Shown here piece after piece: positions 1 through 64,000 of a DNA stretch of 64,000 nt; position 1 is the stretch's first letter; each line of letters opens with the position of its first letter. The stretch is taken from the sequence record MT710307.1. One strand, given 5' to 3'. A program made the position numbers and the translations under genes. The notes under the pieces are model-generated. The model had not been told where the DNA came from, ran no database searches, and saw nothing but the letters and a program-made list of their open reading frames with translations.

Positions 1-537
1 GAAGGTGTCAACCGGCATGATGGGCATCTGCACTTCAATTTCCCAGCCAAGATAATCTTGATCAAAATCAGCGTCTGAGAACCAAACCATAATTTGGTTA
101 TCAACATCGGATGGACTTTCTACTTTGTCCACCGTGGTTTCGAATTTCCAGCTCACCCAGCGTGGGAACCAGTTACCGTTTGCCTGAATCATGGCACCCG
201 TCTGCACATTGCTGATTGTGGTTTGGAATTGTCCCACTAACAAACGCTGAAACTCTGACTCGTCATTTTTCGTGTTGCCCAGAATCGCTTGGTTGTAAAT
301 CCACTGGGTCAACGCGAGGACATGGTCAGTAAAGAGTGCCGGTACTTTTATCTTCGTCTCATCGCGAAGATACGTGAACGCCACTAATTCAACCTGAAGG
401 TTAGCCTTAGCGAATTTTTGTTTATTCTTCGCAAAAGACCAACTTTGATCGGATAACTCACCTACTGGAGCAACTGCACCCTCAGGAGCGTTATCGATTA
501 GTGCCGGTATTTCGATGAAGCCTTGTAAATTGAACAT
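1..537 (-). CDS. Probable virion structural protein, 3'-truncated by window edge
   Basis: Read by hand (absent from the ORF track). ATG at 537, open to position 1 (179 codons): MFNLQGFIEIPALIDNAPEGAVAPVGELSDQSWSFAK... The structural role is inferred from context. Confidence 0.6.
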   Translation of the reverse strand, partial: MFNLQGFIEIPALIDNAPEGAVAPVGELSDQSWSFAKNKQKFAKANLQVELVAFTYLRDETKIKVPALFTDHVLALTQWIYNQAILGNTKNDESEFQRLLVGQFQTTISNVQTGAMIQANGNWFPRWVSWKFETTVDKVESPSDVDNQIMVWFSDADFDQDYLGWEIEVQMPIMPVDTF

Positions 538-559
538 AAAAATAAACTCCGAGGTGAGC

Positions 560-1048
560 ATGATAGCTGCAATTATTAAACTGCTTCCTTTTCTCCAGTT
601 GCTTCTAGAAGCATTCAAGCCGGGGGATGGAGAAAAGGTAACCCGAGCCAATAAAATCACAGCACTCGCAATCGTTTTACTTCTGACGTATTCACTCTTT
701 GTGTCGTACGCCTACGTTGACCAGTTTCATAAATTGGTTCAGATTCGAGAACACGACCAGTACGTCGCTCGCCAGAACGACGAGCGTGGAGAGACCATCA
801 AAACGCAGGCGGATGAGTTAAGAACGCTCTACAGCCGCATTTTCGAATGCTTGAGCAATCGACCATATGATGGCGCGAAGGGCGCAGCAAGTGTACCACC
901 TCCTGCTCCAGTGGCGGTACCTCAAACACCGGTTCACACCGAAACCAAAACCACCGACAACAAGCGCGAGGCTGCTGCTAAGCCGGTAGGTGTAGTAGAT
1001 ATGAGTCAGTTCCGTCAAGAACTGCTCAAGAACTTAAACGAGGAGTGA
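560..1048 (+). CDS. Membrane protein, putative i-spanin
   Basis: GAGGTG RBS before ATG 560. It has an N-terminal hydrophobic helix (ITALAIVLLLTYSLFVSYAYV), a coiled-coil-like middle and a Pro-rich linker. It overlaps a lipoprotein gene by 4 nt. Confidence 0.55.
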   Translation: MIAAIIKLLPFLQLLLEAFKPGDGEKVTRANKITALAIVLLLTYSLFVSYAYVDQFHKLVQIREHDQYVARQNDERGETIKTQADELRTLYSRIFECLSNRPYDGAKGAASVPPPAPVAVPQTPVHTETKTTDNKREAAAKPVGVVDMSQFRQELLKNLNEE

Positions 1049-1515
1049 AAATGAGGGTCATGCTAATTTGCTTATCGCTGTTGCTCACAGCGTGTAGCAG
1101 CTGGGCACCCGTCAAGACGACCACTGCAAACACTGAGTGGTCAGTTCGTGAACTTGGACCACCCCCTGTTTATCCACAAGGGGTAGTAAGTCTGGATGAC
1201 CCGCGATACCGTTCGTGGGTGGCAGATGTTAATGCGTATGCGTACTACGTGTTCGTGTACGCCCGTAATCTTAATGATTACGCCAGAGTTCACGGGTGGC
1301 GGCCACCGCAGGTTGCACCCATTTGTGAGAAGTTTGATTTGTGGGTGGTTCATCCCATTCCGCAACGCATTACCTTGGACGAACGTGCTCGCCGTCCTGA
1401 GGACATCTCACGCGATTTGGCAACGCAACTCAAGCGCATTCTACTGAATTACCGTGAAGATCGTAAGTCTTTCCAGAAAGCATACGAAGCCCACCTTAGC
1501 ACATGCCTTAACTAA
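1045..1515 (+). CDS. Lipoprotein, putative o-spanin
   Basis: Signal peptide with lipobox LLLTA-C (Cys17), Pro-rich segments, and coupling to the upstream TM protein. Confidence 0.55.
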   Translation: MKMRVMLICLSLLLTACSSWAPVKTTTANTEWSVRELGPPPVYPQGVVSLDDPRYRSWVADVNAYAYYVFVYARNLNDYARVHGWRPPQVAPICEKFDLWVVHPIPQRITLDERARRPEDISRDLATQLKRILLNYREDRKSFQKAYEAHLSTCLN

Positions 1516-1519
1516 AACA

Positions 1520-1559
1520 CGACACCTATTCCTTCGGGAGTAGGTGTCGCTTTATTTTT
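1520..1559 (+). terminator. Intrinsic terminator (CTACTCC-family hairpin)
   Basis: CGACACCTATTCC-TTCG-GGAGTAGGTGTCG followed by a T-rich tract. Confidence 0.85.
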
Positions 1560-1603
1560 ACACAACCAACCCATCTAATGTATACCCACAGGAGAGTTTA
1601 ATC

Positions 1604-2359
1604 ATGACCGAAGTCACCCCAACCAAACGCACGCCGAATATCTTCGATGCACCCGATATCCATATCCCAACCATCGTCATCGGTATCGACGCCGAGACCA
1701 AGTCAACCCGTGCCGATGCGTATCCGGTTGCCATTGGGGCAGGGGCATGGGACATCGCCACAATGCGCCTTATTGCGACGCATTACCAGACCATCGACCC
1801 GAACGATGAGAAGGCCAAGGCTATCTTCCATGAAGACCCATACACCATGGCGTGGTGGCGCGGGGAAGGGGATAACCCAGACTATGCTCCATCGCGCGAA
1901 GCGTATGTCGAAGCCTTCTCCGGCACCATGCCGATGCCAGAAGCGCTGTGGGGGATGTACAACTTCCTTGAGAAGTTCAAATCTCACAAGGTTGCACTGA
2001 CTATGCGTGGCCCAGAGTTCGATCAACCGATTCTGATGAACGCCTTTGCCCAGTGTGATGTCCCGACGAGTCTCCTAAAACGTTTCTCGATGCTGGACTC
2101 TGACCGGACGGCTGAGCGTATCATGCACGCTTTCAACCTGACGCCGGACTACCGGGCGGAATCGCATAACTGGACGCGCGGTAAAGACGCTTATCTGCAC
2201 CATGCCTGTTTTGATGCAGCGCGTGAAGGTTACATTACTGCCCGTATTTATCACTTAGCGCTGGTTGCACGCCTGCACGGCTTTGACCGTATGCTGGAAG
2301 CGCACAACCAACTGATGACCGGTGAATATACGGCTATGGATTATCTGAGAGAGGAATAA
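1604..2359 (+). CDS. DEDDh-family 3'-5' exonuclease
   Basis: Motifs GIDAET (ExoI), GPEFDQPIL (ExoII) and HHACFDA (ExoIII). Start moved to ATG 1604 behind GGAGAG. Confidence 0.75.
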   Translation: MTEVTPTKRTPNIFDAPDIHIPTIVIGIDAETKSTRADAYPVAIGAGAWDIATMRLIATHYQTIDPNDEKAKAIFHEDPYTMAWWRGEGDNPDYAPSREAYVEAFSGTMPMPEALWGMYNFLEKFKSHKVALTMRGPEFDQPILMNAFAQCDVPTSLLKRFSMLDSDRTAERIMHAFNLTPDYRAESHNWTRGKDAYLHHACFDAAREGYITARIYHLALVARLHGFDRMLEAHNQLMTGEYTAMDYLREE

Positions 2360-3879
2360 TGGACGTTAAAGAGTACGATCATGTCGTCGTCTATACGGAC
2401 GGTAGTCGTGTAGGCCCCCCAAATGGTACGGGGGGCGGTATCCACGGGTACGCTTTCAACAGTGGGGTGTTAAATGAAAACACCCCGTACAGCCTGCCGG
2501 ACGTAGAGGAGTGTGTCACGACCAACGGGTACAAGAAGTTCCCGAAGGACATTAAGAAGCCCACGGTACCTGAAACAGTTGATTTCTTCGACTGTGTAAT
2601 TCCCGTTCCGGCGGAGTTCTGGTCGGACGTGGCAGAACTGATGGCATTTATCAGTCTCTTTGAAAACTCACCTATCCTTGCCAAGAACTACACCATCTAT
2701 ATCGATGCGTCTTACGTGGTCAACGCGTGGAACGATTGGATGGATGGTTGGCGTAAGCGCGGTTGGACGAAGGCAGACGGTACCCCGATTGCTAACGTCA
2801 ACCTTATCAAGAAGATTGATGAGATTAAGACCCGTTTGCGTCAAGAAGGCCGTTCTATCCGCGTGATCAAAATCAAAGGTCATGCAGGGTTCTACGGTAA
2901 CGAGCGTGCAGACATGATGGCGCGTAAAGCCTCATCAATGGTTGCTGCGGGTCAAGGGGTTGAGTACCGTCCGTTGTGGAGCGTCTCCGGTGAGCTGCCT
3001 GCGGAACCCGAAGCTGAGGTCATGGGCAGTGACGGCAGTTTACTCAACATGCCAAAAATCACCAACACGAAGTTCTGCTATCCGTTAGTGAATGAGGAGC
3101 ACCCGACCTTGTCCATTAACGGTGAAAGCTGGAAATACATGTTCGGTGGGAACCACGCAAAGAACAAGGAAGATATCGTGTTCATCGGTAAGATGATTCC
3201 CGATGCACAGTTTGCGGTGTTCCTGAGTAAAGACGGTTGGGATAACATTTATCAGTTGGTCAACAAGCACAACGAATTGGCATGGGATAATATCCCGCCG
3301 ATGAAACGTTACGACCCAATTGCCATTGTGTACAACACGATGATTAAGCGCAAGAAGTTCCAAGATGCGGCGAAAGAAGGGTTGCCGGTTAATCTGATGA
3401 AATTCAGTGAGGACGGGAACCTGTGGATGTATGACGACCTTGCCATTACGCGTGTCGTGCGCCCAGCGCTGCTCTCTTACCGTGCGTTGGAAATCCGTGA
3501 TGAACTGGCTGCCTTTTTACGCGACGGCGTAGAAGCCCGCTCAAGCGTTGTGCTGAACGATATCACCCATCTGCTGTTTGATGAGAAAGACAAGCCGGTG
3601 AAGACCTTCTACCGTAATGTCGATGTCAGCTTCAACGTGAAGGTCAACTACCCTGAAAGTGACAAGCAGATTCCGATTATCCTGACCCGTAATATCGACA
3701 TGCCGGATCGTACCGACATGAACCGTATCATGGAGCCGGGGGGTAAATGGTACGTGGCTTGTCGTCGTCCCCAGAAACGTTGCGTGGAGTTTGCTGTGGT
3801 CTACATTGGTAAGGAATACCATGGACTGTGGTGTGGCTATTATGCCAACAAACGCATCCTGAAAGAAGAGGAAGTGTAA
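2359..3879 (+). CDS. rnhA: RNase HI-like protein with large C-terminal extension (phiKZ-type)
   Basis: YTDGS, VAEL, YIDASYV, W...GW...G.PIAN and IKGHAGFYGNERADMMA are all RNase HI catalytic or structural motifs. Confidence 0.9.
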   Translation: MDVKEYDHVVVYTDGSRVGPPNGTGGGIHGYAFNSGVLNENTPYSLPDVEECVTTNGYKKFPKDIKKPTVPETVDFFDCVIPVPAEFWSDVAELMAFISLFENSPILAKNYTIYIDASYVVNAWNDWMDGWRKRGWTKADGTPIANVNLIKKIDEIKTRLRQEGRSIRVIKIKGHAGFYGNERADMMARKASSMVAAGQGVEYRPLWSVSGELPAEPEAEVMGSDGSLLNMPKITNTKFCYPLVNEEHPTLSINGESWKYMFGGNHAKNKEDIVFIGKMIPDAQFAVFLSKDGWDNIYQLVNKHNELAWDNIPPMKRYDPIAIVYNTMIKRKKFQDAAKEGLPVNLMKFSEDGNLWMYDDLAITRVVRPALLSYRALEIRDELAAFLRDGVEARSSVVLNDITHLLFDEKDKPVKTFYRNVDVSFNVKVNYPESDKQIPIILTRNIDMPDRTDMNRIMEPGGKWYVACRRPQKRCVEFAVVYIGKEYHGLWCGYYANKRILKEEEV

Positions 3880-4631
3880 TGCAGAAGTTGCACAGCCAAA
3901 CGCTTGTGATGCACACCGCGCAGTTGGTGGAGTCGATGGCGGACTACGCGTTTCTCACGTATGTGAAAGACCGTGCACGGTGTCAGGTGGAAGGGATTCC
4001 ACCGTTCGACTGTCGTGAGATTGGGAAACAGGCCATGGCGGAAGTCGTGGCTGAACTCCTGCTCGATGCGATTATGGGAATTAACGCCAACACCGGTTTC
4101 AGTTATCGCGGCGTCGTGAAGATGCCGGTTATCCACACCGAAAAGTATCAGAACTGGCGTGACTCAGGCAATTGTGGGATGTTCACCATCGAAGAGATGT
4201 TTGACGCCCACTGCCGTGAGTTACCGCTGGGGCCACTCATCGAAGGCGCGATTCGCTGGTACACCAGTGAGTTTGTCAACGAGATCATGGCGCTGATCAA
4301 CAACGATTGGTACTGTGACCGAGAAAATGAACTCGTTATCTTCACCAGTCGTGAGTTGCTCGTGAAGCAGATTCTCAACGGCACGGTGGTGTTGCCATTG
4401 CTGGCGAAGGAAGATTACGAATTTGCGGCTGAGGCAGACAGCTTCGAAGCAATCCGTGACGAGGTCTTCCAGTGGCCGTACTCGTTTGTCACCCAAAACG
4501 AGATGAAGGTATTGCACGAACGTATTCCGTCTTTCATCCTCTCGCCAGAAGACCAAGATTCCGACGAAGACCCTACGGTCGAACTCTACGTCTTGAAGCC
4601 AGAAGTGATTGATAGAATCAAAAAACTCTGA
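3879..4631 (+). CDS. Hypothetical acidic protein
   Basis: ATG 3879 overlaps the RNase H stop (TAATG). 250 codons. Confidence 0.7.
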   Translation: MQKLHSQTLVMHTAQLVESMADYAFLTYVKDRARCQVEGIPPFDCREIGKQAMAEVVAELLLDAIMGINANTGFSYRGVVKMPVIHTEKYQNWRDSGNCGMFTIEEMFDAHCRELPLGPLIEGAIRWYTSEFVNEIMALINNDWYCDRENELVIFTSRELLVKQILNGTVVLPLLAKEDYEFAAEADSFEAIRDEVFQWPYSFVTQNEMKVLHERIPSFILSPEDQDSDEDPTVELYVLKPEVIDRIKKL

Positions 4632-4652
4632 GATAGATATTATCTTGGTGAG
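4631..4652 (+). promoter_or_regulatory. Phage early (virion RNAP) promoter motif
   Basis: AGATAGATATTATCTTGGTGAG, one of five similar copies. It resembles the phiKZ early TATATTAC element. Confidence 0.7.
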
Positions 4653-4673
4653 TAGTCTATAAGGAGTATCAAA

Positions 4674-5408
4674 ATGCTTCGTGTCAACACCCCCGAACTC
4701 CTTCTCTTTAACCCCTCGCTCGTCGAGGGGTTGTTCGACAAGATGTGGGAGCGGTACTTTAGAGAGGAGTTGAACTCTGACCCGTGGTGGGAACGCTATC
4801 GTGGTGACTTCTTTCTGGACTCTTCGCAGATTACGCTGGATGTATTCAGCCGCTGTGTCGAAGAAGTAGTACAAGCTGCAAACTTGCGTCGTCCGATGGA
4901 CTTTAATTACATCACGTTTGATTTTTCATGGTACATGGACAATTACAACTACGAATGTGATTTGGGGATCGACGACCAAGAGAAGATTGAAAACAAGATG
5001 TTTGATTTCTTCCACTTTGCAATTAATCAATTGGTTTCACAGGAGTTCTTAGATGCCGCATCTGCGCGACTGACCCCCACATGGGAATCCTTAACGGAAC
5101 TCGTGGGACAGCGTGGTATTGTGGGTTTCTGGTACGAACCCTGTCAAGGCCAGCTGCACATGGACTCAGGACGTGACCACGTCTGGGCGGTGCAAGAAGG
5201 GGATTATGACGCTGAGCTGTATGCTGAGTGGCAAGGCGCGGTTGCAGGCACACTCTTTTACCACGCCACGATTGGCGATGGTAATGAGTTTTATTTATTT
5301 AATGGGTCGCTTATCCAAGACGGACAAACACTTGACCACATCCCACTTGGGGAGATGGTGACACTGTGTCGTCTGACTGAACAAGCACAAACTACCATTG
5401 ACCTTTAA
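4674..5408 (+). CDS. Hypothetical acidic protein
   Basis: AAGGAG RBS, 244 aa, directly after the early promoter. Confidence 0.75.
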   Translation: MLRVNTPELLLFNPSLVEGLFDKMWERYFREELNSDPWWERYRGDFFLDSSQITLDVFSRCVEEVVQAANLRRPMDFNYITFDFSWYMDNYNYECDLGIDDQEKIENKMFDFFHFAINQLVSQEFLDAASARLTPTWESLTELVGQRGIVGFWYEPCQGQLHMDSGRDHVWAVQEGDYDAELYAEWQGAVAGTLFYHATIGDGNEFYLFNGSLIQDGQTLDHIPLGEMVTLCRLTEQAQTTIDL

Positions 5409-5420
5409 GGAGTATCTACC

Positions 5421-5789
5421 ATGAAACTTGATCAAGCTATCCAGCAGTATGTTACCCAATTCGACCGCCACGGTCTGTTCCTGCTTCGCTTCACTAACGA
5501 AGCCCAACTACTGGAACACAACCCAAAAACGTTCGCGGTCGTGTATGAAAACGACGGCATCGGTGAACCAGAGCGCATGACACTGCGTAAGCTGCGTCAA
5601 GATGCCATCGAAGCCAAGGTCGTTCATGTTCAACCCGTCGTCTGCGCCCAAGGCTGGCCAGGCAAGCTCGATGTCGAAGCAGACGTGGTATTGACTGTCG
5701 TGCAGGACGGTGACGTGCGCCGACTGGTGCCTGTAAAATGGCGTACCCTCGATACCCTGCCAGACGGCGTTGAATTCACGGAGTTGTAA
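5421..5789 (+). CDS. Hypothetical protein
   Basis: AAGGAG RBS, 122 aa. Confidence 0.75.
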   Translation: MKLDQAIQQYVTQFDRHGLFLLRFTNEAQLLEHNPKTFAVVYENDGIGEPERMTLRKLRQDAIEAKVVHVQPVVCAQGWPGKLDVEADVVLTVVQDGDVRRLVPVKWRTLDTLPDGVEFTEL

Positions 5790-5791
5790 GT

Positions 5792-6529
5792 ATGGATATG
5801 CGTCCCGTCAGGTTATACCTGCTGACGGCGCTTCACGATCATTTGATGCGTCTCGGTGAGGCGCGTCATATCGCGAAGACAGCGTATCTGATGATTGCGC
5901 GAGAAATCGCGCGGTCTGACTTACGTTCCCGTCACAAATGGCTGTTAACGGATGTGTGTGAGCGTTTGAAAGCACGCGTCTATTCGGATGAACTTACCCG
6001 TGCCCTTTCCTACGTCTGGGTCTATGATGACATTCGGGGCGAATCCTTTCTCGACAACAGCGCACGGGTGGTTAAGTTAATCGAACGGGTGACCAACGAT
6101 TACTACGCAACCACGGGTGGCCTCACAACCGAAGTGAATATCCAAAGTACCATCTTGGATTCGCTTCGTGAGACTGCCAATCATCTCGATGCGCCCATTC
6201 TTTTTTCTACCGACTACGACCTGTTGCGTTTTCGCATCTGGTTTACCGGGGAAATGGATGACGTCGACATGCACGAGCTGTGGTGTCATGACGTGCACAG
6301 CATGGATGAATGGACGACCCTGCTTACGACGTATCCCTCGGAGAAATACCTGTGGCGGCAAGATCACGAGCCGCTGCTTCCAGAGCGACTGGATGAAGAA
6401 GGTTACGACATCGAAGCGTTCTGGAAAAACATCTCGATTCTCAGTTTGGACAAGCTCTACGTTGAGGCGAAGGAGCGTCTGTGTTCCGAGGATGATGACC
6501 GATGCGAACTGTACACAGCTATGCACTGA
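5792..6529 (+). CDS. Hypothetical protein
   Basis: 245 aa, closely packed in the operon. Confidence 0.7.
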   Translation: MDMRPVRLYLLTALHDHLMRLGEARHIAKTAYLMIAREIARSDLRSRHKWLLTDVCERLKARVYSDELTRALSYVWVYDDIRGESFLDNSARVVKLIERVTNDYYATTGGLTTEVNIQSTILDSLRETANHLDAPILFSTDYDLLRFRIWFTGEMDDVDMHELWCHDVHSMDEWTTLLTTYPSEKYLWRQDHEPLLPERLDEEGYDIEAFWKNISILSLDKLYVEAKERLCSEDDDRCELYTAMH

Positions 6530-6918
6530 TGATGTTCCAAGCGTGGTGGCCAAAACTTACGGACGGGATTATTGGCGTGTCGGGGTGGGAATATGTGCTG
6601 GTGACCTCGTATTTGATGGAGTGTGCGAAGAACGGCCTTATCCTGCCCAGTGAACGTCGACAGGCGATGCTGATGGAGAAACTTGACTCCATGTATCCGG
6701 CAGCGATGTTCCAACACCGTAAGCATTTGTTCCACGCGGCGCTTGTTGAGTTAGGTGATGAACGTACTGCGATTATCGTGAAGAAAATACGCGATGAGAT
6801 GGTTAATGTGTCACGCGAACTTAATCTGGTTTGGGTCGGTGTGACTTACACACCGTTAGATGTTGTTCGTTGTCGTTACCAAGTTAATTTCGCAGCCACA
6901 ACCCGAGGTGTTGCATGA
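6529..6918 (+). CDS. Hypothetical protein
   Basis: ATG 6529 overlaps the upstream TGA. The stop overlaps the next ATG. Confidence 0.6.
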   Translation: MMFQAWWPKLTDGIIGVSGWEYVLVTSYLMECAKNGLILPSERRQAMLMEKLDSMYPAAMFQHRKHLFHAALVELGDERTAIIVKKIRDEMVNVSRELNLVWVGVTYTPLDVVRCRYQVNFAATTRGVA

Positions 6919-7454
6919 AAGTATTATTAGACTTCTCGTTATCAGAATCGCGGGCAAAGCTCGATGCGGTTTTGCTGACGATGAAGAAGTCGTTGGAGTT
7001 CGAAGTCCACAACGCGCTCGCCGAGTATGAGCGTACGTTAAAAGTGGAAACGGGCGATACCTATTGTCTGGTCGATGCCGAAGGGATTGTCAAAACCACG
7101 GTCGGCTCGATGATTGATAAAGTCCGTAACGTCCTCAGTACCCCGCTGCCGGTTATGGTGGCGCACTGGGACGATGGGGCCGATGTGCTTGACCTGATTC
7201 GCGATGCCTTTGAGAAAGGTGCGGCGAACATGGAGAGTATGGCGCTAGGTGATGCTACCGAAGTGTACGTGACCGTCCCCATGAAAGAGGGCGGGAACAA
7301 CTTTGAGATGGTGTCGCTGCACGAGGTGCTGAACACGGCCAATTCGCAGGCGATTGATAAGATACTGGATGACGCGTGTGTTAAAGTGCGCGACATCTGT
7401 ATCAAAGAGATTGTCTACATTCAGGAAAAACTCTTGAAGGGAGCTACTTGGTGA
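6915..7454 (+). CDS. Hypothetical acidic helical protein
   Basis: GAGG RBS, ATGA overlap, 179 aa. Confidence 0.7.
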   Translation: MKVLLDFSLSESRAKLDAVLLTMKKSLEFEVHNALAEYERTLKVETGDTYCLVDAEGIVKTTVGSMIDKVRNVLSTPLPVMVAHWDDGADVLDLIRDAFEKGAANMESMALGDATEVYVTVPMKEGGNNFEMVSLHEVLNTANSQAIDKILDDACVKVRDICIKEIVYIQEKLLKGATW

Positions 7455-8056
7455 AACTCCACATTAACCTGACCCCCAGTAACTTTGAAAAGCACTGGCC
7501 GGAAATGATGATGCAAATCCGTGAGTCGATGGATGCGTTTCTTCATGGCCACAATGAGCTGTCGGTTGAAGACAACAAACTCCTCACCACGACACTCTGG
7601 TCAACGCTGTTCGATCCGGTAGCGCGACTGTCCAAATCCATGCTGACGTTTGAATTTGACAATACCGATATCAAAGACAAGCGTATCGAGAAGAACATCG
7701 AGATTATCACCCTCGATACCAAACTCGACAGCGTGTTGGAAGATATTCGCGACGAGCTGAATGTGGAGCTGTTGAAGTTCCACAAAGAAACGACCACGAC
7801 AAACGAAACGCTCAATGCGTGGGTGGAATCGTGGACGGATGAGAGTCGTGGTGAACTGCGTGATGAATTGGTCTCGTTGGTACACCGCCACATCTCTTCG
7901 TTGCTCGATGTGCTGTTCGCACAACTCACCGCCGAAATCATTGAAATCTCGTTCCGCTTCCGACCGCGTCCGGTGTTGGTGTCAACGGACGGTGGTACGA
8001 AGATGGTAGGGCGTATGTCGGATATGATTCAGGACGTCCCTGACGAACCGGCTTAA
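7451..8056 (+). CDS. Hypothetical acidic helical protein
   Basis: AAGGGAG RBS. GTG 7451 overlaps the upstream TGA (the track's TTG 7448 is an alternative). Confidence 0.7.
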   Translation: MKLHINLTPSNFEKHWPEMMMQIRESMDAFLHGHNELSVEDNKLLTTTLWSTLFDPVARLSKSMLTFEFDNTDIKDKRIEKNIEIITLDTKLDSVLEDIRDELNVELLKFHKETTTTNETLNAWVESWTDESRGELRDELVSLVHRHISSLLDVLFAQLTAEIIEISFRFRPRPVLVSTDGGTKMVGRMSDMIQDVPDEPA

Positions 8057-8058
8057 CC

Positions 8059-8538
8059 ATGAACGTTTATTTCGATTACGATGACTCGCATATCCGGCAG
8101 ATGTGGGTCGATGCGTTTGACAGCATTCGTATCGATTTGCAAGAGTACCTGCGAGAACAGATGCGTGAGTGTTCGCACACGGAATCGGTTGTTCTAGCAC
8201 AAACACTGTTGCAGCCCACCTATCAGGTGTTTTACAAACAACACGACACTGTGTTTCGGACGGTCGTCGAGAAGGAAGACTTGGACGCAGCGGAGTATTC
8301 TTTTGAACTTGACGATGAAGGCTACCGGAAACTCATCAACCAGTGTATTGAAGAGTCGGTTGCGGAAACGAAAAAGGCATGGAACGTCAGGACGTTGCCG
8401 GTGTTATTCGACCGGGAAATCGTCTGCCGAAAAATCGAGGCCATTCTCTTCGAGCATCTGGATGAGTTTGTCATCGAGTTGGTTGGGTACATGGAAGTCT
8501 TTGTCAACGAACTGATAGAGCAACGTCGAAATAAATAA
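8059..8538 (+). CDS. Hypothetical acidic helical protein
   Basis: 159 aa, ends at a bidirectional terminator. Confidence 0.7.
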   Translation: MNVYFDYDDSHIRQMWVDAFDSIRIDLQEYLREQMRECSHTESVVLAQTLLQPTYQVFYKQHDTVFRTVVEKEDLDAAEYSFELDDEGYRKLINQCIEESVAETKKAWNVRTLPVLFDREIVCRKIEAILFEHLDEFVIELVGYMEVFVNELIEQRRNK

Positions 8539-8583
8539 AAAGCCTACCTACTCCCGAAGGAGTAGGTAGCTTTATTTTTTTTT
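8536..8583. terminator. Bidirectional intrinsic terminator
   Basis: A-tract, CTACCTACTCC-CGAA-GGAGTAGGTAG, T-tract, between convergent genes. Confidence 0.9.
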
Positions 8584-9343
8584 ATTTTGAATTGGCCTTT
8601 AAGGCTTTCAGTCTATCCCCGGTCTGGCTTAATGCTTGAATCAGCTCGTTGTTCTGTTTCATGAACAGACCAAACAGCTCAACCCAATCGGACGCCATGT
8701 CCAGCATCTTGACGATTTCAGCAGCACACTGCGGATGTACTGGTGTTTCTGCTAACTCATCTGTGCTGGCACCGATGCTGGCAATCAGCTTATCGATGTT
8801 GCGCTTGAGCTTTTCGGTAACCTCTTTGCTCAGTGCTTTGCTGCGGTTGAACGCCACATCAATCTCACCGGCATTGTGGAAGACCTTCTCAATCGGACGT
8901 TGGTCGACCGACGTTGTGGTGTAAGACGCGGCCAATTTCTTGACGAGGTCTTTCGGGTCAACGTTTTTGAGCGGGTACTTCAAATCTTTGAAGCGGAAAC
9001 CGACAGGAACGGTAAGCATTCCTTTGTCGTGGGTAAACGCGGCCAGTTGGCGGTTCACCGGTTCCAGCACACCATCAATCAGGTTGTCCAGCACAGACCA
9101 CACCGATTCCAGACGCTGGATATGGTCAATCATGTACACGTTCAGGCCCGGCGGTACGGTGACAAGCATCCCGGAGAAATGCAGGAACTTCTCTTGCTGC
9201 ATCCATTTGGACATTGCCGACATGTCTTCGTAGTTTGCCGGTTTGATTTCTTGTTCGCTTCCGTTGAACGTCTTAGGAAGCACAGCCGACACTTTCGAGG
9301 CAAAAGTAGAAAGCGCGGCAATCGGGTTCAGGTTCATTTTCAC
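8582..9343 (-). CDS. Probable virion structural protein
   Basis: 253-aa ORF with GAGG RBS and an upstream CTTAGTATG motif shared with the tail sheath gene. The function is inferred. Confidence 0.6.
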   Translation of the reverse strand: MKMNLNPIAALSTFASKVSAVLPKTFNGSEQEIKPANYEDMSAMSKWMQQEKFLHFSGMLVTVPPGLNVYMIDHIQRLESVWSVLDNLIDGVLEPVNRQLAAFTHDKGMLTVPVGFRFKDLKYPLKNVDPKDLVKKLAASYTTTSVDQRPIEKVFHNAGEIDVAFNRSKALSKEVTEKLKRNIDKLIASIGASTDELAETPVHPQCAAEIVKMLDMASDWVELFGLFMKQNNELIQALSQTGDRLKALKANSK

Positions 9344-9363
9344 CTCGGTGGAAGGGTAGGCTA

Positions 9364-9372
9364 CATACTAAG
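9364..9372 (-). promoter_or_regulatory. Putative late promoter (CTTAGTATG)
   Basis: The identical 9-mer lies upstream of the tail sheath (50797-50805). phiKZ late promoters have a TATG core. Confidence 0.45.
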
Positions 9373-9428
9373 TCTTTTTACGGTTAAGCCCTGTGTTATG
9401 TAGACGACTAACCCCTGAGGAATTGAAG

Positions 9429-9704
9429 ATGCAAATCAAAATGTTTACGCGTGCCTTGTCCGCGAAATTCGAACCTGAAATCTATTTCACCCCGCTGCGT
9501 AAGGATAATGAAGGCAATCGCGTTGTGGTTGGTCGTATCCTGAAATCAGAAACGCTGGCTGATGGTAAGCGTCAGTTGACCATCGAGATCGACGATCGTA
9601 ACAAAAACCGTTTCAAAGACTTGGGTGAAGAAGCTTGGGTCGAACAGCACTTCGAACTGAATAACAAGCGTCGTCTGATGCTGCCTACCAAAAAACGCGC
9701 TTAA
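9429..9704 (+). CDS. Hypothetical basic protein
   Basis: GAGG RBS before ATG 9429. It precedes the RecA-like gene. Confidence 0.65.
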   Translation: MQIKMFTRALSAKFEPEIYFTPLRKDNEGNRVVVGRILKSETLADGKRQLTIEIDDRNKNRFKDLGEEAWVEQHFELNNKRRLMLPTKKRA

Positions 9705-9716
9705 CGGAGTTACGAC

Positions 9717-11216
9717 ATGGCAGGTCCAGCAAAACAAGTCATGGGTGAAGTGATTCGTCCACGCTTTAACGTCTTCACCATTATGGATCATGCGCTTGGT
9801 ACGTATGTGAAAGGTGAGGACGGCCTCTACTACCTGAACGGTGGTTTTGCCCACATCATGGGCTTTGCGGGTCGCGGTAACACCTTTAAGTCGACGCTGA
9901 TGGATTTCTGCATCTTCCAGATGCTTATCCGCTATAGCGCTGAATGGGGGTCGAAGTTCGATACCGAAGTCTCCGCAGCACTCGACCGCTTGGAGCAGGG
10001 GTATATCTCTGCGCAGAAAGCCAACGGTATTGACGACGGTACGTCTGTACTGAGCCTCATCGAAGAAGGCCGCTATAACCTCGTCGGCTCCGATGTGATG
10101 CCGGGCGAAGAGTATTACGCCAACTACATCCGTGATGAAGTAGAAGGTCGCTTTAAAGCGTACATGGGTGGCAAGAATGTGCGTGAAACGCCGTTCCCTG
10201 ATCCGGTACGCAAACGCAATAAGACCATGAATGACCCATGGTATTATTCCATCGACTCCCTGTCTGAATGGCACTCGTCTAAGATTGAAGACAAGCACGC
10301 CGAAACCAAAGTCGGTGATTCAGAGCAGAACGCCCTGAACATGCGTGACTCACTGGAGAAATCCAACATGATGTCACGTTGGCCGTCAGCACTGGCTCGT
10401 GGTGGCTTCTTCTTAGCCTTTGTTGCCCAGCTGGCGGATGACTCCGGCAAAGCAATGTCGCAGGGCGGTAGTAAAGCGAAACCGGCTAATGCCAAACTGC
10501 TGGATGATGCGGGCGATGATCTGAAATTCGCTGGCATCCCACGTCGTCAGATTTCCTTCCTGACCAACTCCCTGCTGGTTGCGACCAAGTCCGGTGAGCT
10601 GAAACACGAAGGCAGCTACGACGCGAAGACCGGCGTTAACGAAGAGTTGTACCCGACCAAACGTTCGAAGGCAATGAACGCCTCGGTGAACGACCTGAAA
10701 GAAATCGTCTTCACACAGTATCGTGCGAAGGGCGGCCATACCGGTGTGAAATTCCGTATGGTGTTCTCTCAGGAGATGGGTCTGCTGTATCACCTCTCGC
10801 TGTGGCATTACCTCGATAAGGTACTGAAAACCGAATACGGTTACACCAGTGCTGGTTCCGGTGGCGCTATCAAAGAGCTGGCGATTCTGCCGGGTCTCAA
10901 GTTCGGTCGTACAACGGTTCGTGACCTCTGCGATGAGAACGTGCGTCTACGTCGTGCACTGGAAATTACCTCTGCATTGGCGTACATGCAGAACAACTAC
11001 CACCGTCTGGAAATGAAGTATCACATCACTCCTCAGGAATTGTATGAGAAGATCAACGAAAAGTGGGACTGGGACGAGATTCTGGATAACACCGTTGAGT
11101 ATTGGATGTTCAAAGACCAGGAAGTCAAAGGTGGTAAACGCACACTGACAGCAATGAGTCTGCTGGCAATGGCGGTGGATGGTCTGGAACCGAAGTTCTT
11201 AACCAAGAAAAAGTAA
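9717..11216 (+). CDS. uvsX: RecA/UvsX-like recombinase (phiKZ-type)
   Basis: Walker A-like GFAGRGNTFKST, FDTE motif and Walker B-like YYSIDSLS. The size (499 aa) and position next to the RNAP beta-C gene fit the phiKZ-like layout. Confidence 0.75.
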   Translation: MAGPAKQVMGEVIRPRFNVFTIMDHALGTYVKGEDGLYYLNGGFAHIMGFAGRGNTFKSTLMDFCIFQMLIRYSAEWGSKFDTEVSAALDRLEQGYISAQKANGIDDGTSVLSLIEEGRYNLVGSDVMPGEEYYANYIRDEVEGRFKAYMGGKNVRETPFPDPVRKRNKTMNDPWYYSIDSLSEWHSSKIEDKHAETKVGDSEQNALNMRDSLEKSNMMSRWPSALARGGFFLAFVAQLADDSGKAMSQGGSKAKPANAKLLDDAGDDLKFAGIPRRQISFLTNSLLVATKSGELKHEGSYDAKTGVNEELYPTKRSKAMNASVNDLKEIVFTQYRAKGGHTGVKFRMVFSQEMGLLYHLSLWHYLDKVLKTEYGYTSAGSGGAIKELAILPGLKFGRTTVRDLCDENVRLRRALEITSALAYMQNNYHRLEMKYHITPQELYEKINEKWDWDEILDNTVEYWMFKDQEVKGGKRTLTAMSLLAMAVDGLEPKFLTKKK

Positions 11217-11256
11217 TCTGTTGTGGCGGGGCAACCCGCCACTTGAGGAGCAACCC

Positions 11257-11538
11257 ATGCGTTATCAAAATGATATTGTCGAGCGGTTGCGTCAAGGTAT
11301 TGCAGCAGTAAATCGTGAGGTGAGTGATCAGCTGGTTGTTGAGCTGAGTAAACCCCACCACAACCTCTCCGATTTTGCACAGTGTACGAATCAATTCTAC
11401 ACCAAGCTGCTCGGTACAAACGGCGCTAACCAAAACGCATTCAGTATTCCTGAGAATACGGATGCTATCCCTTTCTGGATTGAAGATCTGGAATCCGCAG
11501 TCTTGCCTGTCCTGCGTGTTGCGGGGGCAATGAGATGA
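11257..11538 (+). CDS. Hypothetical protein
   Basis: GAGGAG RBS before ATG 11257, after a GTGGCGGG-GCAA-CCCGCCAC hairpin. Confidence 0.7.
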   Translation: MRYQNDIVERLRQGIAAVNREVSDQLVVELSKPHHNLSDFAQCTNQFYTKLLGTNGANQNAFSIPENTDAIPFWIEDLESAVLPVLRVAGAMR

Positions 11539-12203
11539 AATTAGATCCTGCACGCCGTAAGAAGGCCGAAGCGTTTATCTATCAGCTGTTAACACTCATC
11601 GACCCGTCAGGGATTAACACCGAAGCCGCGAAAGCGTCACTACCGGGGTTAAGCGACGAGGACTTTAACAAGCTACGCCACGGCATTCCGATTTATAACC
11701 CGGCGGGCAGTAAGGTGCAAATCGACCACATGCGCAACGTAGAAATTTGTCGTGCATTGGGGTTGGAGTTGTGCCAGCGTCTGTACTTTACGGAACCGAA
11801 GACGGGCTTAGTGCACCGGACTCGTTGGCCGCATATTGTCGTACCCTTACCGGTGCGCCGACAGACGCAGATGCGAGAAAAGAAAATTGCTGTTGCGAAG
11901 AACGACCGTGTTCGCGACAAACTCTCTGGCCAAGTGGTCGGCCCATCCAAAGCGTCCGGGGTATCTTTCCCTGAGTCGTACATTATGTTCTCGGATGGTC
12001 TGGACAACAGCTTGGAAGAGTTCTTGCATGCGCGTGGAGGGAATGAAGCACTGCAACGTGCGTTCTACCAATCCATCCGACAAACTGGCCAAGGCCGTAT
12101 CAAGATACCCGGTGCCGAACGCACCTCCAGTAAAGCCACTCGTACGTGGAGTGCCTATTACAAAGCCATGGGTATCGGTAACAACATAGGTTCCCCGCAA
12201 TGA
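11535..12203 (+). CDS. Virion RNA polymerase beta subunit, C-terminal part
   Basis: RRQTQMREKK...RDKLSGQVVGPSKASGVSFPESYIMFSDGLDNSLEEFLHARGGN aligns with the RpoB C-terminal region (TQQP..G.A..GG.RFGEME...L.E.L). A separate beta-C gene is established for phiKZ-like phages. Confidence 0.8.
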   Translation: MKLDPARRKKAEAFIYQLLTLIDPSGINTEAAKASLPGLSDEDFNKLRHGIPIYNPAGSKVQIDHMRNVEICRALGLELCQRLYFTEPKTGLVHRTRWPHIVVPLPVRRQTQMREKKIAVAKNDRVRDKLSGQVVGPSKASGVSFPESYIMFSDGLDNSLEEFLHARGGNEALQRAFYQSIRQTGQGRIKIPGAERTSSKATRTWSAYYKAMGIGNNIGSPQ

Positions 12204-12928
12204 GAACAGGACGTCGCTATCTGGTAGATATAGATACACTTTTCGACACCCGCTTAGGTTGGGCGAAGGTCATTGCACCTGAGGCGTTGGAGAAGCTCGA
12301 GTTAGATGCTTTTCGTAAACGTCACACCGATATCTGGGCAGAAGCGATTGGTATCCAAAACTGGTCCGAACAACTCAAACAACGTGACAAGCGCGCGTTG
12401 TTCATGTCAGACCCGACAGAGTTTCTGTTAGGTTTGAAGAATCAGGTGCTCGTTGACTTGACCACATTAGTAATGTCGTCGCCTATTGACCGACCGACTG
12501 TTACGATTAACATGTGGCCTTACACCGACCTCACGGCTGAACAATCGGATGCGTTCTTACAGAACTTCCGTCAGCTGTACAACGAGGTTAAGGTGGACAT
12601 GGTCTATATCGATCACAAAGATCTTTCACCCGGACGTCTCGACAGTATGTGGGACATCTGGTACATGTTCGACTGGTTTAATTGGGTCACTGTCCACGCG
12701 GGAAATTTTGCGAAAAAAATACCCCAGTTTAAAATCCACCCGCCAGCGTTGCTGACGGACGGACTTACGACTGAGGCGATTGAAGCGATAGAGCGCGATG
12801 GGGTTAATCCGTTCAGCGCCCTGACCCGGTTCATGGAAGAACTGGTCACTATCGATCCGGTGGATGCCCGGCTGTATTCTATTCTTCGTCCCCTGAACCC
12901 CCCGGACGAGCAAACGCCACAGCCATAA
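12200..12928 (+). CDS. Conserved hypothetical protein with HAD-like N-terminal DxD (YLVDIDTLFDTR)
   Basis: 242 aa, ATGA-coupled to the RNAP subunit. Confidence 0.65.
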   Translation: MRTGRRYLVDIDTLFDTRLGWAKVIAPEALEKLELDAFRKRHTDIWAEAIGIQNWSEQLKQRDKRALFMSDPTEFLLGLKNQVLVDLTTLVMSSPIDRPTVTINMWPYTDLTAEQSDAFLQNFRQLYNEVKVDMVYIDHKDLSPGRLDSMWDIWYMFDWFNWVTVHAGNFAKKIPQFKIHPPALLTDGLTTEAIEAIERDGVNPFSALTRFMEELVTIDPVDARLYSILRPLNPPDEQTPQP

Positions 12929-13343
12929 TGGCATTCACGTCAATCTTTTCGCCAACGGGTGCCAGCTCGCCTTCTTTGTGTTCCTGTTTGGGAACGTTAG
13001 GAAGCGCGGGTTGGTACCCGGTGTTTTCTTCACTGTTATCGTCGTGACGTTGGATGCGCACACCCGGACGACCAAGCACGACCGAGTTCAGCGCATTGGC
13101 GACGTCTTGTGCAGCACCGGCTGTTTTCTGGGCGGCTTCGGCACGACGCTTACCGAGGATTTGTCTGTCGACACCCGACAGCATTTTCTCAAGGGAGTTG
13201 ACGAGGTCTTTGTCTTTGTGGACATTGTCGTCTTCCATGATGAGGTTAGCCACGCGAATACGGGCTTGACGGGTTTGGCGGAGAAGCGACTCTTCGTCAT
13301 CAACATCTCCGTCGAAGGCTTGGTACTTCACTTCTTCGCTCAT
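12879..13343 (-). CDS. Hypothetical protein (coiled-coil-rich)
   Basis: GAGGA RBS, 154 aa, 50-nt tail-to-tail overlap with the previous gene. Confidence 0.7.
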   Translation of the reverse strand: MSEEVKYQAFDGDVDDEESLLRQTRQARIRVANLIMEDDNVHKDKDLVNSLEKMLSGVDRQILGKRRAEAAQKTAGAAQDVANALNSVVLGRPGVRIQRHDDNSEENTGYQPALPNVPKQEHKEGELAPVGEKIDVNAIMAVAFARPGGSGDEE

Positions 13344-13371
13344 GGGTATTCCTCTTTTTAAAAAAGAACTC

Positions 13372-13393
13372 AGACAGATATTATCTTGATGAG
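13372..13393 (+). promoter_or_regulatory. Phage early promoter motif
   Basis: AGACAGATATTATCTTGATGAG preceded by TTTTTAAAAAA. Confidence 0.7.
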
Positions 13394-13417
13394 ATTATCT
13401 CAACTAAGGATCAACTT

Positions 13418-13951
13418 ATGTTGTTCGAATGGCTCACGTTTCCTTTAAAGCGATACGCCCATAAGCGGCGTAGAAGCTATTTAGAGGCCGAGTTCCATAA
13501 GAATACCCAGAATACTTATCAGAGGGTCCTAATAGGCTTAGCGTTGCTTACAGAACCTCTGGAGTATAACGATAATACTTACCGTAGTATTGACCTGATG
13601 GGTAATCTGGAACTCCGGTGTAAAAGCTTCGACATTGTTCATCAGCGGTTTGCGTTTCTGCTGCGTGAATACGATCGGGTGCTGAACACCACTGGACGCA
13701 ATCCAGACTGGAGTCCCTATCCTGCGGTGATTGACACCCAACAGGATAAACCGATGTTGCGTTGGTTCGATGAGTATTTCGGAACAAGCAGCACGGATGT
13801 CGTACGGCAGAAGTTACGTCGAACGTACGAACTGTTAGAAACTTATCGAGACGTATACAGCAGTAAAACCAACCCAGAACAAGATGTGCTGTTTAACTTG
13901 ACACGCCATCTCGTTCGTGAGTTAGAGACCATAGTGGAACACTACCTCTAA
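13418..13951 (+). CDS. Hypothetical protein
   Basis: AAGGA RBS, 177 aa. Confidence 0.7.
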   Translation: MLFEWLTFPLKRYAHKRRRSYLEAEFHKNTQNTYQRVLIGLALLTEPLEYNDNTYRSIDLMGNLELRCKSFDIVHQRFAFLLREYDRVLNTTGRNPDWSPYPAVIDTQQDKPMLRWFDEYFGTSSTDVVRQKLRRTYELLETYRDVYSSKTNPEQDVLFNLTRHLVRELETIVEHYL

Positions 13952-13982
13952 TCCGTTCATCTCCTTGGAACAAGGGCGAACT

Positions 13983-14825
13983 ATGAGTAAGAAAAATAGC
14001 AAGTTGAAAAAGTTGCTGGCAGAAGGCGTCCCAGACGATACTCCCATTGGGATATACCTTCGTACAGCGTACTGGAATCTCGTGAAACACGAAATGCGTT
14101 TAGCTCCGGTGGACTGGATGGTGTTGTTGAAAGCGTACGTGGCGGATGAACGCTTCGTGGGTCGTTCAACAGCAGAGCCAAAGGAGCGTGAAAGTCGGCT
14201 GATTAACGCCTTAACCGGTGGTTCGGTAAGGGGTGTCAGTGTGGACTTCACTTGGGTGCGATTCATTGAAAGTTTGGTGATGTTGCGCATCGAAACGTTA
14301 ACGTTAACTGCGAAAGCAACCCGTGGTAAGTTTGGGGCAGCGAAGATCGTGCACGCTTCGTGTAATCCCAAACAAGAACTGCTACGGATTGTGGACGGGG
14401 AAATGGACGAAGACCTGAAAGGGTCGGCGAGTCAAACGTTAAACGCGTTCTTCAAAGACCGGCAGCGTACAGCGTCGCAGGTCATGGAGCACATCTTACT
14501 CAAGGTCTTATGGAGCTTCTTTGTTGAATACAACATCGACTCTGAGATGTGGCGCAAACTGTCAACGGCTTATGTTAATAACCCGAAGAACTGTCCGGCG
14601 TTGTCTAACCGACGCAACGACAAACGACACAATCTGCAATCGGCTATTCGTTACACGAAGAAGATTTCTTGGAAGAAGTTCCTTGAAGCGCTGAAAGCGA
14701 TTGATGTTCGTGAGTTTCGTTGTGCGTTCTTGTGTACCAACGACAAGAACCAGTCCTTCGAGACAGAAATCGTCGTTGACCTAACCCAACTCGTTTTCTG
14801 GAGTAACCGCAATGAGTCTGAATAA
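13983..14825 (+). CDS. Hypothetical basic protein with apparent internal duplication
   Basis: 280 aa from ATG 13983. The two halves echo each other (W..LLKAYV...RL..AL...F.W.RF.E.L versus WRKLSTAYV...NLQSAI...ISWKKFLEAL). Confidence 0.7.
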   Translation: MSKKNSKLKKLLAEGVPDDTPIGIYLRTAYWNLVKHEMRLAPVDWMVLLKAYVADERFVGRSTAEPKERESRLINALTGGSVRGVSVDFTWVRFIESLVMLRIETLTLTAKATRGKFGAAKIVHASCNPKQELLRIVDGEMDEDLKGSASQTLNAFFKDRQRTASQVMEHILLKVLWSFFVEYNIDSEMWRKLSTAYVNNPKNCPALSNRRNDKRHNLQSAIRYTKKISWKKFLEALKAIDVREFRCAFLCTNDKNQSFETEIVVDLTQLVFWSNRNESE

Positions 14826-16140
14826 ACTGGGCGGGTTTTCTAACTCGCTTGAAAGCAAAGCGAGCGGTGCGATCGACCGGGTCAACAATGTCCAAAACGC
14901 GGCGGTGAACACAGTCAATAATGTACAGAACGGGGTGAACAACGCCGTTAACACTGTACAGAACACCGTAGACAGTGCAGAGCGGGGGATTCAATCCGCT
15001 CAGAACCTCTACAACGACAGTGTGGAAAAAGCCGGGAAAGCCTATGACAGCCTGACCAGTGGGGCCAGCACTATCAAGGAGAAACTCGGTAACCTGTTTG
15101 GGGGTAGCGACTTAGCCACCTCTAACGCGGTCAAGGCACCGGGTTCGGCAGAATCGGGGACATCACCCGGTAGCCGTATCGCAGGCTTCTCAACCGATCC
15201 GAAAGAAACGCTCCCGAGCATCAACCCATTAAACCGTGAAGTGGCCGAACCGTTCAAGCCCAAGAACGAAGCCGCTAACGGGGTGCTCGACTACCTGAAA
15301 CCCGGTAAGGCAGGCAGTCTGCTGTCGCAAGGGTTCAGTAAGCTTACCGCGTTACGTGACAGTGCGCTGAGTGCGGTTGGTACCGACTATGCTTCCGTCA
15401 AGAAGCGCATTGAGTCGACCATGCAAGTCGCCGGTCAGTTAGCCCGTCTTCCGGGTGAGGTGCAGCAAGAGATTAACTCGTACGTCTCTGCGGTTAACCA
15501 AACCCGTAACGAAATCACCGCGGTAATTGATGGGGCAACCCAAACCTTCAAGTCCTTCAAAGACTTCGATGATTATCTGGCAATCGACAGTTTCATTGAA
15601 AGCTTCAAAGGCAGTAACAGTCTGGCCAATTTTGATATTGGCACAACCTCTGGTCTCATCTACGGCTTATCCAGCAAACTGTCTGAGTACGGTCTGCCGG
15701 AGAAAACCGTGTCCATGGTCGATGCCATTACCGACCCGGTTGCCAAACGCGCCATGTACGGCGAGTTGATGGTGCAAGCGGCAAGTGTCGGAAACATTGA
15801 CACCGTGGAGTTCTACCTGACCAAACTCGAACCCGGCCAAGGGTTGGAGCTGGCGAACGATGTTATCCAGAAATTGTTCGGGAGCCTGCAAGTCGACACT
15901 GGCGTAGGATTGAAATCTTACGGCACCCGCTTGCTGAGCATCTGTAATTCACTCGATCCGAAATGGGACAAGACGAAAGTCGCCCCAGTGCGTACCGAGT
16001 TGCTGAATTACACGTACTGCAATATCAATGCATTGCAGGCACTGTTAACGACTGACAAACGCAAGTATGTGTGCGCGGCAGGTAGCCGTCGTTTGCAACG
16101 TGCGGATGTGTTAGTCAATCAGTTCTTCCCGGCAGCCTGA
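14812..16140 (+). CDS. Probable virion structural protein with N-terminal Asn/Val/Gln repeats
   Basis: 442 aa, starting with VNNVQNAAVNTVNNVQNGVNNAVNTVQNTVD. Confidence 0.65.
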   Translation: MSLNKLGGFSNSLESKASGAIDRVNNVQNAAVNTVNNVQNGVNNAVNTVQNTVDSAERGIQSAQNLYNDSVEKAGKAYDSLTSGASTIKEKLGNLFGGSDLATSNAVKAPGSAESGTSPGSRIAGFSTDPKETLPSINPLNREVAEPFKPKNEAANGVLDYLKPGKAGSLLSQGFSKLTALRDSALSAVGTDYASVKKRIESTMQVAGQLARLPGEVQQEINSYVSAVNQTRNEITAVIDGATQTFKSFKDFDDYLAIDSFIESFKGSNSLANFDIGTTSGLIYGLSSKLSEYGLPEKTVSMVDAITDPVAKRAMYGELMVQAASVGNIDTVEFYLTKLEPGQGLELANDVIQKLFGSLQVDTGVGLKSYGTRLLSICNSLDPKWDKTKVAPVRTELLNYTYCNINALQALLTTDKRKYVCAAGSRRLQRADVLVNQFFPAA

Positions 16141-16152
16141 AGGTAAAAGATT

Positions 16153-17187
16153 ATGACAAACGTTGAAATGAGAGAACTACGTGACCTGATTGCTCTGGTA
16201 CGTGGTTCGGACTGGGAACCCGAAGTACGCGATCGCATTGCTGCCCGATTAATACTGGCTCAGCTTCAGGGGCCAAACTGGACACATGCGTTCAACAAAT
16301 CACTGCCACTCGAACAACGGGTGATGGGGTTTGATTCATCCGCAATGGATAGAACGTTAGCGAGCAGACTGGCGACATCGCTGGGCTTATCGTTGGTCGA
16401 GCAAATCGGCCAGTTCGATCCACGCTGGTTTGATGGGGAACTTTCCTACCTGTCTGCGAACCCCCAGTTCCGTGAGAAGATTGTGCGTCGTTTACGCTCA
16501 GTCGGTTACCGGAGTCTGGCCACAGACAAGATTCCGTCTACGGACGGACTCAACCATTACAACATTTATTCGCAGTCTCGCAACCCGGTAGGTCAATTGG
16601 CAAGTAACTTTGCCTCCAATCCTGATGGGTCGTACTTCGACACACCACATGGCCCGTATCGCACGCTGGAAGGGTATTACCATGTCCTGCGTGTACTGGA
16701 TTACTTTCTGTACATTGATGCTGAGGAGAAGATTTCTGATTACCCTCTCTATCAGTTCAACGGCAATCCTATCGAGCGCGATCTGTTCATCCTCGAATGC
16801 TTCAGCATGAAGTTTCCTGAGATTGACAGAATGCGGGAGGTTGATGGGGCAGAAGGAATACGGACTGGTCGGGTGTTGAAGAAGGCTGTTTACGGTGGGT
16901 CACGTTACCGTCCGGGTGCATTCTCTGAGCACGTCGAGCGCTGTTTTATGAAGGCGGTCGTGCACAAGTTGCATAAACTTAAACTGGATGGCGTGTGTCT
17001 TGGGAATATCATGGCGGAGATTCATCAGCAGGGTATTCCATTTGAGCACTACTACGTGATGAACGGGAAGATTCACATTCCAAACCATGCGGACTGGTTA
17101 CCCGGTCTGTATACGCGGATTGTGGAAAACATCGACCCGTATGCCGTGGACTTCGACCCAGAGGACGTCATCAAACAACTGGGGTAA
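16153..17187 (+). CDS. NADAR-like domain protein (T4 gp30.3-like)
   Basis: YNIYSQSRNPVGQLASNFA...F..PHG.YRTLEGYYHVLRV and DGAEGIRTGR match T4 gp30.3 (LEIRSNFRWP..ALSNFA..F..G..F.GLEGFLQGCKV; SGLAAQQAGR), recalled from memory. Confidence 0.65.
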   Translation: MTNVEMRELRDLIALVRGSDWEPEVRDRIAARLILAQLQGPNWTHAFNKSLPLEQRVMGFDSSAMDRTLASRLATSLGLSLVEQIGQFDPRWFDGELSYLSANPQFREKIVRRLRSVGYRSLATDKIPSTDGLNHYNIYSQSRNPVGQLASNFASNPDGSYFDTPHGPYRTLEGYYHVLRVLDYFLYIDAEEKISDYPLYQFNGNPIERDLFILECFSMKFPEIDRMREVDGAEGIRTGRVLKKAVYGGSRYRPGAFSEHVERCFMKAVVHKLHKLKLDGVCLGNIMAEIHQQGIPFEHYYVMNGKIHIPNHADWLPGLYTRIVENIDPYAVDFDPEDVIKQLG

Positions 17188-17193
17188 ATCGAT

Positions 17194-17853
17194 ATGTCAT
17201 TTCTTGACACCATTGATGAACTGGAACGGGGTGAAGAAGAAGGTGTCATGAAAGTGGCACGGGAATCTATCTCGACCGAAACTGAGAAAGAGTATTGTCT
17301 TTGGGTGAAGCCCACTGCGGAAGGCTGGGAGTGGCTACGTGAGCAACAGGCGTCGATGTACATTGATACCCTGATGCCCATTAACCGTGGCAAGCGCCGT
17401 GTGCGGTTAACCGAAGACCATAAAGCCGTGCTGACCGTGAAGCGTTTTGCTGACGAAGGGTGTATCGAAGAGAACTCCGATATCGGGTTTGATACGGCAC
17501 TCACCTTCTATCAGGATGACTTCGTGTCGCATTTGGTCAAACGCATCCATTTACCCGCGGGTGAGTTAGAAGCCAAAGGCGGTAAGCATTGGGACATCGA
17601 CGTGTTCTATCGTGCCGGTGGTCATCCACAGCTGCTGAACGCAGACGACTACGACGCACTGCTCAACACCATGAAGCAGGGCAGTTCGTACGGCGAGTGG
17701 GTGAAGGTGGAGTTGGAAGTAGAACGGTTTGAAATGGAATCGATTCGCGAACACATTCCGTTTGCGGTTGAAGACGTCATTCCGTCGCGTCCAACCAAGC
17801 CCGAAGACCAGGAGTTCATTCGCAACTACTGGGACGTGGACACACGTCTGTAA
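17194..17853 (+). CDS. CYTH-domain (adenylate cyclase/triphosphatase-like) protein
   Basis: N-terminal E-x-E (EKEY), RRVRL, LTVK, WDIDVF and VKVELEV motifs. Confidence 0.75.
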   Translation: MSFLDTIDELERGEEEGVMKVARESISTETEKEYCLWVKPTAEGWEWLREQQASMYIDTLMPINRGKRRVRLTEDHKAVLTVKRFADEGCIEENSDIGFDTALTFYQDDFVSHLVKRIHLPAGELEAKGGKHWDIDVFYRAGGHPQLLNADDYDALLNTMKQGSSYGEWVKVELEVERFEMESIREHIPFAVEDVIPSRPTKPEDQEFIRNYWDVDTRL

Positions 17854-17859
17854 TAGATG

Positions 17860-17895
17860 ACCACTCCTTCGGGAGTGGTTTTCTTTTTTCTTTTT
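17860..17895 (+). terminator. Intrinsic terminator
   Basis: ACCACTCC-TTCG-GGAGTGGT followed by a T-tract. Confidence 0.9.
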
Positions 17896-17940
17896 ACATC
17901 ATGTTGGCTAACTATGTAGAAATCCTAGGGAATAACTAAA

Positions 17941-18369
17941 ATGAATACACTGTCTTTCGAAGCGGGTAAAGGGTTAAGCGTTAACGGGCATCTGGTACCG
18001 GACACCAACAACCACCATTTTGAAAAGCTCTACCGTCGTATCGGGGTAGGGCGTAAGGTCAACCTGAAAATCACCAACGAGATTGCCCTCAATGGCAACG
18101 TGGCGGCTTTAGGTCCGATGTATGGCTTCCGTCCAAGCCAAGACGCAGCTGCTGCCCTGTTGCAGCACGGTGAGTTTAGCAGCGGTGTGTACGCGTTCCG
18201 TTTACTCGGTTCGCTGCGTCGCGTGTCGAACAAACACGTTGGTCAGGGCATGACACCAACCGTTTTACAGAGCGGTGAGATTATTGTCCTCGTACATTCC
18301 AATCACGAATATAAGTCGGGTTTGGATTTCATGATTAGCTATTCCGAAGTGGAGAGTGCAGATGTCTGA
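17941..18369 (+). CDS. Hypothetical protein
   Basis: 142 aa after the terminator, with AGGGA RBS. Confidence 0.7.
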   Translation: MNTLSFEAGKGLSVNGHLVPDTNNHHFEKLYRRIGVGRKVNLKITNEIALNGNVAALGPMYGFRPSQDAAAALLQHGEFSSGVYAFRLLGSLRRVSNKHVGQGMTPTVLQSGEIIVLVHSNHEYKSGLDFMISYSEVESADV

Positions 18370-19246
18370 TAGAACTTACCCTGTCTTAAAGAACTTTGAA
18401 CGTGTCGATGTGTGGAACACCAATTCCGACATTTATCGTCACGGTAATGTGCATCAGCAGTCACTGAAAATGTATCGCCATCTTGGTGAGCTGTGTGAAG
18501 GTGTCCAGAAAATGAAACAGCTGGACGTGGCCTCCGCGATGGGTAAATTTGTGGTGGCGCTGGTCGGTGTGGCCTCCTTCGCAGGGGTCGACGCAGAGGA
18601 GCTGGATGGGCTTTACAGCTACGCAGGCAGAAAAGCTACTCCATGTACCCCAGCGCAAGCTGCGTGCAATCTGGTGCGTTCTACGACCTCTATGGTCAAC
18701 GATATCAACCAGTGGTTATCTCCGGCGGGTACAGAGATGGCCAGAGCGATTGCAACGTCCTCTATCTGCGAAGTTTTCTGTTTGCTCAAGCAGAACGCTT
18801 CCCTGAATGCGGTGGTGTTAGACCGCACGATTGAGAACGCCACGAACTGTCTTCTGAAAAAGACCGGTAAGATGGACGAGTTCGGCATCTTCCATCCCGA
18901 GGCAGTTGAGCCTACCCGCCTCGGCGGCGAAGTAACAGCGCGGGGTGAAGCGCTCTGGGCTAAACAGTTTATCCTCAACGGGTTGAAAGGACGGTTCGCC
19001 GAACTGACCGTTCGCTTTCAGTTTGAAGTCGTGGGCGACGACATCTCCGAGGTGATTGAGCGGGACATGAATGTCAAACTCAAGGAGCTGTTAGAGAAAC
19101 ATGTCATGCGGAAGCCTGAGTACCGCCATCTCATGAACGACCGCAAGCCCGCAATCGTCGCGGTGAAGAACCATGATCAACTTGAGGTTCTCCCTAACGA
19201 CGATCTCAAGGAACTGCTCAACGAATTAGAAAAGGTAACCGGCTGA
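18362..19246 (+). CDS. Degenerate MazG-like (all-alpha NTP-PPase fold) protein with C-terminal extension
   Basis: W.T...I...[13 protein letters not shown]...[13 protein letters not shown] and [25 protein letters not shown] follow the MazG-like pattern, but acidic metal ligands are replaced. Confidence 0.55.
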
Positions 19247-20307
19247 TGAAACAGTATTTGGAATTGATGCACGCTGTGTTGAACGAAGGTCACGAGAAAG
19301 CTGACCGTACCGGCACGGGTACCATCTCTATTTTCGGGTATCAGATGCGTTTTGACTTGCGCAAAGGGTTCCCGCTGGTCACCACCAAAAAGCTGCATCT
19401 GCGCTCTATCATTCATGAGCTGTTGTGGTTCCTGAACGGCGACACCAACATCCAGTATCTGAAAGATAACAACGTCAGTATCTGGGATGAGTGGGCGGAT
19501 GAAAACGGCGACCTTGGCCCTGTCTACGGTAAGCAGTGGCGTCGTTGGGAAGACGTTCGCTTGGTGCCGAAGAAAAACGCTGCGCTTATTCAGAAACTGG
19601 AAAGTCGTGGTTACACGAACTACGGTGAAGCAGACGACGGTTCGCAGATGTTCGATGCGCGCGTACTCTTTAAAGAGCACGACCAAATCTCCAAGATCAT
19701 CGACCAGTTGCGTAATGACCCCGACAACCGTCGCATCATCGTCAGTGCATGGAACGTAGGGGATTTGGACGACATGGCGTTAGCGCCGTGCCATTCCTTC
19801 TTCCAGTTCTACTCCCGCCCGATGATGGGCAAAGAGCTGGACACGTATTTGGCGGAGTACCTTAAAACCGATGCGCGTTTGGCAGCGAAACACGCCGAAC
19901 AGGTTGCCCTTTGTGAAGCTGACCCGCAAGGGGATCACGTTAGCTCGCACATGTTCTGCCTGACCAACGATATACCGACGCGTGTACTGTCCTGTCAGCT
20001 TTACCAGCGTAGTGCAGATGTCTTCCTCGGCGTCCCGTTCAACATCGCATCTTACGCGTTGCTGGTTCACATGGTGGCACAGCAGGTCAATATGGTGGCG
20101 GGTGATTTCGTCTGGACGGGTGGCGATACCCATCTGTATTCGAACCATCTGGAACAAGCCACGTTGCAACTTTCCCGTGTGCCGCATGACCTGCCCAAGC
20201 TCGTCATCAAACGTAAGCCCGATTCTATCTTCGACTATAAGTTCGAAGACTTTGAAATCGTCGGTTATGAATCGCATCCGGCGATTAAGGCCCCGGTTGC
20301 TATCTAA
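19246..20307 (+). CDS. thyA: Thymidylate synthase with two insertions
   Basis: [50 protein letters not shown] and the C-terminal [10 protein letters not shown] are all very close to enterobacterial ThyA. Confidence 0.97.
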
Positions 20308-20316
20308 GGAGCGTGT

Positions 20317-20817
20317 ATGTCTGACAACATACTGAAGTTTCCCGGTAAGCCTAATCCCAACCCTATCACCGTAACACCCCATGAACACCGCGCCCATTTC
20401 CCCATTCACAGCCGTGATGGGAAGGTGGGTTCGTTTACAGTACCGGTGGGTGATATGTATTGGTGGGCGGCAATCTACGAACAGGTTGCTGCGACTAATC
20501 CGTTTTTCGAAAACGTCTTTTACTTCTATTCCGAACCTTACGGTTGGCAGAATCAATCCTTTGCGAAGCGTAGAGCGTCGTGCGAATTGACGATTGACCG
20601 CCGAACCCTGATGGAAATATTGAAAGCGGTGGCTTATACGCACGTTCTGTCTTTTGATAGCCTTCTGAACGACGACGATTACCATCTTGTCCATGATAAC
20701 GCCATGATGGTGTTGGCTGACGATTTGGAAATCGATTATGCGATGGGGATATTCATGTCCCCGACAACGAACCCTGACCGGTTCATCATTAATTTCGTGG
20801 AATGCCATAATGACTGA
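20317..20817 (+). CDS. Hypothetical protein
   Basis: AAGGAG RBS, 166 aa. Confidence 0.75.
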   Translation: MSDNILKFPGKPNPNPITVTPHEHRAHFPIHSRDGKVGSFTVPVGDMYWWAAIYEQVAATNPFFENVFYFYSEPYGWQNQSFAKRRASCELTIDRRTLMEILKAVAYTHVLSFDSLLNDDDYHLVHDNAMMVLADDLEIDYAMGIFMSPTTNPDRFIINFVECHND

Positions 20818-21673
20818 CAAACTCAATAACCTGTATTTCTTCTCCGACCGTTTCTACACCATGCCGGGTGACAACTACTCCTTCGGTATTGTTGCAGCAA
20901 AAGACACGGCCGAAGCCAAACTGATGCTGGGTACCGAACTGGTCGATGGTCTGCCACTGGGCACCACGAACGCAACCGGCCAGATTCTGTGTGCGGAAGA
21001 AATCCGTCACATCGAACCGCGTGCCGACAGCGTAGCGAAAACCGTGGTTGCTGACCTGTGGAAACTGAACGATGGCGTGGATGTTTCCGAGCGTGTGAAA
21101 TACCTGCGCGAAACCATTTCGAAAATGCAGGGTATTGACTGTAGCAATCTGGAAGTGGACTTCACCCGTTGTCTGCGTATTCCGGGCGGTTGTACCAGCA
21201 CCGGCAGTGACCTGTGGCGCATCATGGTGAAACACCCAGACTTCCCGAACACCGTACCGATCATGCTGTCTGCGCAGGGCGACGGTTCAATCACCGGTAA
21301 CGATGATGTGAACTTCACCAAACTCGGTGAAACCGAAGAGTACACTTACCACGAAAACGTGGATCGTGTACTGACGCCTGAATGGCTCCTGCTGGACTTG
21401 CTGGAGCAGCACGGCCTGACCCCAGAAGACTGGTACGTGATTGCCGGTACGGCGCGCGCAGCAGCCTATAGCGCTACCCCGGTAGATGGCTGGGAAGAAG
21501 TCGCTGAAGTATACGGCCAGAACGAAAGCGCGCACGTTATCCGCTTCTGGCTGAACCCAGACTGGCAGAACCTGATTGTGGCAGCAGTGGCGAAAGTGGT
21601 TGAGTCCATGCCAAAAGAGCCGCTGCCAGAAAACCTCGCCGACGAACTGGCGGGTTCCGAATCTGCGGAATAA
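20810..21673 (+). CDS. Hypothetical acidic protein
   Basis: ATG 20810 overlaps the upstream gene end. Strong codon bias. Confidence 0.7.
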   Translation: MTDKLNNLYFFSDRFYTMPGDNYSFGIVAAKDTAEAKLMLGTELVDGLPLGTTNATGQILCAEEIRHIEPRADSVAKTVVADLWKLNDGVDVSERVKYLRETISKMQGIDCSNLEVDFTRCLRIPGGCTSTGSDLWRIMVKHPDFPNTVPIMLSAQGDGSITGNDDVNFTKLGETEEYTYHENVDRVLTPEWLLLDLLEQHGLTPEDWYVIAGTARAAAYSATPVDGWEEVAEVYGQNESAHVIRFWLNPDWQNLIVAAVAKVVESMPKEPLPENLADELAGSESAE

Positions 21674-21707
21674 TCCGCAGAATAACTTAACTGAAAAGGT
21701 GAACAAA

Positions 21708-22160
21708 GTGTCTACGACTCTAATCAATTACGATTTAGTAGTGCAAGAACTTTCCAAAGGCTTGATTGCCCTCGACAGCGAAACGGCGTTGCGTTGCAAT
21801 ATGCTACCCCATATCGCACTCAGTGAGTTCCGCACGATTCGTTACGGTGCCGGTCGCCAGAAAGGTGTAACCGAGTACATTTCGAAGTTAGCTGCGGAAC
21901 ACAATGGGCCGGTGTTGGTTCTGACGCATGCCGTGGCGCTACGGGACGAATTCATGTTTCGCGTCGAAGGTAACTTTCCGGGTAAAGACAACATCACTTC
22001 GTTATGTGGGTACTTCCCCGACAACTGGCGAGTTGAAAAGTTCAGTCTCGTTATTGTTGATGAAGCCGGTTTCTTCTTTAAGAAGTTTGGCTACGATAAA
22101 ATCTATCGCAGTCTGGCAACACAAACGACTGACGATGTTGTGATTCACCTGATTAACTGA
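21708..22160 (+). CDS. Small P-loop NTPase-like protein with degenerate Walker A
   Basis: AAGGTG RBS with GTG start, GAGRQKGVT (Walker A-like, no Lys) and LVIVDEA (Walker B). Confidence 0.55.
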   Translation: MSTTLINYDLVVQELSKGLIALDSETALRCNMLPHIALSEFRTIRYGAGRQKGVTEYISKLAAEHNGPVLVLTHAVALRDEFMFRVEGNFPGKDNITSLCGYFPDNWRVEKFSLVIVDEAGFFFKKFGYDKIYRSLATQTTDDVVIHLIN

Positions 22161-22168
22161 GGTTTGTA

Positions 22169-22333
22169 ATGTCCCAAGTAGAAAAAGAAGTCATCGCACA
22201 AGCAGATACCACTTCACTGGACGATTTGTTTGGTGGTGATATTCCGGGTGTGGATGAGAACGCGGTAGTTGAAGGCGGTGTCGATGCTGGCGCTGAAGAC
22301 GACAACTGCGCAGGCGGTGCCTGCAAAATTTAA
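22169..22333 (+). CDS. 54-aa acidic peptide ending in an NrdA C-terminal-tail-like CxxxxCKI motif
   Basis: Hand-translated: MSQVEKEVIAQADTTSLDDLFGGDIPGVDENAVVEGGVDAGAEDDNCAGGACKI*. GAGG RBS at 22159-22162 and a terminator right after. Confidence 0.85.
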   Translation: MSQVEKEVIAQADTTSLDDLFGGDIPGVDENAVVEGGVDAGAEDDNCAGGACKI

Positions 22334-22340
22334 CAAGAGC

Positions 22341-22374
22341 GGGTGTCCTTATGGACACCCCTATTTCATTTTTT
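22341..22374 (+). terminator. Intrinsic terminator
   Basis: GGGTGTCC-TTAT-GGACACCC followed by a T-rich tract. Confidence 0.75.
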
Positions 22375-22388
22375 AAGGACTATCAGAA

Positions 22389-23222
22389 ATGCAACAGACT
22401 TTTGAGTTACCGATTGAACACAAAGCCGTCATCCTGAACAGCGCCATCTTAGATTTCGTCATGCCTCAGTTGGCGGCGGCCGGTAAACGGATGTCTCGCA
22501 TTACGCGTCTGGCGATCAGCAGTGAAGGGCCACAGACGCTGGTTAACGGTTTTACCTTTGAAGGTGAACCGGCAGAATTCCACGCGATGCTGCGCTACCA
22601 CACCGGACTCGACTTCCACAAAGAGCCGGTCTACCATAACCGCATCGTTCCGCTGTACCGTGTGTCGCAGTGTGTGGCCAAAGTCATTGGCTGGTCAACT
22701 GACCGCGGTATTCTGGAAAACGGCCGTTGGGACTCACAGGGTACCAAGCTGTATGAAGAAGACGGTGAAGCCGCCACTGGCGTTGGTAAAAACAAAAAGC
22801 GCCTGATTATTGATGGTATCGGTGACGCACTGGTTGTACTCGTTAACGTACTGGAGCTGACCAGTATTGATGCCGCAGAAATTGCGCACATCTATCAGCT
22901 GGTACGTGACACCAAAACCGTGGTGGATAACCCGCACTACCATTTCCACAAAATGCGTAAGAACCTGACCGAAGTGGTCGATGTGGTTTACGAATGCGAA
23001 GCCATCGATTCGCCGAAGAAAGTGGAAATCGGTCGCTTAACGCACGACGAGCGTCAGCAGATGTTGGGCCATGCGCAGCAGGCAATCCATCATGCCAACC
23101 AACTGGCACGCCATTACGATTACTCGCTGGATGAGTGCTTCTCTCTGGCGTGGGATGAAATCAAAGACCGTAAAGGTTTCCTGAACGCTGACGGTGTGTT
23201 CATCAAAGAAGCCGACGCTTAA
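22389..23222 (+). CDS. MazG-like nucleotide pyrophosphohydrolase
   Basis: GWSTDRGIL...QGTKLYEEDGE...IDGIGDALVVL and the C-terminal LDECFSLAWDEIKDRKG..NADGVFIKEAD. Confidence 0.85.
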   Translation: MQQTFELPIEHKAVILNSAILDFVMPQLAAAGKRMSRITRLAISSEGPQTLVNGFTFEGEPAEFHAMLRYHTGLDFHKEPVYHNRIVPLYRVSQCVAKVIGWSTDRGILENGRWDSQGTKLYEEDGEAATGVGKNKKRLIIDGIGDALVVLVNVLELTSIDAAEIAHIYQLVRDTKTVVDNPHYHFHKMRKNLTEVVDVVYECEAIDSPKKVEIGRLTHDERQQMLGHAQQAIHHANQLARHYDYSLDECFSLAWDEIKDRKGFLNADGVFIKEADA

Positions 23223-23254
23223 TTCACGTCCACTAACAATGCAGGAGTAGGACA

Positions 23255-24109
23255 ATGGAATACCAATTATTTCTCATCACGAACGACTTTACCAAATCCT
23301 TTGTGGACGAGTCGTTTCATGCCACGGTAGTCGCGCCGACAGAGGCCGCTGCTCGTTGGATTGTTGCCCAGCAATGTACTGACCTTCCGATGAGCGAAGT
23401 GCAGGCTGCGGTGGCTTTTGCAGTGGGTAAGATTGACGCCCCTGCCGAGGGAATAATTTCCTTTGAGTTCGGGAAACGTAATCGCTTCCCAATGCGTAAC
23501 CTTGACGCCTACAAGTTGCGTGACGAGTTTATTGAGGTTGAGCTGCACGGTGGGATACAACCAACGCACGACATTCATCCCCCGGTGCCGGGTGCAGTGG
23601 TCACATGCTTTGCGAGCAAAGAGCATCCGCGTATCGTGCTGATCCGCAGCACCCTCAAAACCAGAACACCGACCCTCATTGAAAAGGTGGGGGTGACGAA
23701 TGAAGCCACGTCGGTTCAGCTTTACACCGTCCATTCGCCGTCGGCGTATACTGAGGTGGCAAAAGGCGAAGTCTTCACCACTGAGTACATCAACCTGTTT
23801 GGACGTGAAGATGTCCTGCTGTTCCGCTCGCTCATTATCCGTAACACCGAGCTGGCCTATCAGAACAAACGCACAGAAGAGTTATTGCAGCAACTGCAAT
23901 CGTTCTTCACCGAAGGGGGTGACCGTAACAGCATGGACGCGGGCGTCAGCTACTATCCGGGACAGAAGTTGTCGATTACTGACCCCAGTAAGTTGGTGTT
24001 GTGGGTCATGTCGTTACCGCAGGTCATCACCCTCGACCGGACGATTACGGAAGAGAGTCTCAAGCCGATTGCAGGCACTAACTGCCACACCCTGAACGCG
24101 GGAGAGTAA
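23255..24109 (+). CDS. Hypothetical protein
   Basis: AGGA RBS, 284 aa. Confidence 0.75.
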   Translation: MEYQLFLITNDFTKSFVDESFHATVVAPTEAAARWIVAQQCTDLPMSEVQAAVAFAVGKIDAPAEGIISFEFGKRNRFPMRNLDAYKLRDEFIEVELHGGIQPTHDIHPPVPGAVVTCFASKEHPRIVLIRSTLKTRTPTLIEKVGVTNEATSVQLYTVHSPSAYTEVAKGEVFTTEYINLFGREDVLLFRSLIIRNTELAYQNKRTEELLQQLQSFFTEGGDRNSMDAGVSYYPGQKLSITDPSKLVLWVMSLPQVITLDRTITEESLKPIAGTNCHTLNAGE

Positions 24110-24110
24110 T

Positions 24111-24611
24111 ATGTTTGATGTGGACATCGTCCCCCAAGGGGACGAGTTCGCAGTACAGATAAACGGCGTCACCATCTGTGTCTGCGACGAACAACGGGCT
24201 AACTTCTGGCGTTGCTGTACGGGCGCGGATAAAGTCTTCGTCAGCTGTGACGTCGGTGTGTCGTTTGGTGAAGAACCGCTGCGGTTGTGTAAGTTCCGTA
24301 TCACTGAAACGGAAATGCGCACCTTCCTCGGACAGGTAGTCTACACCTACGACCATCTCGACCATGAGAACCGTGTGGGTTGGGTAGAAATTGACCCGAC
24401 CATTATGCGGACGTTACGTCAGGGTGCTGAGGAGATTGTTGAGTCACAAAGCATGTGGCTTGATGAAGATGATGTGTATCCGAAAGGGGAACCGTTCATC
24501 CTTATCCATCCTGAACGCAACAGCCGTACGGGGGAAGCCTTTATTGAGCTGATGTTTATCGAGATGCCGGAGAACGACGATGTCGAAGAAAAAGAATCAG
24601 CTGACTTTTAA
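24111..24611 (+). CDS. Hypothetical acidic protein
   Basis: GGAG RBS, 166 aa. Confidence 0.7.
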   Translation: MFDVDIVPQGDEFAVQINGVTICVCDEQRANFWRCCTGADKVFVSCDVGVSFGEEPLRLCKFRITETEMRTFLGQVVYTYDHLDHENRVGWVEIDPTIMRTLRQGAEEIVESQSMWLDEDDVYPKGEPFILIHPERNSRTGEAFIELMFIEMPENDDVEEKESADF

Positions 24612-25023
24612 TGCTGACAGTCAGACCATCAGCGTAAACGGGAAGAACTGGGGTAACCTCGGTTTGGCAGCGTGGGTGCTGGAACGTCTGGCGAATCGCT
24701 CTACCCGTTTCGGGGGTCTCGACTTTGTCATTATCGACGAACCGCTCAAGTACGCACCGTGGCAGAACTTCCATGCCATCGAGATGTACAGTGCGATTCC
24801 GAACATGATAATCTCAAAGGTGCTGGCAGAGCAGAACTACCGCGGTGGCTTTACCAACCCGCATTGGGCACTGACCTCGAGTCAGAAGTACGGCATTGAA
24901 GTGCCGCTACTGAACAAAGTCCCGGCGGACATTGGCGAAGATGCGTTGGTGTTCTTCTTCTCCTACGACCACGCTGAACCAAACAGCGAGTTCCAGTGGA
25001 CGATGCTGCATCAGATGTGTTAA
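24580..25023 (+). CDS. Hypothetical protein
   Basis: GGAG RBS, 147 aa, ends at a terminator. Confidence 0.7.
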   Translation: MSKKKNQLTFNADSQTISVNGKNWGNLGLAAWVLERLANRSTRFGGLDFVIIDEPLKYAPWQNFHAIEMYSAIPNMIISKVLAEQNYRGGFTNPHWALTSSQKYGIEVPLLNKVPADIGEDALVFFFSYDHAEPNSEFQWTMLHQMC

Positions 25024-25072
25024 ATAAAAAGACTACCTACTCCCGAAGGAGTAGGTAGCTTTATTTTTTTTT
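25024..25072. terminator. Bidirectional intrinsic terminator
   Basis: CTACCTACTCC-CGAA-GGAGTAGGTAG, identical to the 8544-8569 hairpin and flanked by A- and T-tracts. Confidence 0.9.
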
Positions 25073-25074
25073 GC

Positions 25075-27264
25075 TTACAGGTCACCACGCGCCGTACCGG
25101 TGAACGCCGTGAAGACGTTGGCCACCATACGAGCAGGAGGGAGGTCGAAGAACTTGTTCATAATCGCACCCTGCGAGAAGGCAGACTTCCATGACTGGAA
25201 CTGCACGTTCGCATTCTGCGTGGCTTTCGCCCAACCACTGGTACGTTGGTGCAAGGTTGCGGAACCCAACACCGCCATGAAGTCGGAGAACTTGTTATCG
25301 TCATCCCACACGCCGGTATCGGTTACGATAGGCATGTACATGGTACGTGACATGTCACGAATGGTTACGTTGATGTCACAAGACAGTGGCACCCCATCGG
25401 TACGCCAGCCCAGACCACCGACACCGAAGTTCAAACTCACGTTCGTCACCATGGCGTTACGCATCGAGTAGCGACCTCGAGAGTAGGCTTCCAGATAGAA
25501 CGGGTGTGTGAACGACTGCTTACCGGTGGCTAACGGACAGACTGCGGCTAACCAGAAGGCCACGGGGAGAATCAGGTCTTGGAAGACGTCTAAGTCCCCG
25601 CCCGACCAACAGCGACACGGAATGGTAAAGGAGATGTCATCGCCCGACGTGTCTGACGAATCCCACACTTCGGGGAAGTCAATCACGGACGAGTTATAGA
25701 GCGACATAATCCCCGATAGGTGGAGGAAGTCTAACGCCCCTGCAAAGGCTGACTTCAATCCGGTGATTAACCCATCCACACCGTCGATACCGGTTTTCCC
25801 GCCTGCCAGACTCACTTCCAGCGAACGGGCTTTTTGGGTGGCAGAGTTGACCGTACCGGAAATCTCTGGCTCTTTGGTGGAGTTACTGAACGTGCGGGTC
25901 GTGGTGTCACGTCCGTTAATCTTCCACGTTACCCACTGTGAACCGTTACTGAGTTCGTCCCCAGCCTGTTGCACAATGCCATCGGTAATCTTCGAGAATT
26001 CCCCGAACATGGTACCGAAGGTGCTCTTTTCCCCTTCCCGCATCCAGTTCTCAATTTTACCGGTGTCTTTTGCCAACGCTTCGCCGTTATCGTCCGCCCC
26101 ATTGCTGTTCGCCATGGTTTGGGCTTGGAGTTGCTGTTGGGCAACGTCTGCCGATTTCAAGAACTGTTGCTCACCGCCACCTGCACTGTCAGCGTCTGCA
26201 AACTTCGCGGTCATGTTGTCCAACACTTGGTCTTCACTCATGTCCGGGTTCTCAACACCTTTATAACCGGCACTGGTACGTGCAAGTTGTTCAAGGGTTG
26301 ACAGCGAGACTTCAAACGAAGCAGCCTTGTCCAGATACTGGCGGCTGTACGTCATGGTCTTGTAGAACGACTGAATCTTCGTGGCCATCTCTGCTTCGGT
26401 TTTGGAGGTGGCTTTGATTTCTTCAATCGTCTTCGCTTGGAAGTTTGCAAGCGTCTGGTAACGGTTAATCATTCGATAGATGTCGAACTCCCCGTTAGAC
26501 TTCCAGATGTCTGGCAGACCTGCGTAGATGTCTTCCTTGTTCGCGTTGAAGTTTTTGTTTTTGTCCTCATCGTTCTTGGCAAGTCCAAACGAGGCAAGAA
26601 TCCCTGTGGGCACCAGACGACGATAAAGCAACTGCGTGTTGACGATGTTCTGCACAGCACGTAAGTAAAGGTGCATGGTCGGCTTCACGTAGTAATACTT
26701 CGAAGACTGTTTGTCGAGAACGGCTTTCATGATTCGTGGGGTAATCAGGATAAGCGCGAACGCGACCGTACCCACGGTGGCCCAGATAGCAGCCGCTGCG
26801 GTGTACGAGGCCAGCGAACGAATGACACCCGGATAGTCACCCGTACGGGCGAGGTACGCGAGTTTCGAATCGTACATGTTGGCAAAGAAGGCAGCAACAC
26901 CAAGATAGCGTGGCTTACCAAATCGGCAGTGCAGATAGAAGGCGTTCTGCTCAATGGATTCGTAATAGTACGCGCCTAAGCGGTACGACCCTTGGGCGGA
27001 GAACGACTCAAACCACCGGCGGTTACTCTGCGGGCCGGGAGCTTCTTTGGGTACCGCTAACGCACCGGTAATCGGTGGGTCAGCAAAGAACGTAAATTGG
27101 GGTGGTGCATTTAACGCGGCGTTACCGCCCACTGTGGTGTCACTGAATGACAGCAGAGCATCGGAGTACGTACGCGTGTTGTAGAAACGGGTATCCCGTG
27201 GCAACTTCATACTGCCAAACAATCCGTTCACCCACGTTGTGTCGTTGAGCGATCGTGTATCCAC
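25075..27264 (-). CDS. Virion structural protein (tail/baseplate-associated, partner of the tape measure gene)
   Basis: 729 aa immediately downstream of the tape measure gene, as in phiKZ-like phages. Confidence 0.7.
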   Translation of the reverse strand: MDTRSLNDTTWVNGLFGSMKLPRDTRFYNTRTYSDALLSFSDTTVGGNAALNAPPQFTFFADPPITGALAVPKEAPGPQSNRRWFESFSAQGSYRLGAYYYESIEQNAFYLHCRFGKPRYLGVAAFFANMYDSKLAYLARTGDYPGVIRSLASYTAAAAIWATVGTVAFALILITPRIMKAVLDKQSSKYYYVKPTMHLYLRAVQNIVNTQLLYRRLVPTGILASFGLAKNDEDKNKNFNANKEDIYAGLPDIWKSNGEFDIYRMINRYQTLANFQAKTIEEIKATSKTEAEMATKIQSFYKTMTYSRQYLDKAASFEVSLSTLEQLARTSAGYKGVENPDMSEDQVLDNMTAKFADADSAGGGEQQFLKSADVAQQQLQAQTMANSNGADDNGEALAKDTGKIENWMREGEKSTFGTMFGEFSKITDGIVQQAGDELSNGSQWVTWKINGRDTTTRTFSNSTKEPEISGTVNSATQKARSLEVSLAGGKTGIDGVDGLITGLKSAFAGALDFLHLSGIMSLYNSSVIDFPEVWDSSDTSGDDISFTIPCRCWSGGDLDVFQDLILPVAFWLAAVCPLATGKQSFTHPFYLEAYSRGRYSMRNAMVTNVSLNFGVGGLGWRTDGVPLSCDINVTIRDMSRTMYMPIVTDTGVWDDDNKFSDFMAVLGSATLHQRTSGWAKATQNANVQFQSWKSAFSQGAIMNKFFDLPPARMVANVFTAFTGTARGDL

Positions 27265-27309
27265 GTTAACCTCACTTATGGAAATGGGGGAGGTTTCCCT
27301 CCCCCGTTG

Positions 27310-30300
27310 TTAGCCCGTCTTACGTGAGACGTTTAGACTTGGGGCTGGTTGTGGGTATGTCTGCGTTGACTTCGGTGCAGGGCCACTCGGTGGGCTGGAT
27401 GGCCCCATCGGTGCACCCGTCTGCATCAGCTTCCGCATGTCCTCCAGAATCGCTTTGATATCCTTCGTGACTTGCAGTTGCTGATCCGCAACCGTGGCGT
27501 TCGAGAACCCGCCAGCGGCTGGAGACATATCTGAAGACAGTGGTGCTTGACCTCCGCCTCCAGTCTGTGCAGCGCGTTGTGCCGCGCCCGCTTTGACCTT
27601 CTCCACATCCTTCGGAGAGAGACCATCCGCAGCCGCTTGTTTCGCGACCTCGTCGGCAACGTTTGACATATCGGAACTGCCTGACGCCGTACCACCCGGC
27701 AGTGCGGGGCCGTTCGACATAGTGGCGACTGCATTGTCTGCGGCCATTGCCCCTTTTGTCTCCATTGCCCCGTCTCGGCGGTTTTCGTTATCGGCGGGCA
27801 GGTTTTGGCCTGCACCGGCCGCAGTACCTTCCATGGACGGATCGTTTGCAGCAGCACCCGAGGAAACCGCAGGACTCGATGACGTTGGCGCACCCGGAGA
27901 CAACCCATCAATCGCTTGTTTTGTCTTCGACGGATCAGCCGTCATTTCGTTCGCCGTTACCGCACCCATACGGCCATTCAATTCACGAATGACCTCATCC
28001 AACGTACGAAGTCTTCCTTGTTTGGTGTAGAACACACTTTGGTTCCCTGCCAACACTTTCCGGGTAACCGGTGGTGCCGCAGTGGCTGGTGCGTTCGGGT
28101 TCTTCGCCCATGCTTGCATGAACTGACGTCCACCACCCGGACCTAAGAAGTGATAGAGGTATGCCACCGCAGGCGGTGGTGCCTTACCACCCAAGTCTTT
28201 CTGGGCTTTCATGATGTTATCACGAATGAACTGCACACCCAGAATGGTGTTCGCGTGTGGGTCAAATTGCCCCCCTGAACTGGCCATCAGCTGTCCAGGA
28301 ATACCAAACTGCCGTCCATATTGCCCCAGTTGGGAATCCCAAGTGGAGTTAATGAACTGGAAGAGACCAGCGGCAGACGCATACGGGTTTTTCGCCTTGT
28401 AGTTAAACTTCGACTCGGCATACGCCATCCCCAATGCCACACTCGGTGGTACCCCCATGGAACGCGCAACATCAGAGATCATCTGCTTGATGCGCTCCTC
28501 ACTGTTCAGTGAGCCAATCGGGTACTTCTCTGCCAACTGCTTATAACTACCCGGTTCCACATCCCCGAGCTTGATACCAACACTGCCCGTGGAGATAGAC
28601 GCGTAGTTCTTCGCACCCCCAATCGCATCCACAGCTTGGTTGATGTCCGTTGGCGTACCGGTGAAGGTACCACCTCCGAACCCGCCTGCTGCTTTTGCGG
28701 CCTTCTGGTCTTCTGCCGTAAAGAACGTGGACTCACCCTCGTCCTTGGTCTGGTAGAAGCTCGTGTTGGTGTTCTTGTCTGCCCACTTCGCACGTTTGCC
28801 CATCGGCTTTTTGTCGTTGAGTAAGTTGCGCACCGCAAGGTCAGCTTCTTTCGAGAGCACCTTCAAGGTTTCCAGTTCTTTCGAGACCGAACCGGGGTCC
28901 ATGTTCGGGTCTTGACCAAACGGGTTAATCGCCACTTCCCAGACTGACTGTCGAATATCCGCTTTCATGTTGTAAGCACGGCTGGTCAGTAAACCCAGCT
29001 CAAACAGATAACCCCCGGTCAGTTTCACATTCAACGGATCACCCGTTGGTACGAACCGATGGTAACCACAGACGTAGAACATAAAGGTCGGTAGGAAACG
29101 ACTGGTGAACCACAGACGCAACTTCTCAGACCGGTTCGGGTCTTTCCACCCTTGCGGCTCGATAACGTCCATCGCTTCTGTCCATTTCCCTTTGTACGAT
29201 GCATTCTTGATATCGATGTTCGGCAACACGAAGCGTTCCAGCATTTTCAGCTGGCCCACAATCGCAGGGTCGAGTTCCTTCAAACCGTACGTTTTGAAAC
29301 GAATCGATTCGAGGGCATCTACATCTTTCTGATTCAAGACCGCGAACTGATCGACCTGAATCTGAATTTGCTCCGTACCATCCTCCCACCCGTTTGGACG
29401 TGGGGCGTTCTCACGGTTTTCTTTGTCAGTGGCGGCAAGTGCGCTGAAGGCTTCTTTCACACCGGACTCTTCAATGCCTCGGGCTTCCAGTGCGCCTTTG
29501 TTGAACTTCCGGTTCTTCTTGTCTTCCATACGGCGGTTAATGCCACGCAGGACGTCTTCCTGCACGTCCATGACATCGTCGGCGTCGAGTAAGTCAGGCG
29601 AGGTGAAGGTCACCGCGTCCTTGAACTTCTGCCACAAACTCCGGTCAACATTGCGAGGGTCAGTCAGCGCACGCAGATGTGGGGCATCTTTGGTGAGCTG
29701 GACTTTGTTGAAGATGGACTTCATCTCGGACTTGCTGACTTTGTTTGCGTTCCCGACATCCGCTAACTGGATATCACGCTCTTGGGCATAGAGCGCCGAC
29801 AACCAACGCAGATAAATCGGAATGAAACGCTGGAGCATCATCGCTTGGAAGGCGAGCATCCCGGACTTGTCATCCTCGGCCACACCAAACCCAACGGCTA
29901 ACTCCTGCACTTCTTTCGCGCCTAAACCACGACAAGTGGCTTGTCCCGTTTCATTGAAGCTCACGTACTGCTTCAACTGTTTCTCGAGGTAGCGGGCTTT
30001 AGCACCGTCGTCCGACGACCACTTATCGTAGTCTTGGAAACCGTACTGTGCCAGACGTAAGGTATCGAGGTATTCGGTGTAGGTCGTGGTCGCAATCTTA
30101 AAGGCAGCCCATGTCAGGCCAACCACTGCACCCACGGCCAGAATCACCGGCCAACCGACTGCGGTGACTACCGCACCCGCTGCTGTCGCAACCGGCATGA
30201 TAAGTCCACGCATCGCGGCACTCCCGAGCATACGTGCACCCCCGCTCGCTAACCACCACGCACCCTGACCTAACAGTTTCGCTGGTTTCAGGATACCCCA

Positions 30301-33300
30301 TTTTGCAATGGTGCCCATGACCGACGCAACTGTACCCAGAATGCTCACCAATGGACCAATAACCGGGATGGATTTGAACATGTCCATAATCCCTTTGGCC
30401 TTTCCACCGGAGCGTCCACCCGAACCCGCAGAGGCCCCTTCGTGGTCAGCACGCTTACGGCGGAAGAATTGGAGGTAGTCGCGTTTCTCACCCCCTTCTT
30501 TGAACTTCATGCGACGTGAGAACTTGGCATACATGCCACGGATAAACCCTTCTTGGGCACCGTTCTCTTCCAACGACGACCGCATGGTGTTGAACCAGCT
30601 CACTTCTTGCAGGTTCACCATCCGGTTCATACGGTCTAAGAGTTTCGACCCGATGGACTGGGCTTTCCCCTTGGCCGCATTGAGTGCTTCGGAACCGGCT
30701 TCACCGGCTGCGGCGATATCATCGTGGATCGCATCTTTGAACTTGTTCCGGCTGAACTTGCCTTTACGGTGAAGACGACTGCGATAGAAATCGGCGGTCT
30801 CATCATCACGGCCCGCTAAGCGGCGTTCCACATCGTAACGTGTCCCGATGTCAAATTCAGACTCGCGCATGGAATCACTGAAGTTGTTAAAGCGGTCACG
30901 AACACCACCTGCCCAACCCATGAACCCATCGCGTTTGCCCCGGAACCAATCAGACACACCGGCACGGCCGTTACGGAAACGACGACCCCAACGACGGTTC
31001 AGACGGGCTCTTACCCCACGGCCGAATCGTTGCGCGGATTTGAATGCATCCTTCACACCCTTTCCGCCCCCGGTACCCTTTTCCATTTCCTCAGTCCAGC
31101 CTTCATCCTCTGGCTCCCCCGGCATACGGCGGTTCAAGAGTTTGTAGATACGGATAAGGATGTGGTTGGTTTTCTTGCCGGTGGTGTTCAGGCCACCGAA
31201 CAGGGAGTTGTTGCTGAAGAAGTCACCTCCCCCTTTCCCTTTAAACCAATTGGCAATCGGGTTGTTGGTTGCCAGATGCTTGAGTCGCCCGGCCCCTTTA
31301 CGGAGCATATCCGGGATACCCATCACAAGGTCTTTGCCACGAGACAACAGACTGCCTACCCGACCGATGATACGCTGGAGCGGTGACTTGATGTCACGAC
31401 CCCATTTGTCCACCAGTTTGAAGTCCGGGTTCTGCATCTCTTGTGCGGTGATAATGTCGTTACCGGCATCGTCCACGATCGGCCCGGTGATGTCCTTCAC
31501 AGAGAAGACCGGGGTCTTTGTGGCTTTGAGCAAATACTTACCTTGACGCATCAGCATAGACGTCATACGCGGGAAGGTTTCCCCTTTCACGTAGATGTCC
31601 GGTGCCGTGGTGAACCACTCTTTGATACTCTTGGCTTTCGGGGATAAGCGGTCGAGTACCTTCTTCGGTGCCTCGATGACTTTCCGCAGGAAGCTGCCGG
31701 ATTTGTGGGACATCGCTTTGAACAGCGACTGGAGTTTCCCGCCTTTGTAGTAACTGAGTTTACCCGCTGCTGCTAAATCGGCCGCAGAGAGAATCACGTT
31801 ACCGGCGTTGTCGAGGATGTCCATCCCCAACTGAATCTCATCCAACGTTTTCGGGTTATGGAGGTGGTTGCCGTCTTCGCTCAGCTGCCAGTATTCCCCG
31901 GCTTCTAAACGTTTACCTTGCAAGACCACTTTGCCCCGCTCGTCGTAGACATCACGTACACCAAGCAGACCCTTCCCGAATTCCAGTGCGGAACCAAAGG
32001 CACCTGAGATACTGCCCCCCGCCAAGCCTTTGAGTTTGGAGAAGATACCCGGATCGTCGCCCGCAGAAAACTTGCCCCTTGCCCAACTGCCGAACTTCCC
32101 TAAGCGGTCTTTGGCACCCAAGACACCGCGCTTGGCCAGATTGAACCCACTGCCAGCCGTATCGAACAGAATACCGCCCCAACGACGCAGCAACCCTGAC
32201 TCACCGAGCACGATACGACGACGGCGTGGGCCACCCCCGCGAGGTGCAGGCCCGTCACCATCTCCACCGCCAGTACCGGCCCCGTCAGGGCCACTACCAC
32301 CTTCCAGCGAGGCTAACAGCACACCCTCTTCATCCATGTTCTTCACATGTTTGAGGATTTCCTGGACATAGGTGGTTACGTTCGTTGCACGGATAGCCTC
32401 TATAAGCCTGTCAGTCTCTCCTGACGCGTTTTTACGGTCTTGACCACCTAACAGGTCGACTAAGTTCGTCTCGGTCTCTCCGTAGAGCACACGCGCCATT
32501 TGACGGGCTGTAATGCCACCGCCGTAACGCCCTTTCCCTCCGGCCACATCATTCAATGCGGAACCGGCTGATAAGGTGTCTTCTATCCCAGCGTCTTCCC
32601 CGAACTTACGACGGATGTAATCCGCAGTAGCAGAACCGTTTTGCAGTTTGCGTTGCAGTTCTTGTTCACGGGTCAATGCACGGCCGGTACGGGTCTTACC
32701 CATGCGGGTGTCATTGAACATCGTGTACGGGTCAACGAAATCTTTATCTGCGGCAAAGACGTTGTTCTTCTTGTCGTAGTTAAAGATACCGGCATCACGG
32801 AGGATACGTTCCCCGTAGATAGTCGCGGCTTGGTCAACGGCCTCCTGACGACGTTTGTAATGCACCTGCACCGACGAGATACGATCGTGCAACTCGTTTG
32901 ACAGGCCCCAGTTCTCACCCGCGGTTCCCGCTGCCACATGTTTCAGGGCATCGACCACCTTACGAGCTGTGTTACCGCCCATGTAACGGAAGAGTTGGGT
33001 TTGGTCTTTGATGATGGCATCGACGTCCATGGACTTGCCGGTCGCGGCACGCGACTCGATGTAGTCCGCCAGTTGTTGACGCTCTTTCGGTTCAAGCGTT
33101 TTCTTCTGGTCGATGTAATCAACGACACTGTTGATAGATTCCTGCGTTTTTTGACGACCTTTATCGTCTGCCAGTCCTTTACGGACACGGTCGGCTAAAT
33201 CGCGGCGGCTGGTAATGCCGCGGGTTGTCAAGTCGTATTCAACGTCAGCGTGTTCGCCGTAACCACGACGAATTGATTTGTTGATTTCAGACAGCAACGC

Positions 33301-34698
33301 AGGAAGTGATTCAACCACGGTGAGGTAGAACTTGCGGTCAAACTTCGCCGCACGGTTCAGGTTCTCGACGTTACGCTCATCGAGGAACACGTTCTCCCGT
33401 TTCATGGGATCGACAATACCGAGGGTGTTCCCCATGCGGAACAGGTTGGCTAAGAACCCTTCGCTTTCTCCTGCAATCGCGGAGTTGGAAATTGTCCCGT
33501 CAGTGGCACCACGCGCAAGGAACTTTGCACGCTCAATCGCGGACATCGCCTGCGGGTTATCTTCTAACCACGCCTTGGATTTCCCTTGGCCTTTTTCAAC
33601 CAGTGGCCCCAGCAGCTTCTTGGCAAGAAACTTGGTGGCCCACCCGGTGGCTTTGTCTCGACCGTTCTTCTTACGGGCATCCGGTGACAGGGAGGAACTG
33701 TCTTCCATCCCAAAGTCATCTTCAACACCCATCCCCATTATCGTCTCAAGAATCCCACGACCGTCAGAGAAGGCACCCGAGATTTTCTTCGTGGCTTTCT
33801 GACGAATGGAGTCCATGAACCCTTCGGCGTATTTCAGGGGGTTCATCCACTCAGCTGCTTGACGACGAACGTGTGCCCAGCGAACTTCTGAGAAGTCCTC
33901 TTTGGCGTAGTCCGGCAGCGCGGTGTTTTTGACGATGGCTTCAAGGGCCGGGGTGTTACGGTCAAACTCGGTCTGCTTGAGTTTGGATAAATCTTGCAAG
34001 GCAAACAAGGTGCGATACTGGAGTTCCAGTTGCTTACGTTCGACGTTGAGCAACACCCCACGGGTTAAGGCTGCCGTGGAGTTTGTGTCGCGGGCAATAC
34101 TCAGTACCGCATTGAGCATCGCGTCGGACTTCATGTCCTTCACGCCATCACGAATACGATCTTCGGTGGCTTGCTGCTGCGCATCGCGTTGTTCTTGCGC
34201 GGTCATTGGGGCGTCACCGCCACCACCCTGACCGTTAAAGACTTCCGCCATCATGCGGTCTAAACCGGCCTGTTCAGGATCGTATTTGCCGCCCTGAATC
34301 TCGTCACTGCGTGCCCATTTATCTACACGGCGCGTAATCGCATCAGGTAAATATTTCTTCATTGTTGGGCCAAGCTGACGGGCTTGGTTCTTAATTACAC
34401 GCTCTGTCTTGACCAGCTCGTCTTTGGTATGAGCGTAAACATCTTTTGCGACCGATTTGGCGTCTTGGTAGCCCTTGTACGCATCGGTGGCAGAATCGGG
34501 CATACCTTTTAAAATGACCTGGTCGCGTTTGCCTTCTGGCCAAATTGCTGACAGCGCGGAACGCTTAATCGTGCGACCGGTCTCCAAGATTGGGTTACGT
34601 TTTTTGTCTTTGTTCCGAGGCGGCTCGTCAAAGTCATTCCAATCAAGATCAAGGTTGTCGAAGTTAAAATCGTCGACACCATTTTTCTTTTTTGCCAT
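27310..34698 (-). CDS. Tail tape-measure protein with lytic transglycosylase domain (phiKZ gp181-like)
   Basis: About 2460 aa, with SLT motifs ALGMAYAES and AAGLFQFINSTW near the C-terminus and a hydrophobic TM-like block (IPVIGPLVSILG...WPVILAVGAVVGLTWAAF). Confidence 0.9.
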   Translation of the reverse strand: MAKKKNGVDDFNFDNLDLDWNDFDEPPRNKDKKRNPILETGRTIKRSALSAIWPEGKRDQVILKGMPDSATDAYKGYQDAKSVAKDVYAHTKDELVKTERVIKNQARQLGPTMKKYLPDAITRRVDKWARSDEIQGGKYDPEQAGLDRMMAEVFNGQGGGGDAPMTAQEQRDAQQQATEDRIRDGVKDMKSDAMLNAVLSIARDTNSTAALTRGVLLNVERKQLELQYRTLFALQDLSKLKQTEFDRNTPALEAIVKNTALPDYAKEDFSEVRWAHVRRQAAEWMNPLKYAEGFMDSIRQKATKKISGAFSDGRGILETIMGMGVEDDFGMEDSSSLSPDARKKNGRDKATGWATKFLAKKLLGPLVEKGQGKSKAWLEDNPQAMSAIERAKFLARGATDGTISNSAIAGESEGFLANLFRMGNTLGIVDPMKRENVFLDERNVENLNRAAKFDRKFYLTVVESLPALLSEINKSIRRGYGEHADVEYDLTTRGITSRRDLADRVRKGLADDKGRQKTQESINSVVDYIDQKKTLEPKERQQLADYIESRAATGKSMDVDAIIKDQTQLFRYMGGNTARKVVDALKHVAAGTAGENWGLSNELHDRISSVQVHYKRRQEAVDQAATIYGERILRDAGIFNYDKKNNVFAADKDFVDPYTMFNDTRMGKTRTGRALTREQELQRKLQNGSATADYIRRKFGEDAGIEDTLSAGSALNDVAGGKGRYGGGITARQMARVLYGETETNLVDLLGGQDRKNASGETDRLIEAIRATNVTTYVQEILKHVKNMDEEGVLLASLEGGSGPDGAGTGGGDGDGPAPRGGGPRRRRIVLGESGLLRRWGGILFDTAGSGFNLAKRGVLGAKDRLGKFGSWARGKFSAGDDPGIFSKLKGLAGGSISGAFGSALEFGKGLLGVRDVYDERGKVVLQGKRLEAGEYWQLSEDGNHLHNPKTLDEIQLGMDILDNAGNVILSAADLAAAGKLSYYKGGKLQSLFKAMSHKSGSFLRKVIEAPKKVLDRLSPKAKSIKEWFTTAPDIYVKGETFPRMTSMLMRQGKYLLKATKTPVFSVKDITGPIVDDAGNDIITAQEMQNPDFKLVDKWGRDIKSPLQRIIGRVGSLLSRGKDLVMGIPDMLRKGAGRLKHLATNNPIANWFKGKGGGDFFSNNSLFGGLNTTGKKTNHILIRIYKLLNRRMPGEPEDEGWTEEMEKGTGGGKGVKDAFKSAQRFGRGVRARLNRRWGRRFRNGRAGVSDWFRGKRDGFMGWAGGVRDRFNNFSDSMRESEFDIGTRYDVERRLAGRDDETADFYRSRLHRKGKFSRNKFKDAIHDDIAAAGEAGSEALNAAKGKAQSIGSKLLDRMNRMVNLQEVSWFNTMRSSLEENGAQEGFIRGMYAKFSRRMKFKEGGEKRDYLQFFRRKRADHEGASAGSGGRSGGKAKGIMDMFKSIPVIGPLVSILGTVASVMGTIAKWGILKPAKLLGQGAWWLASGGARMLGSAAMRGLIMPVATAAGAVVTAVGWPVILAVGAVVGLTWAAFKIATTTYTEYLDTLRLAQYGFQDYDKWSSDDGAKARYLEKQLKQYVSFNETGQATCRGLGAKEVQELAVGFGVAEDDKSGMLAFQAMMLQRFIPIYLRWLSALYAQERDIQLADVGNANKVSKSEMKSIFNKVQLTKDAPHLRALTDPRNVDRSLWQKFKDAVTFTSPDLLDADDVMDVQEDVLRGINRRMEDKKNRKFNKGALEARGIEESGVKEAFSALAATDKENRENAPRPNGWEDGTEQIQIQVDQFAVLNQKDVDALESIRFKTYGLKELDPAIVGQLKMLERFVLPNIDIKNASYKGKWTEAMDVIEPQGWKDPNRSEKLRLWFTSRFLPTFMFYVCGYHRFVPTGDPLNVKLTGGYLFELGLLTSRAYNMKADIRQSVWEVAINPFGQDPNMDPGSVSKELETLKVLSKEADLAVRNLLNDKKPMGKRAKWADKNTNTSFYQTKDEGESTFFTAEDQKAAKAAGGFGGGTFTGTPTDINQAVDAIGGAKNYASISTGSVGIKLGDVEPGSYKQLAEKYPIGSLNSEERIKQMISDVARSMGVPPSVALGMAYAESKFNYKAKNPYASAAGLFQFINSTWDSQLGQYGRQFGIPGQLMASSGGQFDPHANTILGVQFIRDNIMKAQKDLGGKAPPPAVAYLYHFLGPGGGRQFMQAWAKNPNAPATAAPPVTRKVLAGNQSVFYTKQGRLRTLDEVIRELNGRMGAVTANEMTADPSKTKQAIDGLSPGAPTSSSPAVSSGAAANDPSMEGTAAGAGQNLPADNENRRDGAMETKGAMAADNAVATMSNGPALPGGTASGSSDMSNVADEVAKQAAADGLSPKDVEKVKAGAAQRAAQTGGGGQAPLSSDMSPAAGGFSNATVADQQLQVTKDIKAILEDMRKLMQTGAPMGPSSPPSGPAPKSTQTYPQPAPSLNVSRKTG

Positions 34699-34727
34699 TG
34701 TATTTACTTCCAATTCAGGAGCTTAAC

Positions 34728-36341
34728 GTGAAGAAGCTAAACTGGGTTGACATTTACTTGTTAAACGTCAACAAGTCCCTGGTGTCTCAGCTAAGACAAA
34801 TTACTACTACCGACACGTTCCAGGGCATGACGAAAAACTTCCACCCGGAAGGACTTTACTCAACCGAAATCTTCGGCCTGACAGGTAGCGAGCAACGTGA
34901 CGCAAGCTGGGCATACATCGATGTTAAATTAGACATCATTTCTCCAACGGTTTGCTTAGGGCTGTTTGGCCTAAAGAAACTTTATGAGGACATTTGCGCA
35001 GGCAAACGCTTTGCGGTGTGGAATGAGAAAGAAAAAGATTTTGAACCGGCCCTGCCCAGTGATAAAGGCGCAGACACCGGTTATAATTTCTTCTTGTCCC
35101 ATTACAAGGAACTGGCCCCCGCCCGTAACGACTCGTTACGCCGTGATGACTCACTTGACTTCTTCTTCAAATTCCGCGACGTCAGCCTCAGCCGCTATGT
35201 GCTGGTTCTGCCCGCAGGTCTGCGTGACCTGATTGTGCGCGAAGACGGTCGTGACCAAGAAGAAGAGATTGGGGGGATGTATCGCCGACTCATTTCGTTG
35301 GCGCGTGCAGTGCCTGACCGCAACGTGCGTACCGAATTGACTGACCCGGTTCGCTGGAAACTCCAGCAAGCGTACAACGACATCTGGATGTACTTCTTTA
35401 ACATCCTCGATGGGAAAGGCGGCTTTGCGCGACGCAAGGTTACCTCTCGTAAGTTGCAGAACGGCACACGTAACGTGTTGTCCTCGTTCTCGACCGGGTC
35501 GAAGGTCATGGGTCGTGAAGACCAAGTGCGAGCCACAGACACCCGTATCGGTTTGTACCAAGGTTTGAAATCACTCTTGCCGGTGGCGCAGTATAACATT
35601 CGCGAACGTTATCTGTCCCAAATCCGTGCCGGTGATGGCAACCTTTATGGTATCAACACCAAAACGCTCAAACGCGAACTCCTCGAAGTGCGCGGGAAGG
35701 TCTATGACCTGTTTACTACCGATGACGGTATTGAGCGGTTGATTAACCGACTGGAAGTGACTGAGGCGCGCCACCAACCGTTGATGATTGACAAAGACCA
35801 CTTCGTTGCGCTGATTTATCAGGACAACAAACATTTTAAAGTGTTCTTCGACATCGACGATTTGCCAGAAGCCTTCGACCGTAAAAACGTTCGTGGCATC
35901 AGTTTAGGTGAACTGCTATACCTGTCAGGGTATGACCTCTGGAATGACTACTTCATGTTCGTGACGCGCTATCCGATTATCGGGCGCGGTTCGACGTACT
36001 CCTCGACCATAAGATTGGAGACCACCATCTCTTCCCTCTATATTCACGAGCTGGAAGATGACTGGTTAACGCCCAAGAAGAAAGGGGCAATCTCCTTCCC
36101 CGACAACCGCGTTGCGACGTGGGTCGAATCTATGGCACCGCACCCTTCACGACTGAAAGGGTTGAACGGGGACTACGACGGCGATATGGGTTCCGGCAAC
36201 GTGCCGTTCTCAATTGAAGCATTAGAGGAAAACCGTCGTTGGGTAAACTCCAAGAACTACTGGTTCACGACGGATGGCAGTTTTAAAGTGCAGCCTATAA
36301 ATGACGTGATAGAACGGTCGATTAACGCGCTGTTATTGTAA
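34728..36341 (+). CDS. Virion RNA polymerase beta-prime subunit, N-terminal/catalytic part
   Basis: GLYSTEIFG, VLVLPAGLRD, TRYP and the catalytic-loop variant LNGDYDGD (NADFDGD). GTG start behind AGGAG. Confidence 0.92.
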   Translation: MKKLNWVDIYLLNVNKSLVSQLRQITTTDTFQGMTKNFHPEGLYSTEIFGLTGSEQRDASWAYIDVKLDIISPTVCLGLFGLKKLYEDICAGKRFAVWNEKEKDFEPALPSDKGADTGYNFFLSHYKELAPARNDSLRRDDSLDFFFKFRDVSLSRYVLVLPAGLRDLIVREDGRDQEEEIGGMYRRLISLARAVPDRNVRTELTDPVRWKLQQAYNDIWMYFFNILDGKGGFARRKVTSRKLQNGTRNVLSSFSTGSKVMGREDQVRATDTRIGLYQGLKSLLPVAQYNIRERYLSQIRAGDGNLYGINTKTLKRELLEVRGKVYDLFTTDDGIERLINRLEVTEARHQPLMIDKDHFVALIYQDNKHFKVFFDIDDLPEAFDRKNVRGISLGELLYLSGYDLWNDYFMFVTRYPIIGRGSTYSSTIRLETTISSLYIHELEDDWLTPKKKGAISFPDNRVATWVESMAPHPSRLKGLNGDYDGDMGSGNVPFSIEALEENRRWVNSKNYWFTTDGSFKVQPINDVIERSINALLL

Positions 36342-36361
36342 CGTCTCTTTAAGGACTACCA

Positions 36362-39300
36362 ATGCTTCTCATTAAACAATTCAACCAGCGTTTCTCAGTG
36401 CGACGCACAGATGAGTTCGGGAAACCGCGCATCATCCCGCTTGAGAAACTCCAGATCCCGCGTGGGTCTGTTTTCCACACGGTCGACCTCGACCAAGTGG
36501 TGCTGGCTCCGCCGGTGACCACGCCGTATTTCCAAGAGCTGGAGAAGCCCGCTCAGATTCGCCACCATTATCGTTTGCCGGAAGATGGGATTTCCGGTAA
36601 GCCGATTCCGGTACCGGTACAAGGTCAGGAACGTCAGATTCTGGCCTACCACCGCGCGAACCGTCGCTTCCGTCGTCTGACGGACGACACCTTAGTCCGT
36701 CGCGATCCGAAAGTGTTGCTCATCGAGAACTACACCCCGATGCTGCCACACTACCGTTATCCTGACACGCTGATGTCATGGTACGATCGCCTGCGTAACA
36801 TTCAGGTGTTAATCGCGAACCAATTTAAGTACGACACCGCAGAGTACCTGCGTCAGAACTACATCATCATTAACCTCGGTTCTACCCTGCCGTCGTTTGA
36901 TAAGTTCAAAACCACCTACAACAACCGTATCAAGAACAAGCTGGAGCACTTCCAGTCTATCGAGCTGCTGTGGCTGCTCGACTTGTTCGGTTGGGCGCGT
37001 GGCGACCAGAAGGACACTCTGTTTGCAGGCATGGACATGACTCAACTGTCCCGCATGAACTTCATCTTTACCCACAACAGCGGCTTCACGTCGATGAACA
37101 TGGGTGTGGTGGAGCGTATGCGTAAGTCTGCCGGTGGCCGTTTAACCGATGATGTCATGTCCCGTCACTTCTATCGTACCCTGATTCAAGTGATGACCAC
37201 CCAACCGTCTGACAAGTTCGAAACCGAATTTGTGACGCCGGAAGGGGAAGAACAGACTGTCATGCACGATGTTGAGAACGACGACATCGTTGAAGGCTCT
37301 GATGACATCACCGATGAAGATATCGTCAATGACGAACCGGTTGTGAATGACGACGACGTGGACTTTGACACCAACGAAGACTTGGTGATTGAAGCACCGA
37401 AAGAAGACGTCAAGCCAACGACCATCGTTGTTGAGAAAACCATTGATCACGCGGCAGTGATTAAGCAAGAAGTCGAGAAGTTGGCCGAGGCCGGACGTGT
37501 CACTGCGAAAGCATACAAGTTCCTGAACGAATCCAACCAACGCTTCAACCAATTGCCGAACCCGTACAATCCAAAAGAGACGTACGAGCAAGCGTTAACC
37601 TATTCGGTGAAAGACATTGAAGTCAAGCCGAAGAAAACGCTGGTTAAACCCCTTGTCACAACCGAAGACTGGACGCAGTCAACTGTTGATGCCATGGACA
37701 AGCAGTACAACAGCGTCGTGTTGCCGAAAGACATCCTGTCTGCTGTTGCGTCGTCCCAGCGTTTGGGGATGGCGATTCATGACCACAAAGTGGAGAAAGA
37801 GATTTCCGTTACCGGGAATATCGAACACCACACGGTTCGTCTTCAACCAATCGGCGGGGAGCCAGTAACGGTCCGTTTCCAGACTCCTGCATTGACCGAA
37901 GATGGAACGTGGATGGCAAATGGTACTGAGTACACCATGCGTCGTCAGCGTGTTGATTTACCGATTCGTAAAGTCGATTTCGACACGGTCGCTTTAACCA
38001 CTGCCTACGGTAAAAACTTTGTAAGGCGTAGCGATAAGGTAGCGAACGACTACGGTCGTTGGTTAACGAACGCAATTATCGTGCAGGCGGTTGACCCGAA
38101 GAACACCAACGTCACCGATGCCAAACTGGCAAACGTGTTCGACCCACTCAATACCCTGCCACGGCAATACACCATGGTAGCGCGCCGAGTATCTGGCTTC
38201 AACGCCATGGGCTATCAGTGGAACTTTGATTCGAAGAAACTCAATGATTTCTTCGGGGAAGAGGCCGTGAAAGCACTGGAAGCGAAAGAGCTGTTACCGG
38301 TTGCGAAAATGCGTGGGAACAAGTTCATCGGGATGGATGAAAACTCGCAAATCTATAAAGTCGACGGTGACAAGATGGAACCGCAGGGTGACCTGGCCGA
38401 CTTCTTAGGTGTGGATGCGACTAAGTCTCCACGCGAGATGACCGAGCTGTCACTGATGGGCACATCGTTGACACTGGGCTTCATTTTCTCCTACTACCTC
38501 GGTCTTACCGGGATGCTCAAACACTTCGGGATTCGTTACGAGGTGTTGCCGCCGGGTAACCGCATCGATAAAACGCTGTACGATTCTGTTATTCGTTTAG
38601 CAGACTCGAAAATTGTAGTGATTTGTGACAATGACAAACAACGGATGATTGTCAACGGTCTGGATAAGTATCTGAAACTCCTGACCACTTACACGGAATC
38701 GGAAGTCGATCGTGAAGACATTTACCTGAACCTGATTCGGGATGCAGATGGCCTGACACCTCGGTACATCAATGAGCTTCGATTAATGCGGACCGCGTTC
38801 GTCGATGACATGCACGCTCGTATCCTCAGGAAGATGGGGGAACCGGAAACCTTTATCGGGTTGTTAGAACGCGCGAACGAAATGCTGCTGACTGACTACA
38901 CGAAACCGGAAATCAACGGCGACGAAATGATGTTCGTCGGCAACCAACGTATTGCGTATCACGTCTACACGGCGATGGTGCGAGCAATGCGTAACTATCA
39001 AAACGCACCGGGCAGTAACCGTCGCTTTGAATTGAGTCAGGATATGGTGTGGGGCGCTATTAACTCTGACCCAAGTGTGCTACTGGCACCGGGTGCAAAC
39101 CCGATTCAGTGCACCAAAGAAAAAGACGTGATTACCATGGGCGGGACGGGCGGTCGTAACCGTAAAACGATGGTGTACCATACGCGTGAGTTCCAGGAAT
39201 CTGACCTGGGTATCGTGTCGGGTAACACGGTCGATAACGGGGACGTAGGTATTACTGCCTTCCTGACCAACAACCCACGGTTTGATACGGTTGACGGCAC

Positions 39301-40549
39301 CACTTTCATTCGCAGTAAAGAGGGTGAGGAACACAAGCCGGGCGAAGTGCTGTCGTTTATCGACGGACTGGTACCGGACACGCTGATGGATGATGCGAAG
39401 CGTCAAAACTTCGTGGGTATCCAATATGGTTCGACCACAACGGTCGTGGGGGCAATGGTACCGCCTTATCGGACTGAGTTAGAGAAGGGCGTTGCACACC
39501 GCACGTCGGTGAAACACGCACGCGGTATCGATAAGCCGGGCAAAATCGTCATGAAGACGGATGAGTTTATCCGTATCAAGTACGACGACGGTGAAGAAGA
39601 AACGTTTGAACTGGGGCGCTGGTACGGGGCACACGAGGGGACGTATTACCCACACACCGTTATCAGTAAATGGAAGCAGGGCGACAAACTGCCTGCGGGG
39701 TCTATCATCACCTTTAACGGTGATCACTTTGAACCGGATCTCTACGATCCCACTCAGGTTTGCTTGAAAGAATCCATTCTGGCTAATGTCGCGTTGATTG
39801 AAGCGGAAGAGGTTATTGAAGACTCGAATGCAATTAGTGAGCGGTTCGCTGCGAAAGCACAGTCTGATGTGACCAAAATCAAAGAAGTCACGATTGGCTT
39901 TAACCAGAACATGTTGGAAATGGTGAAAGAAGGCGACCATGTAGATGTGGAGTCAATTCTATGCACCTTCAGCGACAACCTGAACGACGATATGAGCGGC
40001 TTCAGTAAAGAAGCAGCCCAAACCCTGTACGAACTCAGTTCGTTCTCACCGCAAGCCGGTGTGCGGGGACACGTCGATAAAATCGAAGTGGTTTACCATG
40101 GTGACCCAGAAGACCTGACTCCATCGCTGAAAACGTTGGTGAATGGGAAAGACCGTCAACGTCGTAAACTGGCAAACGCGCTGGGCAAGGACATTCCAAC
40201 ATCCGGTAGCGTAAACGGGGATTACCGTGTAGACGGTGTGCCGCTGGCGTACAACACGATGTGTGTGAAGTTCTATATCACGCACCGTGTCGACATGGCG
40301 GCAGCTGACAAAATGGTTATCGCTAACCAGTTGAAAACCACGGTACAAGAATTGATGCGCGGCGAGAACTACACTGAACGTGGAGAGGAGCTGGACATCA
40401 TCTTTGGCCGTAACTCGGTGGATGCCCGTATCGTAGGTTCACTGATGCGTATCGGAACATGTAACGCCGCCGGTTTCCATGGCGGTCTTTGTGTCGGGAA
40501 GATTTTAGACGGTGAGGCCGTTCCTGAACTCCCTGCTAAAATCAAATAA
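36362..40549 (+). CDS. Virion RNA polymerase beta subunit, N-terminal/major part
   Basis: RpoB-like motifs NGTEY..RRQ, GGTGGR, MDDAKRQNFVGIQ, ADKMVIANQLK and DIIFGRNSVDARI. Confidence 0.9.
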   Translation: MLLIKQFNQRFSVRRTDEFGKPRIIPLEKLQIPRGSVFHTVDLDQVVLAPPVTTPYFQELEKPAQIRHHYRLPEDGISGKPIPVPVQGQERQILAYHRANRRFRRLTDDTLVRRDPKVLLIENYTPMLPHYRYPDTLMSWYDRLRNIQVLIANQFKYDTAEYLRQNYIIINLGSTLPSFDKFKTTYNNRIKNKLEHFQSIELLWLLDLFGWARGDQKDTLFAGMDMTQLSRMNFIFTHNSGFTSMNMGVVERMRKSAGGRLTDDVMSRHFYRTLIQVMTTQPSDKFETEFVTPEGEEQTVMHDVENDDIVEGSDDITDEDIVNDEPVVNDDDVDFDTNEDLVIEAPKEDVKPTTIVVEKTIDHAAVIKQEVEKLAEAGRVTAKAYKFLNESNQRFNQLPNPYNPKETYEQALTYSVKDIEVKPKKTLVKPLVTTEDWTQSTVDAMDKQYNSVVLPKDILSAVASSQRLGMAIHDHKVEKEISVTGNIEHHTVRLQPIGGEPVTVRFQTPALTEDGTWMANGTEYTMRRQRVDLPIRKVDFDTVALTTAYGKNFVRRSDKVANDYGRWLTNAIIVQAVDPKNTNVTDAKLANVFDPLNTLPRQYTMVARRVSGFNAMGYQWNFDSKKLNDFFGEEAVKALEAKELLPVAKMRGNKFIGMDENSQIYKVDGDKMEPQGDLADFLGVDATKSPREMTELSLMGTSLTLGFIFSYYLGLTGMLKHFGIRYEVLPPGNRIDKTLYDSVIRLADSKIVVICDNDKQRMIVNGLDKYLKLLTTYTESEVDREDIYLNLIRDADGLTPRYINELRLMRTAFVDDMHARILRKMGEPETFIGLLERANEMLLTDYTKPEINGDEMMFVGNQRIAYHVYTAMVRAMRNYQNAPGSNRRFELSQDMVWGAINSDPSVLLAPGANPIQCTKEKDVITMGGTGGRNRKTMVYHTREFQESDLGIVSGNTVDNGDVGITAFLTNNPRFDTVDGTTFIRSKEGEEHKPGEVLSFIDGLVPDTLMDDAKRQNFVGIQYGSTTTVVGAMVPPYRTELEKGVAHRTSVKHARGIDKPGKIVMKTDEFIRIKYDDGEEETFELGRWYGAHEGTYYPHTVISKWKQGDKLPAGSIITFNGDHFEPDLYDPTQVCLKESILANVALIEAEEVIEDSNAISERFAAKAQSDVTKIKEVTIGFNQNMLEMVKEGDHVDVESILCTFSDNLNDDMSGFSKEAAQTLYELSSFSPQAGVRGHVDKIEVVYHGDPEDLTPSLKTLVNGKDRQRRKLANALGKDIPTSGSVNGDYRVDGVPLAYNTMCVKFYITHRVDMAAADKMVIANQLKTTVQELMRGENYTERGEELDIIFGRNSVDARIVGSLMRIGTCNAAGFHGGLCVGKILDGEAVPELPAKIK

Positions 40550-40595
40550 CACTCTGGGCGGGTCGCTACCGCCCAGTCAAACTCCGGAGTAAGGT

Positions 40596-40889
40596 ATGTC
40601 AATTTTAGAACAAATCCGTATGCGCCACAATTTGCCGGTCGCCGACAATGTGCAGTCGCAAGAGACGGACAGCTTTTCACCGGTGCAACGCATGAATGCG
40701 ATTACACTGGCAAATGCCGTGGAACTGACCACGGAAGTTATCCACGGGTTAATGCGTGGGAATAACGGCCTCGACGGTCGCATGGGTGAACAGCGTTTGC
40801 TCAAGCGTGATATTGCCGACATGGTCGGTGGTCGTCTGGCAGGTCGTGTGCAGGATGTTATCAGCACCGTGAAGGGGAACAACCAATGA
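40596..40889 (+). CDS. Small probable head protein
   Basis: 97 aa in the RNAP-head operon, coupled to the next gene. Function inferred from synteny. Confidence 0.6.
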   Translation: MSILEQIRMRHNLPVADNVQSQETDSFSPVQRMNAITLANAVELTTEVIHGLMRGNNGLDGRMGEQRLLKRDIADMVGGRLAGRVQDVISTVKGNNQ

Positions 40890-42349
40890 TCAATCTGTAC
40901 TCTGTTAACGCTACTACGAATGCCATGCGTTTGCTGAAACAAGCAAGCCTGCGTTTAAGTGCGGACGAAGGTTCTCCGATTGCGCTGCTGAACAAAGCCA
41001 CAAACCAAGGGTCTGTGTTTGACTCTGCCATCACCGATGAGCAGTTCTTCCAAACCCTGCCGCAAATCACGGCACTGCGTCAGCCTGCCCATGGCACTGG
41101 CGAAGACAACGTGGTTGTTGATACCGCTGCCGGTGCAGAGTCCATTCGCGTGGAAGACCACGAACCGACCCTGTATGAACTGAAGCGTATGATCAGTCAG
41201 CGTTGTGCGGGGATGCTGGACTTCTCCCGTAACGTGATTCAGCCGTTTGTGCAGGACGTGTTGAAGAACAACCAGATTGCGCCGGTGCAGGAAGTCAAAG
41301 AAGACTGGCAACTGGTTCCGGTCGATACCGATCCGTGCATCAACGAACCGATTGTGCAGGCGCTGATTAACAAACTCGACAACCCGACTGGTATGGGCTT
41401 CTCGCACGAAGCGCTGGACGTGAGTGTGCCGGATGTTATCGATGTGCCGGAGACCGGCCGTAAGACCTTTGACCAGTTGGTAAGCAAACTGCTGACTGAG
41501 CTGGGTCTGTCCATGTCCGAAGCGATGCGTACGCTATGTGCGGGTAACGCGGTTGTGCCGAACTCTACGCAGGCTCCGCATTACATGAAGCAGAACGTCC
41601 TCTTCCTGCTGCTCAGTGCGTACTTCCTGGAGAACCCGTGGGCAAACTCTGGCGTCAGTGTTGACCGCTGGAAAGCCCAGTTCACCAAAGCCCACTACAG
41701 CTATTGTGGTTGGGTGTACCTGTACGCCGAAGCTGTCGTGGTGCGCACTAAACTCGGTAACATCGTTTACTCTTACGATGCCAACGACAAGAAAGTGTAC
41801 ATCTGTCAGGAAGCGCTGGACAGCTACCTGAACGACAACGGCACCGTTGAAGCTCTGCTGGGTGCGCTCTATCTGCTGGACGACGGTGACACCACGGCGT
41901 CAACCAACAAGCAGTCGCTGTTGGATAAGCAGGATGCGTATGTGGCTGCGTGGGATCGTCGCAGTTCCATTCGCCGTATGGCAGCCGACACCGATTGGCT
42001 GACCACAAACCGTCAGGCGCTGAAAACGGCGTTTAATCTGTCCATCGATACCCTCGATCCGGATTACCTGTCCTCTATCGGCGAAAACAAAAAGCTGACC
42101 CCGGCGGAAGCGAAACTGGCATGTGCGTCGTCCATCGACCACCTGTTCAACCGCAGCACCACCGACATCACCGCATTCATTATTCGTACTGCATGCTGTG
42201 AAGTGTTTGGCGAGTATGAGCTGTCCAATCTGATGCTTTCTATTCATGAAGGTATGATTGAAGGTCAGAAGCCGGATGCTGTTGCCTCAACGTGGATCAC
42301 CAACTACGTTCTGGATTGGCTGTTGCAGGGTGTGCTGATCGAAGAATAA
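40886..42349 (+). CDS. Probable virion (head) protein
   Basis: 487 aa between RNAP subunit genes. Confidence 0.65.
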   Translation: MINLYSVNATTNAMRLLKQASLRLSADEGSPIALLNKATNQGSVFDSAITDEQFFQTLPQITALRQPAHGTGEDNVVVDTAAGAESIRVEDHEPTLYELKRMISQRCAGMLDFSRNVIQPFVQDVLKNNQIAPVQEVKEDWQLVPVDTDPCINEPIVQALINKLDNPTGMGFSHEALDVSVPDVIDVPETGRKTFDQLVSKLLTELGLSMSEAMRTLCAGNAVVPNSTQAPHYMKQNVLFLLLSAYFLENPWANSGVSVDRWKAQFTKAHYSYCGWVYLYAEAVVVRTKLGNIVYSYDANDKKVYICQEALDSYLNDNGTVEALLGALYLLDDGDTTASTNKQSLLDKQDAYVAAWDRRSSIRRMAADTDWLTTNRQALKTAFNLSIDTLDPDYLSSIGENKKLTPAEAKLACASSIDHLFNRSTTDITAFIIRTACCEVFGEYELSNLMLSIHEGMIEGQKPDAVASTWITNYVLDWLLQGVLIEE

Positions 42350-42362
42350 CGGAGGGTGTGGC

Positions 42363-43085
42363 ATGAGTGCCATTGAAACCGCACGCCGCGATCCGCGAAA
42401 GATCCATGCTGACTTGGTCGACGAGGGCACTGCCACTATTACCAAAGGGGGGTGTTACCTTTACATCCCTGTTGGGTATACCTCGAAAGAACTGGCGTTC
42501 ATTTCTTCAACGATTGAAATCGTGGGGATGTTCGCCATTTCGACTGACCGTAAGACGTACGGTGTCTCGAACGTCACGACGTTTATTGAGATTACACCGT
42601 CTTCGTTTGAAGAGGTGGATGTTGCAGGCGAGCCTTACTACGAGTTCCGCTTTGACCCCGGTACGGTTGTGTTCCCGAACCGTATGTTGCAAGTGGTTTC
42701 CAACCCGGTGTATAACATCGCCTCCTACGTGTACGACTTTGGTAACCGACCGTTTTGGTTTACCATCGTAGACGATGCTGAGCTGTTGTCCGATGCACCG
42801 TTGTGGAATGGTTTTCGGGTCTTTGCTGACCAGATTACCGCAGATTGTTACGCGGCACACACCCAACGCAAGAAAGGTGACCCACGTACGTTCTTCCGTT
42901 ACACGCTGAAAAAAGACAGCGATATGTTTGGTCCCGTCCAGTACATCCCTCTTCGAGATGGTTCGCTTAACAAAACCTCTCGACTGGCGAAGCTTGCTGA
43001 CGTCGAGCTGAAACGCGGGATTCGTTCTGCGCTCAGTGTCGATCCGATTCGTGCTGAACCGCTTGAGGATCTCTTCATGAGATAA
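42363..43085 (+). CDS. Probable virion RNA polymerase beta-prime middle subunit
   Basis: 240 aa, directly before the prohead protease, the position of the small beta-prime-M subunit in SPN3US/phiKZ. No motif was verified directly. Confidence 0.6.
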   Translation: MSAIETARRDPRKIHADLVDEGTATITKGGCYLYIPVGYTSKELAFISSTIEIVGMFAISTDRKTYGVSNVTTFIEITPSSFEEVDVAGEPYYEFRFDPGTVVFPNRMLQVVSNPVYNIASYVYDFGNRPFWFTIVDDAELLSDAPLWNGFRVFADQITADCYAAHTQRKKGDPRTFFRYTLKKDSDMFGPVQYIPLRDGSLNKTSRLAKLADVELKRGIRSALSVDPIRAEPLEDLFMR

Positions 43086-43142
43086 TGGGTAACGGCATCT
43101 TCGCCGGTGCCGTTATTCACTGACAATTAACTGGGGTAAACA

Positions 43143-43949
43143 ATGGATTCGAATTTAACCATGCGTTACAACTGCGTAGCGCTTGCGGGGATAAACAAAG
43201 GGCAGACGCTCCAGAAGGACGCGGACGGGTATTACTACGTTCTGCTGGGTGCGTTGAACATTTTCAACTCGGAAGGTATCTTCTACGCGTTTAATGAATC
43301 GAAGCATGTCTTCGACCGTTCAAGCGTGTTCATGCGCAAGGTACAGGCCGGTAACCTGTTTGGTGAAGAAGACCACCCGCCGTTTGAGCCGGGGATGTCA
43401 GAAGCCCAATGGATTGAACGCAACGAATGGATTGAAACCAAAAACGTTGCCATGCACATTCGTGAAGTCGAATTAAAACCGACTGACCAAGTGTGTAACG
43501 GTATGCCAGTGGTGGAAATCTGGGGCTGGATTAAACCGAACCGCGATCGCGGGCCGTATCTGGCTGAGGCATTAGAGAACCCACATCAGAATGTGTGCTT
43601 CTCTCTGCGTGCCATCGTTCGCGAAGGTCGTATCGGTGGTACCCTGTGTCGTCGTATTGACCGTATGGTCACCTTCGACTGGGTTATCGAAGATGGCCTG
43701 CAAATCTGCAACAAATACTCTGCGATTGAACGCGGCAGTAAAGTTGCCCGTGAAAGTACCCGTACGTTTGTTGACCGTCCTATCCATCGTCGTACGCTGG
43801 AAGAGATGGCCTTCAACCCGCAGGCGACGTCTAAGATTGCGACAGAGTCACGTCGTGGCGCAGCACGTCAGATTGCACGCGAGTACCTGAACTATTCCGA
43901 GGCCCGTCCTCATACGCGTGTTGTGGGGTTAGGGAAGGGGAGCTGGTAA
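43143..43949 (+). CDS. Prohead serine protease (phiKZ gp175-like)
   Basis: GEEDHP (His), VCFSLRA (Ser) and TFDWV (Asp) motifs, with N-terminal YY.VLLGALN.FNS.G.FY. Confidence 0.85.
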   Translation: MDSNLTMRYNCVALAGINKGQTLQKDADGYYYVLLGALNIFNSEGIFYAFNESKHVFDRSSVFMRKVQAGNLFGEEDHPPFEPGMSEAQWIERNEWIETKNVAMHIREVELKPTDQVCNGMPVVEIWGWIKPNRDRGPYLAEALENPHQNVCFSLRAIVREGRIGGTLCRRIDRMVTFDWVIEDGLQICNKYSAIERGSKVARESTRTFVDRPIHRRTLEEMAFNPQATSKIATESRRGAARQIAREYLNYSEARPHTRVVGLGKGSW

Positions 43950-44564
43950 ATGGCTGAACATGATGCTTCCTTAGATAAGTGGTTTGAAAACCAACTACCT
44001 CGTGTCGCGAAGAAACTCACGATAAAAGGGATAGAGGTGCCACCTTTACACATCGGCGGTAAGGTGCGTGTCTTTACACCGCGGTTGCCCAACAACCCGG
44101 CACCTGGGGAAGATCAGACCATTCCACGCGTTTGCTGTTCATTAACAATCAAGAACTGTTGTGTGGGTGCTCGCCACAACTTTCAGTTCGCAAACGAGAA
44201 CCCACGGTTGTTCATCTATGCGTTCGATGAGCGCAGCGTTGTGCAACCTTCCGTTGAGGTCACAAAGGAACCGAACCGGGCGGGGGAAGTTTGGATTGTT
44301 CCACACCGTATGGCTAACTGGGAAATCAAGCCTCGTGTGATTGGTGAGATGCGCCTGGCCAATATGGCGAAGGATTACACCGAATTGGACTATGTCCTGC
44401 TGGTGTCCGAACCCACGGTATGGGAAAATGGCACAACGTTGAAACCCGACACGGCCTATCACTTCAAAGTGACATGGTCGCCAGAGTTTCGTTTCACGGA
44501 ACCTAAAGTGGTGCCAGTTGATGTCTATCACGATGCCCTGAATGCGTATACCGTCACCCGTTAA
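43950..44564 (+). CDS. Hypothetical/virion-associated protein
   Basis: 204 aa with FTPRLP...EDQTIPRVCCS...GEVW. Confidence 0.65.
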   Translation: MAEHDASLDKWFENQLPRVAKKLTIKGIEVPPLHIGGKVRVFTPRLPNNPAPGEDQTIPRVCCSLTIKNCCVGARHNFQFANENPRLFIYAFDERSVVQPSVEVTKEPNRAGEVWIVPHRMANWEIKPRVIGEMRLANMAKDYTELDYVLLVSEPTVWENGTTLKPDTAYHFKVTWSPEFRFTEPKVVPVDVYHDALNAYTVTR

Positions 44565-44612
44565 GTAAGTTCGTGGTCTGCAAATCACACTTACTACACT
44601 GGAGGCAGTAAC

Positions 44613-44909
44613 ATGAAAGCGGTAAACATTGTGATACCTCCTAGCCTTAACATGTTTTCCCCAGAAGAGTTGAAAGCCGTTGGTTTTCATGCGATTCAGG
44701 GAAGGGTGGGTAAAAACGTCTTAGCCGAAGTGTTGTCTGAACGGTTGGATACAAAGCGAAAGATCAATAATGTCATCGCGGCGATTCCACAGCAAGACCT
44801 CACGAAATTCTATCTCGACCTGCAAGCAGCCGGTGCGACGATTGACTATAGCCGGACGTTCTTCTTACAAACCGAGCTATACCGCCGTATTGTTACTGTG
44901 AAGCAGTAA
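44613..44909 (+). CDS. Hypothetical protein
   Basis: GGAGG RBS, 98 aa. Confidence 0.7.
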   Translation: MKAVNIVIPPSLNMFSPEELKAVGFHAIQGRVGKNVLAEVLSERLDTKRKINNVIAAIPQQDLTKFYLDLQAAGATIDYSRTFFLQTELYRRIVTVKQ

Positions 44910-44966
44910 TAAAAAAATACAGCATTACATGTTTTTGTGCGGGGACTTTTTTAAGGATAACATGAA

Positions 44967-45524
44967 ATGATTTATTTGGATAGCGATGGCGTGTTCGCCG
45001 GTTGGCGATTGTACGCACTGCCCAAATACTTTCCGACGATGACTTCACACGAGTTTAACAAACTGCCAGAACTGAAGCGCCGGGGGTTGATGCGGGACAT
45101 GTATCAACAGGAGCCTAACCTCTTCTATAACCTTCCACCAAATAACGCAATGATTCAAGTTCTTGAATTCATTGAGAAAGAATGCTTATCGTGGTCTATT
45201 CTTACCTCCGGGTCAGAAGATCACTTTGATCATGATTTGGTGGTAGATTGCAAAGAGCGCTGGTTTGATAAACACTTTGGTGTTCCAGCAGACAAAATCA
45301 TCGTGACTGAAAACTCAGGCGCGAAGGCGGCGTATGCAGGACGAGGAAAACTGCTTGTTGACGATTTCGGTCGCAATTGTCGCGAGTGGGCACTCAAAGG
45401 TGGTACCGCCTATTGGGTTCACACAGATGAGCCAAACGTGCGGGATCTTATTCGCCACATTGGTGCTTTTGCAGAAGATCCTAATATGCTCTGTGGGTCT
45501 ATCCTACAGATACAAGCAGGTTAG
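44967..45524 (+). CDS. HAD-family 5'(3')-deoxyribonucleotidase-like phosphatase
   Basis: IYLDSDGV (motif I), ILTS (II), K..W and LLVDDFGRN (IV). Confidence 0.85.
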   Translation: MIYLDSDGVFAGWRLYALPKYFPTMTSHEFNKLPELKRRGLMRDMYQQEPNLFYNLPPNNAMIQVLEFIEKECLSWSILTSGSEDHFDHDLVVDCKERWFDKHFGVPADKIIVTENSGAKAAYAGRGKLLVDDFGRNCREWALKGGTAYWVHTDEPNVRDLIRHIGAFAEDPNMLCGSILQIQAG

Positions 45525-45575
45525 GTGTTAAGGTGGCCATCCCTCAAAAGGTGGCCACGTATTCTATATTTTTTT

Positions 45576-45597
45576 GGATATATATTACCTAGGTGAA
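45576..45597 (+). promoter_or_regulatory. Phage early promoter motif
   Basis: GGATATATATTACCTAGGTGAA contains an exact TATATTAC. Confidence 0.8.
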
Positions 45598-45640
45598 CTT
45601 GCATCCGTAAGTTTTTCAATCGACTATCGAGGAGTAAACA

Positions 45641-45832
45641 ATGAGCGAATTATTACGCAGCTTTCTGAAATTGCATGACGGTTCTAAATCCGCTTGCGAC
45701 GCTTTCGAGGCGCTGTCCGTTATGGACGAGCGTGCGGTACTGGTCAGGAAACTGGCTATCGCCGTAAACGACAACGACGCTCAACGTGCCGCTGAAATCC
45801 GTCAACAACTTTTTGGGACTGTGAAAAAATGA
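45641..45832 (+). CDS. Small hypothetical protein
   Basis: GAGGAG RBS, 63 aa, first gene after the early promoter. Confidence 0.7.
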   Translation: MSELLRSFLKLHDGSKSACDAFEALSVMDERAVLVRKLAIAVNDNDAQRAAEIRQQLFGTVKK

Positions 45833-46506
45833 ATCCACAAGACGTACGTAAACTGACCGAACAAGTTATCCGCCACTTCTACGACTTCTATCGTTACACG
45901 GATAGCGCACACCGTATCGACCACATCCGTTCTGTTATCAGTAACGTGATTCGCATCTGCTACACCAACGGCTGGCAGGAACATCTGAAGCTGGCCATTA
46001 TCGCAGCAGGTGCCCACGACATCTTCTCAACCAAAGAGCTGAGAGCCGAACACCACATCAAAGGTTTTACGTGGGTGCTTGATAATAAGCCCCTGTTGAT
46101 GCGTAAATACAAACTCACCTCCGACGAGTGCTACACCATCGCGTATGCGGTGATGGAACACCGGGGTAGTTTCAAAGGGAACTACAACAGCATCGTCTCC
46201 GAAATTGTGGCGGCGGCTGACCGTGGGATTCCGTCTAAGGATGATGTGACCAACTACATCAGTCGCAGCTACCTGTATGCGCGTGACAACTTAGAGAAAA
46301 GTATTTCGAATGCGAAGTTCCACGCTGTGGCTCACATTCAGGATAAGTTTGGACGCAACGCGTATGCGAAGGTTCCAGACTGGTACCACGAGATGTTCGC
46401 CAGAGAACTGGCTGAACGTCGTGACCTTATCGACATGCTCGATATCGACTTCTTCACGCCAGACTTGGTGGAAGATTTAGAACGTAAACTCAATAACAAC
46501 CCGTAA
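45829..46506 (+). CDS. HD-domain phosphohydrolase
   Basis: AHRIDH, AGAHDI, VMEHR and AAADR give the H...HD...H...D signature. Confidence 0.85.
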   Translation: MNPQDVRKLTEQVIRHFYDFYRYTDSAHRIDHIRSVISNVIRICYTNGWQEHLKLAIIAAGAHDIFSTKELRAEHHIKGFTWVLDNKPLLMRKYKLTSDECYTIAYAVMEHRGSFKGNYNSIVSEIVAAADRGIPSKDDVTNYISRSYLYARDNLEKSISNAKFHAVAHIQDKFGRNAYAKVPDWYHEMFARELAERRDLIDMLDIDFFTPDLVEDLERKLNNNP

Positions 46507-46518
46507 GGATTATCAAAG

Positions 46519-47019
46519 ATGGCTAAAATGACTTCTGTTAAAGACCTGATCGCTGACCTGAACGCTGGCGCTACCACCACCCTGGCTGAGCGTCGCCTGA
46601 CTGAAGAGTCCGTTACCAATCTGGTACGTGGCTTCGAAGCGGGTACACCGACCATCAAAGTCACCCCGAACGAAAAGGGTGAGCATAAGCTGACCATCGC
46701 GGACATGGACACCATGGACCAGTATCGCGCCAACTTCCACGAAGCGTTCAGCAGCATCACCAAAGATCTGATTGGTGAAGAAGCGCGTAAAGACCCGGAG
46801 CTGGGTGCGATGGAAGTGACGCTGGATGTCGGTAAGACCACCTTCTCCACCGCGTTCGCCCGCCCGACCGGCGACAACCCATCTCAGAAAGAGTGGGCTG
46901 CTTCCATCGGCTTCGGCTACAGCACCATCAAGAACAAGTCACTGGAAGGCGCACTGCGTCGTGACTTCGCCAAGGGCTTCCTCGAAGTTGAAGAGGAAGA
47001 CGAAGAAGACGAAGAGTAA
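46519..47019 (+). CDS. Hypothetical protein with highly acidic C-terminal tail
   Basis: 166 aa ending EVEEEDEEDEE. Strong codon bias suggests high expression. Confidence 0.8.
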   Translation: MAKMTSVKDLIADLNAGATTTLAERRLTEESVTNLVRGFEAGTPTIKVTPNEKGEHKLTIADMDTMDQYRANFHEAFSSITKDLIGEEARKDPELGAMEVTLDVGKTTFSTAFARPTGDNPSQKEWAASIGFGYSTIKNKSLEGALRRDFAKGFLEVEEEDEEDEE

Positions 47020-47192
47020 TGGTCAAGATAGTAATCGACCATCACCCTGATGTTATTCCGTTCACGGCGATTCGAAAGGACGGCACGATTGCACCACCCG
47101 AGCAGTTGGGTATAACGATGCGTGTTGTTCCGTCTCCAACGCCTAAGCCTCTGGACGGGGTAGCAAAACTCTATCACCGGAAACGGCGGTAG
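47019..47192 (+). CDS. 57-aa hypothetical protein (not in the ORF track)
   Basis: TAATG-coupled: MVKIVIDHHPDVIPFTAIRKDGTIAPPEQLGITMRVVPSPTPKPLDGVAKLYHRKRR*, followed by a terminator. Confidence 0.55.
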   Translation: MVKIVIDHHPDVIPFTAIRKDGTIAPPEQLGITMRVVPSPTPKPLDGVAKLYHRKRR

Positions 47193-47202
47193 GGTTACAG
47201 AA

Positions 47203-47234
47203 GAGAGCTGTCTTATGACAGCTTTCTTTTTTTT
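47203..47234 (+). terminator. Intrinsic terminator
   Basis: AGCTGTC-TTAT-GACAGCT followed by a T-tract. Confidence 0.75.
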
Positions 47235-47251
47235 GATCTTGAGAGAACATT

Positions 47252-47788
47252 ATGAACGAAATGATGGGTACGATTACCAACGGGATGTTACCGTGCAGAT
47301 TGTCTCGCGAAGAGATTATTGCACGTATCGGTTTACTGGCCGATATCCACATCCGCGGTTTGCTTTCCTCACTGACGTTGCAGGAGTTCACGGAGATTGC
47401 CGAGTACCCGGTGGAAATCATGACCTGTACCGCTAACGGCTATCAACGTTTCCTCTCTGAAACGACCCCTACCATTATCCAGAAAACGGCCGGGTTTATT
47501 CTGCGTTATAAAGCGGCGCTGATTTACGAGCTGGGCAAAGAAGTGTTGAACGTGCTTGAGAAAGAGCACATCACGCTGAACCCTTCAGATGTGGCCAAAC
47601 TGGAAGGGGGTGACAAAAACCTATTGACGCTCTGGACGGTTGCGAACCCAACCTTGTCTGATGTTGCACCGTCTTCCCGCTACGACATCTTTGCCACTTA
47701 CCTGTTCATCAACCACATCAAGTGGCTGGTCATCCGCTTAGAAGCGGAAGGTGAGAAACCGCCTGCGGCTACAGAGCAGAAAAAATAA
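47252..47788 (+). CDS. Hypothetical protein
   Basis: 178 aa, ends at a bidirectional terminator. Confidence 0.65.
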   Translation: MNEMMGTITNGMLPCRLSREEIIARIGLLADIHIRGLLSSLTLQEFTEIAEYPVEIMTCTANGYQRFLSETTPTIIQKTAGFILRYKAALIYELGKEVLNVLEKEHITLNPSDVAKLEGGDKNLLTLWTVANPTLSDVAPSSRYDIFATYLFINHIKWLVIRLEAEGEKPPAATEQKK

Positions 47789-47833
47789 AAAGCCACCCAC
47801 TCCCGAAGGAGTGGGTAAGCTTATCTTTTTTTG
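47786..47833. terminator. Bidirectional intrinsic terminator
   Basis: ACCCACTCC-CGAA-GGAGTGGGT with A- and T-tracts. Confidence 0.85.
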
Positions 47834-47835
47834 CC

Positions 47836-48711
47836 TTAGGCCAGCTGGTTCGCTTTCTGTTCTTCGGAAACAGAGTTGAAACCACCCGCAGTCGCTTGGA
47901 CATCCGGGTTGATACCATCGTACTGCTGAGACGGAGTCAGCCACAGCTTACGCGTCATAGGACGCAGGCCGTAGAGCTTCATACGTTCCAGTTCAGACTG
48001 AGCGGCCTGCATCGGACCCCAACCCGTCCATTGCTGGCTGGTGAAGGTGATGGACAGTTCGTTCGTCTGTGGACCGGCGTTCGGATCACGCTCACCGGTA
48101 TCCTGACCCGCAGTTTCAGGGATCATGTTGGTCAACCACCAGGCGTTCTGCGCTTTACGCTGATACGCATCCGGCTCAATGTACAGCACAGTAAGGCTAT
48201 ACATATCCGGCAGGTGGTCTGGCACGTTCGGGTTGATTGCCACAATACCCGGATGGCCGGTTTGTGGGTCACAGATCCCGTAGACCAGCCACGCGGCCAG
48301 CATGTTCTGGAACACTTTACCGTACTTATCAGGACTGGTGTGGGTCACAGAGGACTGTGCTTCCGTTACCAGACCGGCTTCGTACTGAATACGGTTGTTA
48401 CGACCCTGTTGGGTCTGAACCGCTTCGTGGCTCAGTGTTTTATCCAGACCGGTGATGGTGGTGTGGACTTCGATGAAGGACTTAATAGCCTGACGCCACA
48501 GGGACGGGTTAGGCATGTAGTCCACCCAGCGCGGGAATTCCATGACGCGCGCGATAACGTTACGACGCAGGCGGTGGGCGTTCGTGACGAACTTACCGAC
48601 CTGTCCGACCGGGCCGTTCTGGCCCGATGCGAATGGGTTAACCATGTCGTAAGTACCACCGTCAAAGTGGAACCCCTGGTTGGGTTGAATCAAACGATCT
48701 TTGATAGCCAT
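47836..48711 (-). CDS. Tail tube protein
   Basis: 291 aa directly downstream of the sheath gene, in the phiKZ-like sheath-tube order. Confidence 0.8.
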   Translation of the reverse strand: MAIKDRLIQPNQGFHFDGGTYDMVNPFASGQNGPVGQVGKFVTNAHRLRRNVIARVMEFPRWVDYMPNPSLWRQAIKSFIEVHTTITGLDKTLSHEAVQTQQGRNNRIQYEAGLVTEAQSSVTHTSPDKYGKVFQNMLAAWLVYGICDPQTGHPGIVAINPNVPDHLPDMYSLTVLYIEPDAYQRKAQNAWWLTNMIPETAGQDTGERDPNAGPQTNELSITFTSQQWTGWGPMQAAQSELERMKLYGLRPMTRKLWLTPSQQYDGINPDVQATAGGFNSVSEEQKANQLA

Positions 48712-48714
48712 TTA

Positions 48715-50757
48715 TCAGCTCTCCCGACGGTAGACTTTGATAGTGGTGTTGACCTGAGTCAGCAGCACGCCACCGTAAGCAAGCAGATCCAGCGTTACAG
48801 AGTAACCGTTCGATTTGTCTTCTGCGGTGAAGTACGCTTTCGGTACAATATCCGCGATACCGTCCAGACGACCTTCCAGCGCTTCGATAATCTTATCTTC
48901 CAGCATCTTCGCGCGTTCCGCATCGGTCATGCGGTCTTCACCCGACATTGCCGCCCACACACGGTCAGAGACACGGTAGACGTAAGCCATGATGAAGTTG
49001 AACATCGCGTTGTTCAGGACAGATCGTTCTTCGTTGTAGATGGACTGAATCGCCGGGATGAAGTCACGGTAGTAGTCGTAGCTACGCGCAGTGATCAGGG
49101 ACACGTCCCAGTCAGAAGCGTACACGTCCATACCTTTCCACGGCATACTCAGGTCAGTCAGGTCGGTGATAATGGTGAGTTCGCCACGACCGAAACGTTT
49201 CTCCGGTTTAGCGTAACCATTGCCTGCACCCAGATATTGCGAGAACATGTTCGCCAGGGTGTAGTTCATCGGCACCGGCTTCTTGTAAGAGGAGCCGCGG
49301 ATGAATGCAGATTGACCGGTGACCATACCACGCGATGCTGGGGTACCGTATTTCACGGACTCCGGCACGGAGGTGATCATCTCAATCAGGGCCACCTTCG
49401 CACTCTCCTCCGTTTGGAGGTCGTTGCGGCCTTCGTTATAAACGTGGGTCGCCAGAGTGAGGAAGGTATTGCGTGACTTACCGATAAAGTTCACACAAGC
49501 CGATTTGGTGTCGAAGCTGAAACCGGAGTCCCAGAAACAACCCAGTGAGTATTTCAGTTCGTTGTCGTAACGAACTTGGCCACGGTCTGGGAACAGCAGC
49601 ATTTCGCGACGAACGAGTTCATCGAATGCATCGTTACCCATCGTGCCATCGGAGCCGCCCTGTAGGAAGTGAATGTTGCTGCTGCCGAAGACCGCTTTAC
49701 CGGTTTCCGTTGCAGGGTTCACTTGCAGACCGTCGTACGGCTGGCCAATCAGATCCAGACCACCGAAGATATCGATGAGATATTTATCGGTAGGTGCGTT
49801 CGTCATGCTACCCGCAGCCAGGTCAAGCACGGCTTCAAGTTGGTCATGATAAACGTGGAACGTTTTGAACGGGCCGTAGTTTGGCAGCTCGCCAACGTCC
49901 GGGCTAACCTTACGGTAAGCATCGGCAACAACCACTTCGAAGTCCAGCTGCGTTCTCATCGGCTGATAGTATGCGTCAGGTAAGAAACTGAAGTTCACAC
50001 TTGACATACTGTTCAGGGTCTTCCAGATTACCGCAGACGAGACACCTGCCAGCGTTTCAAACCACTGGAGGTTGTAAACACGTCCACCGACTTTCGTCTG
50101 GTAGGCCGAACCCAGTGCCGGAGAGGATTTCTCGCTCAACGGTACCAGTTTGAAACCGAAGCCGTTCGCATCAGCACCCGCGTAAGGCGCTTCAATATCG
50201 AACAGTGGGTACATCTTCGACTTCGCGCCGCCGTCACCGGTCAGCGTACCGTCGATAGGTACCGCAGCGCCGATGGCCGGACTGTTGCTGTCAATAACCA
50301 CGCTGCGCAGTACGATGAGCAGGCCATCAACCTGTGTCTCGATCTTCGCTTTACCGGTGTTATCGTACTGCACGGTGCCGCCAGCATCACGCACATACTT
50401 CGGCACTTTCGTGGCGAGTACGTCAGCGTAGAAGCGGATGGTCGCCGTCTTCGCGTCATCGGGGATAAGGCGCTGATACATCCCCTCGTTGGCGTTGGCA
50501 TTGAACATCGCCTGGTACGGTGTGTTGAACGTCGCGTATGGGCCGCGGAGATCGAAGATGCCTCGGCCCATTAAGTCGAGGGCGTTGTCGCCACTCAACG
50601 GGAACGCTTCGTCACCAACGCCGCGTGCGCCAAAGGTGAAGATCAGCGGCTTATGAATCGGGTCACCCGTAGGTGCCCTCACAAGGGCGGGTACGGAATT
50701 ATCTTCCATCCCTTCCTTGTAGTTCACGGGCGCGCCGTTACGTGGAATATAGCTCAT
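48715..50757 (-). CDS. Contractile tail sheath protein
   Basis: 680 aa with sheath-like C-terminal elements (FLQGGSDG, FWDSGF, YGTPASRG, F.AEDKSNGY) and position opposite the baseplate/terminase operon. Confidence 0.85.
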   Translation of the reverse strand: MSYIPRNGAPVNYKEGMEDNSVPALVRAPTGDPIHKPLIFTFGARGVGDEAFPLSGDNALDLMGRGIFDLRGPYATFNTPYQAMFNANANEGMYQRLIPDDAKTATIRFYADVLATKVPKYVRDAGGTVQYDNTGKAKIETQVDGLLIVLRSVVIDSNSPAIGAAVPIDGTLTGDGGAKSKMYPLFDIEAPYAGADANGFGFKLVPLSEKSSPALGSAYQTKVGGRVYNLQWFETLAGVSSAVIWKTLNSMSSVNFSFLPDAYYQPMRTQLDFEVVVADAYRKVSPDVGELPNYGPFKTFHVYHDQLEAVLDLAAGSMTNAPTDKYLIDIFGGLDLIGQPYDGLQVNPATETGKAVFGSSNIHFLQGGSDGTMGNDAFDELVRREMLLFPDRGQVRYDNELKYSLGCFWDSGFSFDTKSACVNFIGKSRNTFLTLATHVYNEGRNDLQTEESAKVALIEMITSVPESVKYGTPASRGMVTGQSAFIRGSSYKKPVPMNYTLANMFSQYLGAGNGYAKPEKRFGRGELTIITDLTDLSMPWKGMDVYASDWDVSLITARSYDYYRDFIPAIQSIYNEERSVLNNAMFNFIMAYVYRVSDRVWAAMSGEDRMTDAERAKMLEDKIIEALEGRLDGIADIVPKAYFTAEDKSNGYSVTLDLLAYGGVLLTQVNTTIKVYRRES

Positions 50758-50796
50758 GGAACATCTCCATAAATTCGTCTTTTAAGACCAAACGGT

Positions 50797-50805
50797 CATA
50801 CTAAG
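50797..50805 (-). promoter_or_regulatory. Putative late promoter (CTTAGTATG)
   Basis: Same 9-mer as 9364-9372, about 40 nt upstream of the sheath start. Confidence 0.45.
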
Positions 50806-50815
50806 GTATCAACTC

Positions 50816-51724
50816 ATGGCACTTGAAAACGCTTACACAGGCAACGTCTTCCGTAGCTTTGACCTGAATTCACTCGCAGCCAGTATTGAACTGGCACGTA
50901 AACTCAACCAAACAGTCGCTCAATCTGACGAGGTTCACTACGTTGTTGAGACAGCCGATGTAAAATCGTTTCCTTTACCGATTGTTATCGGCGACGACGT
51001 GTATGTAGATGCACGCACGTTTACCTCATTGGACAGAAACAATGAGCTAAAAATTCGAAACCCAATCGAACACGCATTGCGTCTCGATCAGGCTCGTTGG
51101 GAATTAGTGTGGAAACGAAACAATAGTCGGCTCGGTGCTTTGATGGCACAGCTTCCATACCACCATGAGATTTATAGCAAATGGGTAGGCGATGCGATTA
51201 CGCATGCGTACGCACTCACTCCATATCAAAGCGGGCAAATCCGCGCAGCGGCCGCTTTGTTCTCTGTTGGTCAGTTCTACAACAACTTCGAAGATGAGAT
51301 GAAGATGCTGCGTTTGCAGCAGGAATTGTCCCGTCAGCTGGGTACGCCGTTTGAGATGTTCGAGGCCATTACTGGTCACACTGACTACCTCTTCCCGCGC
51401 AATGTCGAAGAGTTCGTTGAGATGGTGAAACTTGCTGACATCACCCCACGCCTGAACGACTTTAGCGTGCTGGCATTGCAGCAGATGCTGAACACCAGTT
51501 TCTTCGGGATTAGCTATGAGAAGCAATTGTGTACCAGTGCGCTGGAATACCCACCTTCTCTGCTGGTCATGATTCGTGCTTCGCTGGAGAACAACATGTT
51601 CAACCGTTCTCGTCTGGGTGGCACGATTAAGAAGTCTGACACCGCGAAGAAGAAAGACAAGTTCTTGTTCACGTACGAACTCATCATGAACCAGAACACC
51701 AAACCCACTAACATCAAAGGTTAA
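50816..51724 (+). CDS. Probable virion structural protein
   Basis: 302 aa, first gene of the operon ending in terminase. Confidence 0.65.
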   Translation: MALENAYTGNVFRSFDLNSLAASIELARKLNQTVAQSDEVHYVVETADVKSFPLPIVIGDDVYVDARTFTSLDRNNELKIRNPIEHALRLDQARWELVWKRNNSRLGALMAQLPYHHEIYSKWVGDAITHAYALTPYQSGQIRAAAALFSVGQFYNNFEDEMKMLRLQQELSRQLGTPFEMFEAITGHTDYLFPRNVEEFVEMVKLADITPRLNDFSVLALQQMLNTSFFGISYEKQLCTSALEYPPSLLVMIRASLENNMFNRSRLGGTIKKSDTAKKKDKFLFTYELIMNQNTKPTNIKG

Positions 51725-51735
51725 GAGGTTCCATT

Positions 51736-54261
51736 ATGGAGAACTGGCTGGTCGCCCACGCGGTTGACAACGCTTGGCAGCGTCCGAACCTTGATCGGGC
51801 ACTGATTATTGAACCGTATCGTATCACGCCAAAAACCGGCGCGACCGGCTTTGTCCGTAACGGGCCTGTGTCTGTATCTTTACCCGACGCAGGTTGGTGG
51901 CACGCATACGTGGTGGATAAACTCCACATGAACTGGGGGAACCTCAACATTCCCCCGAACCGTTGGAAACGGGTATCTGCCTGCGTGAATGCGTTCAGTA
52001 CCTTCATGCAGCTGTACAACGAAAACGGGAAAACCTTCCCGGTGACGAACGCGTTTGTCATGCGTCGTGATACCGGAGAAATCCTGTTAGCGATTCCACA
52101 GACCGACCGTTACAGCTGGCTGGATACCGACGACATCTACTGGCGTATCTTCCCCGGCTACACTGGCACGGTGGTGGCGAAACAAGTGCACCCGACGTTT
52201 GTCGAGTTCTTTGAAACGCCCAATGCCAACAAAATCAAAGATGCCATCGACCGCTACAATTCACTGGTCGGCCTGAACAACGGCTATGTGAGTTTCTGGG
52301 TCAACGGCTCGCTGATTATCAACCCGACTCCGGCGGATATCTCGACGTGGGACGATGTTGAGATTATGGTGGATGGGCGTGGGATTCGTGTGGTGGATTT
52401 CCGCTGTGGGGATTTACCGACCTTCCAGTCGACACTGGATGGAAAACGTAAGTACCTGCTTCACTTCCCGAAAACTGCGGACATGGTGTGGATTTTCAAC
52501 AACGACGTTGAGATTCAAATCCTGAACGGGCGCGAGGGACGTTACTACCACCGTCATCGTCATCTGGCCATTCGTCAGGTCACGTTCAACGACATCAGCA
52601 TTCCGACGGAACGACTGAGCCAATTGCGTAACGCTTTCAGCAAACCGATTACCGACTTGGATGACGTGATTATCCGTGTGGTTATCCGTGAAGACTACCT
52701 TGCGATGGCTCCGCTGTTCAATGCCAGTCATATCCACGACCTGTATAAGATGCCGGACAGCGACATCATTGCAGCGATGGTTGGGGCTAACGCTACTGTG
52801 CCTGAGTGGACGGCGAAGGTGTTGGAAAATGCCGCCTTTAATAAAGTGGCTGCGGCGAAGATGTCGAACATCACTCGCGATCTGGCAACGGACGCTTACG
52901 GGTATAATGCGGTAACGCGTTACGCGGCTGACACACCACAGAAGCTGAGACTGGATAACGGGAAGTGGACAGCAACGCTGCCTGACCTGTTGGCCTCACG
53001 GTCAGTGGTTTATGAATACGACTCGACAGGGAAAATGCTCGGTTGTTACCCGAACCGGAACGCGGCAGTCTACACGGCGAAGAACGCTACCGCCCGCTAC
53101 ATCGAGGGGATTGCAGGTGATGTTGATACGGCGATGAACATCACGGACAACGCACCCGATTTCACCATCGCGGAAGGGGAAAACGTTGCGCTGTGGGTTC
53201 GTAAGGTGGTCAGTGGTGTCGGCACCAATGAATACACCGAGGCGGTAGAAGGGACGGACTACAAGCGGGAAGGTAACGCCATCCGGTGGAACGTTGACCG
53301 CACACGCCGTTGGCCAACTGTCGTGCGTGACGACCGTCACTTGTTCTTCAGTCAGACCGTGAACGTCAAAGAAGGCCAATTGCGCATCCCGATTCTGGGG
53401 CGTTCAAACAGCGAACCGATTCGTACGTTGTGGACACCGATGGAAACCGTGGAGGTTTGGTTAAACAAACGGCCGCTGGTCTTTGGGATTGACTACGTCG
53501 TTATCTGGCCAGAGATTGTGATTGTTTGCAAAGTCTGGGCCAGTGATACCGACGAGAACGTGGTGGATATTCGTGCCCGTGGTGTAACCGGTAAACTGCA
53601 TGTGCCGAAGACCGGGTTTGTTTCCAGCGGGTTACTGTCTAACAACAGTCACTTCGACGTGCGTGACGATAAGGTCATTCGTATCGTTGCCGGGGGCCGT
53701 ATCCTGACCCGTAACGAAGTGGTCTTCCGTGAAGACAACACCGTGGGTACCGATGTCGTGCCGGACGGGTTCCCCTTCTCAGTGGATGACCCAACAGTGC
53801 CACTGCGGACACTCATCACCGGGGACACGTATGCGTTACGCGATGTATCACGCGACATCGATGCGCGTACCGAGGATTATCTGTCGGCTTGGTATCCAAC
53901 CCCGCCACCGGTCAATCCGGTACCGTTGAAAAGCTGGTATCATCTCTACAGCCCACTGTTGAACAAAGTGCTGTGGGATTACAAGCAAGGGTACCTCCAT
54001 TTGGTAGAAGACGATCCGGAATACCGGATTTCGACTTCACAGCTGGACATCGTCATGGAGGGTTATCTTGACCTGCTGAACTTTGACCCGGCATTCATTG
54101 GCTACGATAAAGCCTTTGTGCGTGTGCACCCGCATTCGCAATACCAGGTTGTAGAGGTTGATGAATTGGGCTTTGCTTTCATGGACCGTGTGAATCAACG
54201 GTATCTGAAAGGTGAGGTGCAACTTAACCAGTATCTGAAAATCAAAGGTTCTAAAGCATGA
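51736..54261 (+). CDS. Probable baseplate/virion structural protein
   Basis: 841 aa, beta-rich, in phiKZ-like synteny. Confidence 0.65.
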   Translation: MENWLVAHAVDNAWQRPNLDRALIIEPYRITPKTGATGFVRNGPVSVSLPDAGWWHAYVVDKLHMNWGNLNIPPNRWKRVSACVNAFSTFMQLYNENGKTFPVTNAFVMRRDTGEILLAIPQTDRYSWLDTDDIYWRIFPGYTGTVVAKQVHPTFVEFFETPNANKIKDAIDRYNSLVGLNNGYVSFWVNGSLIINPTPADISTWDDVEIMVDGRGIRVVDFRCGDLPTFQSTLDGKRKYLLHFPKTADMVWIFNNDVEIQILNGREGRYYHRHRHLAIRQVTFNDISIPTERLSQLRNAFSKPITDLDDVIIRVVIREDYLAMAPLFNASHIHDLYKMPDSDIIAAMVGANATVPEWTAKVLENAAFNKVAAAKMSNITRDLATDAYGYNAVTRYAADTPQKLRLDNGKWTATLPDLLASRSVVYEYDSTGKMLGCYPNRNAAVYTAKNATARYIEGIAGDVDTAMNITDNAPDFTIAEGENVALWVRKVVSGVGTNEYTEAVEGTDYKREGNAIRWNVDRTRRWPTVVRDDRHLFFSQTVNVKEGQLRIPILGRSNSEPIRTLWTPMETVEVWLNKRPLVFGIDYVVIWPEIVIVCKVWASDTDENVVDIRARGVTGKLHVPKTGFVSSGLLSNNSHFDVRDDKVIRIVAGGRILTRNEVVFREDNTVGTDVVPDGFPFSVDDPTVPLRTLITGDTYALRDVSRDIDARTEDYLSAWYPTPPPVNPVPLKSWYHLYSPLLNKVLWDYKQGYLHLVEDDPEYRISTSQLDIVMEGYLDLLNFDPAFIGYDKAFVRVHPHSQYQVVEVDELGFAFMDRVNQRYLKGEVQLNQYLKIKGSKA

Positions 54262-55898
54262 CCACTTTATTGACTGATCTTATCGACAGAGACCGCGGCT
54301 TTCGCGTCTGGGGGGAAGGTGACCTCTATGACGAGAAGAAAGGCACCGGCTTTGTCCCCAATCCAAAAGACTGGATTGTACACGACAACAACATTGTTGA
54401 GCGTGTCTTAACGGTGAACTACGCAACCCCGTCATGGACGGTGGAAGTGATAAACGCCATTCCGGTGAAGAACACGGACAAGATTAACGGGGGTCACTAC
54501 CCGCTGCGTTCGGACAAATACCGTGTCTATTTCGACACCACGAAAAACCCAGCGACCATGGTGGTGGATAACAACATCACCTTCAACGGGCCGGACGTGG
54601 ACGGGATTCGCATCTTCCGTGGGACGGACATTTCGGACAACGGGGAAATTCTGTCAGGCTTCTACAAAAACGGACGCCTTGACAAGAACTACCTGCCGAT
54701 GCAGACCATCTCCAAGGACGGTGTCGAGACCGTGGTCAAATCACCCCTGCCGGGCAGTCTGTTAGCGCCGGTGGAACACGGTGAGCAGTTCAGCTACGTC
54801 GTTTATGCCGATTCCGGAGACATCATCGAAATCGGTACCGGGTACTTCATCAAGACCAACCTCGTCATGCCGCAAGACACGTCGAGCCGTCAGATTCTCG
54901 ACATCAAACTGGTGTCGCCGTTCATCGTGGATGACAACGGTACCGTGTTAACGTTGCCAATTAACATCCCGCTGGATTCTATCCCGCTGTCGGTTGTGGT
55001 GAAATACTCCGACGGTGAGAAGAAGATGAACATCGACGGTTCTCGCGTCATTCTGAACGGGATTCGTAATGCCGGTTCTCACGATACGTATTACCTCTCG
55101 ACCAATGCCGGTAACGAGCTGCCACTGACGCTCAGTTATCTGCTGGCCAAAGGGGAAACGTACTTTGGGGACAACCTCATCAACGGGACAATCTTCAAAG
55201 ATTATACCGCGGTGACGGAAACGGTGGACGGGGCGTACTCGATGAAACTGTTTGTGGTACCGAAGTGGCTGAACGCCAACCAAGGTTACCGCCTCCAGTA
55301 TTACCTGTACAACCTGACCCGTGGACAGGTTTACGACGCCACTGCGGCGTGCACGTTGACCGGCGGACAAGCGTTTGACCCAATGCTGTACGGTGTCAAG
55401 CAGCGTCTGAATGTCCAGTGTGACATCTCCAAAGTGGATGCGAAGTTCCGTGCGTTTATTCAGGCACAGTCCTTCTCCATCACGCTGGTCAATCCGGGTA
55501 CTGAACTGAACACGAACTACTTCCTCGAATATCTGCCTGATGGGCTGAAGTACGGTGAAGGCATTTGGGCCACGTTCAAATACTCGAACGTTAACTACTC
55601 GGAAATCGATGTACGTTGTGGTAAAGCGACAAAAGCCGAATGGCTGGCCGCGCTCTACGACCCATCCTATCCGCTGTATGACCGTCGTAACGAATCCGGC
55701 CCGCTGGAGCCGACCCACTTCGAAATCCACGTCGGTGGACAAGTGGTGACAGCATCTGTCGATGACTGGATGAGTGCCAAGGTTGTGAACTACAAAGTGG
55801 CGCTTGACGATACGCTGGTGATTCGCTGGTTACGCCGTACACCAACGGACACCCTGCAACTCGCTTGCTCCCCGATGTTGGCACACAACATCAGCTAA
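54258..55898 (+). CDS. Probable baseplate/virion structural protein
   Basis: 546 aa, ATGA-coupled, upstream of terminase. Confidence 0.65.
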   Translation: MTTLLTDLIDRDRGFRVWGEGDLYDEKKGTGFVPNPKDWIVHDNNIVERVLTVNYATPSWTVEVINAIPVKNTDKINGGHYPLRSDKYRVYFDTTKNPATMVVDNNITFNGPDVDGIRIFRGTDISDNGEILSGFYKNGRLDKNYLPMQTISKDGVETVVKSPLPGSLLAPVEHGEQFSYVVYADSGDIIEIGTGYFIKTNLVMPQDTSSRQILDIKLVSPFIVDDNGTVLTLPINIPLDSIPLSVVVKYSDGEKKMNIDGSRVILNGIRNAGSHDTYYLSTNAGNELPLTLSYLLAKGETYFGDNLINGTIFKDYTAVTETVDGAYSMKLFVVPKWLNANQGYRLQYYLYNLTRGQVYDATAACTLTGGQAFDPMLYGVKQRLNVQCDISKVDAKFRAFIQAQSFSITLVNPGTELNTNYFLEYLPDGLKYGEGIWATFKYSNVNYSEIDVRCGKATKAEWLAALYDPSYPLYDRRNESGPLEPTHFEIHVGGQVVTASVDDWMSAKVVNYKVALDDTLVIRWLRRTPTDTLQLACSPMLAHNIS

Positions 55899-55940
55899 CA
55901 CCTTCCTCCTCCCCGGTTGGGGAGGAGGCTAGGAGGAACC

Positions 55941-58052
55941 ATGATATTACGTGAACGTGATTGGGGTTTCTATCCGGGCGCTTTAGCGGATGACACCACC
56001 AAGAACAAACACTTTATGTATTTCGCCGACACCCTCAAAGGGCTCGGTGTAAAGCACTGGTATTTGCATCTTGCACTTCTCGACCCGGAACTGCAAGGTG
56101 TTGATCCGCACGACCCACACCTGACTGTTGAGCAACAGGCGCGTGTGATTGCAGAATGTGCACGTAACCCATGGTACTACATCCGTGAATGCCTGCGCGT
56201 TCCTGCGGATGGTACTGACGGTGTACCCTTTAAGATTGACCGCGGTAACTTTGCGATGTTTTGGATTTTCTTCAATAACATCGACGTGGCCATCGAGTTC
56301 CTTCGTCAGCATGGTAAGACCGTCGGGATGTGTTCGCTCCTGAGTTGGCTGCTGCGTTTCCTTGAGAAGTCACGTACGATTCTGGTCACCAAAGGGCCGG
56401 TACTGCGTGAGGAAACCATCACCAAACTGAAAGAGCTGCGCAACTGCCTGCCGAAATACCTGTGGCCTATCCACCCGGATGACCCTGACAACAAAGAAGC
56501 TTTTGCGTGTATGGCGCAGGGCAACAAACTGATTACTGCGATTGGTCAGAACGACGAACAATCTGCAAACGGTGTGGGCCGTGGTTTAACCGCCGGTCGT
56601 CTGTTCTCGGATGAGGGCCCCTTCACCAACAACATCCACATCATTCTTCCGGCCGCACTGGCATCCGGTACGGCTGCCCGTAACATCAACGAAGAATCCG
56701 GTGTGCCTTACGGTAACGTGTTCGCAACAACGCCTGGTGACCTGGCTACCCCAGAAGGCCAGTACATGTACGAACTGATGACCTCCGGGATTAACTGGGA
56801 CGAGCGTTACATCGACATCCCAACCCGTCAGCAGTTGATTGACATGATTCGACACAACTCCACGTCGAAGATGCCACGTATCATGTTCTACGCGAAGTTC
56901 AACCACCGTCAACTGGGTACCTCCGATGCGAAGCTCGCAGACATGATTGCGAACGCCACGGGTAGCCCAGACCAGATCCGCCGTGACTTCGGTGGTGAAT
57001 GGACAACCGGTGGTTTTAACAAACCGTTCTCCGGTGACGATGCGCGCCGTATGAACGGCTCACGTATGCGTGCGACGTACAAGGACATCAGTCCGGCCAA
57101 CTACATCACCGATTGGTATTACGATGAAATGGAAATGGCGACCAAACTCCATGACCGCCACATCATCGGATTGGATACCTCGGAAGCGGTTGGTCGAGAT
57201 GCGATAGCCATGTCGATTGTCAACTCGGTAACGGCAGAGTATGCCGGGAAGATGACCGTGAACGAAACCAACGTCATTGGCTTTGCCATTCACTTGGCGG
57301 ACTTCATGGAGCGGTTCCCGAACACGGTACTTATCCTCGAACGTAAGTCGACCGGTTCATCGGTTGCGGATGCAATCATTCTTCAATTGCAGTCTCGCGT
57401 CCGTGACTTGCACCGTCGTCTGTATGTCAGGATAACGGACACCAACAGCCGTAACGACGATTTGTATAAGGAGTATGCTCGCGGGCCAGCAGGCGGTAAC
57501 GCTGAACGGTTCTGGGACAAATTCCGTAAGTACATCGGCTTCACTACGGATGGTGATAAACGTCGGAAATTATATGGTGAGGTCTTCACCATGGCTCTCC
57601 GTTTATCAGCCCACTTATTACGCAGTGGTGAACTCATCGACCAAATCCTTGGTTTGGTGGAGCGCAGTGGACGTATTGACCACCAGAAATCCGGTCACGA
57701 TGACTTGGTCATTTCTTGGTTACTGGCAATGTGGCTGCTCTTGTTTGGTAAGAACCTGAACCACTATGGGATTACCAACAACCGGCTAATGATTCGAAAT
57801 CGCAATATCCTTGTAGGTGGAGATGTTACTGGAGACGAGGACGCGATGGTTGAAGAGGAGGAGAAGCAACAGCAACTGATGGGTGAGATTGAAGAAGTGA
57901 TGAAGCAAAGTGTGGGCGTGACGTGTCCTGTACGCCAAATGACCTTGCGTAATCGCCTCCAGTCCCTCATCGCTCAACTTAACACTGATATGCGAAACGT
58001 CGCATCGATGGAAAGCTTGAAAGAGCTTATCCAGCGCCAGAGGATGAAGTAA
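55941..58052 (+). CDS. terL: Terminase large subunit
   Basis: LRQHGKT (Walker A), LFSDEG (Walker B), FATTPG, and nuclease motifs GLDTSEAVGRD and HDDLVISW. AGGAGG RBS. Confidence 0.92.
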   Translation: MILRERDWGFYPGALADDTTKNKHFMYFADTLKGLGVKHWYLHLALLDPELQGVDPHDPHLTVEQQARVIAECARNPWYYIRECLRVPADGTDGVPFKIDRGNFAMFWIFFNNIDVAIEFLRQHGKTVGMCSLLSWLLRFLEKSRTILVTKGPVLREETITKLKELRNCLPKYLWPIHPDDPDNKEAFACMAQGNKLITAIGQNDEQSANGVGRGLTAGRLFSDEGPFTNNIHIILPAALASGTAARNINEESGVPYGNVFATTPGDLATPEGQYMYELMTSGINWDERYIDIPTRQQLIDMIRHNSTSKMPRIMFYAKFNHRQLGTSDAKLADMIANATGSPDQIRRDFGGEWTTGGFNKPFSGDDARRMNGSRMRATYKDISPANYITDWYYDEMEMATKLHDRHIIGLDTSEAVGRDAIAMSIVNSVTAEYAGKMTVNETNVIGFAIHLADFMERFPNTVLILERKSTGSSVADAIILQLQSRVRDLHRRLYVRITDTNSRNDDLYKEYARGPAGGNAERFWDKFRKYIGFTTDGDKRRKLYGEVFTMALRLSAHLLRSGELIDQILGLVERSGRIDHQKSGHDDLVISWLLAMWLLLFGKNLNHYGITNNRLMIRNRNILVGGDVTGDEDAMVEEEEKQQQLMGEIEEVMKQSVGVTCPVRQMTLRNRLQSLIAQLNTDMRNVASMESLKELIQRQRMK

Positions 58053-58279
58053 TGACTCAACTCTTTTATTTAGCGGTAGCAATAGTTTGGATCGCCATGT
58101 TTGTGTCCATACACCACATTCACGGCGTTGTTAAACAACATGCCATTCAGAACAATCTCTCCACGATGGTCTTGCTTCGATCGCAAGCCTTTGCGATTAC
58201 CGGGATGATTGTGCTGGGTGCCATCGCGACATCAGGGATGCATTACGTTTATACACTACACCAACTCTCGGTTCTGTAA
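58052..58279 (+). CDS. Small two-TM membrane protein
   Basis: 75 aa with two hydrophobic helices, TAATG-coupled to terL. Confidence 0.65.
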   Translation: MTQLFYLAVAIVWIAMFVSIHHIHGVVKQHAIQNNLSTMVLLRSQAFAITGMIVLGAIATSGMHYVYTLHQLSVL

Positions 58280-58297
58280 GTCCGTCTGCTGGCAAGA

Positions 58298-58354
58298 TAA
58301 AAAAGAATAGGCACCTACCCCCAAAAGGAGTAGGTGCCGTTCTTTTATTTTTTT
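58298..58354. terminator. Bidirectional intrinsic terminator
   Basis: GGCACCTACCCCC-AAAA-GGAGTAGGTGCC with A- and T-tracts between convergent genes. Confidence 0.8.
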
Positions 58355-59732
58355 AGCTTGCGATAGCGCGCACGAGGAAGTAAAGCAGTAACGCATTACG
58401 CACGGCCGCCAGTGCCGCAGTGTGGGTCAGATGTGTTTCCTTCTTCACCAGTTTCTCTAAGCGGTCACGCAACGACAAGACGTATTCGTTGGTGGACTTC
58501 GAGGACTGGTAGAGCGCACGCATTCGGTTCAGCAAGAACGCCACGTCTTTGAAGTTGATGCGATTGGTCACAATCAAATCGAAGGCATGGGCCAGCGCAT
58601 CGTTCATGATACTTTCGACTTCACTACGCTGCTTCCCAAGTGGCAGGGAGGCGATGTAGAACAGCACTGTCTTCATGGCCACCGGGGAGGCTTTCGGTAC
58701 CATCTCGAGGGCCACGCGGGCCAACTCTTCTTTGTAGAAGTTGTTGATGTCGTACGAAGAATCAATCAGCGTTTGCTTGGCCGTGTTCAGTGCGGTGACT
58801 TTGTCACGGATAATCGACTCGCCATCCAAATCAATACGGGACGATTGACTGAGCACACGGGCGTTAGAACGGCGTACCGCATCCAGCACTGCGTAATAGT
58901 CTTTCACCGTCTGTTTGGTACGGGTGTTCAAGTCCGTGATAAAACGAATGAGCAGATCGGGGTGGTTGAATGCTTTCACTTCGTTGTAGTGCGGGCACTC
59001 TTTTGACACGAAGTATTCAGCACGATCGGTCATGTGCAGACCCCAGTTCCCCATGCGACGAATATCGAACTTTAACGACAGCATGGAGTACGCCGCTTCG
59101 GCGGCCGGAAGGTCAACCGGTTTCGGGAAGAAGTGGTAGTAGATACTCGAGTAGAATTTGAACTGGAGCAACTTCACCAAATCCACCGCTGCACCGTAAA
59201 TCTCTTTGTCGGAGAATTTCGGGTACATGGCGTGAATCATGTAAGCGATGGTCAGGTTGAAGGTGTTACCCGCAACAGCCCAATCCGCGTTAATGGTTTT
59301 GGTTTGGGCAATCTCGGCTTCCAGCAAATCTTCGTCCACCTCGAGCACTTCATCAAACAGGCGATTACGGTCACTGTCGTAGAAACGGATGGTGTGCACC
59401 CCAAGGAGGTTGGAGCCAAACCACTCCACGTTCCCTTCGCGGTTGAAGACACCGGAAACATACAGGCGAATTTTGGTGGCCAGACGGCGGTCAATGGTCA
59501 CATTCTTAAAGACGCCATCGAACGCCTTGCGCAGGGCTTCGGTCTTGACGGCCTCAGAGGCCACAAGTTGTCCGGCGGGGATATACCCGCCTAAACCGTA
59601 GTCGTAAATCAACCCGTTATCCAGAGGAATGTCCCACTCATCTGGAATGCGATTACGAGACGATTCGCCGACCGCTAACTCTTTTCCATCACGATAGCAA
59701 CCCGTCGTGAAGTCAAAAACAAGCTCGGACAT
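58353..59732 (-). CDS. Probable virion (head) protein
   Basis: 459 aa with GAGGA RBS. The function is inferred from phiKZ-like synteny. Confidence 0.65.
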   Translation of the reverse strand: MSELVFDFTTGCYRDGKELAVGESSRNRIPDEWDIPLDNGLIYDYGLGGYIPAGQLVASEAVKTEALRKAFDGVFKNVTIDRRLATKIRLYVSGVFNREGNVEWFGSNLLGVHTIRFYDSDRNRLFDEVLEVDEDLLEAEIAQTKTINADWAVAGNTFNLTIAYMIHAMYPKFSDKEIYGAAVDLVKLLQFKFYSSIYYHFFPKPVDLPAAEAAYSMLSLKFDIRRMGNWGLHMTDRAEYFVSKECPHYNEVKAFNHPDLLIRFITDLNTRTKQTVKDYYAVLDAVRRSNARVLSQSSRIDLDGESIIRDKVTALNTAKQTLIDSSYDINNFYKEELARVALEMVPKASPVAMKTVLFYIASLPLGKQRSEVESIMNDALAHAFDLIVTNRINFKDVAFLLNRMRALYQSSKSTNEYVLSLRDRLEKLVKKETHLTHTAALAAVRNALLLYFLVRAIAS

Positions 59733-59754
59733 AACGATTCCTCTAAATTTTTAC

Positions 59755-59776
59755 GGATAGATATTATCATTTTGAT
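59755..59776 (+). promoter_or_regulatory. Phage early promoter motif
   Basis: GGATAGATATTATCATTTTGAT. Confidence 0.6.
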
Positions 59777-59800
59777 AATACCATAAGGAGTTTTTAAACC

Positions 59801-60931
59801 ATGAAGAAATTACTCAGAAAACAAGACTGGAATCATAAGTACCATTCCCCGGAGTTCGACAAGTCCACACCGGTGGTTGTCTGGAAACTCGACCACGGAT
59901 GTCTGTGCACCTTGCGCAACGTGGGCGGAATGGTCGTAATTGAGAATGGCACCTATTCTGCCGCCAACACCCTACTGGCTCGCTTGCTGTCCGAAGCGGG
60001 TATCACCGGCGACATCACTATTCATACCACAGCACTGATTCCACAGAACGTGTCTCGTTGGTTGACATGGTGGTTGTCAACGGAGCCGGAAGAGGATGAC
60101 CCGCATCTGCGGACACTCACTATTTCAACAATGGGGCAGATTCCGACAAAGAAACTGCCCTTCCAAGTAAACGTAATTAAACCTGCGACAATGGCAGCCT
60201 ACGAAGTCCTCGACTACGTACGCCAAAGTTCTCGCAACCCCTCAGTCTCACAATTCCTTGTGGAGCATGGGGGACAGGTATACCGTCTGGAACCAGAACG
60301 TCGGACGGAGGCAAAGATTGTAGACTGTACGTCACGCGGATATGTTTTACGTACCCAGTCCAATCACGTCTTCCTAACGAATATGGTCTCGAGACGGATA
60401 CAGGCGCAACTCAAGGCTAAGAACTTGAGGCCCGAAAACCTCATCGGTGCCACCGTGAGGGTAGAGTACACAATGTTTACCGACGGGAACCGTCTGTGTA
60501 ACTATAAGTCACCCATTGTGTATCGCTGTACCGATTTGGACACATTGTGTCCAGATGCCATCCCCCCATACGATGGTCCCTTCATGTTCATTAGTAACCA
60601 GCCATCCAACAACGCGCTGTTGACAGCCACCAGATGTGGACGGGCGAGGATTACGCAAAACGGGGATTCTATCATTGGGTGCGATGGGGAGTCCGATCTG
60701 CAACTGTTCCGCTTCACCAGGGGCGTCGAGGACGGCTGCTATGCAGCTACCCTTGAACGACAAGGGCAGTCGGAGGATTGGCGCTTTGAATCTGATTTGG
60801 CTACAGACGCACTCGATCCGGATGCGTTCGTACGTTGTGTGGAAAACCACCTTTACCACACAACAGGGTATCGCCTACAGGGAATCAGACTCAAATACGT
60901 TGATAGGACAAACACCCCAACGATGACATAG
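59801..60931 (+). CDS. Divergent ATP-dependent DNA ligase-like protein
   Basis: VWKLDHG (motif I-like KxDG), ITGDI (motif III-like) and an OB-fold-like LIGATVRVEYTMFTDG...SPIVYRCTD (motif VI-like). Other motifs are eroded. Confidence 0.45.
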   Translation: MKKLLRKQDWNHKYHSPEFDKSTPVVVWKLDHGCLCTLRNVGGMVVIENGTYSAANTLLARLLSEAGITGDITIHTTALIPQNVSRWLTWWLSTEPEEDDPHLRTLTISTMGQIPTKKLPFQVNVIKPATMAAYEVLDYVRQSSRNPSVSQFLVEHGGQVYRLEPERRTEAKIVDCTSRGYVLRTQSNHVFLTNMVSRRIQAQLKAKNLRPENLIGATVRVEYTMFTDGNRLCNYKSPIVYRCTDLDTLCPDAIPPYDGPFMFISNQPSNNALLTATRCGRARITQNGDSIIGCDGESDLQLFRFTRGVEDGCYAATLERQGQSEDWRFESDLATDALDPDAFVRCVENHLYHTTGYRLQGIRLKYVDRTNTPTMT

Positions 60932-60942
60932 GAGTAAACGCT

Positions 60943-61464
60943 ATGCTTGCTACACCTACCTGTACTGCCCAAAACGTAAACGGTCTGCGTGTAGTTTGCC
61001 AGGATAATAGACTGGCAAATCTGTGTGATGAAGGTATCATCACCGCCATGATTAACTACAACCCATTGGGAGACTATGGTCGCCGCAACCCCACCGAACT
61101 GCTGTCTATTGCAGCGGTAATTAAGCGCATCTTCGGGAGCCTCACGGTTGCTGAATTTAGTCGCTTCATCGACAGCCGAGAAGACATCTCGGTCGGTTTC
61201 TTAGCCCTGCTGCAAGACGGTGCAGCCTCATTTGAAATGGGCTTAGGTAACTTCCTTGACTTTGAGTCAGGATTCGAAAACGGGGTGTTCTTCGTAAGTC
61301 GAGACCGCTACAATGGCGTTTGGAACTATCTGGCTAGATCAGGCGTCAACGTTCCGCCCAGTATCCGCAATATGCAGCTGTATGATGTCAACATCTTCGG
61401 AGAGCCGGGGCTGTGGATCAAACCTGTGTATCTAGGAACTGACGGTTCAAGTATCCGTTCGTGA
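60943..61464 (+). CDS. Hypothetical protein
   Basis: AGGAG RBS, 173 aa. Confidence 0.75.
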   Translation: MLATPTCTAQNVNGLRVVCQDNRLANLCDEGIITAMINYNPLGDYGRRNPTELLSIAAVIKRIFGSLTVAEFSRFIDSREDISVGFLALLQDGAASFEMGLGNFLDFESGFENGVFFVSRDRYNGVWNYLARSGVNVPPSIRNMQLYDVNIFGEPGLWIKPVYLGTDGSSIRS

Positions 61465-61468
61465 CAAG

Positions 61469-61508
61469 TGACTGTGCTGCCTTCGGGTGGCACAGTCATT
61501 TTTTTTTG
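61469..61508 (+). terminator. Intrinsic terminator
   Basis: TGACTGTGCTGCC-TTCG-GGTGGCACAGTCA followed by a T-tract. Confidence 0.9.
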
Positions 61509-61531
61509 TTTGTTTGATTAAAAAAGATTTC

Positions 61532-61553
61532 AGATATATATTACCTTAGTGAG
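61532..61553 (+). promoter_or_regulatory. Phage early promoter motif
   Basis: AGATATATATTACCTTAGTGAG with an upstream TTAAAAAA. Confidence 0.8.
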
Positions 61554-61602
61554 ATTGGCCTATCAATCTTAACTCAACCTATTGACTATCGAGGAATTAA
61601 CT

Positions 61603-62226
61603 ATGTTCAACTTCACTAAAGTAACTGCCCTGTCTTCTCAGAACCTGAACCTGTCCGTTGAAGAGAATGAAATGATTCGCTTCATCGAGCAAACCGCGAA
61701 GAGTGTTCCGGTTTTCGATTTCTACGTGTCTGGCGAGACCGCTATCGCGTTAACGGTAGAAAACAATACCGTGACCTTGGTCTGGGGTAAAGAGTTCACT
61801 CTGGAGCTTCTGGAGGACTTTGTACGCCATACCTACCCAAGCATGAAAAACTTCTTGGTGTACCTGAAACAAGAAGTCCCATGCCCGACCGGTTGGAAGC
61901 AAACTTCCGTGTGCTACTCACTGGTCAATACCGAATGCCATGTCGGTGATTACACGGCTACGGATTTGGGTAATGGTCTCATGAACATCCAAACCCGTTA
62001 CGGTGCAGCCGTTATCGCGGTAGCCGGTGTGGCAGGTACCCTGATTCTGACTGACGAGCCATGCAGTGCGCAGACGTGGGGTCTGGTGTATGACATCGCC
62101 GGGAACTTTGCGAAAGAAGGTCGCCCGTTCACCGTACAGACCACCACGCCGAAGTGGAATGAGTTCCTGTACCAGAACAGCGACTTCGAATTCCGTTCGC
62201 AGTCGATTTCCAAAACGTACGCCTAA
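61603..62226 (+). CDS. Hypothetical early protein (monocistronic)
   Basis: GAGGA RBS before ATG 61603, with its own promoter and terminator. Confidence 0.75.
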   Translation: MFNFTKVTALSSQNLNLSVEENEMIRFIEQTAKSVPVFDFYVSGETAIALTVENNTVTLVWGKEFTLELLEDFVRHTYPSMKNFLVYLKQEVPCPTGWKQTSVCYSLVNTECHVGDYTATDLGNGLMNIQTRYGAAVIAVAGVAGTLILTDEPCSAQTWGLVYDIAGNFAKEGRPFTVQTTTPKWNEFLYQNSDFEFRSQSISKTYA

Positions 62227-62234
62227 ACAAAAAC

Positions 62235-62262
62235 GGGGAGCTTCGGCTCCCTATTTTTTTTT
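62235..62262 (+). terminator. Intrinsic terminator
   Basis: GGGAGC-TTCG-GCTCCC followed by a T-tract. Confidence 0.9.
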
Positions 62263-62639
62263 TGTTTTTTTGTGGCCGGGTGGTGATGTCCAGCCCACCA
62301 TTGTACACTTTTTAACCATGGGGTAAATTCGCTCTGAATGCGTTTCTGGGACGGGGTGTATCTGACCCAGTACACTTGGGTTCCTAATACCCCATTCGTG
62401 CAGCAGGGAATCGTACAGCGCGAAATTGGGCGGGTTGCAAATCGGTTTCCGGGTGCGGGGTCGGCTGCGCGACCGCCGATGCCGATCACACGTTGGGGTG
62501 CGCTTGCGCGTTTTCAGGATCAAATTCAGGAATTCAGGACAAACGAATCTTCGTGAGTTTGGCTGAATTTGGTTGTTTTTTAACCGCTTACTCTCCCCGG
62601 CCTTTAGCCGGGATCGAGATCTGCTTAATTTAAAAATTT

Positions 62640-62880
62640 TTATTTTAAAAACAAGCACTTGGACTAGATACTACCCCCGATCCTGAACCCCCTCTGGGGT
62701 TCAGTTAAAAAGTCCTTTCATTATACGCGTGCACGCGCACGCCATTTCCTACAGGATCTTTTAAAAGAATTAATAATATTATTAAATATATATATCCCGT
62801 AGGGATAATATTAATAATTTAAATATATATAAACCCTACGGGTTTTAAATAACTAACGCGCGTGATCCTTATTACGAGTT
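62640..62880. repeat. AT-rich palindrome/dyad cluster (candidate origin or packaging/terminus site)
   Basis: CTGAACCCC-CTCT-GGGGTTCAG, GCGTGCACGC, TTAATAATATTATTAA, ATCCC-GTA-GGGAT and AAACCC-TAC-GGGTTT. Confidence 0.6.
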
Positions 62881-62934
62881 CTAATCCGGAAACCGGGGAT
62901 CGGGGGAAAGTCGATTTACAAGTTTTCCCAGTTC

Positions 62935-63350
62935 TATGCACGACAAACCAAACGCTTGCCCAGACATCCCTGGGCCTTTTTCGAGAATCCACGATGCGGG
63001 TTCTGGACAAAGCCAGCGGGACAGCCTAACACTTCCCAACGCGTTTCAGGTTTCGGTCAGAGACTCGGACTTAGCATTCCGACGAGACCGGTACCGTGGT
63101 AGCCCCACGGGAGACTCACCGCTTTCGGGCCGTCACCCGATACGATGCCATGGAACTTACCCGTGGTCTGCGCGTGAACTCTCCCTGGGGTGTGACCAAA
63201 TTCGAATTCGGCTTGCGGCCGATACCCGTACACGGTTTAGCCCCGTGTACACCGGAGAACCTTCCGACAGGAGTGTGATCCAAATCTTGGCGGCTCGGAA
63301 AGACGAGAGGGGGATGCCCCCACGCTGTGAAGCGCCAGGGCGTCGCTGAA
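62935..63350 (+). ncRNA. Candidate structured non-coding RNA or long structured leader
   Basis: At least 8 short GC-rich hairpins in about 400 nt with no RBS-supported ORF. Confidence 0.3.
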
Positions 63351-63375
63351 TTAAATTCTAACCAGGAGTGTGACC

Positions 63376-63756
63376 ATGTCTGCCATGACCCTCGAAGATT
63401 TTGCTCCAACCCGAATGCCCGACGATGTGACGTTCGTTCGCGACGGAACTCCGGTACCTGTTGCCGACGTGGTGGCTTGGTTACGCACTGGTTGCCCGAA
63501 GACTCACCACCTGACCGCTGCCCTGCTCGAAAAACATTTCGAGTCGATTGCGTTCCAACCGTTCCCCAACGGTCTGGCCATGGCCGCGGTAGGCAAGCTC
63601 AAACGTGAGAGCGGTGATTACCACCTCCCGGTTTGTGTGAACACGCCGTACTCTCACGGTGAACTCGCAGTCGTCGGTGAGTTAATCCGCACCGAGGCCC
63701 GACTTCGTAATCCCCACTTCGGGAAATTCTTCACCGTCCCCGGTTGGGAAAAATAA
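63376..63756 (+). CDS. Hypothetical protein
   Basis: AGGAG RBS, 126 aa. Confidence 0.75.
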   Translation: MSAMTLEDFAPTRMPDDVTFVRDGTPVPVADVVAWLRTGCPKTHHLTAALLEKHFESIAFQPFPNGLAMAAVGKLKRESGDYHLPVCVNTPYSHGELAVVGELIRTEARLRNPHFGKFFTVPGWEK

Positions 63757-63812
63757 TATTTTTTACAAACTTGGGTGTTCCTGTGTTCAAACCACAGCAC
63801 CGGAGAAAAACC

Positions 63813-63989
63813 ATGACACCAGAACAACGCCGTCGTGACGAGGAAGAACGCCGCCGTCGCCAATCTGCACAGCGCGGTAGCACGCCGGGTTACATTCCGG
63901 TCGATGATTCGCCGTACTACGGCGGAAACGATTCGCCATCGGGTTGCGATACCGGCTCAGACAGTGGCAGTTCTTGCGGCTGTGACTAA
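63813..63989 (+). CDS. 58-aa low-complexity protein (Arg/Glu N-terminus, Gly/Ser/Cys tail)
   Basis: GGAG RBS before ATG 63813: MTPEQRRRDEEERRRRQ...GCDTGSDSGSSCGCD. Confidence 0.6.
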   Translation: MTPEQRRRDEEERRRRQSAQRGSTPGYIPVDDSPYYGGNDSPSGCDTGSDSGSSCGCD

Positions 63990-64000
63990 GCGAGGTTAGC

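What the first reader, a model, noticed from the sequence alone, without database searches (positions are those of the whole stretch)
22169..22333. Free-standing mimic of the ribonucleotide reductase (NrdA) redox C-terminal tail
Seen: a 54-aa ORF below the ORF-track cutoff, with its own GAGG RBS and downstream terminator. It is highly acidic, Gly-rich and probably disordered, and ends EDDNCAGGACKI-stop. Established: class Ia RNR alpha ends in a flexible acidic tail with a Cys-x4-Cys pair (E. coli NrdA ...DDGCESGACKI). That pair shuttles electrons from thioredoxin/glutaredoxin to the active-site disulfide. No nrdA catalytic body lies upstream; the preceding gene is a P-loop fragment. The ORF sits between thyA and a MazG-like hydrolase. 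Inference: the phage expresses the RNR tail alone. It could be (a) a trans-acting shuttle that speeds host RNR re-reduction and dNTP supply, (b) a competitor or decoy for the RNR active site or Trx/Grx, or (c) the separated tail of a split phage nrdA encoded elsewhere. I do not know of a described stand-alone version.
Basis: partly seen in the sequence, partly recalled or inferred. Interest (0 to 1): 0.9.

Follow-up and report, generated by a model that had tools for sequence, protein, structure and literature searches.

The report
Free-standing ribonucleotide reductase tail protein
A jumbo Salmonella phage with no ribonucleotide reductase (RNR) of its own encodes a 54-residue acidic protein that copies only the flexible, two-cysteine tail of the host enzyme. 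The same stand-alone tail forms a widespread, undescribed family in phages and bacteria, so part of the DNA-precursor machinery can probably be supplied as a separate molecule.

Summary
Window 22169-22333 (+) is a real, annotated 54-aa gene of Salmonella phage pSal-SNUABM-04. It has a GAGG ribosome-binding site and a terminator hairpin, and it is under strong purifying selection.

A profile of the protein found only class Ia RNR alpha chains in the PDB, all matched at their extreme C-terminus. It scores 17.5-26.7 bits on nine NrdA tails, against at most 9.1 bits for shuffled tails.

The phage genome has no NrdA body and no NrdB, so this is not a split phage nrdA.

The protein belongs to a family of at least 88 clusters of 38-104 aa. 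Both cysteines and the last five residues are essentially invariant. Members occur in SPN3US-like jumbo phages, other phages, and Neisseria, Kingella, Moraxella and Pasteurella chromosomes.

On three metagenomic contigs the module forms the C-terminus of a deoxyribonucleotidase encoded directly upstream of an nrdA that lacks its own cysteine tail. That is a natural case of the tail encoded apart from the enzyme.

The most likely role is a trans-acting thiol shuttle, or modulator, between thioredoxin/glutaredoxin and the host RNR active site. Whether it activates or inhibits is unresolved. Six full-text searches found no prior description.

The parts
22169..22333 (+). Gene for the 54-aa free-standing RNR-alpha-tail protein (stop codon included); annotated pSALSNUABM04_237
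   Evidence: conserved in 71 phage records; purifying selection
22159..22162 (+). GAGG ribosome-binding site, 6 nt before the ATG, overlapping the stop codon of the upstream gene
   Evidence: read directly from the sequence; purine-rich stretches occupy the same place in relatives
22169..22264 (+). N-terminal half (residues 1-32): acidic and variable, with the phage-type motif Ile-Pro-Gly-x-Asp at residues 25-29. No similarity to NrdA or NrdB; possibly a docking element
   Evidence: Ile25, Pro26, Gly27 and Asp29 are invariant in 6 diverse phage homologues; a profile of this half finds nothing in the PDB; only low-confidence helices predicted at 3-11 and 14-20
22265..22330 (+). Tail module (residues 33-54), homologous to the flexible C-terminal redox tail of class Ia NrdA. 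Cys47 is at 22307-22309 and Cys52 at 22322-22324, followed by Lys-Ile and the stop
   Evidence: PDB profile search hits only RNR alpha C-termini; 17.5-26.7 bits on nine NrdA tails against at most 9.1 for shuffles; column counts
22341..22378 (+). Intrinsic-terminator-like hairpin (22341-22360) plus a T-rich run
   Evidence: positionally conserved, with different stems, in Huxley, SPN3US, Asesino, pEa_SNUABM_30 and the E. coli replicon
21708..22160 (+). Upstream neighbour, 150 aa: a small P-loop / RecA-like alpha/beta domain of unknown function (phrog_2586). Syntenic with the peptide in Machina-, Seoul- and Erskinevirus. Neighbour only; not shown to belong to the system
   Evidence: AlphaFold2 pLDDT 87; only weak Foldseek matches (E>=2e-3, TM<=0.51) to helicase domain 1 and Rossmann methyltransferases
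22389..23222 (+). Downstream neighbour, a MazG-like nucleotide pyrophosphohydrolase. Context gene; elsewhere a MazG-like domain occurs fused to the tail module (P0119)
   Evidence: phrog_7855 E 6e-121; weak Pfam MazG hit; fusion P0119
19246..20307 (+). Thymidylate synthase, showing that the neighbourhood deals with nucleotide metabolism
   Evidence: Pfam PF00303 E 4e-116

Best explanation
The gene encodes a disordered, strongly acidic mini-protein whose last ~20 residues are a homologue of the flexible C-terminal tail of class Ia RNR alpha (NrdA). That tail carries the cysteine pair that takes electrons from thioredoxin or glutaredoxin and re-reduces the active-site disulfide after each turnover. 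The phage has no RNR, so the target must be the host's class Ia enzyme and its redoxins. I propose that the free tail works in trans. It is reduced by host Trx/Grx like the tethered tail, enters the oxidised active site of host NrdA and returns it to the dithiol state. This would add a second route through the re-reduction step and raise dNTP supply for replicating a 240-kb genome. The N-terminal half, with its own conserved motif, would act as a docking element in place of the missing covalent tether. Shown: homology to the tail, its position at the extreme C-terminus, invariance of both cysteines, absence of a phage class I RNR, the nucleotide-metabolism context, and a natural system in which the tail is encoded apart from a tail-less NrdA. 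Inferred: the redox exchange itself, its direction (activation), and the role of the N-terminal half.
For: (1) The family profile finds only class Ia RNR alpha C-termini in the PDB, 14 of 14 hits. One is the isolated 25-residue R1 tail peptide, 1qfn_B. (2) It scores 17.5-26.7 bits on nine tailed NrdA, always over the last 15-19 residues. The maximum for 900 shuffled tails is 9.1 bits, and the tail-less NrdA gives no match. (3) The 110 tailed NrdA among the 120 closest relatives of the L038 NrdA carry the same residues at the same positions as the free proteins: Cys-8, Gly-5, Ala-4, Cys-3 and Lys-2 in 110/110, against 88/88 in the free proteins. (4) Both cysteines are invariant, and 83 of 88 proteins have exactly two. 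This fits a requirement for complete dithiol/disulfide chemistry rather than mere binding. (5) The module is always at the extreme C-terminus, including in fusion proteins. (6) On three independent contigs (L038-L040) a deoxyribonucleotidase carrying the module at its C-terminus is encoded between DHFR and nrdA-nrdB. That NrdA stops right after the last conserved fold element and has no cysteine tail. (7) The phage has no NrdA body or NrdB and no annotated RNR, thioredoxin or glutaredoxin. (8) The gene lies in nucleotide-metabolism clusters in unrelated phages: thyA and MazG here; dNMP kinase and thyA in ~60-kb phages; and a MazG-like domain fused to the module in P0119. (9) It is under purifying selection and predicted to be disordered. 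[quoted passage not shown] From my own knowledge: 1QFN is the glutaredoxin-1 complex with the isolated tail peptide, so a redoxin can recognise the tail off the enzyme.
Against: No redox or binding data exist. Host NrdA already has its own tethered tail, which has a large local-concentration advantage, so a benefit from a free copy is not obvious. A free tail could equally compete for Trx/Grx or block the active site. In every locus with a free-standing copy (more than 40), no nrd gene lies within the 4-10 kb available, so genomic linkage to RNR rests on the three fusion contigs, which come from one study. The similarity is short, and E-values against the PDB are only 0.05-0.2. The N-terminal half matches neither NrdA nor NrdB. 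Phage-encoded redoxins and class II/III RNR were excluded only by the depositor's annotation and a Pfam check of the two radical-SAM genes.
Confidence: 0.5

Rival explanations
1. Decoy or inhibitor. The free tail competes with the tethered NrdA tail for thioredoxin/glutaredoxin, or occupies the NrdA active site. This would throttle host RNR, much as small disordered RNR regulators do in yeast.
For: The homology evidence is the same. A redoxin can bind the isolated tail peptide (1qfn_B). Solitary chromosomal copies in Neisseria, Kingella, Moraxella and Pasteurella, away from nrd genes, would suit a regulator. From my own knowledge, Sml1 inhibits yeast R1 by interfering with tail-dependent regeneration.
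Against: The phage has no RNR yet must make much more DNA than the host chromosome can supply (inference), so shutting down host RNR looks counter-productive. Strict conservation of both cysteines and their spacing is more than a steric decoy needs. On L038-L040 the module is the only cysteine tail available to the adjacent NrdA, which argues that it is catalytically competent.
Confidence: 0.2
2. Adaptor. The module is a docking tag that brings phage nucleotide-metabolism enzymes, or itself as a bridge, to host RNR or redoxins, forming a dNTP-synthesis complex. The redox chemistry would be secondary.
For: The module occurs fused to a deoxyribonucleotidase (P0120), to a MazG-like pyrophosphohydrolase (P0119) and, in one jumbo phage, to the homologue of window gene 20810-21670 (L046). 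It neighbours MazG, thyA and dNMP kinase genes. The N-terminal half has its own conserved motif.
Against: Most members are free-standing proteins of 40-60 aa with nothing to tether. Fusions could simply result from neighbouring genes merging. The N-terminal profile matches only generic acidic amphipathic helices in the PDB.
Confidence: 0.12
3. Unrelated function with a convergent ending, such as a metal-binding peptide or a precursor of a modified peptide (RiPP).
For: The match to NrdA is short (15-20 residues) with marginal database E-values. The phage has two radical-SAM genes.
Against: The radical-SAM genes lie about 60 kb away and are not syntenic. Bacterial copies are solitary, with no maturase or transporter nearby. 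Identity with NrdA tails extends over seven invariant positions plus the acidic run and the exact C-terminal register. The fusion next to a tail-less nrdA is hard to explain by convergence.
Confidence: 0.08
4. Non-functional relic of a phage nrdA lost by deletion.
For: The gene lies in the nucleotide-metabolism cluster where an nrdAB operon could once have been.
Against: dN/dS is at most 0.13 while synonymous sites are near saturation. The gene has its own start, ribosome-binding site and terminator. It is conserved across at least five jumbo-phage genera and in other phages and bacteria.
Confidence: 0.03
5. Detached tail of a split phage nrdA encoded elsewhere in this genome.
For: Such an arrangement exists on L038-L040.
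Against: tblastn with three NrdA and two NrdB proteins against the full genome (L007-L010 plus the window) finds only this ORF, at E 0.03; every other hit has E above 0.3. No RNR is annotated.
Confidence: 0.01

Closest known systems
C-terminal redox tail of class Ia ribonucleotide reductase alpha (NrdA / R1)
   Same: It sits at the extreme C-terminus. It has two Cys separated by four residues, followed by Lys-Ile and the stop, and preceded by an acidic run. It is predicted to be disordered. The residues at the invariant positions are the same.
   Different: It is a separate 54-aa polypeptide with its own start, ribosome-binding site and terminator, and it has no catalytic barrel, ATP-cone or any other NrdA sequence. 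Its N-terminal half carries its own conserved motif that is absent from NrdA.
Isolated E. coli R1 C-terminal peptide bound to glutaredoxin-1 (PDB 1QFN)
   Same: A tail-only peptide is recognised by a redoxin. Chain 1qfn_B is one of the 14 PDB hits of the family profile.
   Different: The 1QFN peptide is a laboratory fragment of 25 residues. The phage protein is a natural gene product with an additional conserved N-terminal part.
Small disordered RNR regulators of fungi (Sml1, Spd1, Hug1, Dif1); named from my own knowledge
   Same: They are small, disordered proteins that act on the large RNR subunit. Sml1 interferes with tail-dependent regeneration of the active site.
   Different: No sequence relationship appeared in any search. 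Those proteins are not copies of the tail and lack the Cys pair at the C-terminus.
Split or fractured RNR genes in phages and metagenomes (genes in pieces, split inteins; PMC2677866, and Aeromonas phage Aeh1 nrdA from my own knowledge)
   Same: Parts of an RNR subunit are encoded by separate genes. L038-L040 show a tail encoded apart from its NrdA.
   Different: Known splits cut the catalytic body and are rejoined or assembled with the rest. Here only the tail exists, and in this phage no body is encoded at all.
Thioredoxin, glutaredoxin and NrdH redoxins
   Same: The presumed role is as a diffusible dithiol carrier feeding RNR.
   Different: There is no thioredoxin fold, the spacing is Cx4C rather than CxxC, the protein is disordered, and there are no Pfam or NCBIfam hits.

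Membership tests
Class Ia RNR alpha subunit (NrdA) as an enzyme | Catalytic alpha/beta barrel (Pfam Ribonuc_red_lgC / lgN) with active-site cysteines | tested here: not met
   No Pfam hit. tblastn with three NrdA queries aligns only the last 17-18 residues, or weakly the last ~50.
Class Ia RNR alpha subunit (NrdA) as an enzyme | Partner NrdB encoded by the same genome | tested here: not met
   Two NrdB queries give no hit better than E 0.7 in the whole phage genome. None is annotated.
RNR alpha C-terminal redox tail (sequence element) | Located at the extreme C-terminus of the polypeptide | tested here: met
   The stop codon follows directly in the window and in 88 of 93 homologue clusters. 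The same holds in the fusion proteins P0119, P0120 and L046.
RNR alpha C-terminal redox tail (sequence element) | Two cysteines with the class Ia spacing (four residues between them), preceded by an acidic run | tested here: met
   Cys at -8 and -3 in 88/88 free proteins and in 110/110 tailed NrdA. Asp at -11 and -10 in 77 and 68 of the 88 free proteins.
RNR alpha C-terminal redox tail (sequence element) | Sequence similarity to authentic NrdA tails beyond what composition gives | tested here: met
   All 14 PDB hits are RNR alpha C-termini. Scores are 17.5-26.7 bits, against at most 9.1 for 900 shuffled tails.
RNR alpha C-terminal redox tail (sequence element) | Flexible or disordered | tested here: met
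   AlphaFold2 gives pLDDT 51-63 and no secondary structure from residue 21 on, with pTM 0.20. This is a prediction only.
RNR alpha C-terminal redox tail (sequence element) | Thiol-disulfide exchange with Trx/Grx and with the NrdA active-site pair | not testable with these tools
   No biochemical data. Indirect support comes from the tail-less NrdA next to a module-bearing gene.
RiPP precursor peptide | Adjacent maturase, protease or transporter genes | tested here: not met
   The phage neighbours are thyA, unknown proteins and MazG. Bacterial copies are solitary among unrelated housekeeping genes.
Thioredoxin-fold redoxins | Thioredoxin fold with a CxxC active site | tested here: not met
   No Pfam or NCBIfam hit. 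The spacing is Cx4C and the model is disordered.
NrdB C-terminal tail mimic (considered for the N-terminal half) | Similarity to the alpha-binding C-terminus of NrdB | tested here: not met
   Profiles of the N-terminal halves (A4, A5) hit no RNR beta chain in the PDB. A4 hits only two unrelated acidic helical peptides at E 0.4-1.3, and A5 hits nothing.

The most novel reading that the evidence does not exclude
Stand-alone RNR tails are a previously unrecognised class of diffusible mini-redoxins that service class Ia RNR in trans. RNR-less phages would use them to tune the host enzyme. Some bacteria would keep a chromosomal copy as an extra or regulatory electron route. Some NrdA lineages would have lost their own cysteine tail and depend on a separately encoded one.
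Probability: 0.4. Interest if true: 0.85.

Novelty: new variant of a known kind. Interest (0 to 1): 0.8.

Why it matters
The C-terminal cysteine tail is regarded as an integral part of class I RNR. Its movement between the redoxin and the active site is hard to study because the tail is disordered and tethered. A natural, conserved, free-standing tail, together with natural NrdA proteins that lack the tail, would show that this step can be separated genetically. It would also give structural biologists a defined partner for trapping the re-reduction complex. It would reveal a new way for phages to act on host dNTP supply: by adding a 54-residue part to the host enzyme instead of bringing their own. 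It would also assign a function to a small-protein family in Neisseria, Kingella, Moraxella and Pasteurella that has no Pfam, NCBIfam or PHROG annotation.

Tried and rejected
1. Single-sequence search of the PDB with the 54-aa protein found nothing. Only the family profile was sensitive enough.

2. Pfam and NCBIfam have no family for the peptide. PHROGs has only unknown-function families.

3. DNA-level search of the tail-coding part against 5,426 E. coli genomes gave no match to host nrdA, so there is no sign of recent capture from the host. The single hit was a jumbo-phage-like replicon.

4. I tested whether the N-terminal acidic helix mimics the NrdB C-terminus. This is not supported.

5. 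I looked for nrdA/nrdB next to free-standing copies. None lies within the available flanks of more than 40 loci.

6. I looked for relatives of the fusion protein P0120 in IMG/VR and found none. The metagenome scan added only six loci.

7. A trans-encoded module was not found within +-10 kb of two other NrdA genes lacking the cysteine tail, L076 and L077.

8. P0119 is not detectably similar to the window's MazG-like protein by BLASTP, although both match MazG-type PHROGs.

9. For the upstream 150-aa protein, the fold search gave only weak helicase-domain and methyltransferase matches, and nothing links it to RNR.

10. Six full-text literature searches found no description of a stand-alone NrdA tail. 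The motif-string search was swamped by a surname. No expression data for the SPN3US homologue were found.

11. Whether the other peptide-bearing phages (SPN3US, CR5, Asesino and others) also lack RNR was checked only within the flanks fetched, not genome-wide.

All comparisons rest on sequences returned by the tools.

Full report
**Identity of the window.** A 6-kb segment around the finding (window 19000-25000) is 100% identical to Salmonella phage pSal-SNUABM-04 (MT710307.1, 239,626 bp, genus Machinavirus, an SPN3US-like jumbo phage). From the match coordinates, window base 1 corresponds to record base 175,627.

**The observation.**
- The ORF is at 22169-22333 on the + strand, has 54 codons, and ends with the letters quoted in the finding.
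- It is already annotated as hypothetical protein pSALSNUABM04_237.
- A GAGG at 22159-22162 overlaps the stop codon of the upstream gene and lies 6 nt before the ATG.
- An 8-bp hairpin with 6 G-C pairs at 22341-22360 is followed by a T-rich run. A hairpin plus T-run occupies the same position, with different stem sequences, in Huxley, SPN3US, Asesino, pEa_SNUABM_30 and an E. coli replicon. It is absent in CR5, where the next gene overlaps.
- The protein has 13 acidic and 2 basic residues and 8 glycines.
- AlphaFold2 with 26 aligned homologues gives pLDDT 61 and pTM 0.20, with no secondary structure after residue 20.

**It is a real, selected gene.**
- tblastn finds it in 71 phage records from Erwinia, Salmonella, Cronobacter, Escherichia, Proteus and Vibrio phages.
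- Six homologues from five genera share an invariant Ile-Pro-Gly-x-Asp, a Gly-Val-Asp, and the whole C-terminal end.
- Over the last 30 codons, synonymous differences are near saturation among the distant relatives (pS 0.66-0.97; 0.33 against the near-identical Huxley). Non-synonymous differences stay at pN 0.01-0.27, and dN/dS is at most 0.13 wherever it can be computed.

**Is it really like the RNR tail?** I tested this without supplying any RNR sequence.
- A profile of the six phage homologues was searched against all 177,635 distinct PDB sequences at E<=10. It returned 14 sequences. All are class Ia RNR alpha chains or an R1 tail peptide, and each is matched at its last 12-15 residues. They include a 773-residue alpha chain (7mdi_A), the E. 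coli R1 entries, and the 25-residue R1 tail peptide 1qfn_B.
- E-values are modest (0.05-0.2) because the match is short, but the specificity is complete.
- A scan of one genome per bacterial species then returned nine full-length NrdA genes (755-762 aa) ending in the same way.
- A profile of 26 family members scores 17.5-26.7 bits on these nine, always on the last 15-19 residues. Nine hundred composition-matched shuffles of the same tails reach at most 9.1 bits.
- The free proteins and NrdA tails share the same residues at the same distance from the stop codon. Cys-8, Gly-5, Ala-4, Cys-3 and Lys-2 occur in 88/88 free proteins and in 110/110 tailed NrdA. Ile-1 occurs in 83/88 and 109/110.
- The module of about 21 residues is as long as the stretch of NrdA that follows the last conserved fold element.

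**No RNR in the phage.**
- The depositor's annotation of all 280 features lists thymidylate synthase, dihydrofolate reductase, thymidylate kinase, two MazG-like proteins and an NT5C-like protein. It lists no RNR, thioredoxin or glutaredoxin.
- tblastn with three NrdA and two NrdB proteins, taken from the loci returned, was run against the entire genome. The peptide ORF was the best hit (76% over 17 residues, E 0.03). Nothing else was better than E 0.3.
- The two annotated radical-SAM proteins give only generic radical-SAM and 4Fe-4S hits.

**A large family, not a jumbo-phage curiosity.**
- A word-indexed search of 5.8 billion proteins returned 93 clusters of 38-104 aa. Of these, 88 end exactly at the Cys-x4-Cys-Lys-Ile/Leu stop, and 83 have exactly two cysteines. 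Median length is 51 aa and median net charge is -11.
- An exhaustive profile search of 1.84 billion representatives found 74 clusters at E<=0.001. Almost all are 39-120 aa and none has NrdA length.
- There are two subtypes. The phage type has the Ile-Pro-Gly-Leu-Asp-Pro motif. The second type has an acidic amphipathic N-terminus.
- The second type occurs in chromosomes of Neisseria, Kingella, Moraxella cuniculi and Pasteurella testudinis. There it is a solitary gene among unrelated housekeeping genes, not near nrd genes and not in prophages.
- The second type also occurs in other phages: ~72-kb contigs with a T7-type RNA polymerase, a contig with an SU10-type portal, and ~60-kb contigs.
- In the ~60-kb phages the gene is followed directly by a dNMP kinase and, a little further on, a thymidylate synthase.
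- No Pfam or NCBIfam family covers it, and the PHROG families are of unknown function.

**Fusions and a natural tail-less NrdA.** Three longer proteins carry the module at their C-terminus.
- P0119 is a MazG-like pyrophosphohydrolase (phrog_671, E 2e-30) plus the module.
- P0120 is a 5'-3' deoxyribonucleotidase (phrog_2643, E 3e-15) plus the module.
- In one 237-kb jumbo phage (L046), the homologue of window gene 20810-21670 runs in frame into the module.
- P0120 lies on three independent contigs between DHFR and an intein-containing class Ia nrdA followed by nrdB.
- That NrdA stops a few residues after the last conserved fold element and has no cysteine tail, while nrdB starts 46 nt later. 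In this system the only cysteine tail is encoded by the neighbouring gene.
- Among the 120 closest NrdA relatives, 110 carry the canonical tail and 3 carry a variant with a shorter Cys spacing. Seven have no cysteine tail: P0175 itself, P0176-P0180 and P0182.
- P0176 sits on a bacterial contig (nrdA-nrdB-ferredoxin-type I-C CRISPR) whose run accession is from the same series as the fusion contigs, so it may represent the host lineage.
- No module lies within 10 kb of P0176 or P0182, so whether those enzymes also rely on a trans tail is open.

**Mechanism.**
- A redoxin can recognise the tail as an isolated peptide. 1qfn_B is among the hits, and from my own knowledge 1QFN is its glutaredoxin-1 complex.
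- Four observations favour a redox-competent, trans-acting tail: the invariance of both cysteines, the strict C-terminal position, the nucleotide-metabolism context, and the tail-less NrdA with a module-bearing neighbour.
- In this RNR-less phage, such a tail would add an electron route to host NrdA and raise dNTP supply (confidence 0.5).
- The main rival is a decoy that competes for redoxins or blocks the active site (0.2). It fits the solitary bacterial copies but not the needs of an RNR-less lytic phage.
- An adaptor role is suggested by the fusions (0.12).
- Convergence (0.08), a dead relic (0.03) and a split phage nrdA (0.01) are disfavoured or refuted.
- The idea that the N-terminal half mimics the NrdB tail was tested and is not supported.

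**Neighbours.** The upstream 150-aa protein (21708-22160) is confined to this phage group. It folds confidently (pLDDT 87) into a small alpha/beta domain. Only weak matches link it to helicase RecA-like domain 1 and Rossmann methyltransferases. It is replaced by non-homologous genes in CR5 and pEa_SNUABM_30.

**Novelty.** Six full-text searches, together with the RNR-family papers read, gave no description of a stand-alone NrdA tail. I rate the finding a new variant of a known kind: a known functional element in a new genetic form, with a family-wide distribution and one natural trans arrangement.

**Limits.**
- There are no expression, binding or redox data.
- The similarity is short.
- RNR absence was tested genome-wide only for this phage.
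- Redoxins and class II/III RNR were excluded by annotation only.

Noticed in passing
L075 (NZ_CP173450.1, 188237-194277); peptide homologue at L075 2896-3039: A circular 221,873-bp 'plasmid' of a clinical E. coli urine isolate carries thyA, a 47-aa homologue of the tail protein and a hairpin terminator in the same order as the jumbo phages. It looks like a jumbo-phage genome assembled as a plasmid.
   Followed up: partly
L076 932-3208 (P0176; also P0177-P0180) and L077 10001-12244 (P0182): These class Ia NrdA proteins have tails with no cysteines. One is on a bacterial contig with nrdB, a ferredoxin and a type I-C CRISPR system. The other is on a 390-kb contig with few Pfam hits. How they are re-reduced is unknown, and no trans module lies within 10 kb.
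   Followed up: partly
L046 9059-10123: In one 236.9-kb jumbo phage the homologue of window gene 20810-21670 (phrog_10453) runs in frame into the tail module as a 355-aa ORF, and the P-loop-like gene appears to be missing. Internal ATG codons just before the module could still give a separate product.
   Followed up: partly
P0099 (89 aa, metagenomic): An N-terminal fragment of an IscU/NifU-like protein (Pfam NifU_N, E 1e-18) is joined to a complete tail module. It is probably an assembly or gene-call chimera. It is still curious, because IscU-like domains are reported in class II RNR C-termini (PMC9669993).
   Followed up: no
window 19246-20307: The thymidylate synthase is 353 aa, against a Pfam profile of 266 positions, and it matches the profile in two stretches. 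It therefore carries sizeable insertions.
   Followed up: no
window 18356-19246 and 22389-23222: Two divergent MazG-like pyrophosphohydrolase genes flank the thyA-to-peptide block. Each matches the other's PHROG family weakly.
   Followed up: no
MT710307.1 136088-138225 (L009 36088-38225, minus strand): Two adjacent radical-SAM proteins (448 and 264 aa) give only generic Radical_SAM and Fer4_12 hits. A QueC-like gene lies elsewhere in the genome, which may point to a deazaguanine-type DNA modification.
   Followed up: partly
Salmonella phages SPFM5-SPFM15 (P0042, P0085, P0089): In several SPFM records the peptide region appears as scrambled or permuted small ORFs, or is unannotated. This looks like a record-start or assembly artefact at this locus.
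   Followed up: no
one search hit list (two Vibrio phage records, not displayed): Two Vibrio cholerae phage records match the peptide in tblastn but fell below the 60 rows shown. They could be free-standing copies or phage NrdA tails.
   Followed up: no
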